NCBI GenBank assembly: GCA_035543335.1
Contig: DASZZH010000038.1
Coordinates: forward strand, 6,950 to 70,949
Source of the DNA: Burkholderiales bacterium
Lineage (GTDB): Bacteria; Pseudomonadota; Gammaproteobacteria; Burkholderiales; JAHFRG01
DNA: 64,000 nucleotides
Direction: 5' to 3'
Shown: piece by piece, positions 1-64,000 of the stretch
Layout: the number at the start of each line of letters is the position of its first letter
Position numbering within the stretch: the first letter of the stretch is position 1
Notes under the pieces: generated by a model
The model's input: the letters and a program-made list of their open reading frames with translations, nothing else
The model's database searches: none
Told to the model about the DNA's origin: nothing
Made by a program: the position numbers and the translations under genes

Positions 1-168
1 TAAGCTCTGGCTGGTAATCAGATTTCAAGTTGGGTCGCCTTGCTTTCAAAAAGCTCCGAGAACCAATATACCTATTATAACAGCCAGGCAGCTTGAATCC
101 GCCAGCACACGCGCAACCAGCCAATCGTCGTTATACTCCGTTCAAGCAGCAACAACGAGGTAAAAATC

Positions 169-897
169 GTGTACTTTTTGCCAGGCCTGTTTTTTTGCGC
201 CGCGCTTTGCGGCTGCGCCAGCACCGGCGACCCCAGAGACCCCCTCGAGTCAGTGAACCGCGCCGTGTTCAACTTCAATGACGCGGTGGATAAAGCGGTG
301 GTGAAGCCGGTGGCGATCGGTTACACCCTGGTCGTGCCGGACGTGGCAATCACCGGTGTCACCAATTTTTTCGCCAACTTGGGAGACTTTACCATCGCCG
401 CCAATAATCTGCTGCAGCTCAAAATCAGGCAGGCAGCCTCCGATGTGGGGCGTCTGGTGATTAACAGCACGGTGGGATTATTGGGGGTGCTAGATATTGC
501 CAGCAAATTGGGATTGGAAAAGCACAACGAGGACCTGGGCCAGACGTTGGGTTACTGGGGAGTGGGCAACGGGCCTTATCTGGTGCTGCCGTTGTTCGGG
601 CCGACCACCGCGCGCGACGGCATGGGAACTGCGATTCAGTTGTTTTTTGATCCCATCACCAACAGCATCGACGACCCCTACTCGCGCAATCTGGTGTTTC
701 TTCTGAAAATTGTCAACACCCGCGCCACCCTCCTGGAATTGGATAAAGTGCTGGAAGCGGCGGCGCTCGACCGCTATGAATTCTTGCGCGAAGCCTATTT
801 GCAGCGTCGCCGCAGTCTGGTTTACGACGGCAATCCGCCGCGTGAAAAATACGAAGAGGACGAGGACGACGGGGAAACTACAAACCCTGTCCGGTAA
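169..897 (+). CDS. mlaA: VacJ/MlaA family lipoprotein (phospholipid asymmetry)
   Basis: Lipobox LCGC; DPLESVNRAVFNFN, EDLGQTLGYWG and GPYLVLPLFGPTTARD motifs. Confidence 0.92.
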   Translation: MYFLPGLFFCAALCGCASTGDPRDPLESVNRAVFNFNDAVDKAVVKPVAIGYTLVVPDVAITGVTNFFANLGDFTIAANNLLQLKIRQAASDVGRLVINSTVGLLGVLDIASKLGLEKHNEDLGQTLGYWGVGNGPYLVLPLFGPTTARDGMGTAIQLFFDPITNSIDDPYSRNLVFLLKIVNTRATLLELDKVLEAAALDRYEFLREAYLQRRRSLVYDGNPPREKYEEDEDDGETTNPVR

Positions 898-1067
898 GCC
901 ATTCCGGAATCCACTACGCCATTTTCTCCTAATTTATTTCCAGCATTGCGGCGTGCGCCATAAGGGAAATATTTCCGCTTTCAATATCCGGCACGCCCGC
1001 ATCGCCTGCTCCTCATAAGACATGCGCTCCTGACCGAAATGGTGAGAGTCTTTGGCCGCCCGGGCGT

Positions 1068-2081
1068 TTATGTGCGCCGCGCCAGCGGCAGGTTGGTGAG
1101 CAGATTCTGCGGCTTGAGCCGCAGCAGGCTGTCCGCGTTCATCGCCATGCCGAGAAACACCGGCTGCCCGGCGAGTTCGGCGCGCATATCGGAAGGATTG
1201 AGAAAATCCATGCGGAACAGGCACAGCAGCCGCTGCCGGCGTTCTTCCGCCACTTCCTCGCCCTGATAAATATCGTTCAGAATGGCGCTCGCTTCGGCAT
1301 CCAGCCCGACGTGCCAGACCCATTCTTCGCTTTCGATTTTCGGCACCGGGCTGATTCTCACTTGCACCTGGTGAATATGCTCCACCCACGCCTCCAGCAC
1401 GCGGCATAATGCGGCGCAGCCGGCGTCGGCGGGGTTGAGTGCCAAAACCGTATCGTGCCGCTCATCCCTTTCCCAGTACGCCTGCGCATTGTCTTCATTG
1501 AGCACGGTGAACGTGGCGCTTCTGAGCGGCGCCTGCGCTTCCATGAGAAAGCGGCCGATATTGCCCAGACCCGCGCCGCTTTCATGCGTCTCGACCGTTT
1601 CGGCATCCGCGGCGAGAATGGCGCCGTCGCTGAAACTGATTTTCTGCGCTCGAAACAGCATTTCCGCGGCGCGCACGGCGAGCGGCTCGGGCTTTTCGCC
1701 CAGCACATGGCGCAAAATCACCTGCATCATCTGGTCGATGAAAAGCGGCGGCACCGTGGTGTTGCAGTCCTGAAAAATCGCGATGTAACAAGCTTCAAGG
1801 GAAGGCGCGGCGAGCAGCCGTTCGCGGAAGCGTAGCATCACCCGGTAGTTTTCGCGCGCATCCGCATCGGCGATTTTGGCAAGCTCTTCCTCATTCACTT
1901 CCAGGCGCGGATTGCGCATCAGCGCCTGGTGCAGAGCCAATTCATCGGCACAGGATTCGAGAACCGGTTGCAGCTCGCGGCGCAGGAAATAACCGCGCAG
2001 GAAATCATCCGTCACCGCCAGGCTGCCGTCGCGGTCGCGCTTTAAACAATGAAACCCGCAACTGCGCCAGAAATCAATCAT
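1068..2081 (-). CDS. Conserved hypothetical protein, probably DUF6352 family
   Basis: 337-aa ORF. N-terminal DFWRSCGF/VTDDFLR and C-terminal KPQNLLTNLPL match my recollection of DUF6352 (not searched). Confidence 0.6.
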   Translation of the reverse strand: MIDFWRSCGFHCLKRDRDGSLAVTDDFLRGYFLRRELQPVLESCADELALHQALMRNPRLEVNEEELAKIADADARENYRVMLRFRERLLAAPSLEACYIAIFQDCNTTVPPLFIDQMMQVILRHVLGEKPEPLAVRAAEMLFRAQKISFSDGAILAADAETVETHESGAGLGNIGRFLMEAQAPLRSATFTVLNEDNAQAYWERDERHDTVLALNPADAGCAALCRVLEAWVEHIHQVQVRISPVPKIESEEWVWHVGLDAEASAILNDIYQGEEVAEERRQRLLCLFRMDFLNPSDMRAELAGQPVFLGMAMNADSLLRLKPQNLLTNLPLARRT

Positions 2082-2096
2082 GGCCTTTGAACCGGA

Positions 2097-3461
2097 TCAC
2101 GGCAAATCAGTTTTGCCGGACTTTGGCCGGGGCTGGAACAATGCCGGCAGCGGTTTGGCCGCTGGCTGCCGGGGTGTGGTCCGCTCGGTTAAGACCGGCG
2201 GTTGCGGCCGGACTTCACGCGGCGATTGCGGCTGGATTTCGCGCGCCTGGCGCTGTGGCGTCGGACGCGGCGATTCTTCTTTTTGGGATCCTGGCCGCGA
2301 GCCGCCGCGGAATGGCTGACCGGGCTCGAAGCCCGGAATAATCTCCACCGGCAGCTTGAATTTGAGAAAGCGTTCGATGTCCTTGAGCTGTTCGTGCTCT
2401 TCCGCGCACACCAGCGACACCGCATCACCCGCGCTTCCGGCGCGGCCGGTGCGGCCGATGCGGTGCACATAGTCTCCTGCCACATGCGGCAGCTCGAAAT
2501 TCACCACGTGCGGCAGCTCATCAATGTCGAGACCGCGTGCCGCGACGTCGGTCGCGACTAACACGCGCACTCTTCCGCTCTTGAATTCGGCCAGCGCCTG
2601 TGTGCGCTGCGGCTGGCTCTTGTTGCTGTGAATGGCCGTGGATTGAATGCCGTCGTGCTGCAACTGGTGCGCAAGGCGGTTCGCGCCGTGCTTGGTGCGG
2701 GTGAACACCAGCACCTGACGCAAATTCTGCTGCTTGATGATATGCGCGAGCAGCGCGCGCTTGCGATTGTGATCCACCGGGTGCACCACATGGGTGACGG
2801 TCTCCACCGCGGCGTTGCGGCGCCCCACTTCAATCAGCACCGGTTTGTTGAGAAGCTGATCGGCGAGCTGCTTGATTTCGTCGGAGAATGTCGCCGAAAA
2901 GAGCAGGTTCTGGCGCTTCGTTGGCAGGAGCGCGAGGATTCTTTTTATATCCGGCAGGAAACCCATGTCGAGCATGCGGTCAGCTTCATCGAGCACCAGG
3001 ATTTCCACTCTGGAAAGATTGACCGTCTTTTGCTGCACATGATCGAGCAGCCGGCCGGGCGTCGCCACCAGAATCTCCACGCCCGATTGCAGTTCCTTGA
3101 TTTGCGGATTGATGTTGATTCCGCCGTAAACCACCGTGGACTTGAGCGCGACGTATTTTCCATAGACCGCCACGCTTTCGGCCACCTGCATCGCCAGTTC
3201 CCGCGTCGGAGTGATAATCAGCGCGCGCACCGGATGGCGCGCCGGCGAAGCACTGGTGCTGGCGTGGATTTTGAGCCGCTCCAAAAGCGGCCAGGTGAAG
3301 CCCGCGGTCTTGCCGGTGCCGGTCTGCGCGCCGGCCATCACATCCAGGCCGGAAAGTATTGATGGAATCACCTGCACCTGCACCGGCGTGGGCTCGACAT
3401 AACCCTGTTCCGCGATGGCGCGGAGAATTTCAGCTGACAGGCCGAGTGAGTCAAAAGACAT
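2097..3461 (-). CDS. rhlE: DEAD-box ATP-dependent RNA helicase RhlE
   Basis: [21 protein letters not shown] and [10 protein letters not shown] motifs. Confidence 0.93.
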
Positions 3462-3463
3462 AT

Positions 3464-3856
3464 AGAACCTCTCTCACCAATGGTCGCGCGATGCGTTGCC
3501 AGCCAGAAAGGCCGGATGCGAGGCGCGAAGGCGCGGACATATGTTGAACATAGGCAAGCCGAGCAACGACGCAGCCGGTTTTTCTGGCCGCAACCCTTCG
3601 GGACAGGGGCCGTCGCGACCCGGCGGCGAAGCTAGGTGCGGGAGCGACGAGCTGTGCGCCCGGAAATGGCTGGCTTTCGACGGCCTTTTCGCCCCTCCCC
3701 GCGCCACGCTGCGCGAGTCCGAGTCCGGGGCGCACTTTGCGCCATTTTGTCGTTGCTCGCTCCTGGTTTGGAATGACCAAACGGCGTCGCTTGCGCCTAA
3801 AACTGGCTTCAAAATCGCTTTCCGTCGCACACGTGACCATTGGTGAGAGAGGTTCT
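3464..3856. mobile_element. 393-bp MITE-like element with perfect 22-bp terminal inverted repeats
   Basis: agaacctctctcaccaatggtc (3464-3485) and its reverse complement gaccattggtgagagaggttct (3835-3856); no credible ORF inside. Confidence 0.85.
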
Positions 3857-3981
3857 TTGCTCCTAAATCGGCCTACCTGGGCTTTGCGCCCGGGACCGGT
3901 CTAGGCAGATAACAATGTGTTAAGAGGAATACCGCGAGGGTCGGCGGCCCAGACCGGACAGTTGGACCGCACTAGGCGCGC

Positions 3982-4009
3982 ATCATACTCCATTCGCGCC
4001 GCGTGTAAA
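3982..4009 (-). promoter_or_regulatory. Putative sigma70 promoter for rhlE
   Basis: Minus strand TTTACA-16 nt-TATGAT, upstream of a structured leader and an AGGAG SD. Confidence 0.45.
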
Positions 4010-4013
4010 ACGA

Positions 4014-4553
4014 CTATTTTCCTGCGGTCAGCACTTTCAGGTCTGCGATGACTTCTTTGGAATTGCGCGACGTGTCGGCCTTGAGATAAACCCTGGCAAT
4101 TTTTCCCTGCGGATTAATCAGGAAGGTATTGCGCTTAGCCAGTTTGAAGAAGCCCGGGTTGTAAATCGAGCCGTAGCGCTCCGCCACTTCGCCCTTGGTG
4201 TCGGCAAGCAGCGGAAAAGGCAGATGGTATTTCCTGGCGAATTCGGCGTGGCTGGTGCTGTCATCCACGCTCACGCCCACCACTTCCGCGCCCATGGCGG
4301 TGAGCTGGTGCAAATCGTCGCGGAAGGTGCAGGCCTGCTGGGTGCAGCCGGGCGTGTCGTCCTTGGGATAGAAATACAGCACCAGCCATTTGCCGCCGAA
4401 ATCCCTGAGATTGCGCACCACGCCGTTTTGATCGGGAAGGGAAAAATTCGGCGCAGCATCGCCGATACTTGGCATGTTGCCGGGGCGCGCCACGCTGATC
4501 CAAAACAGCGCACCCGCCGCCACCGCCGCCAATAAAAAAATCAGTTTAATCAT
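4014..4553 (-). CDS. bcp: Peroxiredoxin, BCP/PrxQ type, with N-terminal hydrophobic segment
   Basis: YFYPKDDTPGCTQQAC motif. Confidence 0.85.
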   Translation of the reverse strand: MIKLIFLLAAVAAGALFWISVARPGNMPSIGDAAPNFSLPDQNGVVRNLRDFGGKWLVLYFYPKDDTPGCTQQACTFRDDLHQLTAMGAEVVGVSVDDSTSHAEFARKYHLPFPLLADTKGEVAERYGSIYNPGFFKLAKRNTFLINPQGKIARVYLKADTSRNSKEVIADLKVLTAGK

Positions 4554-4554
4554 T

Positions 4555-5784
4555 TCAGACCCTGTTCATGAAAGGTATCCTCGCCCAGCCGCGCAACAGC
4601 AACGCACTCGTGGCGGCAATGGCGCTGGCGAAAAAAAACGCCACCGCCGCGCTCTGGTACTGCCACAGGACGCCAAACACCAGGCCGGCGGGAATCGCCG
4701 TCAATCCGATAATCAAATAATACCAGCCAAACGCGGTGCCGCGTTCGCTTGGACTGGAAAAATCCCCGATAAGTGCCCGCTCCGCTCCTTCGCTCAAACC
4801 GGTGAAGAGGCCATAGAAAAGAGTCACTCCCCACAGCTCCGCACTTGCCGACACCTTGCCGAGCAGAAGAAAGCTCAGGGCGAACGCGGTCCAGCTTATC
4901 AACATCAACCGGCCGCGGCCCAGTTTGTCCGCGAGCCTCCCGCCCCAAGTGGAGGTCGCGGCCTTGGCGAAATTGAGTGCCGCCCACAACAGCAGCAGTT
5001 CCACCACGCTTATGCGCAACTGGTAACCGAGCAGCAGTATGAAAGTTTCGGAAATACGGGCAAAGGTAAACAATCCCAGCACCACCAGATAGCGCCGCAT
5101 AGGTAACGACAGGCCGCGCCAGGAAAGCGGCGTAAGTTCTGCACGAGGCTGTACCACGGGAGCGGGTTTTTCCTTGACTCCCACTAGCAGGAACAACACC
5201 GCAATGAGTCCCGGAACTGCGGAAAGCAAAATCACCTGCGGCAAAGTAAACGTGGAATAGGCGAGCACCGCGGCGGCGGCGAGGCTGCCCATCACTGCTC
5301 CGCCGTTATCCAGCGCGCGATGAAAACCAAAGGCGTAACCCAGCATGGACGGCGGCGTGACATCCACCACCAGCGCATCGCGCGGCGCGCTGCGCAGGCC
5401 TTTGCCAACCCGATCCAGACTACGCAATACCAGCACCAGCGGCCAGTTCCCTGCCAGCCCCAGGAACGGCCGCGCCAGATTGGAGAGCGTGTAGCCAAAC
5501 AGCGTCAGCCCCTTGCGCCTGCCGCTTAAGCGGTCGGAATGGCGCCCCGACCACAGCTTCAAAAAACTCGCCACGGCATCGGCAACGCCTTCAATTAAAC
5601 CGAGCGCGACAGGGCCGGAAGAAAGCACCGTCACCAGCAGGATTGGAATCAACGGAATGACCATGTCCGAAGCAAAGTCATTGAAGAAACTGACCAAGCC
5701 GAGAATGACCACGGTGCGCGGCAATCGCTGCTGCAATGTTTTTCCTGTGCAAAATGACAAACGGGTGGAAGCATTGTAAGCCAT
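4555..5784 (-). CDS. MFS transporter (start uncertain: ATG 5784 or TTG 5736)
   Basis: About 12 hydrophobic segments; GRHSDRLSGRRK, DRVGKGLRSAPRDAL and GRLADKLGR motifs. The longer ORF-track N-terminus overlaps the next gene. Confidence 0.85.
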   Translation of the reverse strand: MAYNASTRLSFCTGKTLQQRLPRTVVILGLVSFFNDFASDMVIPLIPILLVTVLSSGPVALGLIEGVADAVASFLKLWSGRHSDRLSGRRKGLTLFGYTLSNLARPFLGLAGNWPLVLVLRSLDRVGKGLRSAPRDALVVDVTPPSMLGYAFGFHRALDNGGAVMGSLAAAAVLAYSTFTLPQVILLSAVPGLIAVLFLLVGVKEKPAPVVQPRAELTPLSWRGLSLPMRRYLVVLGLFTFARISETFILLLGYQLRISVVELLLLWAALNFAKAATSTWGGRLADKLGRGRLMLISWTAFALSFLLLGKVSASAELWGVTLFYGLFTGLSEGAERALIGDFSSPSERGTAFGWYYLIIGLTAIPAGLVFGVLWQYQSAAVAFFFASAIAATSALLLRGWARIPFMNRV

Positions 5785-5847
5785 ACGTCCCGCCACGGCT
5801 GTTATTCGCGGTTTCCTTCTTTTTCCCTTCAGGCATAATCTGGTTTT

Positions 5848-7680
5848 ATGGGAACAATGAGCGCAGGCGGCCCTCGGCCGCTCCTGATCTATGACGGCGA
5901 TTGCGGCTTCTGCACCTACTGGGTGCGTTATTGGCAAAAGCTTACTCAAGACCGGATGGACTATGCGCCCTATCAGGAAGTCGCCGCTCAGTACCCGCAC
6001 ATTTCTGTTGCCGAGTTTCAACGCGCGGTACAGTACATCGCGCCCGGCGGGAGCACCGCCCGCGCCGGCGAAGCCACTTTTCTCACGCTTTCTCATGCGC
6101 GCGGCAAAAGTTTCTGGCTGGCGTTGTACCGCCGGCTGCCGGGTTTCGCCGCGCTGACGGAACTCGCTTACGCGTTCATCGCTTCGCACCGCACGGCGTT
6201 TTATCGCTTGAGCCTGTTGTTGTGGGGGCGCGATTGCGCTCCGCCGCGATTTGATTCTGTTTCCTGGCTGTTTTTGCGCGCGACCAGCCTGATTTATCTC
6301 GCAGCATTTACTTCTTTCGGCGTGCAGGCATTGGGGTTGATCGGCAGCCACGGCATCCTGCCGCTTCCAGAATTTATCGGCGCCGTCCGAAGCCATTTCG
6401 GCGCAGAGCGTTACTGGCTGTTTCCCATGCTGTTCTGGTGGGGTACGGGCAATTTCGTCATTCAAGCCACATGCTGGGCCGGCGCGGCGCTATCGCTGCT
6501 GGTGGTGTTCAACGTCCTGCCGCGCTTGAGTCTGCTTTTGCTTTATGCGCTATATCTCTCGCTGTTCTACGCCGGGCAGGATTTCATGACGTTTCAATGG
6601 GATTTGCTGCTGCTGGAGACCGGATTTCTTGCGCTTCTGCTGAGCACGGGCTCAAGGTTTGGCATCTGGCTGTTGCGCTGGCTGTTGTTCCGCTTAATGT
6701 TTTTTTCGGGTGCGGTAAAGCTTCTGAGCGGTGATCCCACTTGGGCGGACCTCTCGGCACTCTCCTACCACTTTCAAACCCAGCCGCTGCCCACGCCGCT
6801 AGCCTGGTACACGCACCATTTGCCGCAAGGTACGTTGAGTTTCGCCACCGGCATGACTTTTTTCATCGAGCTCGCGCTGCCGTTCCTGATTTTCTGTCCA
6901 AGGCGCTTGCGCTTTGTTGCGGCTTTCGGCTTTCTGCTGCTGCAAGTCACCATTCTCCTCACCGGCAACTACAATTTCTTCAATCTCCTCACCATGGCGC
7001 TATGCCTCACCTTGTTCGACGACGTGGCCCTCAACCATCTGCTGCCACAAAACCTGGCCCGCGCGCTTCAGCAACGGGTGCGCGGCATGCAGCCGGGAAA
7101 AGCCGCTTCGTTTGCCGTTGCTTCGTTTGCCCTGTTGATTGTGCTGGTGAGCGGCACGCAGATTTTTTCCACTTTTACCGGGCGCGCGCCGGTTTTGGCG
7201 CTGGCGCTGAACAACGGTACCGCGCCATTTCGCATCGTCAACACTTACGGTTTATTCGCGGTGATGACCACCGAGCGGCCGGAAATCATCATCGAAGGCT
7301 CGGACGACGGTATTCACTGGAGCGAATACGCATTCAAGTACAAGCCGGGAGATGTGAAACGGGCGCCGCCGTGGAATATCCCGCACCAGCCGCGGCTGGA
7401 TTGGCAGATGTGGTTTGCCGCGCTGGGGACACAAGGTCAGCACCCCTGGTTTTCACGTTTGTTGCACCGGCTCCTGGAAAACTCCCCGGAAGTGATCGCG
7501 CTGCTCGACGGCAATCCCTTTCCCCACAAGCCGCCTCTTTACGTGCGGGCCCTGCTTTACGACTACCGGTATGCGAGCGGAGAAGAAAAAGCTCTGAGAG
7601 GCGTGTGGTGGCAGCGCAGGCTCGCGGGTCTTTATTATCCCGCAGTAGAAATTAAGGAAAAACAGCTTGAGCGGCCGTGA
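5848..7680 (+). CDS. Lipase maturation factor family membrane protein fused to an N-terminal DCC-type thiol-disulfide oxidoreductase domain
   Basis: YDGDCGFC at the N-terminus; FQWDLLLLETGF, TQPLPTP, TGNYNFFN and PHQPRLDWQMWFAAL motifs. Confidence 0.85.
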   Translation: MGTMSAGGPRPLLIYDGDCGFCTYWVRYWQKLTQDRMDYAPYQEVAAQYPHISVAEFQRAVQYIAPGGSTARAGEATFLTLSHARGKSFWLALYRRLPGFAALTELAYAFIASHRTAFYRLSLLLWGRDCAPPRFDSVSWLFLRATSLIYLAAFTSFGVQALGLIGSHGILPLPEFIGAVRSHFGAERYWLFPMLFWWGTGNFVIQATCWAGAALSLLVVFNVLPRLSLLLLYALYLSLFYAGQDFMTFQWDLLLLETGFLALLLSTGSRFGIWLLRWLLFRLMFFSGAVKLLSGDPTWADLSALSYHFQTQPLPTPLAWYTHHLPQGTLSFATGMTFFIELALPFLIFCPRRLRFVAAFGFLLLQVTILLTGNYNFFNLLTMALCLTLFDDVALNHLLPQNLARALQQRVRGMQPGKAASFAVASFALLIVLVSGTQIFSTFTGRAPVLALALNNGTAPFRIVNTYGLFAVMTTERPEIIIEGSDDGIHWSEYAFKYKPGDVKRAPPWNIPHQPRLDWQMWFAALGTQGQHPWFSRLLHRLLENSPEVIALLDGNPFPHKPPLYVRALLYDYRYASGEEKALRGVWWQRRLAGLYYPAVEIKEKQLERP

Positions 7681-7840
7681 AGCCCCTTCCAATCTCATGG
7701 AAGGAATGGTGCGGCTGCGCCAGCCTTAAGCCTCAACCGTCGTTCCCGGCGGGGCAGGCTCGCGCAGGCAGCGCGCTTCGCCCTGAACCGGCACTGGACG
7801 AGTGATACGCGAAGGCAATATAGGCTAGAATGCGCGCGTC

Positions 7841-7916
7841 GCCCCGATAGCTCAGTGGATAGAGCAGTCCCCTCCTAAGGGACAGGTCGCACGTTCGATT
7901 CGTGTTCGGGGCGCCA
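7841..7916 (+). tRNA. tRNA-Arg (anticodon CCT)
   Basis: 76-nt cloverleaf: anticodon arm gtccc-ctCCTaa-gggac, T-loop gttcgatt, encoded CCA end; TAGAAT -10 at 7826-7831. Confidence 0.95.
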
Positions 7917-7985
7917 ACCAGTACCCGGATTTGCCCTGCTTGGGGAATCCGGCAGCAACAAGCACCCTGACCGGTTCCAAGAAAA

Positions 7986-8528
7986 GTGCGCTTCAAAATA
8001 AAACTTCTTGAGGAGCCGGGAATCTTACACTTAGTGAAGCCGTGCATCTGCCTCGTATCTTTTCTATTGACTTTTGGCTTTGCATCAGCGGGCGAGCTTC
8101 CTAATCCGCAATTAACGCCAGGAGCCACCGACCCTAATGTGACCCAGGGCAACATCCGGAACACAATTTGTGTAAAAGGCTTTACGAAAAAAATTCGGCC
8201 GCCTGCTTATTACACCAATGCCCTCAAGAAAAAACAGATCAGGCAGTACGGCTACACAGATAAAGACCCCAAGCACTACGAGGAAGACCATCTCATTCCC
8301 TTGGAAGTCGGCGGCAACCCTACAGACAAGGCAAATCTCTGGCCGGAACCTCGATACGGCCGGTGGTCAGCAGCAAAAAAGGACCGGCTCGAAAACAAAC
8401 TGCATGAGCTGGTTTGCCATGGGGCCTTGAACCTGGGAGAAGCTCAGCAGGAAATTCGCTCAAATTGGATTGCAGCCTATATGAGGTACATGACCCCAAC
8501 CAAGCATCGTGCCAAAATCGGTGGATAG
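7986..8528 (+). CDS. Secreted HNH-like protein (start probably GTG 8034)
   Basis: Signal-peptide-like N-terminus ending ASA; EEDHLIPLEVGG...NLWPE resembles an HNH core. Confidence 0.6.
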   Translation: MRFKIKLLEEPGILHLVKPCICLVSFLLTFGFASAGELPNPQLTPGATDPNVTQGNIRNTICVKGFTKKIRPPAYYTNALKKKQIRQYGYTDKDPKHYEEDHLIPLEVGGNPTDKANLWPEPRYGRWSAAKKDRLENKLHELVCHGALNLGEAQQEIRSNWIAAYMRYMTPTKHRAKIGG

Positions 8529-8685
8529 CTTGCAACACCTGCGTCACTTCCGATACAAACGGCCAGCCCGCTTCATCTTATAACTCATTGATTGGCCGAG
8601 AATGGACTGCTGGCACCTTTCTTGCTGGTTTGTATTTTCGCAAGCGTAGTGTTTCTGCTTGCTCATTCTCCTTTATTAAGACTTT

Positions 8686-8713
8686 TGGGCGTGTCCTCCA
8701 CGCCCATTTTTTT
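8686..8713 (+). terminator. Intrinsic terminator hairpin
   Basis: tgggcgtg-tcctc-cacgccca followed by T7; a shorter A4/T run on the other side may serve the minus strand. Confidence 0.6.
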
Positions 8714-8726
8714 GCCTGTCGTCGGT

Positions 8727-9113
8727 TCAGCGCATGCGTATCAACGCCGGCGGCAAGTAAGGAAACGGCCGGCAAAACAAGCCGTAGCCACAGAACTGGT
8801 TCTGGTACTGTATTTCCTCGCGTCGCTCCGCTTGAATGTAGGTTTCCTGCATATAGTCGATCACCTCGTCCGCCACGCCCTGGTCATGCAGTTTCGCAAG
8901 CTGGGATGCGCTTAGGCGATACACGTCATGCGAATCACGCAACTGTTTCACGATCGTTTCCGCAGGCATGTCGTCGCGGGTCATTTGCACGATTTGTTCT
9001 ACCGTTACCGGATTGGTTTTCTCATTACCCAAGCCAGCGCACCCGCTGAGCCAAGTGGACAGCATCAGTATAATCGCCGTGCCGAGGCGCACCGGTGAGC
9101 CCGGAACATCCAT
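8727..9113 (-). CDS. Hypothetical lipoprotein
   Basis: Lipobox LSGC after a hydrophobic stretch; helical domain VTVEQIVQM...LSASQLAKLHDQGVADEVIDYM. Confidence 0.65.
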   Translation of the reverse strand: MDVPGSPVRLGTAIILMLSTWLSGCAGLGNEKTNPVTVEQIVQMTRDDMPAETIVKQLRDSHDVYRLSASQLAKLHDQGVADEVIDYMQETYIQAERREEIQYQNQFCGYGLFCRPFPYLPPALIRMR

Positions 9114-9351
9114 CAGTCCGCCAGTGACAAATTTGATACACCGCCACTGCAATAAACTGTTACGCGTTTGGCACACTCCTTTCCCCGACAGCATCAGAAG
9201 CCATTGATTGAAAATGAACTGCGCCCTGGCACTCCATTTACTGTTACTTAGGGGCGCAAGCATGGAGGATGAGATCTCCTCCATATGCTCATTTTCCTTT
9301 CTTTCCAGGGTGCGGCTCCGCGCCCTTTTTCTTTGACCGCGTAACGCTTGA

Positions 9352-9750
9352 TTAATCCTTTTTCTCTTGCGAGGCGCCTGCCGATTTGGCTTGAGCGCTC
9401 ATGAAATCGGCAAGCTGCTTGAAGTAATCGAACCCCGCCGCCGGCGACATGAGCGGCGGGACCATGGCCTGTGGTTGCTGAAACGAACGCGTGAACCAAT
9501 CCGCTAGATTCGCTCCGCCTTGCTGCGCGGCGCCGAACTGGGCAAAAGCCTGCAACAAGTTGGTATAAGTGGCGCCGATGCGGCTCATCTCCCGCGCCAT
9601 CCCTACGAACAATTCCACTTCCCCGCCTTCAACCATATTGTTTATTTTTTGGATCAGTTCGCGCCGCTGTTCCCACGGCTCACTGCCATTGGCGAGAAAG
9701 GTGCGCAGTTCCTTGAGCAGGCCTGCAACTTCCGGGCTTAATTCAGGCAT
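9352..9750 (-). CDS. Hypothetical protein
   Basis: 132-aa ORF with strong GAGGAG SD; no motif recognised. Confidence 0.6.
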   Translation of the reverse strand: MPELSPEVAGLLKELRTFLANGSEPWEQRRELIQKINNMVEGGEVELFVGMAREMSRIGATYTNLLQAFAQFGAAQQGGANLADWFTRSFQQPQAMVPPLMSPAAGFDYFKQLADFMSAQAKSAGASQEKKD

Positions 9751-9966
9751 TTTTTCTCCTCAAGATTATTCATAAACCAAGAATAGCCCGAAGCGGAGTG
9801 CATTGCCAGCGCCTGCTCAGGCGTTTTCCCGTGATGAAAATGTTATTGGCTAAATCGGCAGCGGTTTGCGGCTGCCTTCATCTTTTAAAGATCCGACCTG
9901 TGGCCTGTCCGGTTGACATTGCGGCGCGATGAGTGTTACATAAGCAGCACTGCCCGAGAGTGGGTT

Positions 9967-10671
9967 ATGGAGAGACGCGAATTCATCAAAATCTGCGCCG
10001 GGGCCGCAGCTGTGGCGGCGGTCAACAACGGCTTCGCCGCGCAAAACACCGAGCCCCGATTCTATGCCCGCGCCCGGCTGGTGGATTACGACGGCCGCCC
10101 GCTCCAGGCGTCCCGGCTGCAAATCAAGCAAAACTATATTTTCCACTATCCGTTTCAGGGTACGCCGTGCTTCCTGTTGAATCTCGGCAAACCCACTACG
10201 AGCCAGGCAATGCTGCTCACCGCCGATGGCAAAAGCTATCACTGGAAAGGCGGGGTAGGCGCAAACCATTCCGTTGTCGCTTATTCAGCAATCTGCGCTC
10301 ACCGCCTGGCCTACCCCACCAAGCAGATCAGCTTTATCAGCTACCGTGGCGACGTCAGCTCAAAAATCGGGAAACCTGACGTGATTCACTGCTGCGCCGA
10401 GCACAGCGAATACGATCCTGCGCAGGGTGCAAAGGTGGTTTCCGGCCCGGCACCACAGCCGCTGGCGGCAATTATCCTTGAGCACGACAAGAACACCGAC
10501 GAGCTCTATGCGGTCGGCACGCTTGGTGGAGAGCTGTTCAACAATTTCTTTTCCAAGTACGACTTCAAGCTGGCTTTGGAGTATGGCTCCAAGAAAGCGC
10601 AGAAACAGGTAACCGGCGATGTCATCGTCACCGAGTTGACAAACTTTTGCCAACAGCAAGTCAGGTGCTAG
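9967..10671 (+). CDS. Tat-exported Rieske [2Fe-2S] protein
   Basis: ERREFIK twin-arginine signal; SAICAH and CCAEHSEYD ligand motifs; SGPAPQPL proline loop. Confidence 0.8.
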   Translation: MERREFIKICAGAAAVAAVNNGFAAQNTEPRFYARARLVDYDGRPLQASRLQIKQNYIFHYPFQGTPCFLLNLGKPTTSQAMLLTADGKSYHWKGGVGANHSVVAYSAICAHRLAYPTKQISFISYRGDVSSKIGKPDVIHCCAEHSEYDPAQGAKVVSGPAPQPLAAIILEHDKNTDELYAVGTLGGELFNNFFSKYDFKLALEYGSKKAQKQVTGDVIVTELTNFCQQQVRC

Positions 10672-10718
10672 ATAACGCCGCTCGGCAGTTTAATAACCCA
10701 AACAGCAAAGGAGATGAA

Positions 10719-11255
10719 ATGAGAATATTGCTTGCAGCATTATCTTGCTCGCTGATTATGGCGGGCTGCGCCTGGCTGCCCGGCAAAACCGCCTCTGCCA
10801 CCGCAAACCTGCAGCCTACCAAGGGCAATAAGGTTTGGGGCACCGTCACTTTCACCCAAAAAGGCAGCAAAGTGCTGGTGGTAGCGAACGTAAACGGCCT
10901 AACCCCTGGCTTGCACGGTTTTCACGTTCACGAAAAAGGCGATTGCAGTGCGGCCGACGGAATGAGCGCCGGAGGGCATTTCAATCCCGCCGGCAAACCC
11001 CACGGCACTCCGGACAGCGCAGAACGCCACGGCGGCGACCTGGGCAATCTCACCGCAGATAAATCGGGCAACGCCACGCTTTCAATTGAAGTGGATGGCA
11101 TCACCCTGGATCAGACGGCCAACAGCATTGTCGGCAAAGGCGTAATCGTGCACGCCAATCCGGATGACCTGAAATCACAGCCCGCAGGAAATGCCGGGCC
11201 CAGGGTGACTTGCGGCGTGATCCGCCTCACTGAGAAGGCGAAATCCGGTTATTAA
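10719..11255 (+). CDS. sodC: Cu/Zn superoxide dismutase (lipoprotein)
   Basis: HGFHVHE, SAGGHFNP, HGGDLGN and GNAGPRVTCG motifs; lipobox MAGC. Confidence 0.93.
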   Translation: MRILLAALSCSLIMAGCAWLPGKTASATANLQPTKGNKVWGTVTFTQKGSKVLVVANVNGLTPGLHGFHVHEKGDCSAADGMSAGGHFNPAGKPHGTPDSAERHGGDLGNLTADKSGNATLSIEVDGITLDQTANSIVGKGVIVHANPDDLKSQPAGNAGPRVTCGVIRLTEKAKSGY

Positions 11256-11313
11256 GGCAATACACAGTATCTGAAGCTAAGCCGAGCCGGGAATCATCGC
11301 TTAAAATAAAGCG

Positions 11314-12012
11314 ATGATTCCCTGGCTTACCTCCGATCACTCCTTTCCGCCGCCGGAGCTTGCGCTCATCGAGCCAAACGGCTTGCTTGCCGCAGGCGGC
11401 GATTTGTCCCCCAAGCGCCTGGTCGAAGCCTATTCGAAAGGGATTTTCCCCTGGTTCAACCAAGGCGAGCCGATACTGTGGTGGAGCCCCGATCCGCGAA
11501 TGGTGCTTTTCCCTGCCGAACTCAAGATTTCGCGCTCATTGCGCAAGGTGTTGAAGAAACGCGATTATGAAATCCGCGTCGACACCGCCTTTGCCGAGGT
11601 GATGAAAAGCTGCGCGGCTCCCCGCCGCGGCCAGCCCGGAACGTGGATTACGCCTGACATGATGCAGGCTTATCAGGAATTGCACCGACTGGGCCTCGCG
11701 CATTCGCTGGAAACCCGGATCGGCGGCAAACTGGCAGGGGGACTCTACGGCGTGGCGCTGGGCCGCGTGTTTTTCGGGGAATCCATGTTTGCGCGCCGGA
11801 CCGATGCTTCGAAAATCGCTTTTGTCCATTTGGTGAGGCAGTTAAGCCGCTGGGGCTTTGGCCTGATTGACTGCCAGATGAAAACCGCGCATCTGGCTTC
11901 GTTCGGCGCGCGCGAGATTCCGCGCAAGCAATTTACGCGGAAGCTGGAAGAATTGATAAACTATGCGGGTATCCAAGGAAAATGGCGTCTCGACCATGAC
12001 TTATTTGAATGA
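11314..12012 (+). CDS. aat: Leucyl/phenylalanyl-tRNA-protein transferase
   Basis: [21 protein letters not shown] and FFGESMF motifs. Confidence 0.95.
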
Positions 12013-12733
12013 ATTCCCGCTGTCGGTGCTACAGTTCTACGCCACAGCCCCTTACCCGTGCAGCTATCTGACGGGGAAAATGGCGCGCTCGCAGGTCGCC
12101 ACCCCCAGCCACCTGATTGACACCTCAGTCTACAGCGAGCTGGTGAAAACCGGCTTCCGCCGCAGCGGCGCGTTTACCTACCGGCCGCATTGCGACAGCT
12201 GCCGCGCTTGCGTGCCGGTGCGCATCATCGCCGGCGCTTATTGCCCCACGCGCACCCAGCGCCGCACCTGGAAGCGTCACCAGAATCTGCGCGCGGAAAT
12301 GCTGGAGCTTAAATATCATCCCGAGCATTACGCGCTGTATCTGCGCTATCAGGCCAAGCGTCATTCCGGCGGTGGCATGGACCAGGACAGTCGCGAACAA
12401 TACCAGCATTTCCTACTACAGAGCAATGTGGATTCGCAGCTGGTGGAATTCCGCGAAGGACGCGACTTGCGCATGGTGAGCATCATCGACCGCCTGCACG
12501 ACGGCCTGTCCTCGGTCTACACCTTCTTCGAGCCCAATCTTCCGGGCGCGAGCCTCGGCACCTACAACATCATGTGGCAAATCGAACTGTGCAGGGATCT
12601 CGGCCAGCAGTATCTCTATCTCGGCTACTGGATCGGGGAAAGCCGCAAGATGGCGTACAAGGCAAACTTCCAGCCGATTGAGGGGTTGATAAACGACCGC
12701 TGGCAATCGCTGCCGGCGCCGGCCCGGCGTTGA
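11996..12733 (+). CDS. bpt: Arginyl-tRNA-protein transferase family protein (Bpt/Ate)
   Basis: [30 protein letters not shown] and KMAYK motifs; adjacent to aat. Confidence 0.88.
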
Positions 12734-14676
12734 GGTCGATCATTTCCTCTTCCGGCGGTTGGTTGCGGCGGATTTATGAATCCGGCCGGTTTGGCATTCT
12801 ATATTTAGCCGCCACGCTGTATCTCATCATTTCCTTCCTCACCCGCATCGTTTTGGCGGTGCGCCCGATCCAGGAAGGCCAAATCGCGGTCGGTTCTCTC
12901 GCCGCCATCCTGCCCGTCGGCACGCTGTACGACCTCATCACCTGCCTTTACCTTTTCGCGCCTTTCGCGCTGTATCTGTTTCTGTTCCCGCAAAAAGCGT
13001 TCCGCTCGATTGGACAGCGCGTTTTTCTGATCACCGCATTTGCCGCTTCGCTGTACGGCCTCATTTATCTCGGCGCGGTAGAATACTACTTTTTTGACGA
13101 GTTCAACTCGCGTTTTAATTTCGTCGCTGTTGAATACCTGGTGTTCCCGCATGAAGTGTTCGTCAACATCTGGGAATCCTACCCGGTGGGGTGGGCGCTG
13201 ATTGGTGCCGCCCTGGTCACCTTCGCCGCGATGTGGCGGTTTTACCCCATGCTCAACCGCAGCATGCTGAAAGAAGAGCGGCTGGCTGTGCGCGTGAAGC
13301 CTTTCGGCACATGGATGATTCTGCTCCTGATCGTGCATGCCGCCGTCAACATCAATACCGGCCGCTATTCGGAAAACCGCGTCGCCAACGAGCTCACGGC
13401 AAACGGCATTTATTCATTCTTCAACGCCGCGATGAACAGCGGAATGGATTACCCGAACTTCTACACTACCATCTCCGCCGAGGAAGCGGAGCACCGCTTG
13501 CGCCAGCTGGTGGCGCAACCCAACTCAACCTTTATCTCCGGCTCCAACAACCCCATCGCGCGGCGCATTGAGAATCCCGGAAAGCCCCTGCTGCTCAATG
13601 TCGTGATTCTGCTTGAAGAATCCCTTGGCGCCGATTTTATCGGCGCCTACGGCGACACGCGCGGCCTCAGCCCCAATATCGACCGCATCGCCAAGGACAG
13701 CGTGATGTTCACCAACGTCTACGCCACCGGCACGCGCACCGTGCGCGGCATGGAAGCGGTGTCCGCTTCCTTCCCGCCGGTGCCGGCCGAAGCGATCGTG
13801 AAACGCCCCAACAACGAAGGCATGTTCAACTGGTCGACGGTGATGAAGAAAAACGGCTACGCGCCGACTTTCATCTACGGCGGCTTTGGCACTTTCGACA
13901 ACATGAACTACTTTTTCGGCAATAACGGCTACCGTGTGGTGGACCGCACCGACCTGGACCCGCCGAAATTCAGCAATATCTGGGGCGTGTCTGACGAAGA
14001 CCTGTTCCGCAACGCCCTGCGCATTTTCGACCAGCAGAGCGCGCGCGGCGAGAAAATCTTCTCCATCGTGATGACCACGTCAAACCATAAACCCTTCACC
14101 TTCCCGGAAGGGGTGCCCGGCGTGCCCGCCAAAGGCGGCCGCCGCGAGGCCGGCGTGCGTTACGCCGACTACGCCATCGGCAAGTTCTTCGAGGAAATCA
14201 AAAACAGACCTTATTTCAATGACACGCTTATCATCATCACCGGCGACCACGGCGCGCGGGTCTATGGGAAAGAAGATATCCCCTTGCGCAGCTATGAGCT
14301 GCCGCTCTTGATTTACGCACCCGGGCATTTCAAGCCGCACCAAGTAGATACTCTGACGGGCCAGATTGATATCGCGCCCACCGTGCTCGGCATGCTCAAT
14401 ATTTCCTACGACAGCGTGTTTTTCGGCAAAGACGTGTTTAAATGCAACCCAAAAGACAGGTTTGTGCTGCTCAACCACAACCGCGATATCGCCTTTTACG
14501 ATGGCACCAAGCTCACCGAACTCAATTTCCGCAAAACCGGCATCACTTATCTCTACGACAAGAAGACCAATCGCCAGACCAAGACTGCGCTTGACCAAGA
14601 ACAAATGAAAAATGCGGCAAGCGTGTTCCAGTTGGCCTACGATTTTTATATCAACCGCCGCTACGGCTGGCATTAA
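12730..14676 (+). CDS. LTA synthase family / phosphoglycerol transferase-like sulfatase
   Basis: N-terminal TM bundle; [19 protein letters not shown] and GDHG motifs. Confidence 0.85.
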
Positions 14677-14701
14677 GCTGGCGCTTCCGTAAAGAACAAC
14701 A

Positions 14702-15439
14702 GTGAAATCAGCGCAGACGACGCAAAGACGAAACAGCGCTTCGCGTTTTTACCTTTTGCATCTGGTCATTCCCCTGGTTGCGGCTAGCCTCGTCCTGTGG
14801 TTGATTTACCTACTGGGCATTGACGAGCGCGTCACGCGCCTGTTTTTCGACCCGGTAACCCAACAGTTTCCATTGCGCAACCACTGGTTTCTCGAAGTGG
14901 TGATGCACCGTTGGGCCAAATATGCGGTAGTAATTCTCGGTGTGGCAGTGCTGGCAGCTTATCTTCTTTCGTTCCGCATTGCTTCGCTCGCTCCACTACG
15001 CCGTGTTCTCCTCTTTCTGGTGCTGGCGATGGGGCTTTCTTCAGGGACGGTGAGCTATCTCAAAAGCGTGAGCAACAAGCAATGCCCTTATGATTTAAAA
15101 ATGTACGGCGGCTATGCGCCTTACATCGCCTTGTTTGAAAAAACTCCGGAAGGTGTCAAGCCGGGCAAATGCTGGCCGGGTGGGCATTCTTCTACCGGTT
15201 TTTGTCTGATGGCGTTTTATTTTGCCGGGCAGCATTTGCGCAGACGGCGTCTCGCGTATTGGGGACTGTTCGGCGGCTTTGGCCTGGGCTTTGTTCTCGG
15301 CTTCGGGCGCGTCATGCAGGGTGCGCATTTCCTGTCGCACCATCTCTGGACGGCGCTGATTTGTTGGCTGGTGATGCTGGCTCTGTACCAATTGCTATTG
15401 CGGCGCCAGCCGATTCCCGAAAAGGTGGCCGGCTCATAG
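14702..15439 (+). CDS. PAP2 family membrane phosphatase
   Basis: K...CP, CWPGGHSS and RVMQGAHFLSH motifs. Confidence 0.85.
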   Translation: MKSAQTTQRRNSASRFYLLHLVIPLVAASLVLWLIYLLGIDERVTRLFFDPVTQQFPLRNHWFLEVVMHRWAKYAVVILGVAVLAAYLLSFRIASLAPLRRVLLFLVLAMGLSSGTVSYLKSVSNKQCPYDLKMYGGYAPYIALFEKTPEGVKPGKCWPGGHSSTGFCLMAFYFAGQHLRRRRLAYWGLFGGFGLGFVLGFGRVMQGAHFLSHHLWTALICWLVMLALYQLLLRRQPIPEKVAGS

Positions 15440-15486
15440 GCCTTATAAAATTTTTCCGCTTCAACGGAAACAGTTAAAATCACGCC

Positions 15487-16515
15487 ATGCTTTATTCCCT
15501 GTTGCGACCCCTGCTGTTCAGGCTCGATGCCGAAACCTCCCATCATTTAACGCTCGCTTCCCTGCATCTTGGTCACGCCCTAGGCCTGGGCGGATTTTTC
15601 GGGAAACGGGCCCAGGGCAAGCCCTGCCAAGTCATGGGACTGGATTTTCCCAATCCCGTGGGACTTGCGGCGGGAGTGGACAAAAATGGCGAATACATAG
15701 ACGCGCTCGCCACGCTGGGTTTCGGGTTCATCGAAGTCGGTACCGTGACACCCCGCCCTCAGCCGGGAAATCCTCGCCCGCGATTGTTTCGGGTTCCGCA
15801 GGCCCGGGCCCTCGTCAACCGCATGGGTTTCAACAATCACGGCGTGGACAGATTGATAGAAAACATCCGCCTCGCGCGCTACAAAGGGATATTGGGCATC
15901 AACATCGGCAAGAATGCCGACACGCCGATGGAAAATGCGGCCGATGACTATATCGCCTGCCTGCGCAAGATATATCCGTTTGCAAGTTATGTTGCCATTA
16001 ACATTTCCTCGCCGAACACGCAAGGCTTGCGCGAGCTGCAGCAAAAACAGGAACTCGACTCGTTGCTGTCCGTCTTAAAGGAAGAACATAAGAAACTTGC
16101 CAAGCTGTTTGGAAAACAGGCGCCGCTAGTACTGAAAATCGCGCCCGATATCGGTGAGCGGGAAATTAGCGACATCACCGCGCTGTTGCTGGCGCATAAA
16201 ATCGACGGCGTGATTGCCACCAACACCACGGTTTCGCGCGCCGGAATCAAGGGCTTAAGCCAGGAAAGCGGCGGTGTAAGCGGCGCACCGCTTAATGAAA
16301 AATCCACCGTCGTCATCCGTCAGCTGGCAGCCGCGCTGCAAGGGCAACTGCCTATCATAGGGGTGGGTGGCATCATGAGCGGCACGGACGCATCGGAAAA
16401 GCTGCAAGCCGGCGCAAGCCTGGTGCAGATTTACAGCGGCTTGATTTACCGCGGCCCGGCGCTGGTAGCTGAAATCATTGAATCACTAACCGAACAAACT
16501 GGCGCTGCCGTGTGA
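15487..16515 (+). CDS. pyrD: Quinone-dependent dihydroorotate dehydrogenase (class 2)
   Basis: [27 protein letters not shown] and GGVSGAP motifs. Confidence 0.95.
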
Positions 16516-16635
16516 CATGCGAATGTGCTCCGCAGTCCATCCCGCATAACCTAGCCGCGCATTGCCGTCGCCACGACATCCGGCACCTTGCCTCAGCATA
16601 TAATCCAAACATCTATCTATATAACCTCAGCATGG

Positions 16636-16676
16636 TTGAATGACGCATCCTTAAAAGCGATAATGCATGCTTTTAA
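16636..16676 (+). promoter_or_regulatory. Putative sigma70 promoter with a palindrome flanking the -10 box
   Basis: TTGAAT-17 nt-GATAAT; ttaaaagc (16651-16658) and gcttttaa (16669-16676) form an inverted repeat. Confidence 0.45.
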
Positions 16677-16697
16677 ACGGATTCCGTCAAACCACGC

Positions 16698-19600
16698 ATG
16701 ACTACGCATCAGGAAACAGCGCTTAAGCTGCGTCACGGGCTTTCTTTCGAAGACCTCTATCGCCGGGATGGCTTGCTGCGGCTCGATGCCGCGTTTCTGA
16801 ATTTTCTCGGCGAAGCGGATGTCGCGCTGCGCCGACGCATCGAAGTCGGGCGCATCCTCAACGCCGACGAACTCGCTAAAAAGGAAGAATCGGAACTCCT
16901 GATTGCAGTTGCACCGCATCTCGATGATTTCATCGCCGATTTATTCGGTATCGAAAGCGAGGTGCGGAAACTTTCCGCCCGGCATCACGAGCTTGCGCCG
17001 CTTTATTCCTGCAAGCGCCTGTTCGTGCAGCGCAGAGCGATGAACAAGGTGAAACCCGAGGAAGCCGCCGCGGTTGACGGCCCCGCGGTCGAGAAGCGGC
17101 TGGAGGCGCTGTTTGGCGAGCCGTTTTCCGAGCTTGCATTCGCCAGGCATGTCAGCGAATGGCAAAAGGATGACGCGGCAAACGCCGACAAGCTGCAAAC
17201 CGCTCTGCTCTACGCCGCTTGGGCGGCGACCACGCCGGCGGGACACCAACGCCACTGCAGCGGTGTATTGTTCAAGGCGCCGCACAAGCTCGACTTCATG
17301 CGCCTGGTGCCGGTTGTCACCGACGAGAGCCAAGGCTTCGCCGCTTTTACCCTTGATGAAAAGCATCTGCGCCGCCGCGAAGGATTCAAGCTCACCGACC
17401 CGGGGACTGATTTGGTCGGCGCCCTGGACGAGGCCAACTACTGCATCTGGTGTCACGAGCAAGGCAAAGATTCCTGCTCTACAGGGCTCAAGGAAAAGGG
17501 CGCGCCGCGACACGGAAGCGCAGCCGAGAGCGGGAGCGGCGCGCCGCCCACCATCTCCGCACAAAGCTTCGCTCACCGTGATCCGGTGGGTCCTGCCGAT
17601 GGATTCAAAAAGAGCCCGTTTGGCGAAACGCTCGCCGGCTGCCCGCTCGAAGAAAAAATTTCCGAGTTCCATAAGGTGAAGACCGAAGGCCAGGCAATCG
17701 GCGCGTTGGCAATCATCGCGGTGGACAACCCGATGGTCGCCGCCACGGGACACCGCATCTGCAACGACTGCATGAAGTCCTGCATTTACCAGAAGCAGGA
17801 ACCGGTCAACATCCCGCAGGCGGAGACGCGCACGCTGAAAGATGTGCTGGAGCTGTCGTGGGGCTTTGAAATTTACAGCCTGCTCACCCGCTGGAATCCG
17901 CTGGACTTGCGCCACCCCTATCCCAGGCCCGCCACCGGCAGGCGCGTGCTGATTGCCGGCATGGGACCGGCGGGCTTCACACTTGCGCACTATTTAATGA
18001 ACGACGGCCATATAGTGGTCGGCATAGACGGATTGAAAATCGAACCGCTCCCCGCCGAAATTTCAGGCGTGGATACACACGGCAAACGCGTGCCGTTCAA
18101 GCCGATCCGCGACATTGGCGAATTGTACGAATCGCTGGACGACCGGGTGATGGCGGGTTTCGGCGGCGTGGCCGAATACGGCATCACCGTGCGCTGGGAT
18201 AAGAATTTCCTGAAACTGATCCGCCTGCTCCTGGAGCGGCGCAGCCAGTTCGCGATGTTTGGTGGCGTGCGCTTTGGCGGCACGCTCACGGTAGACGAAG
18301 CTTTTGCGCAAGGCTTCGATCATATTACACTGGCGGCAGGCGCCGGTCGTCCGACGGTGATAGACATGCCGAATGGCTTGGCGCGCGGGGTGCGCACCGC
18401 TTCCGATTTTCTGATGGCGCTGCAATTGACCGGCGCAGCCAAAGCGGATTCGATTGCCAACATGCAGCTCGGACTGCCAGTGGTGGTAATCGGCGGTGGC
18501 TTGACCGCAATCGACACCGCGACCGAATCACTTGCCTATTATCCATTGCAGGTCGAGAAATTCCTGCTGCGCTACGAAACGCTCATCGCAGAGCGTGGCG
18601 TTACCGCCGTGCGCCGCAACTGGCACCCCGAAGAACGGCATATCGCCGATGAGTTTCTCGAGCACGCCCGGGCCATCCGCGCCGAACGCGCAGCCGCTCA
18701 AGCCGAAGGCCGTAAGTCGCGCATCCTGGAATTACTGCAAAGCTGGGGCGGCGTGACCATCGCTTACCGCAAGCGCCTGATCGACAGTCCCTCGTATACC
18801 CTGAACCACGAAGAAGTGGACAAAGCGTTGCAGGAAGGCGTGCGCTTTGCCGAAGGCTTGAACCCGCTGCGCGTGGAAGTGGATTCATTTGGCGCGGCGC
18901 GCGCCATCCGCATGTCGGTGCAGAGCAGAGACGCAGCAGGCCACTGGAGTGAAGTCAATCAAGTCGAACTTCCCGCACACACCATTCTGGTCGCGGCGGG
19001 AACACAGCCCAATACTGTTCTGGCGCGCGAGGATCCAGGGAATTTCAAACTGGACGGCCGCTACTTCCAGGCCTGCGACGAAGACGGCAATCCGGTAAAA
19101 CCCGAGCGCAATATTTCCAAGCCGAAGACCGCGAACGTGCTTTTGTCGAAGCGCAGTGACGGGCGCTTTATCAGCTTCTTCGGAGATCTGCATCCTTCCT
19201 ATTATGGCAATGTAGTGAAAGCGCTGGGCGGGGCGAAGCAAGGCTACCCGGTAGTGAGCGGCGTGCTGGAGCGCGTAAAACCGGCTAGCGGCAAAAGCGA
19301 TGCGGAATTCTTTGCGCACCTCAATAATGAACTGCGTGCCACGGTGCACGAGGTAATCCGCCTCACGCCAAGCATCGTCGAAGTCGTGGTCAAAGCGCCA
19401 CAAGCGGCGCGCCGCTTCCGTCCCGGTCAGTTCTACCGGCTGCAGAATTATGAAACCCGCGCGATTAAAGTGGACGGCACGCAGCTCACAATGGAAGGCC
19501 TGGCGCTCACCGGGGCTTGGGTCGACACCAAGAAAGGTTTGGTTTCCACCATCGCTCTGGAAATGGGCGGCTCTGCCGATTTGTGCGCGCTACTCGAACC

Positions 19601-20312
19601 CGGAGAACCGGTAATTCTGATGGGACCAACCGGCTCACCCACTGAGATTCCTTCGGATGAAACGGTAATTCTAGTCGGGGGCGGCCTGGGTAATGCGGTG
19701 CTTTTCTCCATCGGCCAGGCGTTGCGCCGCGCCGGTTCCAGGGTGCTGTATTTCGCCGGCTACAAGAAAATGATAGACCGCTACAAGATGGAAGAAATCG
19801 AGGCCGCTGCAGACGTGGCGGTGTGGTGCTGCGACGAACATCCTGGTTTCCAGCCAAGCCGGCCGCAGGACCACGCTTTTGTCGGCAACATCGTGCAGGG
19901 CATCACCGCCTACGCCAGGGGCGCGCTGGGGCCGCAGCAGATTGCCGTACCCGACGCCGACCGCATTATCGCCATCGGCTCGGACAAGATGATGGCGGCG
20001 GTGGCCGAAGCCCGCCATACGGTGCTGAAGTCTTGCCTCAAGCCGCATCATTTCGCCATCGGCTCAATCAACTCGCCGATGCAGTGCATGATGAAGGAAA
20101 TCTGTTCGCAGTGCCTGCAGCCGCACGTTAATCCGGAAACCGGCAAGATTACCTACGTCTTTTCCTGCTTCAACCAGGACCAGCCGCTCGACCAAGTAGA
20201 TTTCGAGGGGCTCTCCGCGCGCCTGAACCAAAATTCGCTGCAGGAGAAACTCACCGCGCAATGGATAGACCGCTGCCTCGTTCGCTTGCAACGCCGGAAA
20301 GCCGCCGCTTAA
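16698..20312 (+). CDS. Large FAD/Fe-S oxidoreductase: GltD-like module fused to a C-terminal FNR/PyrK-like module
   Basis: CIWCH...C...CP and ICNDCMKSC clusters; GMGPAG and GGGLTAID Rossmann motifs; PGQF, GPTG, GGGLG and MQCMMKEICSQC...C in the C-terminal part. Confidence 0.85.
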   Translation: MTTHQETALKLRHGLSFEDLYRRDGLLRLDAAFLNFLGEADVALRRRIEVGRILNADELAKKEESELLIAVAPHLDDFIADLFGIESEVRKLSARHHELAPLYSCKRLFVQRRAMNKVKPEEAAAVDGPAVEKRLEALFGEPFSELAFARHVSEWQKDDAANADKLQTALLYAAWAATTPAGHQRHCSGVLFKAPHKLDFMRLVPVVTDESQGFAAFTLDEKHLRRREGFKLTDPGTDLVGALDEANYCIWCHEQGKDSCSTGLKEKGAPRHGSAAESGSGAPPTISAQSFAHRDPVGPADGFKKSPFGETLAGCPLEEKISEFHKVKTEGQAIGALAIIAVDNPMVAATGHRICNDCMKSCIYQKQEPVNIPQAETRTLKDVLELSWGFEIYSLLTRWNPLDLRHPYPRPATGRRVLIAGMGPAGFTLAHYLMNDGHIVVGIDGLKIEPLPAEISGVDTHGKRVPFKPIRDIGELYESLDDRVMAGFGGVAEYGITVRWDKNFLKLIRLLLERRSQFAMFGGVRFGGTLTVDEAFAQGFDHITLAAGAGRPTVIDMPNGLARGVRTASDFLMALQLTGAAKADSIANMQLGLPVVVIGGGLTAIDTATESLAYYPLQVEKFLLRYETLIAERGVTAVRRNWHPEERHIADEFLEHARAIRAERAAAQAEGRKSRILELLQSWGGVTIAYRKRLIDSPSYTLNHEEVDKALQEGVRFAEGLNPLRVEVDSFGAARAIRMSVQSRDAAGHWSEVNQVELPAHTILVAAGTQPNTVLAREDPGNFKLDGRYFQACDEDGNPVKPERNISKPKTANVLLSKRSDGRFISFFGDLHPSYYGNVVKALGGAKQGYPVVSGVLERVKPASGKSDAEFFAHLNNELRATVHEVIRLTPSIVEVVVKAPQAARRFRPGQFYRLQNYETRAIKVDGTQLTMEGLALTGAWVDTKKGLVSTIALEMGGSADLCALLEPGEPVILMGPTGSPTEIPSDETVILVGGGLGNAVLFSIGQALRRAGSRVLYFAGYKKMIDRYKMEEIEAAADVAVWCCDEHPGFQPSRPQDHAFVGNIVQGITAYARGALGPQQIAVPDADRIIAIGSDKMMAAVAEARHTVLKSCLKPHHFAIGSINSPMQCMMKEICSQCLQPHVNPETGKITYVFSCFNQDQPLDQVDFEGLSARLNQNSLQEKLTAQWIDRCLVRLQRRKAAA

Positions 20313-20377
20313 AACAGCGGCATCTCCAACTTACCCGTTTGGCACGAATACTCTATTTTTTGCAGTAGAATTGCGGG

Positions 20378-20989
20378 ATGACTGCAAGTCTTGCCTTCGT
20401 CGAGCAAATTGATGTGATTTTGCCGCAAACCCAATGCGGCAAGTGCGGCTATGGCGGCTGCAAGCCCTATGCCGAAGCGATTGCCACAGGCGAAGCCGAC
20501 ATCAACCAATGCCCGCCCGGAGGAGCAGCAAGCATCCACAGGCTCGCGGCCCTCCTCAACCGCGAATTCAAGCCGCTCAATCTCCAATTCGGCGTGGAAA
20601 AACCGCGAGAAGTCGCGGTCATTGAAGAAGAACTCTGCATCGGCTGCACCAAGTGCATCGAAGCCTGTCCGGTGGATGCAATCATCGGCGCCTCCAAGCA
20701 AATGCACACGATAATCACCGCCGACTGTACCGGCTGTGAGCTATGTATCCCGCCCTGCCCCGTGGATTGCATACGCATGATTCCCGCCGCCCATCCGGTT
20801 TGGTCGCAACAGGATGCCGATGCGGCGCGCGAGCGCTTCAATTTCCACAACTTCCGCCTGCAGCGGGATGAGCAGGAAAAACAGCAAAAGCTCGCACAGA
20901 AAACCCAGCCGGAACATGAGCCCAAAAAAGCCGCGATCCGGGCGGCGCTGGAGCGCGCAAGAATACGCAGAATATCTCCGCAAAAATGA
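20378..20989 (+). CDS. rnfB: RnfB/RsxB-like ferredoxin
   Basis: [18 protein letters not shown]...CPPGG plus two CxxCxxCxxxCP motifs. Confidence 0.88.
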
Positions 20990-21624
20990 ATGCAGCCAAG
21001 CGCCGGGAGATTTTCACCCAGCTGAAAGCCGCCAATCCCGAGCCCAGCACCGAGCTGGAATACCAAACGCCTTTCGAGCTTTTGATCGCAGTTGTGCTCT
21101 CAGCGCAGGCGACCGACAAGAGCGTGAACCTCGCGACAACCCGGCTCTTCGCGGTGGCGAACACGCCGCGGCAAATTCTCGCGCTGGGCCGCGCCGGCCT
21201 GCAAAAATTCATCAGAAGCATTGGCCTCTACCGCACCAAAGCTAAAAACATCCTCACCACCTGCAAAATACTAATTGAAGAACATGGCGGTGAAGTGCCG
21301 CGCACCCGCGAGGCGCTGGAAAAGCTATCGGGCGTGGGCCGTAAAACTGCAAACGTGATACTCAACACCGCGTTCGGTGAGCCGACTATCGCGGTGGACA
21401 CGCATATCTTTCGCGTCGCTAACCGCACCGGCATTGCGCCAGGGAAAAACGTGCGCGAGGTTGAGGACAAACTCATGAAATTCGTGCCCGAGGAATTCCG
21501 CCGCGACACGCACCACTGGCTGATTCTGCACGGCCGCTACGTGTGCAAGGCGCGCAAGCCCGATTGCCCGCTATGCCTGATTCGCGATTTGTGCGAGTAC
21601 AAGGCAAAAACAGCAACAGCGTGA
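20986..21624 (+). CDS. nth: Endonuclease III
   Basis: [21 protein letters not shown] and [11 protein letters not shown] motifs. Confidence 0.96.
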
Positions 21625-21681
21625 ATGAAGTGAATGGGGTGAAGGGTGAAGGAACGAAACAAGAGCACGTGTTAAAAGCGT

Positions 21682-21954
21682 TTTCTTGAGCGCGATTATC
21701 TCCCGGAAATGGGTGAAACCAATCCGTTTCTGCACATGAGTATGCATCTCGCCATCGAGGAGCAGCTTTCAATAGACCAGCCGCACGGTATTCGCGGATT
21801 ATTTGAAAGGATATTCAACAAAACTGCAGACCGTCACGAAGCCTTACACACAGTCATGAATTGTCTGGGGTAAATGATTTGGCAGGCGCAGCGGAACAAC
21901 ACCGCGCCCAATGAAAGAACTTATCTCGAGTGTCTCGAAAAATACTCGGCGTGA
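21682..21954 (+). pseudogene. DUF1841 family remnant (5' truncated, internal stop)
   Basis: Hand translation FLERDYLPEMGETNPFLHMSMHLAIEEQLSIDQP...CLG*MIWQAQR...; TAA at 21871; no start codon for the missing N-terminus. Confidence 0.8.
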
Positions 21955-22001
21955 GCCACGGAGAATGACAAATCACCGTGGATAGTTTGCGTTGGTTTAT
22001 C

Positions 22002-22235
22002 TCCCCTGTGAGCCGCCGAGCAGTACAGCTAAGGCGCGGGGGCTGCCGCGACGCGGTCAGCACAGCTTGGGGTGCGGGAGCGACAGCAGTAGCGCCCCGT
22101 TTCACAGTGTCTCTTGCGGTAGCTTGCACCCCTCACCGCTCCACGCTGCGCGAGTCTGAGTCCGGGGCGCCTTCTTTTTGGTGACTTTTTCTTGGCCGAG
22201 CAAGAAAAAGTCACCAGCCGCCGGGCTGCCCCCGG
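22002..22235. repeat. Dispersed non-coding repeat, copy 1 (hairpin-ended family)
   Basis: Shares tcccctgtgagccgccgag and a ~59-bp 3' block containing a 15-bp perfect stem with 53033-53253. Confidence 0.85.
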
Positions 22236-22236
22236 T

Positions 22237-22270
22237 AATAAAAAAGGAGGCTCACGCCTCCTTTTTTATT
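22237..22270. terminator. Bidirectional intrinsic terminator downstream of the cytochrome c genes
   Basis: aataaaaaaggaggc-tcac-gcctccttttttatt. Confidence 0.85.
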
Positions 22271-22281
22271 GGCATTCAGAG

Positions 22282-22608
22282 TCAGTACTTCACAACCAAT
22301 CCACTCTGGCTGGAGAAATACGCCGCTAGGTCTTGCATGTCCTGTCTGGAAAGATTCGCCCCCATCGCCCCCATAATAGGATCCTTGCGGGCGCCGGATT
22401 TGTAATCGGAGAGCACCTTGACGATATAATCGGGCTGCTGACCGGCGATGCGCGGGAAGTCGGGCGTGGCGCTGTTGCCGTCCGCGCCGTGGCACGCCGC
22501 GCACGCAGCGGATTTCTGCTTGCCCGCAGCGGCGTCGCCACCGGCAAAAGAGTGGCCTGCCGCCAGTAATAATGCGCTTACAATTGCAACTGTAACTAGT
22601 TTATTCAT
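22282..22608 (-). CDS. Monoheme cytochrome c (c4/c553-like)
   Basis: Signal peptide, CAACH, PRIAGQ and a distal Met. Confidence 0.9.
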   Translation of the reverse strand: MNKLVTVAIVSALLLAAGHSFAGGDAAAGKQKSAACAACHGADGNSATPDFPRIAGQQPDYIVKVLSDYKSGARKDPIMGAMGANLSRQDMQDLAAYFSSQSGLVVKY

Positions 22609-22635
22609 TCTATTTTCCCCGTATCCCTGATTATC

Positions 22636-22962
22636 TTATTTGCCGCCGCCCGAATAATAAGCCGCCAAATCGGCCATGTCCTGGTCGGTCAGGCTGGCGG
22701 CAATCGCCTTCATCGTCGGATGGTTGCGTGCGCCGGACTTGTAGGCTTGCAGCGCCTTGACGATATAAGCGGCATGCTGACCGCCGAGCTTGGGCACGCT
22801 GTACACTTCGGGGTAGACGGTGCGCCAGCCGTCTATACCGTGGCAGCCCGCGCACATCGAGTTTTTCTTTTGCCCTTGCGCCGGGTCGCCCGCCGCGTGC
22901 GCCGAAACGGGAGTCGCGACAATCATGGCGGCGCAAAGGATGAATAAGCTGGTTTTTTTCAT
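22636..22962 (-). CDS. Monoheme cytochrome c (c4/c553-like)
   Basis: Signal peptide, CAGCH, VPKLGGQ and a distal Met. Confidence 0.9.
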   Translation of the reverse strand: MKKTSLFILCAAMIVATPVSAHAAGDPAQGQKKNSMCAGCHGIDGWRTVYPEVYSVPKLGGQHAAYIVKALQAYKSGARNHPTMKAIAASLTDQDMADLAAYYSGGGK

Positions 22963-23240
22963 GTCTTATTAGCTCTTGAAAGGAACAAATCGGATGCGGA
23001 ACTTTAAAGGATACTTGGATTAAGGTCAATGGTTCTTGGCAAGCGCAGGCATCCAGATCCAGCCCCCGCCCGTATCATGCATTGAACGGCCCGGACCAGG
23101 CCGCTGTCTTAGGGGGAACCCGACGGATTTGCAGCTTAAGCCGGACCGTTCCACAGTAAGTTGACATTGCCCCTTTACAAGGAGCTTTACGGCCTCGGTT
23201 AGTCTTTCCGAGGCCGCTTTTTCCAGGGTGGTCCAAGAAC

Positions 23241-24998
23241 ATGCGCTACGTTCTCGGTTTGCTGAGTTTTCTCTTTGCGCTTTGCGCGCAGGCCGCGCAA
23301 CCCGGCCTCATCCAGTGGCAGCCCTGGTCGGACGGCTTGTTCGAACAAGCCAAGCGCGAAAACAAGTTTATTCTGCTCGATCTGGAAGCGGTGTGGTGCC
23401 ACTGGTGCCACGTCATGGATCGGGAAACCTATGGCAATCCGGAAGTCGCCAAACTGATTCGGGCCCAATACATCCCGGTGAAAGTGGATCAGGATGCCCG
23501 CCCCGATATCTCCAGGCGCTACGAAGATTACGGCTGGCCGGTGACCATCGTGTTTAACTCGGACGGCGGGGAAATCGTCAAGCGCTCCGGTTACCTTCCG
23601 CCGCGAAACATGCTCGCGATGCTCAAGGAAATCATTGACGATCCCCGCCCGGTCATCTATCCCGATGTCCGTATTCTGAACGTCAGCGATTTCTCCAACC
23701 AGACGCTTCTTGATGACAAGTTGCGCAGCGAACTAAAGCAGCGCTTCTTTCTGTCCCACGATTACCAGGTCGGCGGACTCGAACAGCAGCAGAAGTTCAT
23801 GGACCGCGACAGCGTCGAATACGCGATGCTGCTCGCCAAAAAAGGCGACGCAAAGGCCGTAACCATGGCGCGTCAAACCTTGAACGGAGCACTTAATCTG
23901 ATCGACCCGGTCTGGGGCGGCGCGTACCAGTATTCGACGGATCGCGACTGGAAGCATCCGCATTTCGAGAAAATCATGCAGGTGCAGGCTGAATATATGC
24001 GAGCGTATTCGCTGGCGTATCTGCATTTTCGCGACCCTCGCTATCTCAGGGCGGGCGAGGATATTTACCGTTACCTCAAGAATTTTCTGACCAGTCCGGA
24101 AGGCGCTTTTTACACCAGCCAGGACGCCGATCTCGTCAAGGGCGAGCACGGCGGCGAATACTTTGCGCTCGACGACACGGGACGGCGCAAACTCGGCCTG
24201 CCGGCGATCGACAAGCACCGTTATGCGCGCGAGAACGGCTGGGCGATTAACGGGCTGGCACACCTTTATGCCGCTTCCGGCGACAAGCAATATCTAGCCC
24301 ACGCCATCAAGACGGCGAACTGGATAATTCAAAACCGCTCGCTGCCCAATGGCGGTTTCCGCCACGATGAAGTGGATAGCGCCGGCCCTTATCTCGAAGA
24401 CACGCTGGCCATGGGACGGGCGTTCATCAGTCTCTACACCGTCACTGCCGACCGGCAGTGGTTGCAGCACGCGGAACAAGCCGCCGATTTTATTGACAAA
24501 AATTTCAAGATCCAAGCAGGCTTTGCGACCAGCGCCGCGAAAGGCGTGTTGAAACCGCGCCCGACCATCGAGGAAAATATTTTCACCGTGCGCTTTGCCA
24601 ATCTGGTTTACCAATACTCCGGCCGCGAACCACACCGCAAACTGGCCGAGCACGCGATGCGCTTGCTCGCCACCGAAGCTATCGCTCTTTACCGCCGCAC
24701 CGAAGCCGGTATCCTGCTCGCCGACAACGAGCTGGCCAACGAGCCTTCGCACATCACCGTGGTCGGCCACAAGGACGATCCGCAAGCGCAAGCCTTGTAC
24801 CGCTCCGCGCTCACCTACCCTTCGGTGTACCGGCGCATTGAATGGTGGGACACGCGCGAAGGCAAAATGCCCAATCCCGATGTCAAATATCCGGAGCTGC
24901 CGACTGCCGCAGCTTTCGTGTGCAGCAACAAACGCTGTTCGCTGCCGCTGTTCAAACCCGAGGAAATTGCGCTTGCAGCCGATCGCTTGAACCAATAA
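23241..24998 (+). CDS. Thioredoxin-domain protein, YyaL/SSP411 (DUF255) family, with signal peptide
   Basis: WCHWCHVMDRE, GWP, PHFEK and SQDAD motifs. Confidence 0.85.
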   Translation: MRYVLGLLSFLFALCAQAAQPGLIQWQPWSDGLFEQAKRENKFILLDLEAVWCHWCHVMDRETYGNPEVAKLIRAQYIPVKVDQDARPDISRRYEDYGWPVTIVFNSDGGEIVKRSGYLPPRNMLAMLKEIIDDPRPVIYPDVRILNVSDFSNQTLLDDKLRSELKQRFFLSHDYQVGGLEQQQKFMDRDSVEYAMLLAKKGDAKAVTMARQTLNGALNLIDPVWGGAYQYSTDRDWKHPHFEKIMQVQAEYMRAYSLAYLHFRDPRYLRAGEDIYRYLKNFLTSPEGAFYTSQDADLVKGEHGGEYFALDDTGRRKLGLPAIDKHRYARENGWAINGLAHLYAASGDKQYLAHAIKTANWIIQNRSLPNGGFRHDEVDSAGPYLEDTLAMGRAFISLYTVTADRQWLQHAEQAADFIDKNFKIQAGFATSAAKGVLKPRPTIEENIFTVRFANLVYQYSGREPHRKLAEHAMRLLATEAIALYRRTEAGILLADNELANEPSHITVVGHKDDPQAQALYRSALTYPSVYRRIEWWDTREGKMPNPDVKYPELPTAAAFVCSNKRCSLPLFKPEEIALAADRLNQ

Positions 24999-25060
24999 GT
25001 CGCACTGTTCAGGCCACCCCTTAATGCCTATAATCCCTCAACGGAAACGCAGGGAGCACC

Positions 25061-25606
25061 ATGGGCCACCGGCTGACCAAAATCTACACGCGCACCGGCG
25101 ACAACGGCACCACGGGGCTCGGTGACGGTTCGCGCACCCCGAAAGACAGCCCGCGCATTGAAGCCATCGGCGAAATCGATGAACTCAATTCCTGCATCGG
25201 CGTACTGCTCGCCGAAAACCTTCCGCCGCATATACACGCCTGCCTGACCGATATCCAGCACGACCTGTTCGACCTCGGTGGCGAGCTGTGCCTGCCGGGG
25301 CATTCCAGTCTCACGCCAAAGCAGGTTGAGCGGCTGGAAAACACGCTGGATGCCCTCAACGCCGATTTGCCCCCGCTCGAGGAATTCATTCTGCCCGGGG
25401 GCTCGCGCGCCGCGAGCCTTACGCATCTCGCGCGCACCGTGTGCCGCCGCGCCGAGCGCCGCCTGGTAAGGCTCGCCGGCTCCGAGAAAGTCTCAACGGC
25501 AAGCCGCCACTATCTCAATCGCTTGTCCGACCTGTTGTTTGTGATGGGACGGGTGCTGAACCGCAAACACGGGGACGTACTCTGGCAACAGGGAAAGAAT
25601 AAATGA
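25061..25606 (+). CDS. PduO-type cob(I)alamin adenosyltransferase
   Basis: KIYTRTGDNGTT, RTVCRRAER and YLNRLSDLLF motifs. Confidence 0.93.
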   Translation: MGHRLTKIYTRTGDNGTTGLGDGSRTPKDSPRIEAIGEIDELNSCIGVLLAENLPPHIHACLTDIQHDLFDLGGELCLPGHSSLTPKQVERLENTLDALNADLPPLEEFILPGGSRAASLTHLARTVCRRAERRLVRLAGSEKVSTASRHYLNRLSDLLFVMGRVLNRKHGDVLWQQGKNK

Positions 25607-25642
25607 CGGAGGCCCGCCATTAGGCCCAAACCTCAGCCGGAA

Positions 25643-26176
25643 GTGCTGAGCCGGCTGCTTGCGCAATGCGCGCTGGGCGACCCGGCGGCTTTCGCCGATC
25701 TGTACCGCCAGACCTCGGCGAAACTGTTTGGCGTCGCACTGCGTATATTGAAACGGAAGGACTGGGCGGAAGAAGTTCTGCAAGACAGCTTCGTGAACAT
25801 CTGGAAGCATGCCGCCGAATACACAGCCCGCAAGAGCGCGCCAATGACGTGGATGACCAGCGTCGTGCGCAACCGTGCGCTGGATTTGCTGCGCCGTCCC
25901 GGCCTGGAAATCGCGCAAGCAGACAACTCGTTGATCGAAGATTTTGAGGACGGTGCGCGAGGCCCGGTGGAGCTGCTGCTGCAATCGAATGCAGCGGACG
26001 CGCTGGCACGCTGCATGCAGCAACTCGAAGCGCGGCAGCGGCAGAGCATCATGCTCGCGTTTTATCACGGCTTGACTCACGCCGAACTGGCGAAGCATTT
26101 GCGTCAGCCCTTGGGCACGGTGAAAACCTGGATTCGGCGCGGTCTGGAACGGCTTAAGAGGTGCTTTTCAGCATGA
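25643..26176 (+). CDS. ECF RNA polymerase sigma factor (5' end possibly frameshifted)
   Basis: AEEVLQDSFVNIW, WMTSVVRNRALD and PLGTVKTWIRRGL motifs. Confidence 0.88.
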   Translation: MLSRLLAQCALGDPAAFADLYRQTSAKLFGVALRILKRKDWAEEVLQDSFVNIWKHAAEYTARKSAPMTWMTSVVRNRALDLLRRPGLEIAQADNSLIEDFEDGARGPVELLLQSNAADALARCMQQLEARQRQSIMLAFYHGLTHAELAKHLRQPLGTVKTWIRRGLERLKRCFSA

Positions 26177-26862
26177 ATTACACGAACCCTGAATTGCGCG
26201 AAAAACTCGCTGCGGAATATGCGCTTGGCACCCTGCGCGGCGCGGCGCGTGCGCGCTTTACCCGGTTGATGAAATACGATCCGGCGCTGCGCCGCACCGT
26301 CGTCGAATGGGAAAACCGCATTTACCCGATACTGGAAGCCGCGCCTGAAATCGCCCCGCCGGCGCGGGTGTGGAACGCCATCAAGGCGCGGATCGCAGGA
26401 AACGCCGGAGCGCCTGTTAACCTGGGCTTTTGGCGCACACTGGGTCTTTTCAGCTCGGGTTTGGCCGCGGTCCTTCTCATTTACCTGAGCATCGCGTCGC
26501 GGCCGGAAACGCCGCCCGCCTACATGGCGTTGCTCAACGACCAGAAAACCCAGCAGCCGGTGCTGCTGGTGAGCACCAGGCGCAACTCGCCCGAGCTCAC
26601 CGTCAAAGCCCTCATCACGCAACCCATCGCAGCCGACAAGACGCTGGAGTTGTGGGCGCTGCCCGCCGAGCAAGGCACGGCGCCGAAATCACTCGGCCTG
26701 GTTGCGGCCTCCGGCGTCACCAGGCTCAAGCTGCAACAACCCGCCGATCAGCAACTCGGCAACGTGCCTGCGCTTGCCATCAGCCTCGAACCCAAGGGCG
26801 GATCGCCCACCGGATTGCCGACCGGGCCGGTGCTGTACGTAGGCAAGTGGCTGAGGCTGTAA
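26173..26862 (+). CDS. Anti-sigma factor, RskA family
   Basis: LAAEYALGTL, one TM helix, LELWALP and LAISLEPKGGSPTGLPTGPV; coupled to the ECF gene. Confidence 0.88.
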   Translation: MNYTNPELREKLAAEYALGTLRGAARARFTRLMKYDPALRRTVVEWENRIYPILEAAPEIAPPARVWNAIKARIAGNAGAPVNLGFWRTLGLFSSGLAAVLLIYLSIASRPETPPAYMALLNDQKTQQPVLLVSTRRNSPELTVKALITQPIAADKTLELWALPAEQGTAPKSLGLVAASGVTRLKLQQPADQQLGNVPALAISLEPKGGSPTGLPTGPVLYVGKWLRL

Positions 26863-26865
26863 GCT

Positions 26866-27744
26866 TCAGCGTTTCTCTTTTCGCACCGTATCCAGCCGCT
26901 CGCAAATTTCCCTCGCGCCTTCCAATATCCGCGGCGACTGGCGTTCAAGCCATTCCGGCGGGATGAAAAAAATGCGCTCTCTGCGTACGGCGCTTAACAT
27001 TTTGAATGGCTGCCATAGCTCGCCTTGCGATACGCCTGAAATAATGGCTTCCGGATCCTCGGCCAGCAAGCCTTCGATGGAAATTATCGGGGTCAGCGGG
27101 CGCACGTTGGCATAAACGTTCACGCCGCCGCACAGCTTCAGTACGTCGCTGATTATGTGCTCGCCGTTGATGGTCATCAGCGGCTGGTGCCAGATTTCAT
27201 AAAATACGGTGACCGGGCGCTTGCCGCTGAAGCGTTCTCTCAGGGACTCCAGCTGGTCTTCAAAATCCTTCGCCGCGATTTCCGCCGCCGCCCGGGTGCC
27301 GGCAAATTTTCCCAGCGTGCGCAACAATCGAGGTATGTCAGCAAGCTTGACCGGCTCCATGACGAACACCTTGAAGCCGAGTTTTTCCAGCCTGGCAAGC
27401 TCCCCCGCGTGGCTGCCGCTGCGCCAGCCGAGAATCAAATCAGGCTTAAGGAGCAGGATGCGTTCAATATCGATATGCGCCGCATTTCCAACCCGCGGGA
27501 TGCTATTCGCCGCTTCGGGATAATCGCTGTACTCGCTCGCTCCGACGAGTTTCGACCCCGCCCCCGCCGCATAAACCAGCTCGGTAATGAAAGGGGCGAG
27601 CGCGATAATCCGCTGCACCGGTTGATCAAGCACTACCGTCTCGCCGCGGTCATCCGTTACGTAGACTGGGGAAGCGAAAGCAGTTGGGAAGATGAGCGTA
27701 GAAAAAAATATCGCACAAACAGGGAAGGATAAAAAGAAATTCAA
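26866..27744 (-). CDS. btuF: Cobalamin-binding periplasmic protein, BtuF-like
   Basis: RIIALAPFITELVYAAG, YSDYP, KPDLIL and CGGVNV motifs. Confidence 0.8.
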   Translation of the reverse strand: MNFFLSFPVCAIFFSTLIFPTAFASPVYVTDDRGETVVLDQPVQRIIALAPFITELVYAAGAGSKLVGASEYSDYPEAANSIPRVGNAAHIDIERILLLKPDLILGWRSGSHAGELARLEKLGFKVFVMEPVKLADIPRLLRTLGKFAGTRAAAEIAAKDFEDQLESLRERFSGKRPVTVFYEIWHQPLMTINGEHIISDVLKLCGGVNVYANVRPLTPIISIEGLLAEDPEAIISGVSQGELWQPFKMLSAVRRERIFFIPPEWLERQSPRILEGAREICERLDTVRKEKR

Positions 27745-27772
27745 GCGAAAGACCGGAACACGAACAGGCTTA

Positions 27773-28297
27773 TCACTCCATGTGATCGAGAAGCTTATGG
27801 CTGGTCTGGCGCAGGCGTTGAGACAAGAGCGTGACCAGCTTGATCAGGATTTTTGCACCGAGGCTTGGTTGCTCAAGAATGATTTTCACCATGTCATCCC
27901 GGGTCAGCACGGCAAAGGTAGCGGTGTCCTTCGCGATACAGGTAGCAAAGCGCGGCTCTCCGTCTATCATCGACATTTCGCCCAGAGTCATTCCCGGCAG
28001 CACTGTAGTCATGTGCCGCTCGGTTCTGTGCTGGCCTGTCTTGAGAATATCCACCTGTCCCTGGATCAGCAGCAGCATGTAATCGCCAGGGTCTCCTTCG
28101 CGAATAATAACCTCTCCGGACTGGGCCCGGTACACCTGCATGAAACCCGCCAGCACCCTGACGTCTTCTTGGTCCAGTTCGGCGAAAAACGGCGAATGGC
28201 CGACCATCCCGAAGATCTGTTCCGCGACCACCGTCCCTTCCCCGAGATGTTCTAGCGTCGCAAGCCGGTTATGGTAAGAACCTGTTTCTTCCGCCAT
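27773..28297 (-). CDS. Standalone cyclic nucleotide-binding domain protein
   Basis: IIREGDPGD and GEMSMIDGEPRFAT motifs; no HTH seen. Confidence 0.85.
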   Translation of the reverse strand: MAEETGSYHNRLATLEHLGEGTVVAEQIFGMVGHSPFFAELDQEDVRVLAGFMQVYRAQSGEVIIREGDPGDYMLLLIQGQVDILKTGQHRTERHMTTVLPGMTLGEMSMIDGEPRFATCIAKDTATFAVLTRDDMVKIILEQPSLGAKILIKLVTLLSQRLRQTSHKLLDHME

Positions 28298-28348
28298 GAC
28301 TAACGCGCCTCTCTTCGCGTTTTGCCTATTTTACCAGCGCTCGCGCGC

Positions 28349-28504
28349 TCATGCTGTATTGCCTGAATACCCATTGAAAACCCGTGTAACGATGTAGCAC
28401 ACCAGCCGCAGGAATTTCACATAGCCGGTCGGCACGTCCGCAGGAAAATGAGCGCCCGGGCTGATTCTAGACAAGCCCGTCCAGTCATACAAGATATATT
28501 TCAA
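28349..28504 (-). pseudogene. Internally deleted PAP2 phosphatase remnant
   Basis: Hand translation LKYILYDWTGLSRISPGAHFPADVPTGY... (51 aa) has only the PAP2 C3 motif SRxxxGxHxxxD; C1 and C2 are absent. Confidence 0.6.
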
Positions 28505-28555
28505 CGCTGCAACCCCAATTCAATGTGTGAAAACCGGGCCCGCCACTCTCTCCTC

Positions 28556-29671
28556 TTAATTTGTATAACGCGCGGCGGCCGCCACTCGCTTTTGGTAGGC
28601 TTCCCTGGCGATTTGCACATCCTCGATAAACTGCGGCAATTCCTTAAGCAACAGCGCCTGCGGGCCGTCCACCAGCGCCCTGCTCGGGACCGGATGAAAA
28701 TCCACCAGAATCATGTTGGCGCCGGCAATTATGCCCTGCACCGCGACATGCATGAGCTCGAGAATGCCGTCAGGCGCGACGCTGCGCGAGCCCACCGAAT
28801 GCGACGGGTCGATGCATACCGGCATGCGCGTCAAGCGCTTCACCACCGGCACGTGTGAGAAGTCGACAAAATTGCGGTGCGGATCGCCCATGTTGGTCTT
28901 CATTCCGCGTAAACCAAACACCACCTTGCGGTTGCCTTCCGAAGCCAGATACTCGGCAGCATTGAGCGATTCGTCGAGCGTGATGCCGAAACCGCGCTTC
29001 AACAGCACGGGAAAATCCTGCTGGCGACCGACGCTTTTGAGCAACTCGAAGTTCTGGGTGTTGCGCGTACCGATTTGCAGCATGACGCCGGTCGGGTTCC
29101 CGGTCAGACGCAAAGCTTCGCGAATTTCGTCGACCTGCAAATCGTGGGTGATTTCCATGGCAATCACCCGGATGCCGTACTTGCCGGCAAGCTCGAACAC
29201 ATACGGCAGGCAATTCTTGCCGTGACCCTGGAACGAATACGGGCTGGTGCGCGGCTTGTATGCGCCCATGCGCGTGCATACCTGGCCATGCTCTTTCAGC
29301 GCTTTCATCATCATTTCCACGTGCTCGCGGGTATCCACGGCGCACAAGCCGGCGAAGATATGCAGCGTGTCCTGGCCGAAGCGCACGCTGTTGTAGTCAA
29401 ACCAAGTCGGACGCCGGTCGTCCTTGTGCCGGCCGAGTACGCGGTATTCCTCGGACACCCTCACCACACGCTCGACGCATGGCAGGTTCTTCATGTCCTC
29501 AACTTGCAGCGTACTGGTATTGCCGATGAGATAAACTTCGGTGAGCGCCCGTTCTTCTCCCTGCTCGCGGTGCACCTTGCACTTGATATTGGGAAGCGCC
29601 GCCAGATGTTCCAGCAGCTGCTTATATTCCGCGCTGTCGGTTTTTACGTTGTCGCTCAGGATAAGAATCAT
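28556..29671 (-). CDS. DAHP synthase, type I-beta
   Basis: AGLCAVD, YKPRTSPYSFQG, IGTRNTQNF, LLKRG and DPSH motifs. Confidence 0.9.
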   Translation of the reverse strand: MILILSDNVKTDSAEYKQLLEHLAALPNIKCKVHREQGEERALTEVYLIGNTSTLQVEDMKNLPCVERVVRVSEEYRVLGRHKDDRRPTWFDYNSVRFGQDTLHIFAGLCAVDTREHVEMMMKALKEHGQVCTRMGAYKPRTSPYSFQGHGKNCLPYVFELAGKYGIRVIAMEITHDLQVDEIREALRLTGNPTGVMLQIGTRNTQNFELLKSVGRQQDFPVLLKRGFGITLDESLNAAEYLASEGNRKVVFGLRGMKTNMGDPHRNFVDFSHVPVVKRLTRMPVCIDPSHSVGSRSVAPDGILELMHVAVQGIIAGANMILVDFHPVPSRALVDGPQALLLKELPQFIEDVQIAREAYQKRVAAAARYTN

Positions 29672-29841
29672 GTTTGAGCCGGTTGGGGTTCGGTGAAGGG
29701 TCCACCTGCCTCGAGGCAAACCTCTGTGGCGGCTAGAGTTAAGCGGGATATTTTAACGAATAAAGATATCGCGCGCATTCCGCGGTATGACTTGACTCCG
29801 GTCGGGTCAAACCCTTCGGGCCGGACAGCGGCGAGTAATTT

Positions 29842-30234
29842 TTATTTTCGAGTCTTGACGCTGCGGAACACCGGCCCCCACAGGGGATGGCCTGCTTCGG
29901 CCGGTTCAAGCTCGAAGTCGGGATCGATTTCCAGCGCTTTCTTGAACTCCTCCCGGCACGGACGCTCGCGGTGGTTGACGCAATAAGTGAAGGCCAGATA
30001 CTTGTGCGCCTTCACCTGGTCGGATTTTAACGACAACCCCTGCTCCAGCGCGCTGTGCAGGCTTTTTTGTGCCTTGTCGTAATTGCCGTCATCGTAACTC
30101 TTTACGCCATCTGACAAAGCCGACGCGCCCTTACCCTCAATCAATGTCACCGGATTGTATTCTTTCATCCCGGCGCAGCCAGTGCATAATACCAAGGCGG
30201 CAGCCCACGGCAGCCAGCTTCTCGGTTTAAGCAT
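29842..30234 (-). CDS. TPR-like lipoprotein, probably TssQ-like family
   Basis: Lipobox CTGC; AHKYLAFTYC...C..EF..AL..DPDFEL..AEAGHPLWGPVF. Confidence 0.7.
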   Translation of the reverse strand: MLKPRSWLPWAAALVLCTGCAGMKEYNPVTLIEGKGASALSDGVKSYDDGNYDKAQKSLHSALEQGLSLKSDQVKAHKYLAFTYCVNHRERPCREEFKKALEIDPDFELEPAEAGHPLWGPVFRSVKTRK

Positions 30235-30248
30235 GGTTCCCCTCCTTG

Positions 30249-31457
30249 TTAACGGAACTGATGCGTAATCTTGACGCGGTCGTTTGGTTTGACTTCCACG
30301 GTCTCAGTATAACTCGGGAAAGCGCTGTTTTTTATTTCGATAGTGTGCTTCCCCGCCGTGAGCGGGAGTTTCTTGAGGGGCGGACTGACGCCCATCTTCT
30401 TGCCGTCCAGATAAATTTCGCCCCACGGCTTAATCGTCAGCGTGATCAGCCCGCCGGCCGGAGCCGCTACAGCTGCCGGCGCTTCTGCCACCTTGGACTC
30501 TTTGGCTGAAGGTTTCTTGACCTCAGCAGGTTTGGCTTCCGGCTTGGGCGCGGGTACAGCCCCCGGCTGCCCAAACGGATGGTGTTCTTCCACTGCAGGA
30601 GCGGGCGCAGGTGTTGCGGGCTTGGCGGCTTCTGCTTTTGGCACGGACTTCCTGGGTTTGGCCTCTGCCGCTGGCAGCGGCTTAGAGGTTTCCGGCTCGG
30701 GCTTGCCTCCGCGCAGCGCGAACGCCAGTGCAGCAATCACCACCAGCAGCACGCCCGCATAAAGCAGCTTTTTGCCGGCCCCGCCTTTGGTTTTGGCCGG
30801 CGTGTCTTCGGTCAGCGCAGCTCTTTCTTTGTCGTCAACAGTTTCAGCAGCGCCTTCTCCATACACTCTTGCCCTTCCCAGCCAGGGCTGGATGTCCTTG
30901 CCCGGCGTGCCGACCGCATAGACTTCGTGTTCGCGCACATGCTTGTCGGCGCGCGCTCCCTGAAAGGAAAACAACAGCTCGTATTCCTGGGAAAGGTGCG
31001 AGACCACTTCATAATACGAGCGCGACACCAGTACTTCGTTGGGCTCGGCAAAGCTCATCACGCGCTGCGCGACGTTGATGCCATCGCCGATGATGTTGGG
31101 CTGGCCGTTAATGTCCTTGACCACGCGCACTGGCCCGAGATTGATGCCGATGCGCGCGCGCAGCTCATCGGTACTTTCAATTTCTTTCAAAGAGTCGCGC
31201 AGGCTTAATCCCACAAACAACGCATCTTCCGGCGCCCCCAGGAAACTGATCGCCACCCCATCGCCGGTATCGAGGATGATGCGATCGTTGACGGTGATGT
31301 CCTTGATGGCACGGGAAATGATACCGTTGAACTGGTCCTTGAGCTTAATCTGCTCGTCGCCCGCCTTCTTCGAATATTCGACGATGTCCGCGAACACCAC
31401 GCTGCAGATAAAAGTTCTGTTCCCTCTGTCGAGCATTTCTGATCCGTTAATGTTCAT
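30249..31457 (-). CDS. Class III adenylate/guanylate cyclase with TM helix, Pro/Ala linker and PEGA-like domain
   Basis: VFADIV, TGDG, RIGINLG and GDGINVAQR motifs; C-terminal PWGEIYLDGK..GVSP..L.LTAGKHTIEI. Confidence 0.85.
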   Translation of the reverse strand: MNINGSEMLDRGNRTFICSVVFADIVEYSKKAGDEQIKLKDQFNGIISRAIKDITVNDRIILDTGDGVAISFLGAPEDALFVGLSLRDSLKEIESTDELRARIGINLGPVRVVKDINGQPNIIGDGINVAQRVMSFAEPNEVLVSRSYYEVVSHLSQEYELLFSFQGARADKHVREHEVYAVGTPGKDIQPWLGRARVYGEGAAETVDDKERAALTEDTPAKTKGGAGKKLLYAGVLLVVIAALAFALRGGKPEPETSKPLPAAEAKPRKSVPKAEAAKPATPAPAPAVEEHHPFGQPGAVPAPKPEAKPAEVKKPSAKESKVAEAPAAVAAPAGGLITLTIKPWGEIYLDGKKMGVSPPLKKLPLTAGKHTIEIKNSAFPSYTETVEVKPNDRVKITHQFR

Positions 31458-31463
31458 CTCCCA

Positions 31464-31545
31464 AAAATCTGCTTAATAACCTTTCACGTGATGCGTTGCC
31501 GGCCAAAACAGATGAATGCAGGCGCGAGGTCATTAAACAGGTTCT
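31464..31545. mobile_element. Short (82-bp) degenerate relative of the 3464-3856 MITE
   Basis: Imperfect 19-bp inverted ends (15/19) and a shared internal gatgcgttgcc.gcca..a...atgc.aggcgcga segment. Confidence 0.65.
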
Positions 31546-32993
31546 AGCGTGCCGCCCACCGTTAATCCGTCTATGCGCAGCGTGGGCTGACCCACGCCGA
31601 CCGGGACGCTCTGCCCTTCCTTGCCGCAAGTGCCAATGCCCGGGTCGAGCGCCATGTCGTTGCCGATCATCGAAACCCGCGTGAGCACATCCGGGCCGTT
31701 GCCGATCAGCGTGGCGCCCTTCACCGGCTGACCAACCTTGCCGTTTTCGATGAGATACGCCTCGGCGGCGGAAAACACGAACTTGCCGCTCACGATATCC
31801 ACCTGGCCGCCGGCGAAATTTACCGCGTAAAGCCCGCGTTTCACCGATTTTATGATTTCCTCCGGGTGTTTGTCACCGTTTAACATATAAGTGTTGGTCA
31901 TGCGCGGCATCGGGATATGGGCGTAGGATTCGCGCCGCCCGTTGCCGGTGGGGGCCACGCCCATGAGCCGCGCGTTCAGCGTGTCCTGCATATAGCCGCG
32001 CAGCACGCCGTTTTCAATTAGCACCGTACGCTGCGTTGGATTGCCTTCATCGTCAATGTTGAGCGAGCCGCGACGCCTGGCTATCGTGCCGTCATCGACC
32101 ACGGTAACACCCGGTGCGGCGACGCGCTCGCCGATGCGCCCGCTGAAAGCGGAACTTCCCTTGCGGTTGAAATCGCCTTCAAGTCCGTGCCCGATAGCTT
32201 CGTGCAACAGGATCCCCGGCCAGCCCGAGCCCAGCACCACCGTCATGGCTCCCGCCGGCGCAGGCCTGGCGCGCAAGTTGGTGAGCGCCTGGGACACCGC
32301 CTGCTGACAATAGCCTTCCAGGATTTCATCGGTAAAATAAGCATAATCAAAACGTCCGCCGCCGCCGCCCGTGCCCTGCTCGCGCCGCCCGTTTTCCTCG
32401 GCAATCACCTGCAGCGACAGGCGCACCAGCGGACGCACATCCGCCGCCGTCATGCCGTCGCTTCGCGCCACCAGGATGACTTCGTATTCGCCGCCCAGAT
32501 GTGCCATCACCTGGGTTACGCGCGGATCGATGCTGCGCGCATGTTTTTCAACCTTCTCCAGCAGCGCCACTTTGTGCGTGTCGGGAATGCTCGCCAGCGG
32601 GTCGCAGGGTGAATAAAGATCGCGCCCTTTACCGCGTTTGGCGACTTGCGTACGCGATTGTGCGCCCTGGCGCGCGATTGCCCGTGTTGCCTGCGCGGCG
32701 CTTTCCAGCGCGGCGAGGCTGATGTCGTCGGAATAGGCAAACGCGGTCTTGTCCTGCGACACCGCGCGCACGCCCACGCCCTGGTCGATGTTGAAGCTGC
32801 CGGACTTGACCAAGCCTTCCTCCAACGCCCAGGATTCGCTGCGGGTAATCTGGAAATACAAATCGGCGTAATCAACCTGGTGCGAAAGCAGATTGCCGAA
32901 CACGCGCTCGAGCTTGGCATGGTCGAGATCGTAGGGCGCGAGCAGAAAACGGTTCGCGGTCTCGAACGACGTTACGGCAGTTTCGGCAAGCAT
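31533..32993 (-). CDS. tldD: Metalloprotease TldD
   Basis: [24 protein letters not shown] and [10 protein letters not shown] motifs. Confidence 0.95.
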
Positions 32994-33026
32994 GCGGTTC
33001 CCGACTTATAAGAAAGTTTGCTTATG

Positions 33027-33890
33027 CTACACCCGGCGCAGCGTGCGATGCGTCAATGCCGGCAGGCTTTTTCTCAAGCTCGCCTGATATTGCGGATTGA
33101 CCCCGGCCACCACCACGCCGGAGCCCCGCGGAAGCCGATCCAGGATCACGCCCCAGGGATCGGCGATCATGCTGTTGCCGTGCGTCTCGCGGCCGTTCAC
33201 ATGATAGCCGCCCTGCGCCGGCGCCAGAACATAAGCCTGGTTCTCGATGGCGCGCGCCCGGATCAGTGTTTCCCAATGCGCTTTGCCTGTAGTTTCGGTA
33301 AACGCGGCAGGCACGAGAATAATGTCGACGTTGCCCATTGCCCGATACAATTCAGGAAAGCGCAGGTCATAACAGACCGAAAGCCCCACCCGCCCAAACG
33401 GCGTTTCCGCGACCACCACTTCATTGCCTGGCTCGATGGTCGTCTGCTCATGGTAATGCTCGTTGCCGAGGTCCAGACCGAATAAATGTATTTTATCGTA
33501 TCGGGCGGCCATTTTGCCATTATCGTCATAGAGCAAGCAGCTGTTGCGCACCTTGGTCGGCGCCGAGGCTGCCAGCGGCACCGAGCCGCCGACCAGCCAA
33601 ATTTTGTGTTTTTTGGCAGTTTCGCTTAAAAACTCCTGAATCGGCCCCTTGCCTTCCGCTTCCCGCACCGCTACTTTGTCGCGGTCCTTCATGCCCATGA
33701 TGGCAAAGTATTCGGGCAGCGCCACCAGCTTCGCGCCCTGTTCCGCCGCCATGGCGATGAGCCGCGCCGCTTCGCGCAAGTTCCCTTCGACGTTCGGTCC
33801 GGAGGCCATTTGCACTGCGGCAATACGATACACATTGCCTGCTGCGGCGGAAGTCTTTCTCAAGGAGGCGGAACGGATTTTGGCGCTCAT
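33027..33890 (-). CDS. Carbon-nitrogen hydrolase (Nit1-like)
   Basis: LPE, YDKIHLF, CYDLRFPE and ARAIENQ motifs. Confidence 0.92.
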   Translation of the reverse strand: MSAKIRSASLRKTSAAAGNVYRIAAVQMASGPNVEGNLREAARLIAMAAEQGAKLVALPEYFAIMGMKDRDKVAVREAEGKGPIQEFLSETAKKHKIWLVGGSVPLAASAPTKVRNSCLLYDDNGKMAARYDKIHLFGLDLGNEHYHEQTTIEPGNEVVVAETPFGRVGLSVCYDLRFPELYRAMGNVDIILVPAAFTETTGKAHWETLIRARAIENQAYVLAPAQGGYHVNGRETHGNSMIADPWGVILDRLPRGSGVVVAGVNPQYQASLRKSLPALTHRTLRRV

Positions 33891-34235
33891 TTTGTCGTCC
33901 TGATTTCGATGCTGAGCCTGTCATTCGCCGGCAAATCCGCCAGCAGCAAAATGCGGGTAGAATCCACCGCAAGGCTGGTAAGCCGCGAGCGCAGTTCCGT
34001 CGCCTGCAACTGCGTTTCCTGGGCATTGCCGTGGTGAATGACCATCAAAGAGTCCGATTGCCTGGCATACGCGGCGACGGCTTGGGCAGGTTTTCCTGTT
34101 CCAGAACAGCGCGCCCGCTGCGCGGCCAGTCCCATAATTTCTGCGGTACTGAATAAAAGTCGACGGCTGGTGCAGGGCCGGAACCGAGCACCGGCAACAT
34201 AAAGCCGCGGCAAGTTTGATGACGTCATAATACAT
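33887..34235 (-). pseudogene. Probable frameshifted hypothetical gene between yhdP and the nitrilase
   Basis: The ATG overlaps the yhdP stop and the stop overlaps the nitrilase start, but they are in different frames; protein-like segments are split over three frames. Confidence 0.5.
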
Positions 34236-37200
34236 CAGCGGTTCTGCAAAAAAGGTATAGGCAGAAAAGAACTGTCAGGCTTTATCACCACTGGATCGGT
34301 CCAGGTTCCGGTCACATTGTATTCGTAGACAATCATCTGCCCAAGCGGATCCTTGAGCGCTTTCTGCACCAGAAAGGCGGTAATGCCGATGATGGGACCG
34401 CCCAAGAATCCCGCCAACGCCAGACTATCGACAAAACTCGGCGCCACTCTCACCTTAAGATTCTGCGTTTCCTGCGCCAAATCCACCGCTCCGCTCATGT
34501 TCACCGTCGCCGCCGGGCCGCGCATGTGGAAATTTTCAGTCGTGGCCACGCCCTGGTTAAGATTAAGACTGGAGGTGATGTCATCGAAGGCAAAGCCTTC
34601 GCTGAAGATGTCGCGAAAATCCAGCAACGCGCGCCGCGGCAGCGCCTGCAAGCTCAGAATGCCGAGCAGCTTGGCCACACCCGAGTCGAGCTTTACAAAC
34701 TGCCCTTTTTCGGCGTTCAACTGCAGATTTCCCGACAGTGTCGCATAATCGATGTGTTGGGGGCTGCCGCCCCAGTACAAAGCGCCTTCCAGTTTCGCGC
34801 TTCCGTGCTTGATGCCTTCCGGAAGCTTGAGCCGCGCCATCAAATTGCCGATATCGCTCACTTCCAGCTTGACATTGACCCGGGTCTGCGGCTGGACGCT
34901 GAAGTTGAGCCACGACCCATCCAGCGCCAGCACGCTGTCGGCGTTGGAAAGCCGCAGGTTTTCGATGCGCCAGTCGCGGCCCTGCTGCACCGCTTGCAAT
35001 TCGAGTCGCCCGAGCGGATTGTCGCCGAGGCTGAAATTCTCAGCAACGATATCAAGCGCGGGAAAATCTCTTTGCTCGCTTTCCTGGGTAGCCGCACTGT
35101 TTTTTTCCGGCAGCGGCTCGGGGATAACGAGATTGGCGAGACGCGCCACCAGCTTGCCCTTGCCCTGGGGATACCAATTGAGTTCGCCGTTCACCTCGGC
35201 GCCGGCAAGTGTCGCTTTCCAGTCCCCGCCCTGATGACGGGCGCTCACCCGGGTTTCGCCGAAGCGGCGGCCTAAGACATCCAGCGTGCCCAATTTCACA
35301 TCAATTCCAGCGAGATCCAGACCCAGGCCCGAATCGGATTGGGCGAGCACTGTGTGCCACTGATCAAAATCAAAACTCTTGAGGGCTCCGCTCACCCAAA
35401 TGCCGTTTTTGTCCGGGACACCGGCGCGTCCGCCCAATACGATGAGGCCGCGCTCATAGTCCAGCCCGTCCTTGTGCCGCACCAGCCGCATGGAAAGCAC
35501 ATTGCCGTAGCTCAATAACACCCGCTCATGGCCTGAAAAGGTGGATTTCTTCTCAAACCGCAGCAACACCGAAGCCGGTGCCGACTTATTGAAAGGCGCT
35601 GGAAGCAGCGAAGCCAGCCCCTCCAAATTCGATTCGAGCAGTATATCATTGATTTTATTGCTTAAGTTTATGCTGCCGCGCCATTCGGCGGAGCCGCGCA
35701 GATAAGACTGAAACGGCAAGACCACTTTACTTCCCAATGCCGCCGCATTCACTTTGCCGCGCGCCGCAATGCGCACGCTGCGATCAGGCTGGGTGGCGAT
35801 GCTCACACTTGCGGTCCCGCCGAGAATCTGCGCGCTTAAATCCTGCGCCTGCATCGCCGCCTCGGAAAATTGCAGCCTGCCTTTTACTTGTTCAATCGGC
35901 GGCAGATCGGGCCCGAACGACAACTGGTTACCGTGGAACTGGTAAGTCCCCGCGACCTTGGTTTGCTCACGCTGATGCAAGGGGATCTCGAGCTTCAACA
36001 GCAATTTTCCGTCGCCGCTGGCATGTACGTTTTCGGTAAAACTGCCAATCATGCTGCTGACCGGGGAATGGCCGATGAAATTCAAAAAATTCGCTGCCTG
36101 TGCCTGGGCCTCGACGTCGATTTGCAACACCTCTTGAGGGTTGCCGAGCTCGGGAATCACCGCGTCGATCCGGGAAAGCTTGATGCCGAGAATCTCCGCT
36201 TCGCTTCCGCGGATTTCCACGCGGTTACCGCGGAGCTGCATTGCGGCGGTGATGTTTTCTATTTTCGGCCACTCCTGAGAATACTCGAGCGAAATGCCGG
36301 TTGCCCTGGCCGTGACCTGGAACAAGCCTTGGCTCTCGTCGGCAAAAGGAAAATCGGCGAGGTTGCCGCGCATAGTGAGCTGCAAATCGTTGAATGCGCC
36401 GCCACCCAAAGCCGTAACCAGCCACTCGCGGGTCTTTTGCGGCACCCGCAAAGGCAAATAGCGATTAACCTGTTTCGCTTCCACGCGAGTCACATGGGCG
36501 TTCAAATCAACGATGCCGGGGCCTTCGCTTACCGTCCGGTAACTGCCGCTGGCGCTGCCGGAAAGGTGTGCATTAGCAAACACCATATTGCTTAAGCTGT
36601 ACTGCGTACCGCTGTTTTCTGCCTTCCAGTCCAACCGGGCCTTGAAGCTTTCAAATTGCAGCGCCTCCTCGAACACCTTCGGCAGACCGAGCTTGATGTT
36701 TTTTGCTTCCAGGTTGATTTGGCCGGTCTGTTGATTGCCTTCAACGCTACCGCTCACATTGTTGAAACCCGGCCAGGCTTCGTAAGCCTTAAGCGCGAGA
36801 CGTTCAAACCTGCCTTTAACACTGTAACTCTCGGGCTTCGGCAGATCTCCGTTCCATTTCAGCGCCACATCGTAAACGCTGCCTTTCGGCGCAAGGCTGG
36901 CAAGCCGTTGCCGCAATTCCGGGTTGAGCGGCAGGCGATCGGCCAGCGCCGCCAGCGGTTCCAGATCAAGCACCCCGGCTTCAAATTCGCCGCGCAACGC
37001 CTGGCCCTCGAACGCAGGATAAATCCGCACCACGAAATCCACAGGCTTCAAGCTCAACCCGCCTTGAGCCGCCAGGCTTAATTTCGCCGCTGAGAGCTCA
37101 AAACCATGATCCAGCGTTTTCCAGCCCAGTCTGCCGTTGAGCGAGTCAAGATCGAGCTCCGGCAGATCGGGGCGCAACCGCGTTTTCACTTGGCTTAATT

Positions 37201-38044
37201 GCAAGTCAGCGGTGATTTCCTTGATTTGCGCATTGTCTACGGTGAGCCGCAGGCGCAGCGCGCCGCTGCCCTTTTGCACCTCGATGGGATAGGGCAGCCA
37301 AGTGCGCCATGCCACCAGATCGGCGTAATCCACTTGCGCAAACAGCGTGCCCTGCCACTTGTCCAAATCGTCCGGATCGAAGCTGTCGCCGCTAAAGTCC
37401 CCTTCGATTTCCAGCGGCGCGGCGAGATCTGGCGGCGGCGATGCACGCAAGCTCAGGCGGTGGCGATCGCCGCTGTTTTCAATGCGCAGCATGACGCTGT
37501 TTAATACCAGTTGCGGCGCTCCGAGTTTCTCGTCCTTCCACAGAATCAACGCGTCGCGGATGACCAGGTGCTCCTGCTTGAGCAGCCAGTCGGTAAAACC
37601 CTGGTCCGCGTCGTGCCGGCTTAACGCCACGCCGGCCACATGCACGACGCCTTCAGTATCACGGCGTATGCTCAGATTGGGTTGTTTGAATTCCAGCGAA
37701 TAAAGGCGCACGCCGCCGGCGAGCAAAGACTCCCAGGACAGCGTAGTCTCGACCCGTTTCAACACCAGTGCCGGGTGGTCATTTGGGTCGAAGACTTGCA
37801 CGTCGTCGAACACCAGATGCGGACGGTAGCCGTCCCAGTCCGCAGCGATCTTGCCGATAGTAATGCGCTGGCCGACGAGGGTACTCGCGGCTTGCGCGAT
37901 GTCCTCACTGTAGTTTTCAATGTTGGGCAGGATCCAATAGCGCAAGCTCAGCACCACCGCTGCCAGGGCCAGGAGCGCAAACATGAAAAGCGAAAGCAGG
38001 AGCCGCTTAACCGGCTTTATTATCCGGGATAATGGACCATTCAT
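34235..38044 (-). CDS. yhdP: YhdP (AsmA-like phospholipid transporter)
   Basis: 1269 aa, N-terminal TM, LDFRDIFSEGFAFD and YNVTGTWTDP; synteny with nitrilase-tldD. Confidence 0.9.
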   Translation of the reverse strand: MNGPLSRIIKPVKRLLLSLFMFALLALAAVVLSLRYWILPNIENYSEDIAQAASTLVGQRITIGKIAADWDGYRPHLVFDDVQVFDPNDHPALVLKRVETTLSWESLLAGGVRLYSLEFKQPNLSIRRDTEGVVHVAGVALSRHDADQGFTDWLLKQEHLVIRDALILWKDEKLGAPQLVLNSVMLRIENSGDRHRLSLRASPPPDLAAPLEIEGDFSGDSFDPDDLDKWQGTLFAQVDYADLVAWRTWLPYPIEVQKGSGALRLRLTVDNAQIKEITADLQLSQVKTRLRPDLPELDLDSLNGRLGWKTLDHGFELSAAKLSLAAQGGLSLKPVDFVVRIYPAFEGQALRGEFEAGVLDLEPLAALADRLPLNPELRQRLASLAPKGSVYDVALKWNGDLPKPESYSVKGRFERLALKAYEAWPGFNNVSGSVEGNQQTGQINLEAKNIKLGLPKVFEEALQFESFKARLDWKAENSGTQYSLSNMVFANAHLSGSASGSYRTVSEGPGIVDLNAHVTRVEAKQVNRYLPLRVPQKTREWLVTALGGGAFNDLQLTMRGNLADFPFADESQGLFQVTARATGISLEYSQEWPKIENITAAMQLRGNRVEIRGSEAEILGIKLSRIDAVIPELGNPQEVLQIDVEAQAQAANFLNFIGHSPVSSMIGSFTENVHASGDGKLLLKLEIPLHQREQTKVAGTYQFHGNQLSFGPDLPPIEQVKGRLQFSEAAMQAQDLSAQILGGTASVSIATQPDRSVRIAARGKVNAAALGSKVVLPFQSYLRGSAEWRGSINLSNKINDILLESNLEGLASLLPAPFNKSAPASVLLRFEKKSTFSGHERVLLSYGNVLSMRLVRHKDGLDYERGLIVLGGRAGVPDKNGIWVSGALKSFDFDQWHTVLAQSDSGLGLDLAGIDVKLGTLDVLGRRFGETRVSARHQGGDWKATLAGAEVNGELNWYPQGKGKLVARLANLVIPEPLPEKNSAATQESEQRDFPALDIVAENFSLGDNPLGRLELQAVQQGRDWRIENLRLSNADSVLALDGSWLNFSVQPQTRVNVKLEVSDIGNLMARLKLPEGIKHGSAKLEGALYWGGSPQHIDYATLSGNLQLNAEKGQFVKLDSGVAKLLGILSLQALPRRALLDFRDIFSEGFAFDDITSSLNLNQGVATTENFHMRGPAATVNMSGAVDLAQETQNLKVRVAPSFVDSLALAGFLGGPIIGITAFLVQKALKDPLGQMIVYEYNVTGTWTDPVVIKPDSSFLPIPFLQNR

Positions 38045-38119
38045 GATTCAGAATTTGCCAAAGGCTGTGGCCGGCAACGTCTCTCGCGGTATTGTTGAGA
38101 TAGGCTCTAGACAATAAAA

Positions 38120-38135
38120 TGGCAACTCGGTTGCA
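38120..38135 (+). promoter_or_regulatory. Possible sigma54 (-24/-12) promoter upstream of glnE
   Basis: TGGCAactcggTTGCA with GG-N10-GC spacing. Confidence 0.4.
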
Positions 38136-38197
38136 AGGTGCCGCGCATCGTCCTAAACAACAGGCAATTTAAACCCGCATTGTAACGCGATTCCCCC

Positions 38198-40891
38198 ATG
38201 CATATACCCGAAAAGCCTGATGCCGCCTCACTTCGCGAGCATGAACGACTGATCGCGCGGGCGCTGGCTTTGAGCCGTTTTGCCCGGCGGCTGATTGAAC
38301 GCGAGCCGCAGCTCAAAGATGCCGTCGCAAACAGCCTGCACCGGCCTTTCACCCCAGAACGGATGCGCACGTTTCTGGATGACGCAAACGACGCGGCAGG
38401 TCTTTACCGGATGGTCCGCCGCTTGCGGGCGGAAGTCATGCTGCATCTCATCACGCGCGATTTGTGTGGCCTGGCCTCCCTTAACGAAGTCGTCGCCACC
38501 ACCACCGCCCTTGCCGAGGCAACGCTGAATGTCGCAGTCAAGCATCTGTACCGCTGGATGCGGGAAGACCACGGCACACCCATCGGCAAGGAAAACGGCA
38601 AGCCGCAGGAATTGCTGGTGGTGGGAATGGGAAAGCTCGGCGGCGGCGAACTCAACGTGTCTTCCGACATTGATCTTGTCTTCGTCTATCCGGAGGAAGG
38701 CGAAACCAGCGGAGCGCGCCCCGTCAGCAACCATGAATTCTTCGACCGGCTGGGACGCAAGCTGATTGCTGCAATCAGCGAAATTACCGGGGACGGCTAT
38801 GTGTTTCGCGTGGACATGCGGCTGCGCCCTTATGGGGACGGCGGCCCGCTGACGATGAGCTTCGCCATGCTGGAGAATTACTTCATCACCCAGGGGCGCG
38901 AATGGGAGCGCTATGCCTGGATCAAGGCGCGAGGGGTGTGCGGCGGCCACGGTGAAGAATTAATGAAGCTCACGCGCCACTTTGTGTTCCGTAAATACCT
39001 CGATTTCGGCGTCTTCCATTCGCTGCGCAATCTGCACGCGCAAATCCGCCAGGAAGTACGGGGACGCGACATCGAAAACAACATCAAGCTGGGACCGGGC
39101 GGGATTCGCGAAATCGAATTCATCGCCCAGATTTTCCAGTTGATTCGCGGCGGGCGCGAAAGCCGCCTGCGCATCCGCCCCACGCTGGGGACGCTGGATG
39201 AGCTCGCGCATCTGCGGCTGCTGCCCCGGGACGTAGTCAACGAACTGCAAGACGCTTACGTGTTCCTGCGCAATCTGGAGCATCGTCTGCAGTATCTCGA
39301 CGACGCGCAAACCCAGACGCTGCCGCAGAACGCCGAAGACCAGGCGTTGATCGCCGAGGCGATGGGCTTTGGCGGTTATGAAGAGTTGTTGCAAAAACTC
39401 GACGCGCATCGCAGCCGCATCAGCCTGCATTTCGAGCAGGTACTGGCCGAACCGCAGAACGACGCGCATCGCCTTCTGCCGCTGTGGCAGGAAACACTCG
39501 CCGAGGAAGAGGCGCTCAAGCAGCTCACGGCGCTGGGCTACCAGAACCCGCAACAGATCCTGGAGCGCCTGCGAGGCCTGCGTCAGAGCCGTCGTTACCG
39601 GCAGATGCCGGCTGCCAACCAGTCGCGACTCGATGCGTTGGTGCCGGCGCTGCTTGAAGCGGCTGCGGCTTACGGCGACGCGGCGCTAATGCGCCTCCTG
39701 CGGCTGGTGGAAAACATCGTCCGCCGTGAAGCCTATCTGGCATTGCTGGCTGAACATCCGCAGGCGCTGCAAAGCCTGGCGCGGCTGTGCGGCGCAAGTT
39801 CCTGGGCGGCCGAATATCTCGCGCACCATCCGCTGGTGCTGGATGAATTGCTCGATCCGCAAACTCTGTACGCCGAGCCGGATTGGCCACGCCTCAAATC
39901 GCATCTTCACGCGCAACTCAAGGACGCCGACACCGAGCATCAAGTGGATATTCTGCGGCAGTTTCATCATTCACTGGTATTCCGTCTGCTAACCCAAGAC
40001 CTTGCCGGCTTGCTGGCGCTCGAGCGCCTGAGTGATCATTTGAGCGATCTCGCCGATTTGATATTGGAGGAGGTATTGCGCCTGTGCTGGGAAGGCTTAG
40101 ACAACAAACAGGCGCCGCGCTTTGCCATCATCGGCTACGGCAAGCTTGGCGGCAAAGAGCTCGGCTACGCCACCGACCTCGACCTGGTGTTTCTTTACGA
40201 TGATGAGCGTGCAGAAGCCCAGGAAGTGTACGCCAGGCTGACTCAGCGCATCAACACCTGGCTCACCAGCTACACCGCCGCCGGGATTCTCTACGATACC
40301 GATTTGCGTTTGCGCCCGGATGGCGCCAGCGGCCTGCTGGTGAGCAGCCTTGCCGCTTTTGCCGAATACCAGGAACGACGCGCCTGGCTGTGGGAGCACC
40401 AAGCATTGACGCGGGCGCGCTTCGTCACCGGCGACCGGCAGATTGGCGAGCGCTTCGAGGCTTTGCGCAAACAGGTGCTGCGCCAGAAGCGCGACCTTGC
40501 GGCATTAAGGAACGAAGTTCTCAACATGCGCCAGAAAATGCTCGAGGCACATTCCAACGCCGGAATGCTGTTCGACCTCAAGCATGACCACGGCGGCATC
40601 ATTGACGTGGAATTCATCGTGCAATACCTGGTGCTGGGATTTTCCCATACCCATCCCGAACTCACCGGCAATATCGGCAATCTGGCGTTGCTTAAGCTTG
40701 GGGCGAAGCTCAAGCTACTGCCCGCCGCGCTCGCCGAAGAGGTACATACCGCTTATCGCGAATTCCGCCGGATGCAGCATGCCCTGCGATTGAATGGCGA
40801 AAAATACGCCCGGGTGGAACTGGAAAAAGTAAGGGGAAAGCGAGAAGCAGTCTTGCAACTGTGGCGGGGCGTGTTTGGCAACCTGCCGTAA
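38198..40891 (+). CDS. glnE: Glutamine synthetase adenylyltransferase/deadenylase
   Basis: Two nucleotidyltransferase domains: GMGKLGGGELNVSSDID and GYGKLGGKELGYATDLD. Confidence 0.96.
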   Translation: MHIPEKPDAASLREHERLIARALALSRFARRLIEREPQLKDAVANSLHRPFTPERMRTFLDDANDAAGLYRMVRRLRAEVMLHLITRDLCGLASLNEVVATTTALAEATLNVAVKHLYRWMREDHGTPIGKENGKPQELLVVGMGKLGGGELNVSSDIDLVFVYPEEGETSGARPVSNHEFFDRLGRKLIAAISEITGDGYVFRVDMRLRPYGDGGPLTMSFAMLENYFITQGREWERYAWIKARGVCGGHGEELMKLTRHFVFRKYLDFGVFHSLRNLHAQIRQEVRGRDIENNIKLGPGGIREIEFIAQIFQLIRGGRESRLRIRPTLGTLDELAHLRLLPRDVVNELQDAYVFLRNLEHRLQYLDDAQTQTLPQNAEDQALIAEAMGFGGYEELLQKLDAHRSRISLHFEQVLAEPQNDAHRLLPLWQETLAEEEALKQLTALGYQNPQQILERLRGLRQSRRYRQMPAANQSRLDALVPALLEAAAAYGDAALMRLLRLVENIVRREAYLALLAEHPQALQSLARLCGASSWAAEYLAHHPLVLDELLDPQTLYAEPDWPRLKSHLHAQLKDADTEHQVDILRQFHHSLVFRLLTQDLAGLLALERLSDHLSDLADLILEEVLRLCWEGLDNKQAPRFAIIGYGKLGGKELGYATDLDLVFLYDDERAEAQEVYARLTQRINTWLTSYTAAGILYDTDLRLRPDGASGLLVSSLAAFAEYQERRAWLWEHQALTRARFVTGDRQIGERFEALRKQVLRQKRDLAALRNEVLNMRQKMLEAHSNAGMLFDLKHDHGGIIDVEFIVQYLVLGFSHTHPELTGNIGNLALLKLGAKLKLLPAALAEEVHTAYREFRRMQHALRLNGEKYARVELEKVRGKREAVLQLWRGVFGNLP

Positions 40892-40904
40892 TGTCGTTTG
40901 CCTA

Positions 40905-42176
40905 CTACGCGGTAAGTGGGTAGACGGTGGTTATACCCTTGCCCTTGAGTTCGATGGTCTGCGGCGCATCAAACGAAAAGCGGTCGCGCAGACGCCGGTA
41001 GGTAGTCTCATCAACCTGGATGGTGCCGGACCCGGCTTCTGAAGTAATGCGGCTCGCTATGTTCACCGTGTCGCCCCACAGGTCGTAAATAAAGCGCTTG
41101 CTGCCGATGACACCCGCCACCACTGGGCCGGTGGCGATGCCGATGTGAATATCGAGGTTCTGGCGGCTGAACGCCGGATGCCGGCGCACCAGCTCGCGGA
41201 TTTCCAGCGCCATGTTGGCCACCGCTTCCACATAATCGGTCTGATTATCCCCCAGGCCGCCCGCCACCATGTAGGCGTCGCCGATGGTCTTGATTTTCTC
41301 CAGCCCGTATTTATCCGTCAGCCAGTCGAAATTGGAAAACACCTTGTTGAGCAGATCGACCATGTGCCGCGGCAGCATGCGCTCGGCAAGCCGGGTGAAA
41401 TCAACAATGTCGGCAAACATCACCGTGACATCGGCCAGGCCGTCGGCGATGATTTTTTCATCGTGCTTCAGGCGTTCGGCAACGTGTTTCGGCAGGATGT
41501 TGAGCAGCAAACGTTCCGATTTATCCTGCTCCACTTGCAACAGCCGATTTTTCTCTCCGAGCTCGGTCTGAAACATTTCTTTTTTCAGGACGAAGAATCG
41601 GATCAGCAAATAAACGATGGTCGAAAGTATGGTGAAGTTCAGAACAAAAAACACCGGGATGATTTTCATCGGCACGCCGCTCACCACCCCCGCCGCAAGA
41701 TAATAGTCAAAAACCCCCGAGACCGCAGTGAGCACCACATAGGCCACAAACCAGGGAATCGACTCCCTTACCCCTTGAAAAACCATCGCCCCCACCGGGG
41801 CCAGCAAAGCCAGCAGCACGATGCCGCTGGAGCTGATGAAATTGCCGATGCTCCATTGGATAACGAAGGGCACGAACAACAATAGGCTGATCTGGGTAAA
41901 GCGGAAGAAAGCGAAATTCTTGGTTTTCAGGTAAATCATCAGCGTCAGCGCCGAGACGAGCTGATAGCCCAGCGGGATCGTGGTCGGAAGCCGCATCCCC
42001 ATAGTCCAGTAAATCATGAGCCAAAATCCTGCGGCCAGGTTCATCAATCCGCAGGCAAACAGCAGCAGTGTCTTGCGCAACCTCTCGTCTTCCGAATCAG
42101 ACGGGCTGATTACTGATTGTGTCAGCCGCCCCAGAATACCAACGGAATTGCTGTTAGCTTGCGCCGGATCAGGCAT
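40905..42176 (-). CDS. Membrane-bound class III adenylate/guanylate cyclase
   Basis: About six TMs; LLLNILP, FADIVDFT, KIKTIGDAYM and YDLWGDTVNIASR motifs. Confidence 0.92.
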   Translation of the reverse strand: MPDPAQANSNSVGILGRLTQSVISPSDSEDERLRKTLLLFACGLMNLAAGFWLMIYWTMGMRLPTTIPLGYQLVSALTLMIYLKTKNFAFFRFTQISLLLFVPFVIQWSIGNFISSSGIVLLALLAPVGAMVFQGVRESIPWFVAYVVLTAVSGVFDYYLAAGVVSGVPMKIIPVFFVLNFTILSTIVYLLIRFFVLKKEMFQTELGEKNRLLQVEQDKSERLLLNILPKHVAERLKHDEKIIADGLADVTVMFADIVDFTRLAERMLPRHMVDLLNKVFSNFDWLTDKYGLEKIKTIGDAYMVAGGLGDNQTDYVEAVANMALEIRELVRRHPAFSRQNLDIHIGIATGPVVAGVIGSKRFIYDLWGDTVNIASRITSEAGSGTIQVDETTYRRLRDRFSFDAPQTIELKGKGITTVYPLTA

Positions 42177-42337
42177 GAGAGTGTTGTCGGGAAGAACTAA
42201 TGTAGTGGGCTCTAGGGTAATCCATTGACAGGTTACCGGTCAAGGCAAGCTCGCGCATCACCGTCCTCCGCCCGGTTCCTCATCACGCGGCAAAAAATAC
42301 GCTAGAATAGCCGCGTCTAATTTGTGGAGAGAACGCC

Positions 42338-43258
42338 ATGTCCATGGCCGACCGCGACGGTCATATCTGGTATGACGGCAAGCTGGTGCCCTGGCGCGAC
42401 GCCACCACCCATGTGCTGACCCATTCGCTCCACTACGGTCTGGCGGTGTTCGAGGGCGTGCGCGCCTACAAGACCGTGAGCGGCACCGCCATTTTCCGGC
42501 TCAAGGAACATACCGACCGGCTGTTCAATTCGGCGCATATTTACCTGATGAAGATGCCGTTCGACAAGCCAACCCTCCTCGAGGCGCAAAAGGAAGTGGT
42601 GCGCGCGAACAAGCTGGAGGAATGCTACATCCGGCCCATCGCTTTTTACGGTCCGGAGAAAATAGGCGTCTCGCCCAAAGGCGCCAAGGTGCATGTGGCG
42701 GTTGCCGCCTGGCCGTGGGGTGCGTATCTGGGCACGGAAGGGCTGGAAAAAGGCATTCGGGTGAAAACCTCGTCCTACGTGCGCCATCATGTCAACGTGA
42801 CCATGTGCCGCGCCAAGTATTCCGGGACCTATGCCAACTCGATTCTGGCCAACACCGAAGCGGTGGAGCACGGCTACGATGAAGCGCTGCTTTTGGACGT
42901 GGACGGCTTTGTCGCCGAAGGCTCGGGCGAGAATCTGTTTATCGTCAAGAACGGCAGGCTGTACGAGCCGGAACTCACTTCCGCGCTCATCGGCATCACC
43001 CGCGATGCGGTGATCACGCTGGCGCACGAAGCCGGATATGAGGTCAGCGCGAAGCGCATCACTCGCGACGATATTTACATTGCGGATGAAGCGTTTTTCA
43101 CCGGCACCGCGGCGGAAGTGACGCCGATCCGCGAGCTCGACGGCCGCGCCATCGGTTCCGGCTCGCGCGGCCCGATCACCGCAAAAATCCAGAAAATGTT
43201 TTTTGATTGCGTGAACGGCAAATCGGACAAGCACCGCGACTGGCTCACCCCCGTTTGA
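42338..43258 (+). CDS. ilvE: Branched-chain amino acid aminotransferase
   Basis: LHYGLAVFEG, EGSGENLF, GITR and GTAAEV motifs. Confidence 0.95.
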   Translation: MSMADRDGHIWYDGKLVPWRDATTHVLTHSLHYGLAVFEGVRAYKTVSGTAIFRLKEHTDRLFNSAHIYLMKMPFDKPTLLEAQKEVVRANKLEECYIRPIAFYGPEKIGVSPKGAKVHVAVAAWPWGAYLGTEGLEKGIRVKTSSYVRHHVNVTMCRAKYSGTYANSILANTEAVEHGYDEALLLDVDGFVAEGSGENLFIVKNGRLYEPELTSALIGITRDAVITLAHEAGYEVSAKRITRDDIYIADEAFFTGTAAEVTPIRELDGRAIGSGSRGPITAKIQKMFFDCVNGKSDKHRDWLTPV

Positions 43259-43459
43259 ATGGCGATGCAGGAAGAAAAGACAGCCAATAAAGAGCGGCAT
43301 ATCGAAGTGACCGCCAAGGACTTGCCGCTGCACTGTCCCATGCCTTCAATGCTGCTGTGGAACAGCCATCCACGCGTTTTTTTGCCGATAGAGGAAACGG
43401 GGGAGGAGCTTTGCCCCTATTGCGGCACGCTGTACAAACTTAAAAGCGTGAACAAGTAA
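43259..43459 (+). CDS. Small zinc-finger (CHCC) protein
   Basis: HCP...HPRVFL...CPYCG. Confidence 0.85.
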   Translation: MAMQEEKTANKERHIEVTAKDLPLHCPMPSMLLWNSHPRVFLPIEETGEELCPYCGTLYKLKSVNK

Positions 43460-43588
43460 ACGGGTGAATAAGTGAACAAGTGAAACAGTAAAGAAGACAA
43501 AGCTTGAGGGTATTTTCTGATTCGCCTTTTCGCTCTTCACTCGTTCACCCGCTCACCTGTTTTTCTGTTCACTCGTTCACTTGTTCAC
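43448..43588. repeat. Inverted arrays of degenerate 8-mer repeats (GTGAACAA / TTGTTCAC)
   Basis: About six units at 43448-43492 and about seven inverted units at 43536-43588. Confidence 0.8.
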
Positions 43589-43604
43589 CTAGGATTACCC
43601 GCCC

Positions 43605-44624
43605 GTGACCAAAATTCTCATCGTCGCACCCTCCTGGGTAGGCGACGCCGTTCTCGCACAACCGCTTTTCAAAAGGTTGCATGAACGGCTGCCCGGTGTC
43701 ATTCTCGATGTGCTCGCCCCGCTTTGGGTCGCGCCGTTGCTTTCACGCATGCCCGAAGTCAACGAAGTGATCACCAGCCCTTTCCGGCATGGCGAACTTA
43801 ATCTTCGGGATCGCCGCAGGCTCGGCCGCAAACTGGCGGCGCGCCGCTACGACCAGGCGATCGTGCTTCCCAACTCCTGGAAATCCGCATTGATCCCCTT
43901 TTTCGCGCGTATCCCGGTGCGCACGGGTTTTGTCGGCGAAATGCGCTTCGTCCTGCTCAATGACGGCAGAACGCTCAACAAGCTGCAATTTCCGTTAATG
44001 GTCGAGCGTTTTGCGCTGCTTGGCGAGGAACGCGGGACATCGCTCAAGCGCCCGCTTGCAACACCCGGCCTGCGCCTATCTGCAAGCGGGCGGGAAGCGG
44101 TTCTGAAGAAACTCGGACTCGACGCGAGAAAACCGGTAGTTGCGTTCTGCCCGGGCGCGGAATACGGCCCCGCCAAGCGCTGGCCGCCAAATTATTTCGC
44201 CGAACTGGCCCGGGGATTGCATGGCAAAGGCTATCAAATTTGGCTCTTCGGCTCGCCCAACGATGCCTCCGTCTGCGGGGAAATCCAGCGCTTGAGCAGC
44301 GGCGATGTTGACAATCTTTGCGGCAAAACCACGCTCGATGAAGCGATTGATCTGCTCTCTTGCGCCTCCCTCGTGGTCAGCAACGATTCCGGATTGATGC
44401 ATATCGCCGCGGCATTGGACAAGCCGCTTTACGCGCTGTATGGCTCAAGCAGCCCCAGTTTTACGCCACCGCTTTCAGCAAAAGCCAAAATCCTCAAACT
44501 CGACCTCCCCTGCATGCCCTGCTTTCAGCGCGTGTGCCCCTTGAAGCACTTCAACTGCATGATGCAATTGACGCCGGAAAAGGTTTTAGCCAAGATTGAC
44601 TTTAAAAAAGTCGAGCCGTCATGA
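43605..44624 (+). CDS. waaF: Lipopolysaccharide heptosyltransferase II
   Basis: PSWVGD, PGAEYGPAKRWP and NDSGLMH motifs. Confidence 0.95.
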   Translation: MTKILIVAPSWVGDAVLAQPLFKRLHERLPGVILDVLAPLWVAPLLSRMPEVNEVITSPFRHGELNLRDRRRLGRKLAARRYDQAIVLPNSWKSALIPFFARIPVRTGFVGEMRFVLLNDGRTLNKLQFPLMVERFALLGEERGTSLKRPLATPGLRLSASGREAVLKKLGLDARKPVVAFCPGAEYGPAKRWPPNYFAELARGLHGKGYQIWLFGSPNDASVCGEIQRLSSGDVDNLCGKTTLDEAIDLLSCASLVVSNDSGLMHIAAALDKPLYALYGSSSPSFTPPLSAKAKILKLDLPCMPCFQRVCPLKHFNCMMQLTPEKVLAKIDFKKVEPS

Positions 44625-45052
44625 AAACGCCGATATTCCCCACGCCGCAGGACGCAGAAACCGCGTTTTACGAGGCTTTTGAACACGCCGACCTCGAGGC
44701 GATGATGGCGGTGTGGGCGGAAGACGAGGAAGTGATATGCGTGCATCCTGCCGGGCCGAGGCTGGTTGGGCAAGGGCCGATCCGTGAAAGCTGGCGGCAG
44801 ATTTTCGCCAATGGCCCGAGATTACGCTTTCATCTCGTCGGGCAGCAATACCTGCGCGGTATGCTGCTCTCGGTGCACAGCGTTTATGAAAATATCGTGG
44901 TGACGGGCGAAACCGCGCCGCGCAGCCCCATTATTGCCACCAATATCTATCTTCTCACCGAAAGGGGCTGGCGGATGCTACTGCATCACGCCTGCCCCGC
45001 TCCGGCCACCGCCAAAGCAACAGGCGAAACACCACCCACGGTGCTGCATTAA
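44621..45052 (+). CDS. NTF2/SnoaL-like protein
   Basis: AFYEAFE..DLEAMMAVW, CVHP and ATNIY...WRMLLHH motifs. Confidence 0.85.
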   Translation: MKTPIFPTPQDAETAFYEAFEHADLEAMMAVWAEDEEVICVHPAGPRLVGQGPIRESWRQIFANGPRLRFHLVGQQYLRGMLLSVHSVYENIVVTGETAPRSPIIATNIYLLTERGWRMLLHHACPAPATAKATGETPPTVLH

Positions 45053-45061
45053 TCTCAGTGA

Positions 45062-46054
45062 ATGGCCATGACGGCAAACCGCCGCATTCGAGCTTATCGT
45101 GCGCCGTGGTGGCTTCCCGGTGGCCACTTGCAAACCATCTATCCCGCTTTTCTCGATTGGCGTTACCGCGTTGATTACCGGCGCGAGCGCTGGGATACGC
45201 CGGACGGCGACTTCATCGATCTGGATTGGGTGGATGGGAAAACGGAAAACCCGCTTATCGTCCTGTTCCACGGTTTGGAAGGCGGTTCGCGCAGTCATTA
45301 CGCGTTAAGTCTGATGCACGCCGTGCGCGAACTTGGTTGGCGTGGCGTGGTGGTGCTGTTTCGCGGCTGCAGCGGCGAAATCAACCGCCTGCCGCGCGCC
45401 TATCATTCCGGCGACAGCGCCGAAATCGATTGGATTCTGCGTAGATTGAAAGCGCATAATCCGCAAAGCACAATTTATGCGTTGGGTGTTTCGCTCGGCG
45501 GCAACGCCCTGCTTAAATGGCTGGGCGAGCAAGGCGAGCAAGCCAGAAACGTAATCCATGCCGCTGCGGCGATCTCCGCTCCTCTTGATTTGATGGCGGC
45601 GGGCGATCGTCTCGGCCGGGGGTACAACCTGGTTTACACCCGCATTTTCATGAAAACCATGAAGCGCAAATACCTCGAGAAACTCAAGCGTTTTCCGAAC
45701 CTTTTCAACCGCGAGGCGATGCTCCGCTCCAGAACATTGCGGGAATTCGATGACGTCATTACCGCGCCGCTGCATGGCTACAAGAATACCGACGATTACT
45801 GGACATGCGCCAGCAGCAAGCCCGGCCTGAAAAACATCCAGGCACCCACCCTGCTCATCAACGCCAGAAACGACCCTTTTCTTCCAGACCATGCATTGCC
45901 CTCACCCAATGAGGTCTCACCTGCGGTAACATTAGAGTTTTCGGCGCAAGGCGGCCACGCGGGGTTCGTGAGCGGCGCGTTTCCCGGGCATCTCGACTGG
46001 CTGCCGCAGCGGATTGTGAGTTTCTTTAATAACTCTGAACCGCAGAGGCGCTGA
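45062..46054 (+). CDS. YheT-family alpha/beta hydrolase
   Basis: GHLQT, HGLEG, GVSLGG, NDPF and GGHAGF motifs. Confidence 0.9.
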   Translation: MAMTANRRIRAYRAPWWLPGGHLQTIYPAFLDWRYRVDYRRERWDTPDGDFIDLDWVDGKTENPLIVLFHGLEGGSRSHYALSLMHAVRELGWRGVVVLFRGCSGEINRLPRAYHSGDSAEIDWILRRLKAHNPQSTIYALGVSLGGNALLKWLGEQGEQARNVIHAAAAISAPLDLMAAGDRLGRGYNLVYTRIFMKTMKRKYLEKLKRFPNLFNREAMLRSRTLREFDDVITAPLHGYKNTDDYWTCASSKPGLKNIQAPTLLINARNDPFLPDHALPSPNEVSPAVTLEFSAQGGHAGFVSGAFPGHLDWLPQRIVSFFNNSEPQRR

Positions 46055-46100
46055 GGCGCAGAGAAAGCGGTTTATCTCCGCGTCTTTGCGTCTCTGCGGT
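46039..46100. repeat. Palindromic element made of (CGCAGAGG)n-like 8-mers
   Basis: Arms 46039-46063 and 46076-46100 match 20/25 as an inverted repeat. Confidence 0.75.
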
Positions 46101-46131
46101 AAAATAAACGGCAAACCTTGTCGCCTAACTG

Positions 46132-47508
46132 ATGGCAATGATTCCCAAAGAAATTTTCAAAGCCTACGACATCCGCGGCATTGTCGGCAAAACACTGACT
46201 GCGGAAATCGTCGAAGCCATCGGCGGGGCTATCGGCTCCGAGGCACGGGCAAAAAAACAAAAAACCATCGCCATCGGCCGCGACGGCCGTCTTTCCGGAC
46301 CCGAATTATCCGAGGCGCTGGCAAAGGGAATCCAAAAAGCCGGCATCGATGTGATAGACATCGGGCTATGCGCAACGCCGATGCTCTACTTCGCTACCCA
46401 TCACCTGCAAACGCACTCCGGCGTCATGGTGACCGGTTCGCACAACCCGCCCGATTACAACGGCCTCAAAATCGTCATCGGCGGCGAGACGCTCTCCGGC
46501 GAATCCATCCAAAAGCTCAGGACACGCATCGAGCAAAATGACTTAAGCGATGGCAAAGGCAATTACGCCGAAAAAACCGTCACTGAAGATTACATCGCCC
46601 GGATCAGCAGCGACATCAAGCTTGCGCGGCCGATGAAAATCGTGGTGGATTGCGGCAACGGCGTGCCCGGCGCCTTCGCGCCCAGGCTTTATCGCCAGCT
46701 TGGCTGCCATGTCCGGGAATTGTTTTGCGAGGTGGATGGCAGTTTTCCCAACCACCATCCCGATCCCTCGCAGCCTGAAAATCTCAAGGATGTGATTCAG
46801 GCGCTCAAAACCACCGATGCCGAAATCGGCCTGGCATTTGACGGCGATGGCGACCGGCTGGGCGTGGTCACCAAAGACGGGAAAATCGTCTATCCCGACC
46901 GCCAGTTGATGCTGTTCGCCGCCGACATGCTTTCGCGCAATCCGGGCGCGGAGGTTATTTTCGACGTGAAATGCACCCGCAACTTGTTTCCGTGGATAAG
47001 CGAACGCGGCGGAAAACCCATCTTGTGGAAAACCGGCCACTCGCTGATTAAGGCGAAAATGAAGGAAACCGGCGCGCTGCTCGCCGGAGAAATGAGCGGG
47101 CACATTTTCTTCAAGGAGCGCTGGTACGGCTTTGATGATGGTCTTTATGCCGGCGCGCGGCTTTTGGAATATTTGAGCCACCAGCCCGATATTAATGCAA
47201 CGCTCGACAGCCTTCCCGATTCGGTAAACACCCCCGAGCTGCAGCTGAAACTGAAAGAAGGAGAAAACTACGCGTTGATTGAAAAACTGCAAAAAACCGC
47301 GCGTTTCAAGGACGCAAAAGAAGTAATTACGATTGACGGCCTGCGGGTGGAATTCGCCGACGGTTTCGGCCTCGCCCGCTCCTCCAACACCACGCCGGTG
47401 ATTATTTTCCGCTTCGAAGCGGACAATCCAAAAGCCTTAAAGCGCATTCAGGAAGATTTTCGCCGAGTCGTCCTGCATGCCAAGCCTGGTGTGGTCCTGC
47501 CGTTTTAA
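46132..47508 (+). CDS. algC: Phosphomannomutase/phosphoglucomutase
   Basis: [21 protein letters not shown] and GEMSGH motifs. Confidence 0.93.
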
Positions 47509-48512
47509 CCCAAAACGGCGTCCAGCGGACTTACCACTCCTCGCCCACCCTTGTTCAGTACGTGAGTGTAGATCATCGTAGTGCTGACATCCTGATGCCC
47601 GAGCAGTTCCTGCACCGTGCGGATGTCGTAGCCGTTTTGCAACAGATGGGTCGCAAAAGAGTGGCGCAAGGTATGACAGCTTGCGGGCTTGTTGACCCCC
47701 GCTTTCCGCACAGCCTCCTTGATCGCCCGTTGCAGGATGTTATCGTACAAATGGTGACGACGAATTACCCCCGTCTCCGGCTCCGCCGATAACCGCATCG
47801 AGGGAAATACGTACTGCCATCCCCATTCCCGCCCGGCGTTGGGGTACTTCCGCCCCAGTGCGTAGGGTAGCGCAACCTCCCCGTAACCCGCGGCAAGGTC
47901 CCGCCCGTGCAACGCCTTCACCTTTTCCAGGTGGCGCTTGAGCGGCTCCACCAGGTTCTGCGGAAGCATCGTCACCCGGTCCTTCGCGCCCTTCCCGTCG
48001 CGGACGATGAGCTGGCCGTACCCGAAATCAATGTCCTTCACCCGCAGCCGCAGGCACTCGCTGAGGCGTAGCCCGCACCCATAGAGCAGGCTCGCCATCA
48101 ACCATTTCGTGCCGTCCAGTTGGGCCAGAACCGCCTTGACCTCGGCACTAGTAAAGACCACAGGAAGCCGCGCGGGCTGCTTTGCGCGTTGCAGGTTGTC
48201 CAGCCACTGCAATTCCTTCCCCAATACCTCCTTGTACAGGAACAGGACTGCGCACAGAGCCTGGTTCTGGGTAGACGCTGCAACCTGCCGCTGCACAGCC
48301 AAGTGGTTAAGAAATTCAGTCACCTCCCGCTCCCCCATGGTAGCGGGGTGACGTTTGTTGTGGAAATAGATGAACCGCTTCGTCCAATGCACGTACGCTT
48401 GCTCTGTTCGGCGACTGTAGTGCCGGACTCGAATGGCGCTCCTCATCTGATCGAGAAGCCTGGGCCGAGGGAGTTCCGAGGAAGAAACGATCATGTTCGG
48501 GTCAGAATCCAT
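47505..48512 (-). CDS. intI: Integron integrase (tyrosine recombinase)
   Basis: [31 protein letters not shown] and TMIY, plus the integron-specific insertion [21 protein letters not shown]. Confidence 0.97.
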
Positions 48513-48660
48513 AGGACGGCGCCTTTCATATGTGTTATTCGGCTTTGGTATACATAACGGATTGATTCATGTGCAGGATGACATGCGCGCATAAATGGTT
48601 ACGCCTACAACTCGGGCCATCACTACACGGACCCGCCCCCGGGGCGGTCGTCCCGAAAGC

Positions 48661-48775
48661 CCCTTTCATTCGCGTTATCCGGCGAGGGTATTCATAGCGC
48701 ATTGATTTTGATGTAGGATGACATGCACGTATAAATAGTTACGCCGACATTTCGGCCGTTCAATTCACGTTAGCC
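48661..48775 (+). promoter_or_regulatory. attI region with crossover G|TTAGCC at 48769 (probably includes Pc)
   Basis: GTTAGCC is complementary to the GGCTAAC R'' box of the first attC, as expected for a cassette integrated at attI. Confidence 0.75.
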
Positions 48776-48798
48776 ATTCCGAACGAGGACTTCGCACT

Positions 48799-49554
48799 AT
48801 GGATGATCATTCACACTTGGACGCGAAGTACTTTCTCGGAATAGATATATACAACTGTCCGTTCTGTAATCGACGGCATGTTAAGTACCAGATCATGGGG
48901 CGCAGCCAGTTTAATTGGTCGAATCACAAGGTTTGCGAGATTTGGCGCGTGAGATGCGCAAGCTGTGAAAAGACCTCCATGCACCTCACCTTTCAACAAT
49001 TGCAAGATCCCAACTACAGCGGCTCCTCGCGATTTCGTGATGACGTAGATCTTGATAAGGCATTTTTCTATTCCGTGCCGACGTCATTCTTTGTGGTGGA
49101 CAGTCGAATTCCGCGTGTAATTCGGGAGCTCATTACAGAAGCGGAAGGATGCGCCAAGATGAACTATCTAACGGGCGCGTCTGCATGCACTCGAAAAGCA
49201 ATATATGAACTTCTCTCTCTTCAGAAAGCTGAAGGGGCGAATTACGATGACAAAATAAAATATGTAGCATCCAAGCACCCTGCTGTCGACGCCGAGCTTT
49301 TCGAAATCCTTGGTCACATTAAAGACATGACCAGTGATCATGTCCACGAACAGAGTTGGATCGCATGGGACAGCAAACACCTTCAACTTTTCTTGGAAAC
49401 ATTCAAAGCGGTACTGCATGAAATTTATGTTGTGCCCGACGAGAAAAAGAGCAGAGCGGATTCGGTGCGTGCGCTTCGCGAACAACTTGGTAAAGCAAAG
49501 TCAGACGGAATCGCATCCTCTATTCCTGCAAAAGGGGAAGCGGAGAATGGCTAA
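48799..49554 (+). CDS. Cassette 1: Zn-ribbon plus DUF4145 (HEPN-like) protein
   Basis: CPFC...CASC; IRELITEAEGC...ASACTRKAIYE...IKDMTSDHVH; visibly AT-richer than the flanks. Confidence 0.65.
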   Translation: MDDHSHLDAKYFLGIDIYNCPFCNRRHVKYQIMGRSQFNWSNHKVCEIWRVRCASCEKTSMHLTFQQLQDPNYSGSSRFRDDVDLDKAFFYSVPTSFFVVDSRIPRVIRELITEAEGCAKMNYLTGASACTRKAIYELLSLQKAEGANYDDKIKYVASKHPAVDAELFEILGHIKDMTSDHVHEQSWIAWDSKHLQLFLETFKAVLHEIYVVPDEKKSRADSVRALREQLGKAKSDGIASSIPAKGEAENG

Positions 49555-49614
49555 CCCGGCAGTCAACCGGACCTGCGCGAATAACGGCGCAGGCCGGTTA
49601 CTTCGACGTTCGGC
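49549..49614 (+). other. attC site 1 (66 bp)
   Basis: GGCTAAC...aaccggacctgcgc/gcgcaggccggtt...GTTCGGC. Confidence 0.9.
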
Positions 49615-49685
49615 ACGTTGCTGCGCATGCTGTGCCGAGAAGTGACCGAGATAATTGAGACAGAACCTTGATGACGGAGCAGTCA

Positions 49686-50201
49686 ATGAATGTAACGATT
49701 ATCGTCGCTATTGTCGCTCTGGTATCAACCATCATAGGCGCGACCATCGGCGCAGCAACAACCTATATGCTCTCCGTGAGACGTGAGCGTGCAGACAAGG
49801 AAAGAGACGACCGCAATCACGCCGTCGAGGTCAAGCGGGCAGCGCGCTTAATTGGCTTGGACCTGTTGTGGGCGCGGACGGCGGCAAACTACTGGGTCGA
49901 GGAGAAGACATGGTCTCATCCAGATGTGCCAATACTCTCACTCTCGACCGAAGCGCGGCAGAAGTATCTCGACACCATTGCTACGGACCTATCCGAGGAC
50001 GCTTGGAACTCCGTCACAACGGCGCTTCAGTCGGCAGACAGCATCAGAGTGATCCTCGGAAGGCCGAGGGATCAAGCCATCGCTATTCCCGACGACGTGG
50101 CTGAGGCGTTCGTTCCATTGATAACCCGCATCGACAAGGGATGTCGTGACCTGGGTCTATACCACTTTGATCTCCAGGCGGCCGGTAAATCGACACAATG
50201 A
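49686..50201 (+). CDS. Cassette 2: N-terminally membrane-anchored hypothetical protein
   Basis: Hydrophobic N-terminal helix followed by a charged helical region; GGAG SD before ATG 49686 (ORF track starts at 49668). Confidence 0.7.
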   Translation: MNVTIIVAIVALVSTIIGATIGAATTYMLSVRRERADKERDDRNHAVEVKRAARLIGLDLLWARTAANYWVEEKTWSHPDVPILSLSTEARQKYLDTIATDLSEDAWNSVTTALQSADSIRVILGRPRDQAIAIPDDVAEAFVPLITRIDKGCRDLGLYHFDLQAAGKSTQ

Positions 50202-50215
50202 CCGCTTTACTGAGA

Positions 50216-50277
50216 GCCGAACAACGCCATGCACCCGACGCGCAAAGGACGCGCGCGGGTGATGGCTGGCGTTAGAC
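50216..50277 (+). other. attC site 2 (62 bp)
   Basis: GCCGAAC (complement of the preceding GTTCGGC)...palindromic core...GTTAGAC. Confidence 0.9.
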
Positions 50278-50301
50278 ATGCTCTTTACGATTGGAGAACA
50301 C

Positions 50302-50718
50302 ATGAGATTCACTGCGCTCTTAATCTGCGCACTGCTCTTATCCGGCTGCGTAACGATGGGGAGGGAAATTACCGAAGAACAGCTGGCCGGATTCAAGAAG
50401 GGTGAAACGACAGTCCAAGACGTTACTTCTAAGCTCGGCACCCCGACGTCGAGTTCTGTCACTGCGACCGGGCAACGGACACTCTCTTACATGTTTGCGC
50501 ATTCGCAGGCACGGCCTGGGACATTCGTTCCGATTATTGGTCCCCTCATCGGAGGCGCCGACACTCGTTCGAGTATGGTGATCTTTATCTTCGGAGCCGA
50601 CGGAAAGCTCCAAGACTTTCATGCGTCACAAAGTCAGCTCGGCTCCGGCTTTGGTGCGGCGGCCGGGCAGTATCAACCGCCATATGCGGATCAACCGAGT
50701 GAGGCTCCGCGAAAATGA
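50302..50718 (+). CDS. Cassette 3: lipoprotein with SmpA/OmlA-like domain
   Basis: Lipobox LSGC; FKKGETTVQDVTSKLGTP. Confidence 0.7.
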   Translation: MRFTALLICALLLSGCVTMGREITEEQLAGFKKGETTVQDVTSKLGTPTSSSVTATGQRTLSYMFAHSQARPGTFVPIIGPLIGGADTRSSMVIFIFGADGKLQDFHASQSQLGSGFGAAAGQYQPPYADQPSEAPRK

Positions 50719-50722
50719 GCAT

Positions 50723-50818
50723 GTCTAACCCCGCGTTCGAGCGGAGCGCCCGTCAGCGTCGCTGCCGGGTGCTCTCGTCGCTTCGCTCCTCGGCGCCGGC
50801 TCAACGCGAACGTTGGGC
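50723..50818 (+). other. attC site 3 (96 bp)
   Basis: GTCTAAC...cgcgttcgagc/gctcaacgcg...GTTGGGC. Confidence 0.9.
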
Positions 50819-50860
50819 CGCATAGACATGAAGCCGATTTGAGTTTTTTGGAGACCAGGG

Positions 50861-51253
50861 ATGCACTGCACAAAATGCGGCACAGTGGCACTAGCTAACG
50901 CAAAGTTCTGTGCGGAATGCGGTAGTCCCATCAGTGATTCTTCGTCGGAGAAAGACATTGAAACTCCAAAGGCTCCAGTGGTCGCCGCAACGCGAAAGGT
51001 CATTTCACTTTACATTCTTGGCATTCTCATGGCCTTTGGCTATGCGTTCCTCTTCATTCAAGCGAGCGCTGGCCAAAACGTCCCGCCGCAAATTGGCTAC
51101 GGCTATATATTCTGGACCGGCGTCCTCTTCTACTATTGGTGGAAGCAGCGTGCCCGCAAAGGCTGGCGCGGTGCGTTGATCGGCACAATAATCGCGCTTG
51201 TCGCGTTGTTCGCGGCGGGTTTTATCGTTGGCGTCGTAGGCCATGGCAAATAG
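50861..51253 (+). CDS. Cassette 4: zinc-ribbon membrane protein (about three TMs)
   Basis: CTKCG...FCAECG followed by three hydrophobic segments. Confidence 0.75.
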   Translation: MHCTKCGTVALANAKFCAECGSPISDSSSEKDIETPKAPVVAATRKVISLYILGILMAFGYAFLFIQASAGQNVPPQIGYGYIFWTGVLFYYWWKQRARKGWRGALIGTIIALVALFAAGFIVGVVGHGK

Positions 51254-51286
51254 GTCTGTGCTGACAACCATCCCATTGGCAATGCG

Positions 51287-51353
51287 GCCCAACCCATCAT
51301 TCCACCGGACCTGCGCGAAAAGCCGCGCAGGCCGGTGAATTCCAACGTTGGGC
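51287..51353 (+). other. attC site 4 (67 bp)
   Basis: GCCCAAC...caccggacctgcgc/gcgcaggccggtg...GTTGGGC. Confidence 0.9.
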
Positions 51354-51380
51354 CCCACTAGAGAGCACGCCGCATTGCCG

Positions 51381-52247
51381 ATGAAGTCCGCTCTGTTTGG
51401 AATCGGTATCGTTGTCGTATCGTTCGTCGCGGCAATTGTTGCGGCGTCCGCTGCGTGGGTTTTTTGGGACGCCTGGAAAGCGTCGGACCGCGATGCATTT
51501 CGCGCGCTCGTTGGTGCTTTTTCCGGTGCCTTCTTCGCGTACGTGTTCGTGCGATTCGCTGATGGCTTTAAGAAGGTCTACGACCGCAAAGAGAAAAATC
51601 ACACGGCCCTAGTGCGGCTGCAGCATTACATCAATGACTGTCTAAACATCACGAGCGACAACCTGTTTATCGCTGATGACTGCGTGAAAGTCTTCAACGA
51701 ACAACGGCTACAGGCTGGCGAACTCTCGATCTACATGAACGTTTTTCATGAGTATCCGATCGATCGAGAGCTTTTGATCGGGCTAACGAATATCAAGTTT
51801 TTGAATGAGGTGTATTCGCTGAATGTCGAGTTCAGCAAACTGAATGACTCTATGGCCACCGTTGATCGTGCATACGCACAGGTAAGGGATGCATTCGTCG
51901 CAAAGCACTTTGATGAGGCGGTCTATCTATTGAATGCTCGCCGCACCCGTGAGCGTTGTGTAGAACTTAGAGGTTACTTGCTTCAAACCAAGCAGGAGCT
52001 CATTCGTCTTTTTGCAGTGACAAATTTGTTGCTAAGAGATCCGCCTTTTCTCGTGCGCGTAATCCGTTCCCTTACGCAGACCGCCTACCCGAAAGACTTC
52101 GACGCAGCTCTCGGCCCAGAGGTTGCTCGTGTAACGTCAGAAATGGAAGGCATTGCACAGGCGAGCGCACAACGAATACTGGCCGCGCAGAATAGTGTGG
52201 CCCAACCACCCGGTGCAGCGGACGCGGCAAAAGCGCCGCGCCGCTGA
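51381..52247 (+). CDS. Cassette 5: hypothetical protein with two N-terminal TMs and a helical domain
   Basis: 288-aa ORF from ATG 51381; the stop codon lies inside the attC. Confidence 0.75.
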   Translation: MKSALFGIGIVVVSFVAAIVAASAAWVFWDAWKASDRDAFRALVGAFSGAFFAYVFVRFADGFKKVYDRKEKNHTALVRLQHYINDCLNITSDNLFIADDCVKVFNEQRLQAGELSIYMNVFHEYPIDRELLIGLTNIKFLNEVYSLNVEFSKLNDSMATVDRAYAQVRDAFVAKHFDEAVYLLNARRTRERCVELRGYLLQTKQELIRLFAVTNLLLRDPPFLVRVIRSLTQTAYPKDFDAALGPEVARVTSEMEGIAQASAQRILAAQNSVAQPPGAADAAKAPRR

Positions 52248-52261
52248 CCGAGACGTTAGCG
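52200..52261 (+). other. attC site 5 (62 bp)
   Basis: GCCCAAC...cggtgcagcgg/ccgctgaccg...GTTAGCG. Confidence 0.9.
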
Positions 52262-52271
52262 GTCATCATCA

Positions 52272-52766
52272 ATGCAGCACCTCATCGATGCCACACGATC
52301 TGCCTTAGGCCAAGAAAACTGGTATGCGGCTTTGGCGCTTGCTCTTTCCTTACCGGACATCTGCGGGCGGCTCGAGAGCCCGGGCGCAGGATCGCAAGCG
52401 CGCTTCGTGGCGTGGTACGACAGGTTCTTGTTGTCTCGGTACCAGTCGCACATTGGTCCAGACCGCACGCTCCATACGTTTTTGTCGGGTCAAGATTGCT
52501 ATGCCCTTCGCTGCGCGTTCTTGCATCAGGGTGAATTTGGGATCGATGACCAACGTGCGCGGCATGCGCTAGAGCGTTTCCACTTCACGGCGCCTCGGCC
52601 TGGCTTGGTTGTACACAACAATCAATTTGGCAACATGCTCCAATTGCAAGTTGATTGCTTTTGCCAAGACGTTTGCGAAGCAGTCGAAGCTTGGCTCGCT
52701 TCCGTTCAAGGCAACCCCGACATTCAGGCTCGAGCGGCGATGCTCGGCCAGGTGCACGATTCATGA
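52272..52766 (+). CDS. Cassette 6: putative HEPN-domain protein
   Basis: Helical protein with ALALSLPDICG and an RxxxxH motif (RCAFLH). Confidence 0.6.
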   Translation: MQHLIDATRSALGQENWYAALALALSLPDICGRLESPGAGSQARFVAWYDRFLLSRYQSHIGPDRTLHTFLSGQDCYALRCAFLHQGEFGIDDQRARHALERFHFTAPRPGLVVHNNQFGNMLQLQVDCFCQDVCEAVEAWLASVQGNPDIQARAAMLGQVHDS

Positions 52767-52767
52767 C

Positions 52768-52854
52768 CGCTAACCTTTTGTTGCTGCGGACGGGCGGCCA
52801 ACGGCGTACCAGAGAGGCTGTCATCGCAGCCCGCCGCAGAACAACACGTTAGCA
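52768..52854 (+). other. attC site 6 (87 bp)
   Basis: CGCTAAC...tgttgctgcggacggg/cccgccgcagaaca...GTTAGCA. Confidence 0.88.
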
Positions 52855-52882
52855 GCAGGGGATTTCATTGTGCGAAGTAAAT

Positions 52883-52947
52883 GGGGTCAGTGTAAGATTT
52901 CTACATCAAACGCGGACCTCGCCCAGCGGAAAAGTTACACTGACCCC
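52883..52947. repeat. Perfect 13-bp inverted repeat with 39-bp spacer
   Basis: ggggtcagtgtaa (52883-52895) and ttacactgacccc (52935-52947). Confidence 0.8.
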
Positions 52948-53032
52948 GTATTTCTTCCGTTTTTCTTTAAAACATTTCGGCACTGATCTGTGTACGTAGC
53001 TATCAACCCTCACGACACTGCTGGTTTGGGTG

Positions 53033-53253
53033 TCCCCTGTGAGCCGCCGAGGTTTGGTGGGCAAATTGAGGGGAAGTCGGCGAGCACTGTCCGAGCACGC
53101 GGCCGCGAAGCGGACCGTGTGAGTTGCGCAGCCGCCCAATTTACCACCAAACCGAGGGCACCCCAGAGGGGCGGTGAGCCGGGGCGGCTTTTTCTTTGGT
53201 GACTTTCTTTTGGCCGCGCAAAAGAAAGTCACCAGCCGCCGGGCTGCCCCCGG
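53033..53253. repeat. Dispersed non-coding repeat, copy 2 (hairpin-ended family)
   Basis: Same ends as 22002-22235; internal long stem ggtttggtgg.caaattg/caattt.accaccaaacc. Confidence 0.85.
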
Positions 53254-53256
53254 CAC

Positions 53257-55871
<2,615 letters not shown>

Positions 55872-55872
<1 letters not shown>

Positions 55873-56327
55873 TACTCGTCTTCGCCCGCTCCCCGCAGGA
55901 GCTTCAGGATCACGTCCAGATCAAATCCCCTGCCCTGCATGAACCTGATTTGTTTCCCTCGCTCACTGGCACTCTTGGGCAGTTTGCCGAATTTTTTCCG
56001 CCACACCGCGCGGGCGGCTTCCAGTTCGCTTTCCCTGACTTGCGACTTGGCCGCCGAGATGGCCTCTTCCGAAACGCCTTTCTCGCGCAACTCCCGAATG
56101 ATGCGCACCACACCATATCTGCCACGGCGCGTATGGACGGTTTGCTCCACCACACGCTTTTCAGAGAGCCAGCCGCGCGTCTCCAAATCATCGAGCAAAC
56201 CCTGGATATCGTCGGATTCTGCAACGTGGGGGGCAAGCTTGCGCTGCAATTCCAGCCGCGAATGCTCGCGCCGCGCCAGCATGCGCAGCGCACGTTCACG
56301 CAGGCTAGACTCTTTCTTTCTTCTCAC
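55872..56327 (-). CDS. recX: Regulatory protein RecX
   Basis: [15 protein letters not shown]; lies between recA and alaS. Confidence 0.92.
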
Positions 56328-57339
56328 CCGCGGGCGGCGCTCCAGGCACGCTCAAACCGAGGTTGGCGCGGATTTTCGCCTCGATTTCGCGCGCCACTTT
56401 GGGATGCTCTTTCAAATACTCTCGGGCGTTGTCCTTGCCCTGGCCGATTTTCTCGCCCTTGTAGGTGTACCACGCGCCGGTTTTTTCAATCAGCTTGTGA
56501 ATCACGCCAAGCTCGATAATTTCGCCTTCACGGGAAATGCCTTCGCCGTAGAGAATGTCGAAGTCCACCTGCTTGAACGGCGGCGCAACCTTGTTCTTCA
56601 CCACCTTGACGCGGGTCTCGTTGCCGATGACTTCCTCGCCCTTCTTGATGGCGCCGATACGGCGGATGTCTATACGCACCGAAGCATAGAACTTGAGGGC
56701 GTTGCCGCCGGTGGTGGTTTCGGGATTGCCGAACATGACGCCGATCTTCATGCGGATCTGGTTGATGAAAATCACCAGGGTGTTGGAGCGCTTGATGTTG
56801 GCGGCAAGTTTCCTCAGCGCCTGCGACATGAGGCGCGCTTGCAGGCCCATCTGCGGCTCACCCATTTCGCCTTCGATTTCCGCTTTCGGCGTCAATGCCG
56901 CGACCGAATCCACCGTTACCACGTCCACCGAGCCGGAGCGCACCAGCATGTCGGTGATTTCCAGCGCCTGCTCGCCGTTGTCCGGCTGTGAAATCAGCAA
57001 TTCTTCCACTTTTACGCCGAGCTTCTTCGCGTATTGCGGATCGAGCGCGTGCTCGGCGTCAATGAACGCCGCGGTGCCGCCGAGTTTCTGCGCTTCCGAA
57101 ATCACCTGCAGCGCCAGCGTGGTCTTGCCGGAGGATTCCGGCCCGTAGATTTCCACCACCCTGCCGCGCGGCAGCCCCCCCACACCGAGCGCGATGTCCA
57201 GTCCCAGCGAGCCGGTAGAAACGACTTGAATATCTTTCGCGACCTCGCTCTCCCCGAGGCGCATCACCGAGCCTTTGCCGAACTGCTTTTCAATCTGCGA
57301 CAGCGCCGCCGCCAGTGCTTTGCTTTTGTTTTCGTCCAT
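56305..57339 (-). CDS. recA: Recombinase RecA
   Basis: [19 protein letters not shown] and GGNALKFY motifs. Confidence 0.98.
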
Positions 57340-57419
57340 AGGTCGATCCTCTTTTTATGACCATGCGATTATGGCATAAGTGATTAAACGCAGGAAGGCG
57401 AAAACGGACTACATAACGA

Positions 57420-57908
57420 TTATTCAAGCATCTCCAGCACGCCTTGCAGTGCGCGCATGACTGATTTGCGGCGTACAGTCTGGCGATTGCCCTTGAAATG
57501 GCGGGTTTCACTCACCATTTTGCCGTTTTTCCCGGCCCAGGCGAAACACACCGTACCCACCGGCTTTGCCCCGGTGCCGCCGGAAGGTCCCGCCGTGCCG
57601 CTTACCGCCAGCGCCAGCTGGGCGTGGCTCATCTTGAGCGCGCCCTGCGCCATCTCGCGCGCCGTTTGTTCCGAGACCGCACCATATTTTTCCAGCGTTG
57701 GTCTTTTCACGCCCAGCATCTCGCGCTTGGAAATATAGGTATAGGTAATAAAGCCGCGCTCAAACCAATCAGAGCTTCCCGGCGCCCGCGTCGCCGCCTC
57801 GCCCACCCCGCCGCCGGTGCAGGATTCCGCCGTCACCAGCATGAGTTTGCGGGTTTTCAGGGCCTTGCCCACGCGGGCGGCGAGTTTATAGAGAATATCG
57901 TTTGCCAT
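57420..57908 (-). CDS. CinA/PncC family NMN amidohydrolase
   Basis: TAESCTGG, GAVSEQTAREMA and KPVGTVCFAW motifs. Confidence 0.9.
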   Translation of the reverse strand: MANDILYKLAARVGKALKTRKLMLVTAESCTGGGVGEAATRAPGSSDWFERGFITYTYISKREMLGVKRPTLEKYGAVSEQTAREMAQGALKMSHAQLALAVSGTAGPSGGTGAKPVGTVCFAWAGKNGKMVSETRHFKGNRQTVRRKSVMRALQGVLEMLE

Positions 57909-58420
57909 CAGCTGACCAGGGTTTTCCAGAATGCGAGACACAGCAGCGTGTAACACGCCGCAATCAGGTCATCCAGCATTACGCCGAAGCCGCCGTGCAC
58001 GGATTGGTCGAAATGGCCAATAGGCGGCGGCTTCAACACATCAAAAATGCGGAACAGGAGAAACGCGAAAGCCTGCCACAGCAGCGTATCGGGTGTGAAA
58101 TAAAGCACCAGCAGAAACGCCACGATTTCGTCCCAGACAATGCCGCCATGGTCGTGAACGCCGAGATCTTCCCCCGTCTTGCCGCAAATCCACAAGCCCA
58201 GGATAAACAGGCCGGCGACCAGCGCCAGGAATTCCAGCGGCATCAGACGCGGGTTCAAGAACCAGAACAATGGAAACGCGACCAGCGTTCCCGCCGTGCC
58301 GGGCGCGCCGCGCATCAGCCCGGCCCCAAAGCCGAACGCCAGAAAATGCACCGGATGGGTCAACACAAAACGCCAGTTGGGAGTCGCTTCAGCCAAAATG
58401 GTCATATCCCTTGATGTCAA
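57908..58420 (-). CDS. pgpA: Phosphatidylglycerophosphatase A
   Basis: APGTAGT, IVWDEIV, FRIFDVLKP and GVMLDD motifs. Confidence 0.93.
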   Translation of the reverse strand: MTSRDMTILAEATPNWRFVLTHPVHFLAFGFGAGLMRGAPGTAGTLVAFPLFWFLNPRLMPLEFLALVAGLFILGLWICGKTGEDLGVHDHGGIVWDEIVAFLLVLYFTPDTLLWQAFAFLLFRIFDVLKPPPIGHFDQSVHGGFGVMLDDLIAACYTLLCLAFWKTLVS

Positions 58421-59345
58421 TTTTCATGCGTTTGCCGTTCTCATCCAGCAACAACAAACCCTTGCTTCGCGTAATTTTGCCGATGCGGGTTAACCGCAGC
58501 CGCAGTTGGCGCGAAAGCCCCAATACTTCCCCGCGGCGGCGCGCCGGCACGGTAAAACAAAGCTCGTAATCGTCTCCGCCTGCAAGCAGCGCCTGCCGGG
58601 CCGCTTTCTGCTCTGCGTGTTTTTCCATCACGCCGGACTTGGGAAGAAGATTGAATTCAACTGCCGCACCTACGCCCGAACGCTCGAGGATATGCCCTAA
58701 ATCGGCAAGCAAGCCGTCGGAAATATCGATCGCGGCATGCGCAAGCCCCCGCAATTTTTTCCCCAGGTTCACACGCGGTCGAGGCGTATGCAGCGCGGGC
58801 AGGCAGATTTGCAATTCCTTCGGCTCAAGTCGCAGGCGCTTTTGCAAATGCGCCAGGGCCAGAGCGGCATCACCCAAAAAACCGGAAACCCAGATATCGT
58901 CGTCCGGTTTCGCTGCATCGCGCCTGAGCGCCTTGCCTTGCAGTACTTCCCCCACGATTTGCACGCAAATGTTGAGTGGACCGCGCGTGGTATCCCCGCC
59001 AATCCAATCCACCTTATGTTTTCTGGCCAAATCCATAAAGCCTTTGACAAAGCGTTTGAGCCACTTTGGGTCGGCCCTGGGCAGCGCCAGCGACAGCGTC
59101 ACCCAGCGCGGCGCGGCGCCCATCGCCGCCATGTCGGAGAGGTTGACCGCCAGCGCCTTGTGCCCGAGCATGTAGGCATTGTCGTCAGGGAAAAAATGCC
59201 GGCCTGAAACCAGCATGTCGGTGGACACCGCCAGCTCCATGCCCCTAGCGGGTTTTATTAGCGCCGCATCATCGCCCACTCCCAGCAGCGCGTGGCGCGC
59301 CGGATGGGTGAAATAGCGTTTGATGAGCTCGAATTCGGAAGGCAT
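58389..59345 (-). CDS. thiL: Thiamine-monophosphate kinase
   Basis: GVGDDAA, NLSDMAAMG, GGDT, DISDG and GGDDYEL motifs. Confidence 0.95.
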   Translation of the reverse strand: MPSEFELIKRYFTHPARHALLGVGDDAALIKPARGMELAVSTDMLVSGRHFFPDDNAYMLGHKALAVNLSDMAAMGAAPRWVTLSLALPRADPKWLKRFVKGFMDLARKHKVDWIGGDTTRGPLNICVQIVGEVLQGKALRRDAAKPDDDIWVSGFLGDAALALAHLQKRLRLEPKELQICLPALHTPRPRVNLGKKLRGLAHAAIDISDGLLADLGHILERSGVGAAVEFNLLPKSGVMEKHAEQKAARQALLAGGDDYELCFTVPARRRGEVLGLSRQLRLRLTRIGKITRSKGLLLLDENGKRMKIDIKGYDHFG

Positions 59346-59369
59346 TGTGATCGCCCGTACCTCGCAAAG

Positions 59370-59849
59370 CTATGCTTTTACCTTGATTTCTGTCCTGCGC
59401 ACTTCGGCGGCAAGCTTGTCGAGGACGCCGTTCACATATTTGTACCCATCGGTGCCGCCAAAGGATTTTGCCAGTTCCACCGCTTCGTTGATGACCACTT
59501 TATAGGGCACTTCCGGCCGATGCACGAGTTCGTAAGCAGCCAATAGCAAAATGCCGTGCTCGATGGGGCTGAGTTCTTTGATCGGCCGGTCGAGATGAGG
59601 CTTGAGCATCTTCTCCAGCTCGCGCGCGGCGGAAATCACGCCGCGCAAAAGTTCGGCAAAGTAAGCCGAATCGAGCTTGTCAAAACCCTTTGCTTCACGC
59701 AGCTGCTGCTCCAAAACGTCCGCGCTATCGCCCCCCAACTGCCATTGGTAGAGCGCCTGCAACGCAAACTCGCGCGAACGCCGGCGGCGGCTTTTGGTTG
59801 CGGTCTTGCGCGGCGTGCTTTCGCCGGCGCCGGCTTCGCCGTCTTTCAT
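59370..59849 (-). CDS. nusB: Transcription antitermination factor NusB
   Basis: [25 protein letters not shown] and YVNGVLD motifs. Confidence 0.95.
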
Positions 59850-60316
59850 TTTTCATCCAGACGGCGCAGCAGGTTGGCCATTTCAATCGCCACTTCCGCA
59901 GCATCGGCGCCCTTCCGCTGTATTCGGGCCTGCGCCTGTTTTTCGTTATCGGTGGTGAGGATGCCGTTCGCCACCGGGACGCCGGCATCGAGCTGCACCG
60001 ACGCCACACCATTGGCCGACTGGTCGGCCACGATTTCGAAATGATAGGTTTCGCCGCGGATCACCGCGCCCAGCGCAATCAGCGCGTCGAATTTTCCGGT
60101 ATTCGCCATTTTTTGCAGCGCCAGCGGAATTTCCAGCGCCCCGGGAACACTGACCAGCGTAATGTCGTTTTCACTCACACCATGTTTGAGCAACGCAGTC
60201 GTGCAGGCCGCAAGCAGTTTATCGCTGATTTCAGCGTTGAAGCGGCTCATAACAATGCCGATTCGCAGATTTTTGCCGTTTAAGTCTTTTTCTATCTTCT
60301 TCATCGCCAAAATCAC
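59846..60316 (-). CDS. ribH: 6,7-dimethyl-8-ribityllumazine synthase
   Basis: [12 protein letters not shown] and [11 protein letters not shown] motifs. Confidence 0.96.
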
Positions 60317-60318
60317 TT

Positions 60319-61422
60319 TCAGTTTTTATCAGGCAATTCGTAGCCGGAAACCTCAAGACCGAAGCCCGCCATGCTCGGCATCTTGCGCGGCGCGGCTAGC
60401 AACCGCATTTTGGTGACCTTGAGATCCTTGAGAATCTGCATGCCGATGCCGTAGTTGCGCAAATCGGTTTTCGCCGGTTTTTTGTCCGCGGCATGCGGCT
60501 TTGCCCGCACCAGCAGTTCTTCGGCCGATTCGGGTCGGTGCAGCAGCACCATTACGCCGCACGGGCTGCCGGCGATTTTTCTCAGCGCATCATGAATGCT
60601 CCACGAATGTCCGCCCGCGCTGATATCAAGCAAATCCATGACCGAGAGCGGCTCGTGCACCCGCACCAAGGTTTCCCGACCGGGAGCGATCTCGCCTTTT
60701 AACAGCACGAGATGGGTTGCGTTCGCCGTCTTGTCGCGATAGGCAATCAGCTTGAATTTGCCGTGCGGCGTATTCATCATGCGTTCCAATACGCGCGTCA
60801 CCAGCGATTCGGTGCGGCTGCGGTAATGAATCAAATCGGCGATGGTGCCGATTTTCAATTGATGCTGTCTGGCGAATTCGAGCAAATCGGCAAGCCGCGC
60901 CATATCGCCGTTGTCTTTCAGAACTTCGCAGATCACCGCCGCCGGCTCCAAACCGGCAAGCTGCGCCAGATCGCAGCCCGCCTCGGTATGGCCCGCGCGC
61001 GCCAATACCCCGCCTTGCTGCGCCATTAGGGGGAAAACATGTCCCGGCTGGGCGATGTCTTCAGGGTTGGCATCTTTTTTCACCGCCACTTGAATGGTGC
61101 GCGCCCGGTCGGCGGCGGAAATGCCGGTAGTCACGCCTTCGCGCGCTTCGATAGAGGCGGTAAAGTTGGTGCCGAGCGACGAACGGTTTTGCACGACCAT
61201 CAAGGGCAGATTAAGTTGACGGCAGCGCTCCTCGGTCAATGTCAGGCAAATCAGGCCGCGGCCGTGCTTGGCCATGAAGTTGATGGCCTCGGGTGTGGCA
61301 AATTCGGCGGCCAGCAAAAGATCGCCTTCGTTCTCGCGGTCCTCTTCGTCGACGAGAATCACCATCCGGCCGGCACGCACATCGGCGATGATGTCCTGAA
61401 TGGAAGAAATGCCTGCACTCAT
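60319..61422 (-). CDS. ribB: DHBP synthase fused to a degenerate GTP cyclohydrolase II-like domain (RibBX type)
   Basis: DRENEGD, TTGISA, PGHVFPL and GHTE motifs; the C-terminal domain lacks the Zn-binding cysteines after VRVH. Confidence 0.9.
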
Positions 61423-62009
61423 TTGCGTTTTGTCATCAGAAGCTGTTCAGCGTAACGCGCCAGCATGTCCGCTTCCAGGTTCACTTTGGCGCCGCGCTTC
61501 AAATATCTCAGGTTGGTCGAGGCTAGTGTGTGCGGAATCAGGTTGACTGAGAATTCGCCGCCCTCGACCTTGTTTACCGTCAGGCTCACGCCATTTACCG
61601 CAATCGAACCTTTGCGGGAGATGTATTTGGCGAGCCCGCGCGGTGCCTTGACGGCCAGCAAATAACACTCGCCCGTCCGTTCAAACTTTGCAACCTTGCC
61701 CACGCCGTCCACATGGCCGCTCACCAGGTGACCGTTGACGCGGTCGGATAGCCGCAGCGCTTTTTCCAGATTGACCTTGCCACGTTGCGCGAAACCCGCG
61801 GTGCAATTCAAAGTCTCCCGCGACACATCGGCGTTGAATGAATTGACAGAGCAGGCAATAACCGTCAGGCATATGCCATCCACCGCGATGCTATCACCTA
61901 CCTTGATATCGCTTAAATCCAGGGTGGTGCCAATGGTGAGGCGCAGGCCTTTACCGCCTGGCTTTACCTCACTGATTTCACCCGTTGCTTCGATGATGCC
62001 GGCAAACAT
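61419..62009 (-). CDS. Riboflavin synthase (alpha chain)
   Basis: MFAGII, GICLTV, VNLE, GHLVSGHVD and KGSIAVNGVSLT motifs. Confidence 0.93.
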   Translation of the reverse strand: MFAGIIEATGEISEVKPGGKGLRLTIGTTLDLSDIKVGDSIAVDGICLTVIACSVNSFNADVSRETLNCTAGFAQRGKVNLEKALRLSDRVNGHLVSGHVDGVGKVAKFERTGECYLLAVKAPRGLAKYISRKGSIAVNGVSLTVNKVEGGEFSVNLIPHTLASTNLRYLKRGAKVNLEADMLARYAEQLLMTKRK

Positions 62010-62767
62010 TATGTGATCTTTCCTGCGCGCAAATGCAACGGCCATTGTATGCGCCGTTTGGCTTGCGGGGAACCCCACACCGACTCCAGTCTTCCGACAA
62101 TGTGCCGGCGCGGGTCATGGCCCTCGGCCTTGATGTAGCGCTGCGTCGCCGACCAGGTACCGAGATAGCCCAGAAGCTCATGCATATCCCACTCCACTTC
62201 CATCACGAAGAGAGGCGCATTGATTTCGGCAAAGGGAAATTCGAGATGCCGGTAGCCGGTTTCGATGTGTGCGCGCTCCGGCGGCCAATGGGGCCCGACG
62301 AGGTCACGGTAGAAATGCAGAACGATGTTATCAATGTCGGGCGCGGCGCGGAACAGGTTGTAGCACCACACCGCAATCACGCCCTCCGGCTTCAGCACGC
62401 GTTTGACTTCGGCATAGAATTTCGGCAAATCCAGCCAGTGCAGCGCCTGCGCTACGCTGATTAAATCCACGCTTTGTGGCTCGAACTTCGTCGCTTCGGC
62501 GGGTTCCACACGGTAAGTCACTTTGGGATGCGGCATGGCGTTTTTGATTTGCGCGGAGCTGGCGTCGCTGCCCACAACCCGCTCGAAATAAGGCGCCAAA
62601 TCCAGCGCCCCCTGCCCGTTGCCGGTCGCCGCATCCCAGGCAAGTTCTCGAGAGGATACAAGCGAAGCGAGACAAGCGAACAGCCCGGAAGGATAATGCG
62701 GCCGGAACTGCGCATATTTGGCGGCATGGCCGGAGAAATGATCCTTGAACCCGCCCATGGGTTTCAA
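62009..62767 (-). CDS. Class I SAM-dependent methyltransferase
   Basis: FKDHFS..A..YAQFRP.YP, WDAATGNGQ and VAQALHW motifs. Confidence 0.88.
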   Translation of the reverse strand: MKPMGGFKDHFSGHAAKYAQFRPHYPSGLFACLASLVSSRELAWDAATGNGQGALDLAPYFERVVGSDASSAQIKNAMPHPKVTYRVEPAEATKFEPQSVDLISVAQALHWLDLPKFYAEVKRVLKPEGVIAVWCYNLFRAAPDIDNIVLHFYRDLVGPHWPPERAHIETGYRHLEFPFAEINAPLFVMEVEWDMHELLGYLGTWSATQRYIKAEGHDPRRHIVGRLESVWGSPQAKRRIQWPLHLRAGKIT

Positions 62768-63849
62768 GCCGGACGCGCCAGCACGCGCATGTCCTCGCCC
62801 ACCTTGCGCAGATCAAGGATCTTAAGTTCGCACCGGCCGGCGAGGTCGCCGAGTTCGGAAAGATGAAACATGCCGCGCGCATTATCGCCAATCAGATGCG
62901 GCGCGAGATAAATCAACAACTCATCTACCAGCCCCGCTTGCAACAGCGAGCCATTGAGCTTGAAGCCGCCCTCCACCAGCACTTCATTTACTTCCAGCTT
63001 CGCCAGATGTGCCATCATTTGAGAAAGCTCGACCTTGCCCTCGCTATTGGGCAGGGCAATCAGCTGCACGTCTTTTTCGCGCAGCCGGGCCGCTCTTTGC
63101 TCGTCACTGACTGCACAATAAATCACAACTCTGCCGCCTTGCAGAACTCTGGCCGAAGGAGAAATCTCCAGCCGGCTGTCCACCACGACGCGAACGGGCT
63201 GCCGCGGGGTGCTCACATGCCGCACATTCAATTGCGGGTCATCGTCTTTCACCGTGCCGATGCCGGTCAACACCGCGCAGGAACGCGCGCGCCAGTGATG
63301 CGCGTCGCGCCGCGCGGCTTCGCCGGTAATCCATCGGCTTTTGCCGTTGTTGAGCGCGGTCTTGCCGTCCAGGCTTGCGGCGATTTTCATGCGCACCCAG
63401 GGGCGGCCGCGGGTCATGCGCGAAACATAGCCAATGTTGAGTTCGCTCGCTTCGTTTTCCAGCAAACCGCTCTCAACCTGGATGCCGGCGGTTTTAAGCT
63501 TGGTGGTACCGGCGCCATTGACCAGGGGATTGGGATCCTGCATCGCCGCCACCACTCTTGCCACAGCGGCTTTAATCAAAGCTTCGGTGCATGGCCCCGT
63601 GCGCCCCTGGTGGTTGCACGGTTCGAGGGTCACATAGGCGGTTGCGCCGCGCGCTTCCTCTCCCGCGCGATTGAGCGCAAGGATTTCAGCATGCGGATCG
63701 CCGATTTTTTCATGCCAACCCTCGCCGATAATTTTGCCTGCGCGCACCATCACGCAACCTACGCGTGGGTTGGGACTGGTGCTGTACAAACCTTTTTCAG
63801 CGAGGCGCAGCGCCTGCGCCATGAACTCATGATCTGCGGGAGAAAACAT
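62764..63849 (-). CDS. ribD: Bifunctional pyrimidine deaminase/reductase RibD
   Basis: PNPRVG, HAE, TLEPCNHQGRTGPC, SLDG and VEGG motifs. Confidence 0.96.
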   Translation of the reverse strand: MFSPADHEFMAQALRLAEKGLYSTSPNPRVGCVMVRAGKIIGEGWHEKIGDPHAEILALNRAGEEARGATAYVTLEPCNHQGRTGPCTEALIKAAVARVVAAMQDPNPLVNGAGTTKLKTAGIQVESGLLENEASELNIGYVSRMTRGRPWVRMKIAASLDGKTALNNGKSRWITGEAARRDAHHWRARSCAVLTGIGTVKDDDPQLNVRHVSTPRQPVRVVVDSRLEISPSARVLQGGRVVIYCAVSDEQRAARLREKDVQLIALPNSEGKVELSQMMAHLAKLEVNEVLVEGGFKLNGSLLQAGLVDELLIYLAPHLIGDNARGMFHLSELGDLAGRCELKILDLRKVGEDMRVLARPA

Positions 63850-63861
63850 AGAAAAAACTAT

Positions 63862-64000
63862 TTAATCCGCCTTGCGGCGGCGTGAGCGGCTTTTGGCGGG
63901 TTGTTGCACTTCTTCAATTACGTCGCGAAAATCCTCGACATCCTGGAAGCTACGATACACCGACGCGAAGCGGATGTAGGCGACCTTGTCCATTTTATAG
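63862..64000 (-). CDS. nrdR: Transcriptional repressor NrdR, 3' part (cut by the window edge)
   Basis: Hand translation [17 protein letters not shown]...; position upstream of ribD. Confidence 0.9.

What the first reader, a model, noticed from the sequence alone, without database searches (positions are those of the whole stretch)
47505..52854. Sedentary integron with six uncharacterised cassettes, a candidate anti-phage arsenal
Seen: an intact IntI and six ORFs, each closed by an attC whose R'' heptamer exactly complements the GTT heptamer opening that cassette (GTTAGCC/GGCTAAC, GTTCGGC/GCCGAAC, GTTAGAC/GTCTAAC, GTTGGGC/GCCCAAC twice, GTTAGCG/CGCTAAC). The array sits between algC and alaS with no transposase, and no cassette looks like a resistance gene. 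Known: integron cassettes have been shown to encode phage-defence genes. Inference: two HEPN-like proteins, three membrane proteins and a lipoprotein fit a set of single-gene defence or exclusion functions.
Basis: partly seen in the sequence, partly recalled or inferred. Interest (0 to 1): 0.8.

Follow-up and report, generated by a model that had tools for sequence, protein, structure and literature searches.

The report
Chromosomal integron with candidate anti-phage RNases
A bacterium carries an intact gene-capturing integron holding six swappable gene cassettes, two of which likely encode RNA-cutting proteins that would stop phage infection; the system is real but of a known kind.

Summary
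The integron is real. It has an intact IntI (499 bits, cut-off 265; about 56% to IntI1), an attI at 48769 and six attC sites. A covariance model built from 18 foreign attCs finds exactly these six in 64 kb. Cassettes 2 and 5 recur in other runs with boundaries at the predicted crossovers. 'Sedentary' holds only loosely: no intact intI in 9 congeners, integron relics at this site in 3 of 5 informative ones, an empty site in 2. Defence is plausible for two cassettes. Cassette 1 has the zinc-ribbon plus HEPN build of RAZR/PD-T7-4, with Lys where RAZR needs Arg. Cassette 6 is an unnamed Rx4H protein common in prophage accessory slots. Cassette 3's relatives also sit in moron slots. Cassettes 2, 4 and 5 have no support beyond the published base rate (18% to one third). 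New member of a known kind; interest 0.45.

The parts
46132..47508 (+). Flanking housekeeping gene: phosphomanno/glucomutase (algC-like); its stop overlaps the intI stop by 4 bases
47505..48512 (-). Integron integrase IntI, intact, own lineage (best 72% to any found, about 56% to IntI1)
48519..48629 (+). Upstream copy of the 111-nt attI head; the crossover position reads G|GACCCG, so it lacks the GTT core
48659..48775 (+). Downstream copy of the head = attI, crossover G|TTAGCC at 48769/48770; GTTACGC lies 31 nt upstream (32 nt in attI1)
   Evidence: X8 match ends at 48773
48799..49554 (+). Cassette 1 ORF (cassette 48770-49608), 251 aa: Cys4 zinc ribbon plus HEPN/DUF4145-fold domain, RAZR/PD-T7-4-like, K175-x7-H183
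49549..49614 (+). attC1 (66 nt)
49686..50201 (+). Cassette 2 ORF (cassette 49609-50271), 171 aa, one N-terminal membrane helix plus helical domain, unnamed family
50216..50277 (+). attC2 (62 nt)
50302..50718 (+). Cassette 3 ORF (cassette 50272-50812), 138 aa lipoprotein, weak BamE-like, phrog_3135
50723..50818 (+). attC3 (96 nt)
50861..51253 (+). Cassette 4 ORF (cassette 50813-51347), 130 aa, N-terminal zinc ribbon plus membrane helices
51287..51353 (+). attC4 (67 nt)
51381..52247 (+). Cassette 5 ORF (cassette 51348-52255), 288 aa, two N-terminal membrane helices plus soluble domain, unnamed family; frame ends inside attC5
52200..52261 (+). attC5 (62 nt)
52272..52766 (+). Cassette 6 ORF (cassette 52256-52848), 164 aa, R80-x4-H85 HEPN-like solo protein, phrog_18591
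52768..52854 (+). attC6 (87 nt), end of array
52883..53256 (.). Not part of the integron: a palindrome (52883-52947) and a dispersed repeat (53021-53256) with copies elsewhere in the genome
53257..55857 (-). Flanking housekeeping gene alaS

Best explanation
This is a complete chromosomal integron: an intact integrase gene, an attI head and six attC-bounded cassettes between algC and alaS, which likely stores anti-phage genes among others, with cassettes 1 and 6 predicted to be single-protein HEPN RNases that would shut down an infected cell. Shown by calls: the anatomy, the cassette boundaries, recurrence of cassettes 2 and 5 in other flanks, the zinc-ribbon plus HEPN fold of cassette 1, the conserved R80/H85 of cassette 6 and its prophage distribution. 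From established integron biology: IntI recombines folded attC bottom strands, excises cassettes and reinserts them at attI, where expression is highest, so cassette 1 is the newest and likely the best expressed. Inferred: cassette 1 works like RAZR (the zinc ribbon binds a phage protein, the HEPN dimer is switched on and cuts RNA; about 0.5). Cassette 6 works like a solo abortive-infection HEPN such as HepS (about 0.55). Cassette 3 may act in superinfection or entry exclusion at the envelope (about 0.3). Cassettes 2, 4 and 5 stand at the base rate (about 0.2 each). IntI cannot be under canonical LexA control, since neither a box nor a lexA gene was found.
For: Integron. Cassette mobility: cassette 5 at about 98% in runs X5 and X6 (two other studies), with matches starting at 51345 and ending at 52256/52257 and other sequence beyond; the start of cassette 2 identical in X12 from 49604; the platform at 98.6% in X8 ending at 48773 with 26 other bases. 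Cassette 1: model pLDDT 85; top matches mostly HEPN structures, best 5yep Z 11.2, rmsd 2.8, 111 aligned; PD-T7-4 hit by 47 of 67 family members, best E 5e-8; DUF4145 by 13 of 67; C20, C23, C53, C56 and H183 conserved; K175/H183 are 8 apart like RAZR R146/H154 (PMC13017515). Cassette 6: R80 invariant and H85 in at least 90% of 99 rows; R and H in 80 of 80 viral loci; 115 viral contigs and 44 phage records; neighbours mark Q-to-holin, lysis-to-terminase and integrase slots; no conserved partner, largest neighbour cluster 13 of 297. Cassette 3 relatives lie between tail chaperone and tape measure, just before tape measure and between cI and N; the first is the HK97 gp15 exclusion slot (PMC3594210). 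Base rate: 18% of tested cassettes (10.1101/2024.07.02.601686), at least one third (10.1101/2024.07.02.601719).
Against: No cassette is a clear hit to a described system: cassette 1 itself scores only E 1.7e-4 on PD-T7-4 (7), and 0 of 99 cassette-6 family members hit PADLOC at E<=0.01. Cassette 1 lacks the catalytic Arg: K in 119 of 120 close homologs; Q 33, H 10, K 9 of 75 remote rows, R in about 3 by eye; in RAZR the Arg is essential. The tool warns that Z under about 13 can be a common helical arrangement, and Foldseek found nothing at E<=0.001. The cassette-6 fold match is weak (best Z 5.7; 63, 58), and the Arg was in one of the four search patterns. Cassette-1 neighbours are not significantly enriched for defence genes (13 of 101 vs 4 of 58, p 0.29; 5 vs 0 at E<1e-30, p 0.16). 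No cassette-1 relative was found in viral contigs or plasmids. No consensus sigma-70 Pc was found. Nothing was tested at the bench.
Confidence: 0.68

Rival explanations
1. A real integron whose cassettes are general stress, dormancy or envelope genes with no anti-phage role; the HEPN-like proteins act as stress-induced RNases or are inactive.
For: Most tested cassettes gave no phage phenotype in the published screens. PMC3710099 proposed dormancy roles for integron HEPNs. Cassette 1 lacks the Arg (27, 109), its neighbourhood test was not significant, and cassettes 2, 4 and 5 have no link to defence.
Against: The cassette-6 family is common in prophage accessory slots without a partner. Cassette 1 matches the build and, remotely, the profile of a validated defence protein.
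Confidence: 0.25
2. The platform is not an old resident but a recent horizontal arrival at an algC-alaS hot spot that integron heads colonise and lose again.
For: No intact intI in 9 congeners; the site is empty in G001 and G002 and in a contig of a relative in X4 that joins 47487 to 52981 (106); no algC or alaS beside intI in 94 related loci apart from one distant 32% paralog, though many loci are short; the platform is about 98% identical in runs of two other studies.
Against: G008 has a convergent intI 3' relic at the same position (81% over residues 297-327) with three attCs and other cassettes. G003 and, weakly, G006 have an attC at the alaS edge in the same orientation. No transposase or direct repeat was seen.
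Confidence: 0.4
3. The whole array is a dedicated anti-phage arsenal with all six cassettes defensive.
For: Membrane proteins made up about a third of validated mobile-integron defence cassettes.
Against: No evidence for cassettes 2, 4 and 5; at the odds given above, all six is under 1%.
Confidence: 0.02

Closest known systems
Sedentary chromosomal integrons as defence biobanks (Darracq et al., 10.1101/2024.07.02.601686; Vibrio cholerae)
   Same: Chromosomal intI-attI-attC anatomy; promoterless single-gene cassettes of unknown function; HEPN-like (Taranis, Esos) and membrane cassettes among their validated systems
   Different: Six cassettes, not hundreds; heterogeneous attCs of 62-96 nt; intact intI not shared across the genus; no lexA in the host; duplicated attI head; several integrases and orphan heads in one genome
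Mobile-integron phage resistance cassettes, BRiCs (Kieffer et al., 10.1101/2024.07.02.601719)
   Same: Short array of mixed attCs; small unknown and membrane cassettes
   Different: IntI only about 56% to IntI1 and not grouped with it; no plasmid or transposon context; no resistance genes
RAZR / PD-T7-4 (PMC13017515)
   Same: Cassette 1: N-terminal Cys4 zinc ribbon plus C-terminal DUF4145-type HEPN, His eight residues after the basic residue, single gene
   Different: Only remote profile similarity (E 1.7e-4); Lys or Gln instead of the essential Arg; a family-specific S-x3-H-E motif and conserved R132; trigger and ring assembly untested
HepS, prophage solo HEPN (PMC13043305)
   Same: Cassette 6: single small protein, Rx4H motif, no partner gene, carried in prophage accessory slots
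   Different: No sequence or clear fold link shown; 164 aa with beta-hairpin inserts; unnamed family (phrog_18591)
Phage moron exclusion proteins such as HK97 gp15 (PMC3594210)
   Same: Cassette 3 relatives occupy the same tail-operon slot and the cI-N slot; envelope-located
   Different: BamE-like lipoprotein, not shown to be related to gp15; position is the only link

Membership tests
Complete integron | Intact integron integrase with catalytic residues | tested here: met
   TIGR02249 499 bits vs 265; motifs located
Complete integron | Array of attC sites with R''/R' boxes and folded bottom strand | tested here: met
Complete integron | attI next to intI | tested here: met
   G|TTAGCC at 48769; aligns with other heads; X8 match ends there; recombination itself untested
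Complete integron | Pc promoter | tested here: inconclusive
   No consensus sigma-70 site on the + strand
Complete integron | IntI-mediated excision and insertion | not testable with these tools
   Indirect only: cassettes 2 and 5 in other flanks
Sedentary chromosomal integron | Chromosomal, no mobile element around it | tested here: met
   Housekeeping flanks; no transposase in 31 of 58 ORFs scanned
Sedentary chromosomal integron | Presence conserved across related species | tested here: inconclusive
   Relics at the site in 3 of 5 informative congeners, empty in 2; intact intI in 0 of 9; draft genomes
Sedentary chromosomal integron (Vibrio type) | Large array with species-typical, uniform attC | tested here: not met
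   6 cassettes, attC 62-96 nt and unlike each other
Class 1 mobile integron | IntI near-identical to IntI1 | tested here: not met
   About 56%; apart in the quick tree. Classes 2-5 were not placed in the tree; the best plasmid hits among 5000 records were all under 60%
SOS-controlled integron | LexA box at Pint and lexA in host | tested here: not met
   No box with at most 1 mismatch; lexA family in 0 of 10 genus genomes, control rang in 9 of 14
RAZR/PD-T7-4 (cassette 1) | N-terminal Cys4 zinc ribbon | tested here: met
   C20, C23, C53, C56 conserved; beta-rich N-domain in model
RAZR/PD-T7-4 (cassette 1) | C-terminal DUF4145/HEPN fold | tested here: met
   Z 11.2, rmsd 2.8, 111 aligned to 5yep, with most top rows HEPN; DUF4145 in 13 of 67 members; helical-bundle caution applies
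RAZR/PD-T7-4 (cassette 1) | Catalytic Arg and His (R146/H154) | tested here: not met
   His kept; Arg position is K175, mostly K or Q in the family (27, 80, 109); K175 aligns over the R of a canonical DUF4145-type motif in a low-probability alignment
RAZR/PD-T7-4 (cassette 1) | Family-level sequence membership | tested here: inconclusive
   E 1.7e-4; 47 of 67 members at E<=0.01, best 5e-8
RAZR/PD-T7-4 (cassette 1) | Activation on a ring-shaped phage protein | not testable with these tools
   Needs experiment
HEPN RNase (cassette 6) | Rx4-6H motif conserved | tested here: met
   R80/H85
HEPN RNase (cassette 6) | HEPN helical fold | tested here: inconclusive
   Best Z 5.7; top rows are HEPN or related folds but within the noise range
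HEPN RNase (cassette 6) | Dimer with composite active site | not tested
HepS family (cassette 6) | Homology to HepS | tested here: inconclusive
   No PDB sequence hit at E<=5 (45); HepS not among the 50 rows shown

The most novel reading that the evidence does not exclude
Cassette 1 founds an arginine-less branch of RAZR-like sensors, with a rebuilt HEPN site (R132 plus S-x3-H-E), and cassette 6 an undescribed prophage-borne solo abortive-infection RNase. Both are traded through a LexA-free host in which two intact integrases act in trans on about a dozen dispersed attI heads, the tandem head here being a snapshot of how such heads multiply.
Probability: 0.15. Interest if true: 0.72.

Novelty: new member of a known kind. 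Interest (0 to 1): 0.45.

Why it matters
Defence cassettes have been validated in Vibrio and clinical class 1 integrons. This environmental integron gives two concrete, cheap-to-test candidates from unnamed families. A positive result for cassette 1 would show that a RAZR-like HEPN works without the canonical arginine. A positive result for cassette 6 would give a function to a family found in over a hundred viral contigs. An intact integrase in a LexA-free genome with many orphan attI heads also makes non-SOS control and action in trans testable.

Tried and rejected
Rfam found nothing real. Sequence searches of the PDB with the cassette 1 and cassette 6 alignments and with a phrog_1305 protein found nothing; the RAZR structures (9Y9C, 9Y6U) did not appear in any sequence or fold list, so no direct comparison was possible. 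Foldseek on the PDB gave nothing at E<=0.001 for either model; the viral library gave one unnamed hit for cassette 1. The Atlas gave only unnamed clusters for cassettes 2 and 5. No relatives of cassettes 1, 2 or 3 were found in viral contigs, none of cassettes 1, 2, 4 or 5 in plasmids, and none of the ECP1 gene in E. coli genomes. The cassette-6 family was found in 1 of 400 class genomes besides G000. The defence-neighbourhood test was not significant, and its control came from one housekeeping window. The attC scan on cassette-1 homologs found 5 of 67 readable loci, all among the 18 at 65% identity or more; for cassette 6 it found 1 of 80. The careful IntI tree did not finish in two runs, so only the quick tree is used. 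The cassette-6 dimer job gave no verdict; it was still queued. No RNA holder was listed. In X4 and X8 the listed algC and alaS pieces differ by about 10% while the platform is about 98% identical; the tables are cut, so this is not taken as evidence of another host. A contig break in X3 exactly at attI (48742-48771) may mark a second first cassette, but the other branch was not shown and X3 may be the source sample. G006's attC passes the model (E 8e-4) but not the folding test (z -0.4). G008:C5 has attI-like heads but no attC hit. The idea that 48738 is the crossover was rejected: other heads align their GTT with 48769. My note that position 175 is 'never R' was corrected on reading. A search for papers holding 'integron', 'attI', 'duplication' and 'two attI' listed 5, none on this arrangement by title or abstract start; this one search does not show that it is unpublished.
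Full report
Observation. The window lies in G000 (2.25 Mb, 41 contigs, 98.5% complete). The IntI of a same-order genome is identical to that of Methylobacillus arboreus, which places the host in the order holding Methylophilaceae (Burkholderiales in GTDB, recalled). The ORF 47505-48512(-) scores 499 bits on TIGR02249 (cut-off 265), has its catalytic motifs, and is convergent on an algC-like mutase gene with a 4-base overlap. Six attCs lie at 49549-49614, 50216-50277, 50723-50818, 51287-51353, 52200-52261 and 52768-52854. Their bottom strands fold at z -2.6 to -6.6. Each cassette's core and inverse core match over 7-13 bases. A model built from 18 attCs of other genomes, picked by my own heuristic, finds these six and nothing else at E<=0.1 in 64 kb.

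The cassettes move. Cassette 5 occurs at about 98% in runs X5 and X6 (two other studies), with matches ending at 51345 and 52256/52257 and unrelated sequence beyond. The start of cassette 2 is identical in X12 from 49604. X8 holds the platform at 98.6% up to 48773, followed by 26 other bases. X4 holds intI and the heads at 98.3%, and a contig of a relative that joins 47487 to 52981, an empty site. X1-X3 may be the source and are not counted.

A 111-nt head is present twice, 140 nt apart and 76% alike. The downstream copy ends in G|TTAGCC and is the attI; the upstream copy reads G|GACCCG. The upstream copy sits 117 nt from the intI start, close to the median of about 107 in 35 of 74 related loci where a head motif was found; the working copy is 257 nt away. 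Both copies carry GTTACGC 31 nt before the crossover, against 32 nt in attI1. No consensus Pc was found. No LexA box was found, and the lexA family is in 0 of 10 genus genomes (the count includes unpublished G007). PMC3108266 reports that LexA loss is the norm in soil and freshwater integrons and correlates with integrase inactivation, so an intact IntI here is mildly notable. The genome also has an intact IntI on C23, a frameshifted one on C25 and a fragment on C41, 35 attC hits, and ten further attI-like heads without an intact intI beside them, 9 of them with an attC within 3 kb. I found these in the same turn in which the scan's notes showed similar patterns in other genomes; those notes are not support.

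Sedentary? None of 9 congeners has an intact intI. In G001 algC and alaS are 8 bases apart, and G002 has a 626-base gap without attC. G008:C119 has a convergent intI relic (81% over residues 297-327), three attCs, other cassettes and two heads with 209 of 230 aligned bases identical. G003 and weakly G006 have an attC at the alaS edge. G004, G005, G007 (unpublished) and G009 are uninformative. The IntI has no close relative (72% at best) and does not group with IntI1 in the quick tree of 88 rows. In 94 related loci (one from unpublished G035) only a distant 32% mutase paralog was seen. The site is thus an old genus-level hot spot with gains and losses, not a fixed Vibrio-type superintegron.

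Cassette 1. It has 1470 homologs and 381 clusters at 50% identity. The model (pLDDT 85) has a beta-rich Cys4 N-domain and a helical C-domain whose best matches are mostly HEPN proteins (Z 11.2, rmsd 2.8, 111 aligned), with the tool's caution for helical bundles. PD-T7-4 is hit by 47 of 67 members (best 5e-8) and DUF4145 by 13 of 67. RAZR (PD-T7-4) has this build and needs R146 and H154 (PMC13017515). Here H183 is kept (120 of 120; 66 of 75 remote rows), but the residue eight before it is K in 119 of 120 and mostly Q in remote rows, R in about 3 of 75; R132, S179 and E184 are conserved instead. It works like RAZR by build but fails a defining feature. Attached attCs are seen only in close homologs (5 of 18 at 65% or more, 0 of 49 below). 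Neighbours include TIR effectors, DrmD, BrxL and a REase, but 13 of 101 vs 4 of 58 control ORFs is not significant.

Cassette 6. It has 355 homologs, with R80 invariant and H85 nearly so in 99 rows. The model is confident (pLDDT 93.7), but the fold match is weak (Z 5.7, HEPN-type rows on top). PADLOC and Pfam give no family; PHROGs gives phrog_18591 (9). Relatives are in 115 viral contigs and 44 phage records, R and H in 80 of 80 loci read, with no conserved partner. They sit between Q and holin, after lysis genes, or beside integrases (82, where 91 of the immediate neighbours were scanned). This is the profile by which HepS was picked (PMC13043305), so solo abortive infection is my reading, untested.

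Cassettes 2-5. Cassette 3 is a lipoprotein with relatives in 16 phage records and 123 plasmid records, 95 of them conjugative. Phage copies sit between tail chaperone and tape measure, or between cI and N (131-133); the former is the slot of the HK97 gp15 exclusion moron (PMC3594210). This is position only. Cassettes 2, 4 and 5 are membrane proteins of unnamed families with no defence link.

Papers seen. 10.1101/2024.07.02.601719: part 1 of 5 and passages. 10.1101/2024.07.02.601686: part 1 of 8 and passages. PMC13043305: abstract and section 5. PMC13017515: abstract, passages and section 7. PMC3108266, PMC3710099, PMC3594210 and 10.64898/2026.03.17.712381: passages. No supplements were read. 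The cassette sequences of the integron screens are in files I did not see, and PADLOC here dates from 2023, so cassettes 1 or 6 could be relatives of systems named since.

Verdict. A genuine chromosomal integron, a new member of a known kind. At least one cassette is anti-phage with odds near 0.8 (my estimate), the best candidates being 6 and 1. Interest 0.45.

Noticed in passing
window 48519-48629 and 48659-48769: Tandem duplicate of the attI head, 76% alike; the upstream copy lacks the GTT core. Sequence spanning both copies recurs at about 98% in runs of two other studies.
   Followed up: partly
G000 contigs C6, C9, C26, C31, C33, C36: Ten attI-like heads without an intact intI beside them, 9 with an attC within 3 kb; 35 attC hits in a 2.25-Mb genome with two intact integrases.
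   Followed up: partly
G000 and 9 congeners: No lexA found in any of the 10 genomes although recA and recX lie just beyond alaS.
   Followed up: partly
L045 (G008:C5) and L038 (G008:C119): G008 has two algC contigs: one followed by two attI heads of the window's type with a duplicated algC 3' end between them, the other by an intI relic with two heads of another type.
   Followed up: partly
window 52200-52247: The cassette 5 reading frame runs about 47 bases into its own attC before it stops.
   Followed up: no
window 52883-52947 and 53021-53256: A palindrome and a dispersed repeat with partial copies on 8 contigs lie between the array and alaS; the repeat is also present at the empty site in X4.
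   Followed up: partly
L231:4101-4910: In a viral contig a phrog_1305 protein (the family that cassette 1 also hits) lies directly upstream of a cassette-6 homolog.
   Followed up: no
L052 4001-4447 (Escherichia phage ECP1): An unannotated cassette-6 homolog sits between the lysis and packaging regions; a ready coliphage-borne test case.
   Followed up: no
window 48742-48771, run X3: Contig break exactly at the attI crossover, possibly a second first cassette in the same sample.
   Followed up: no
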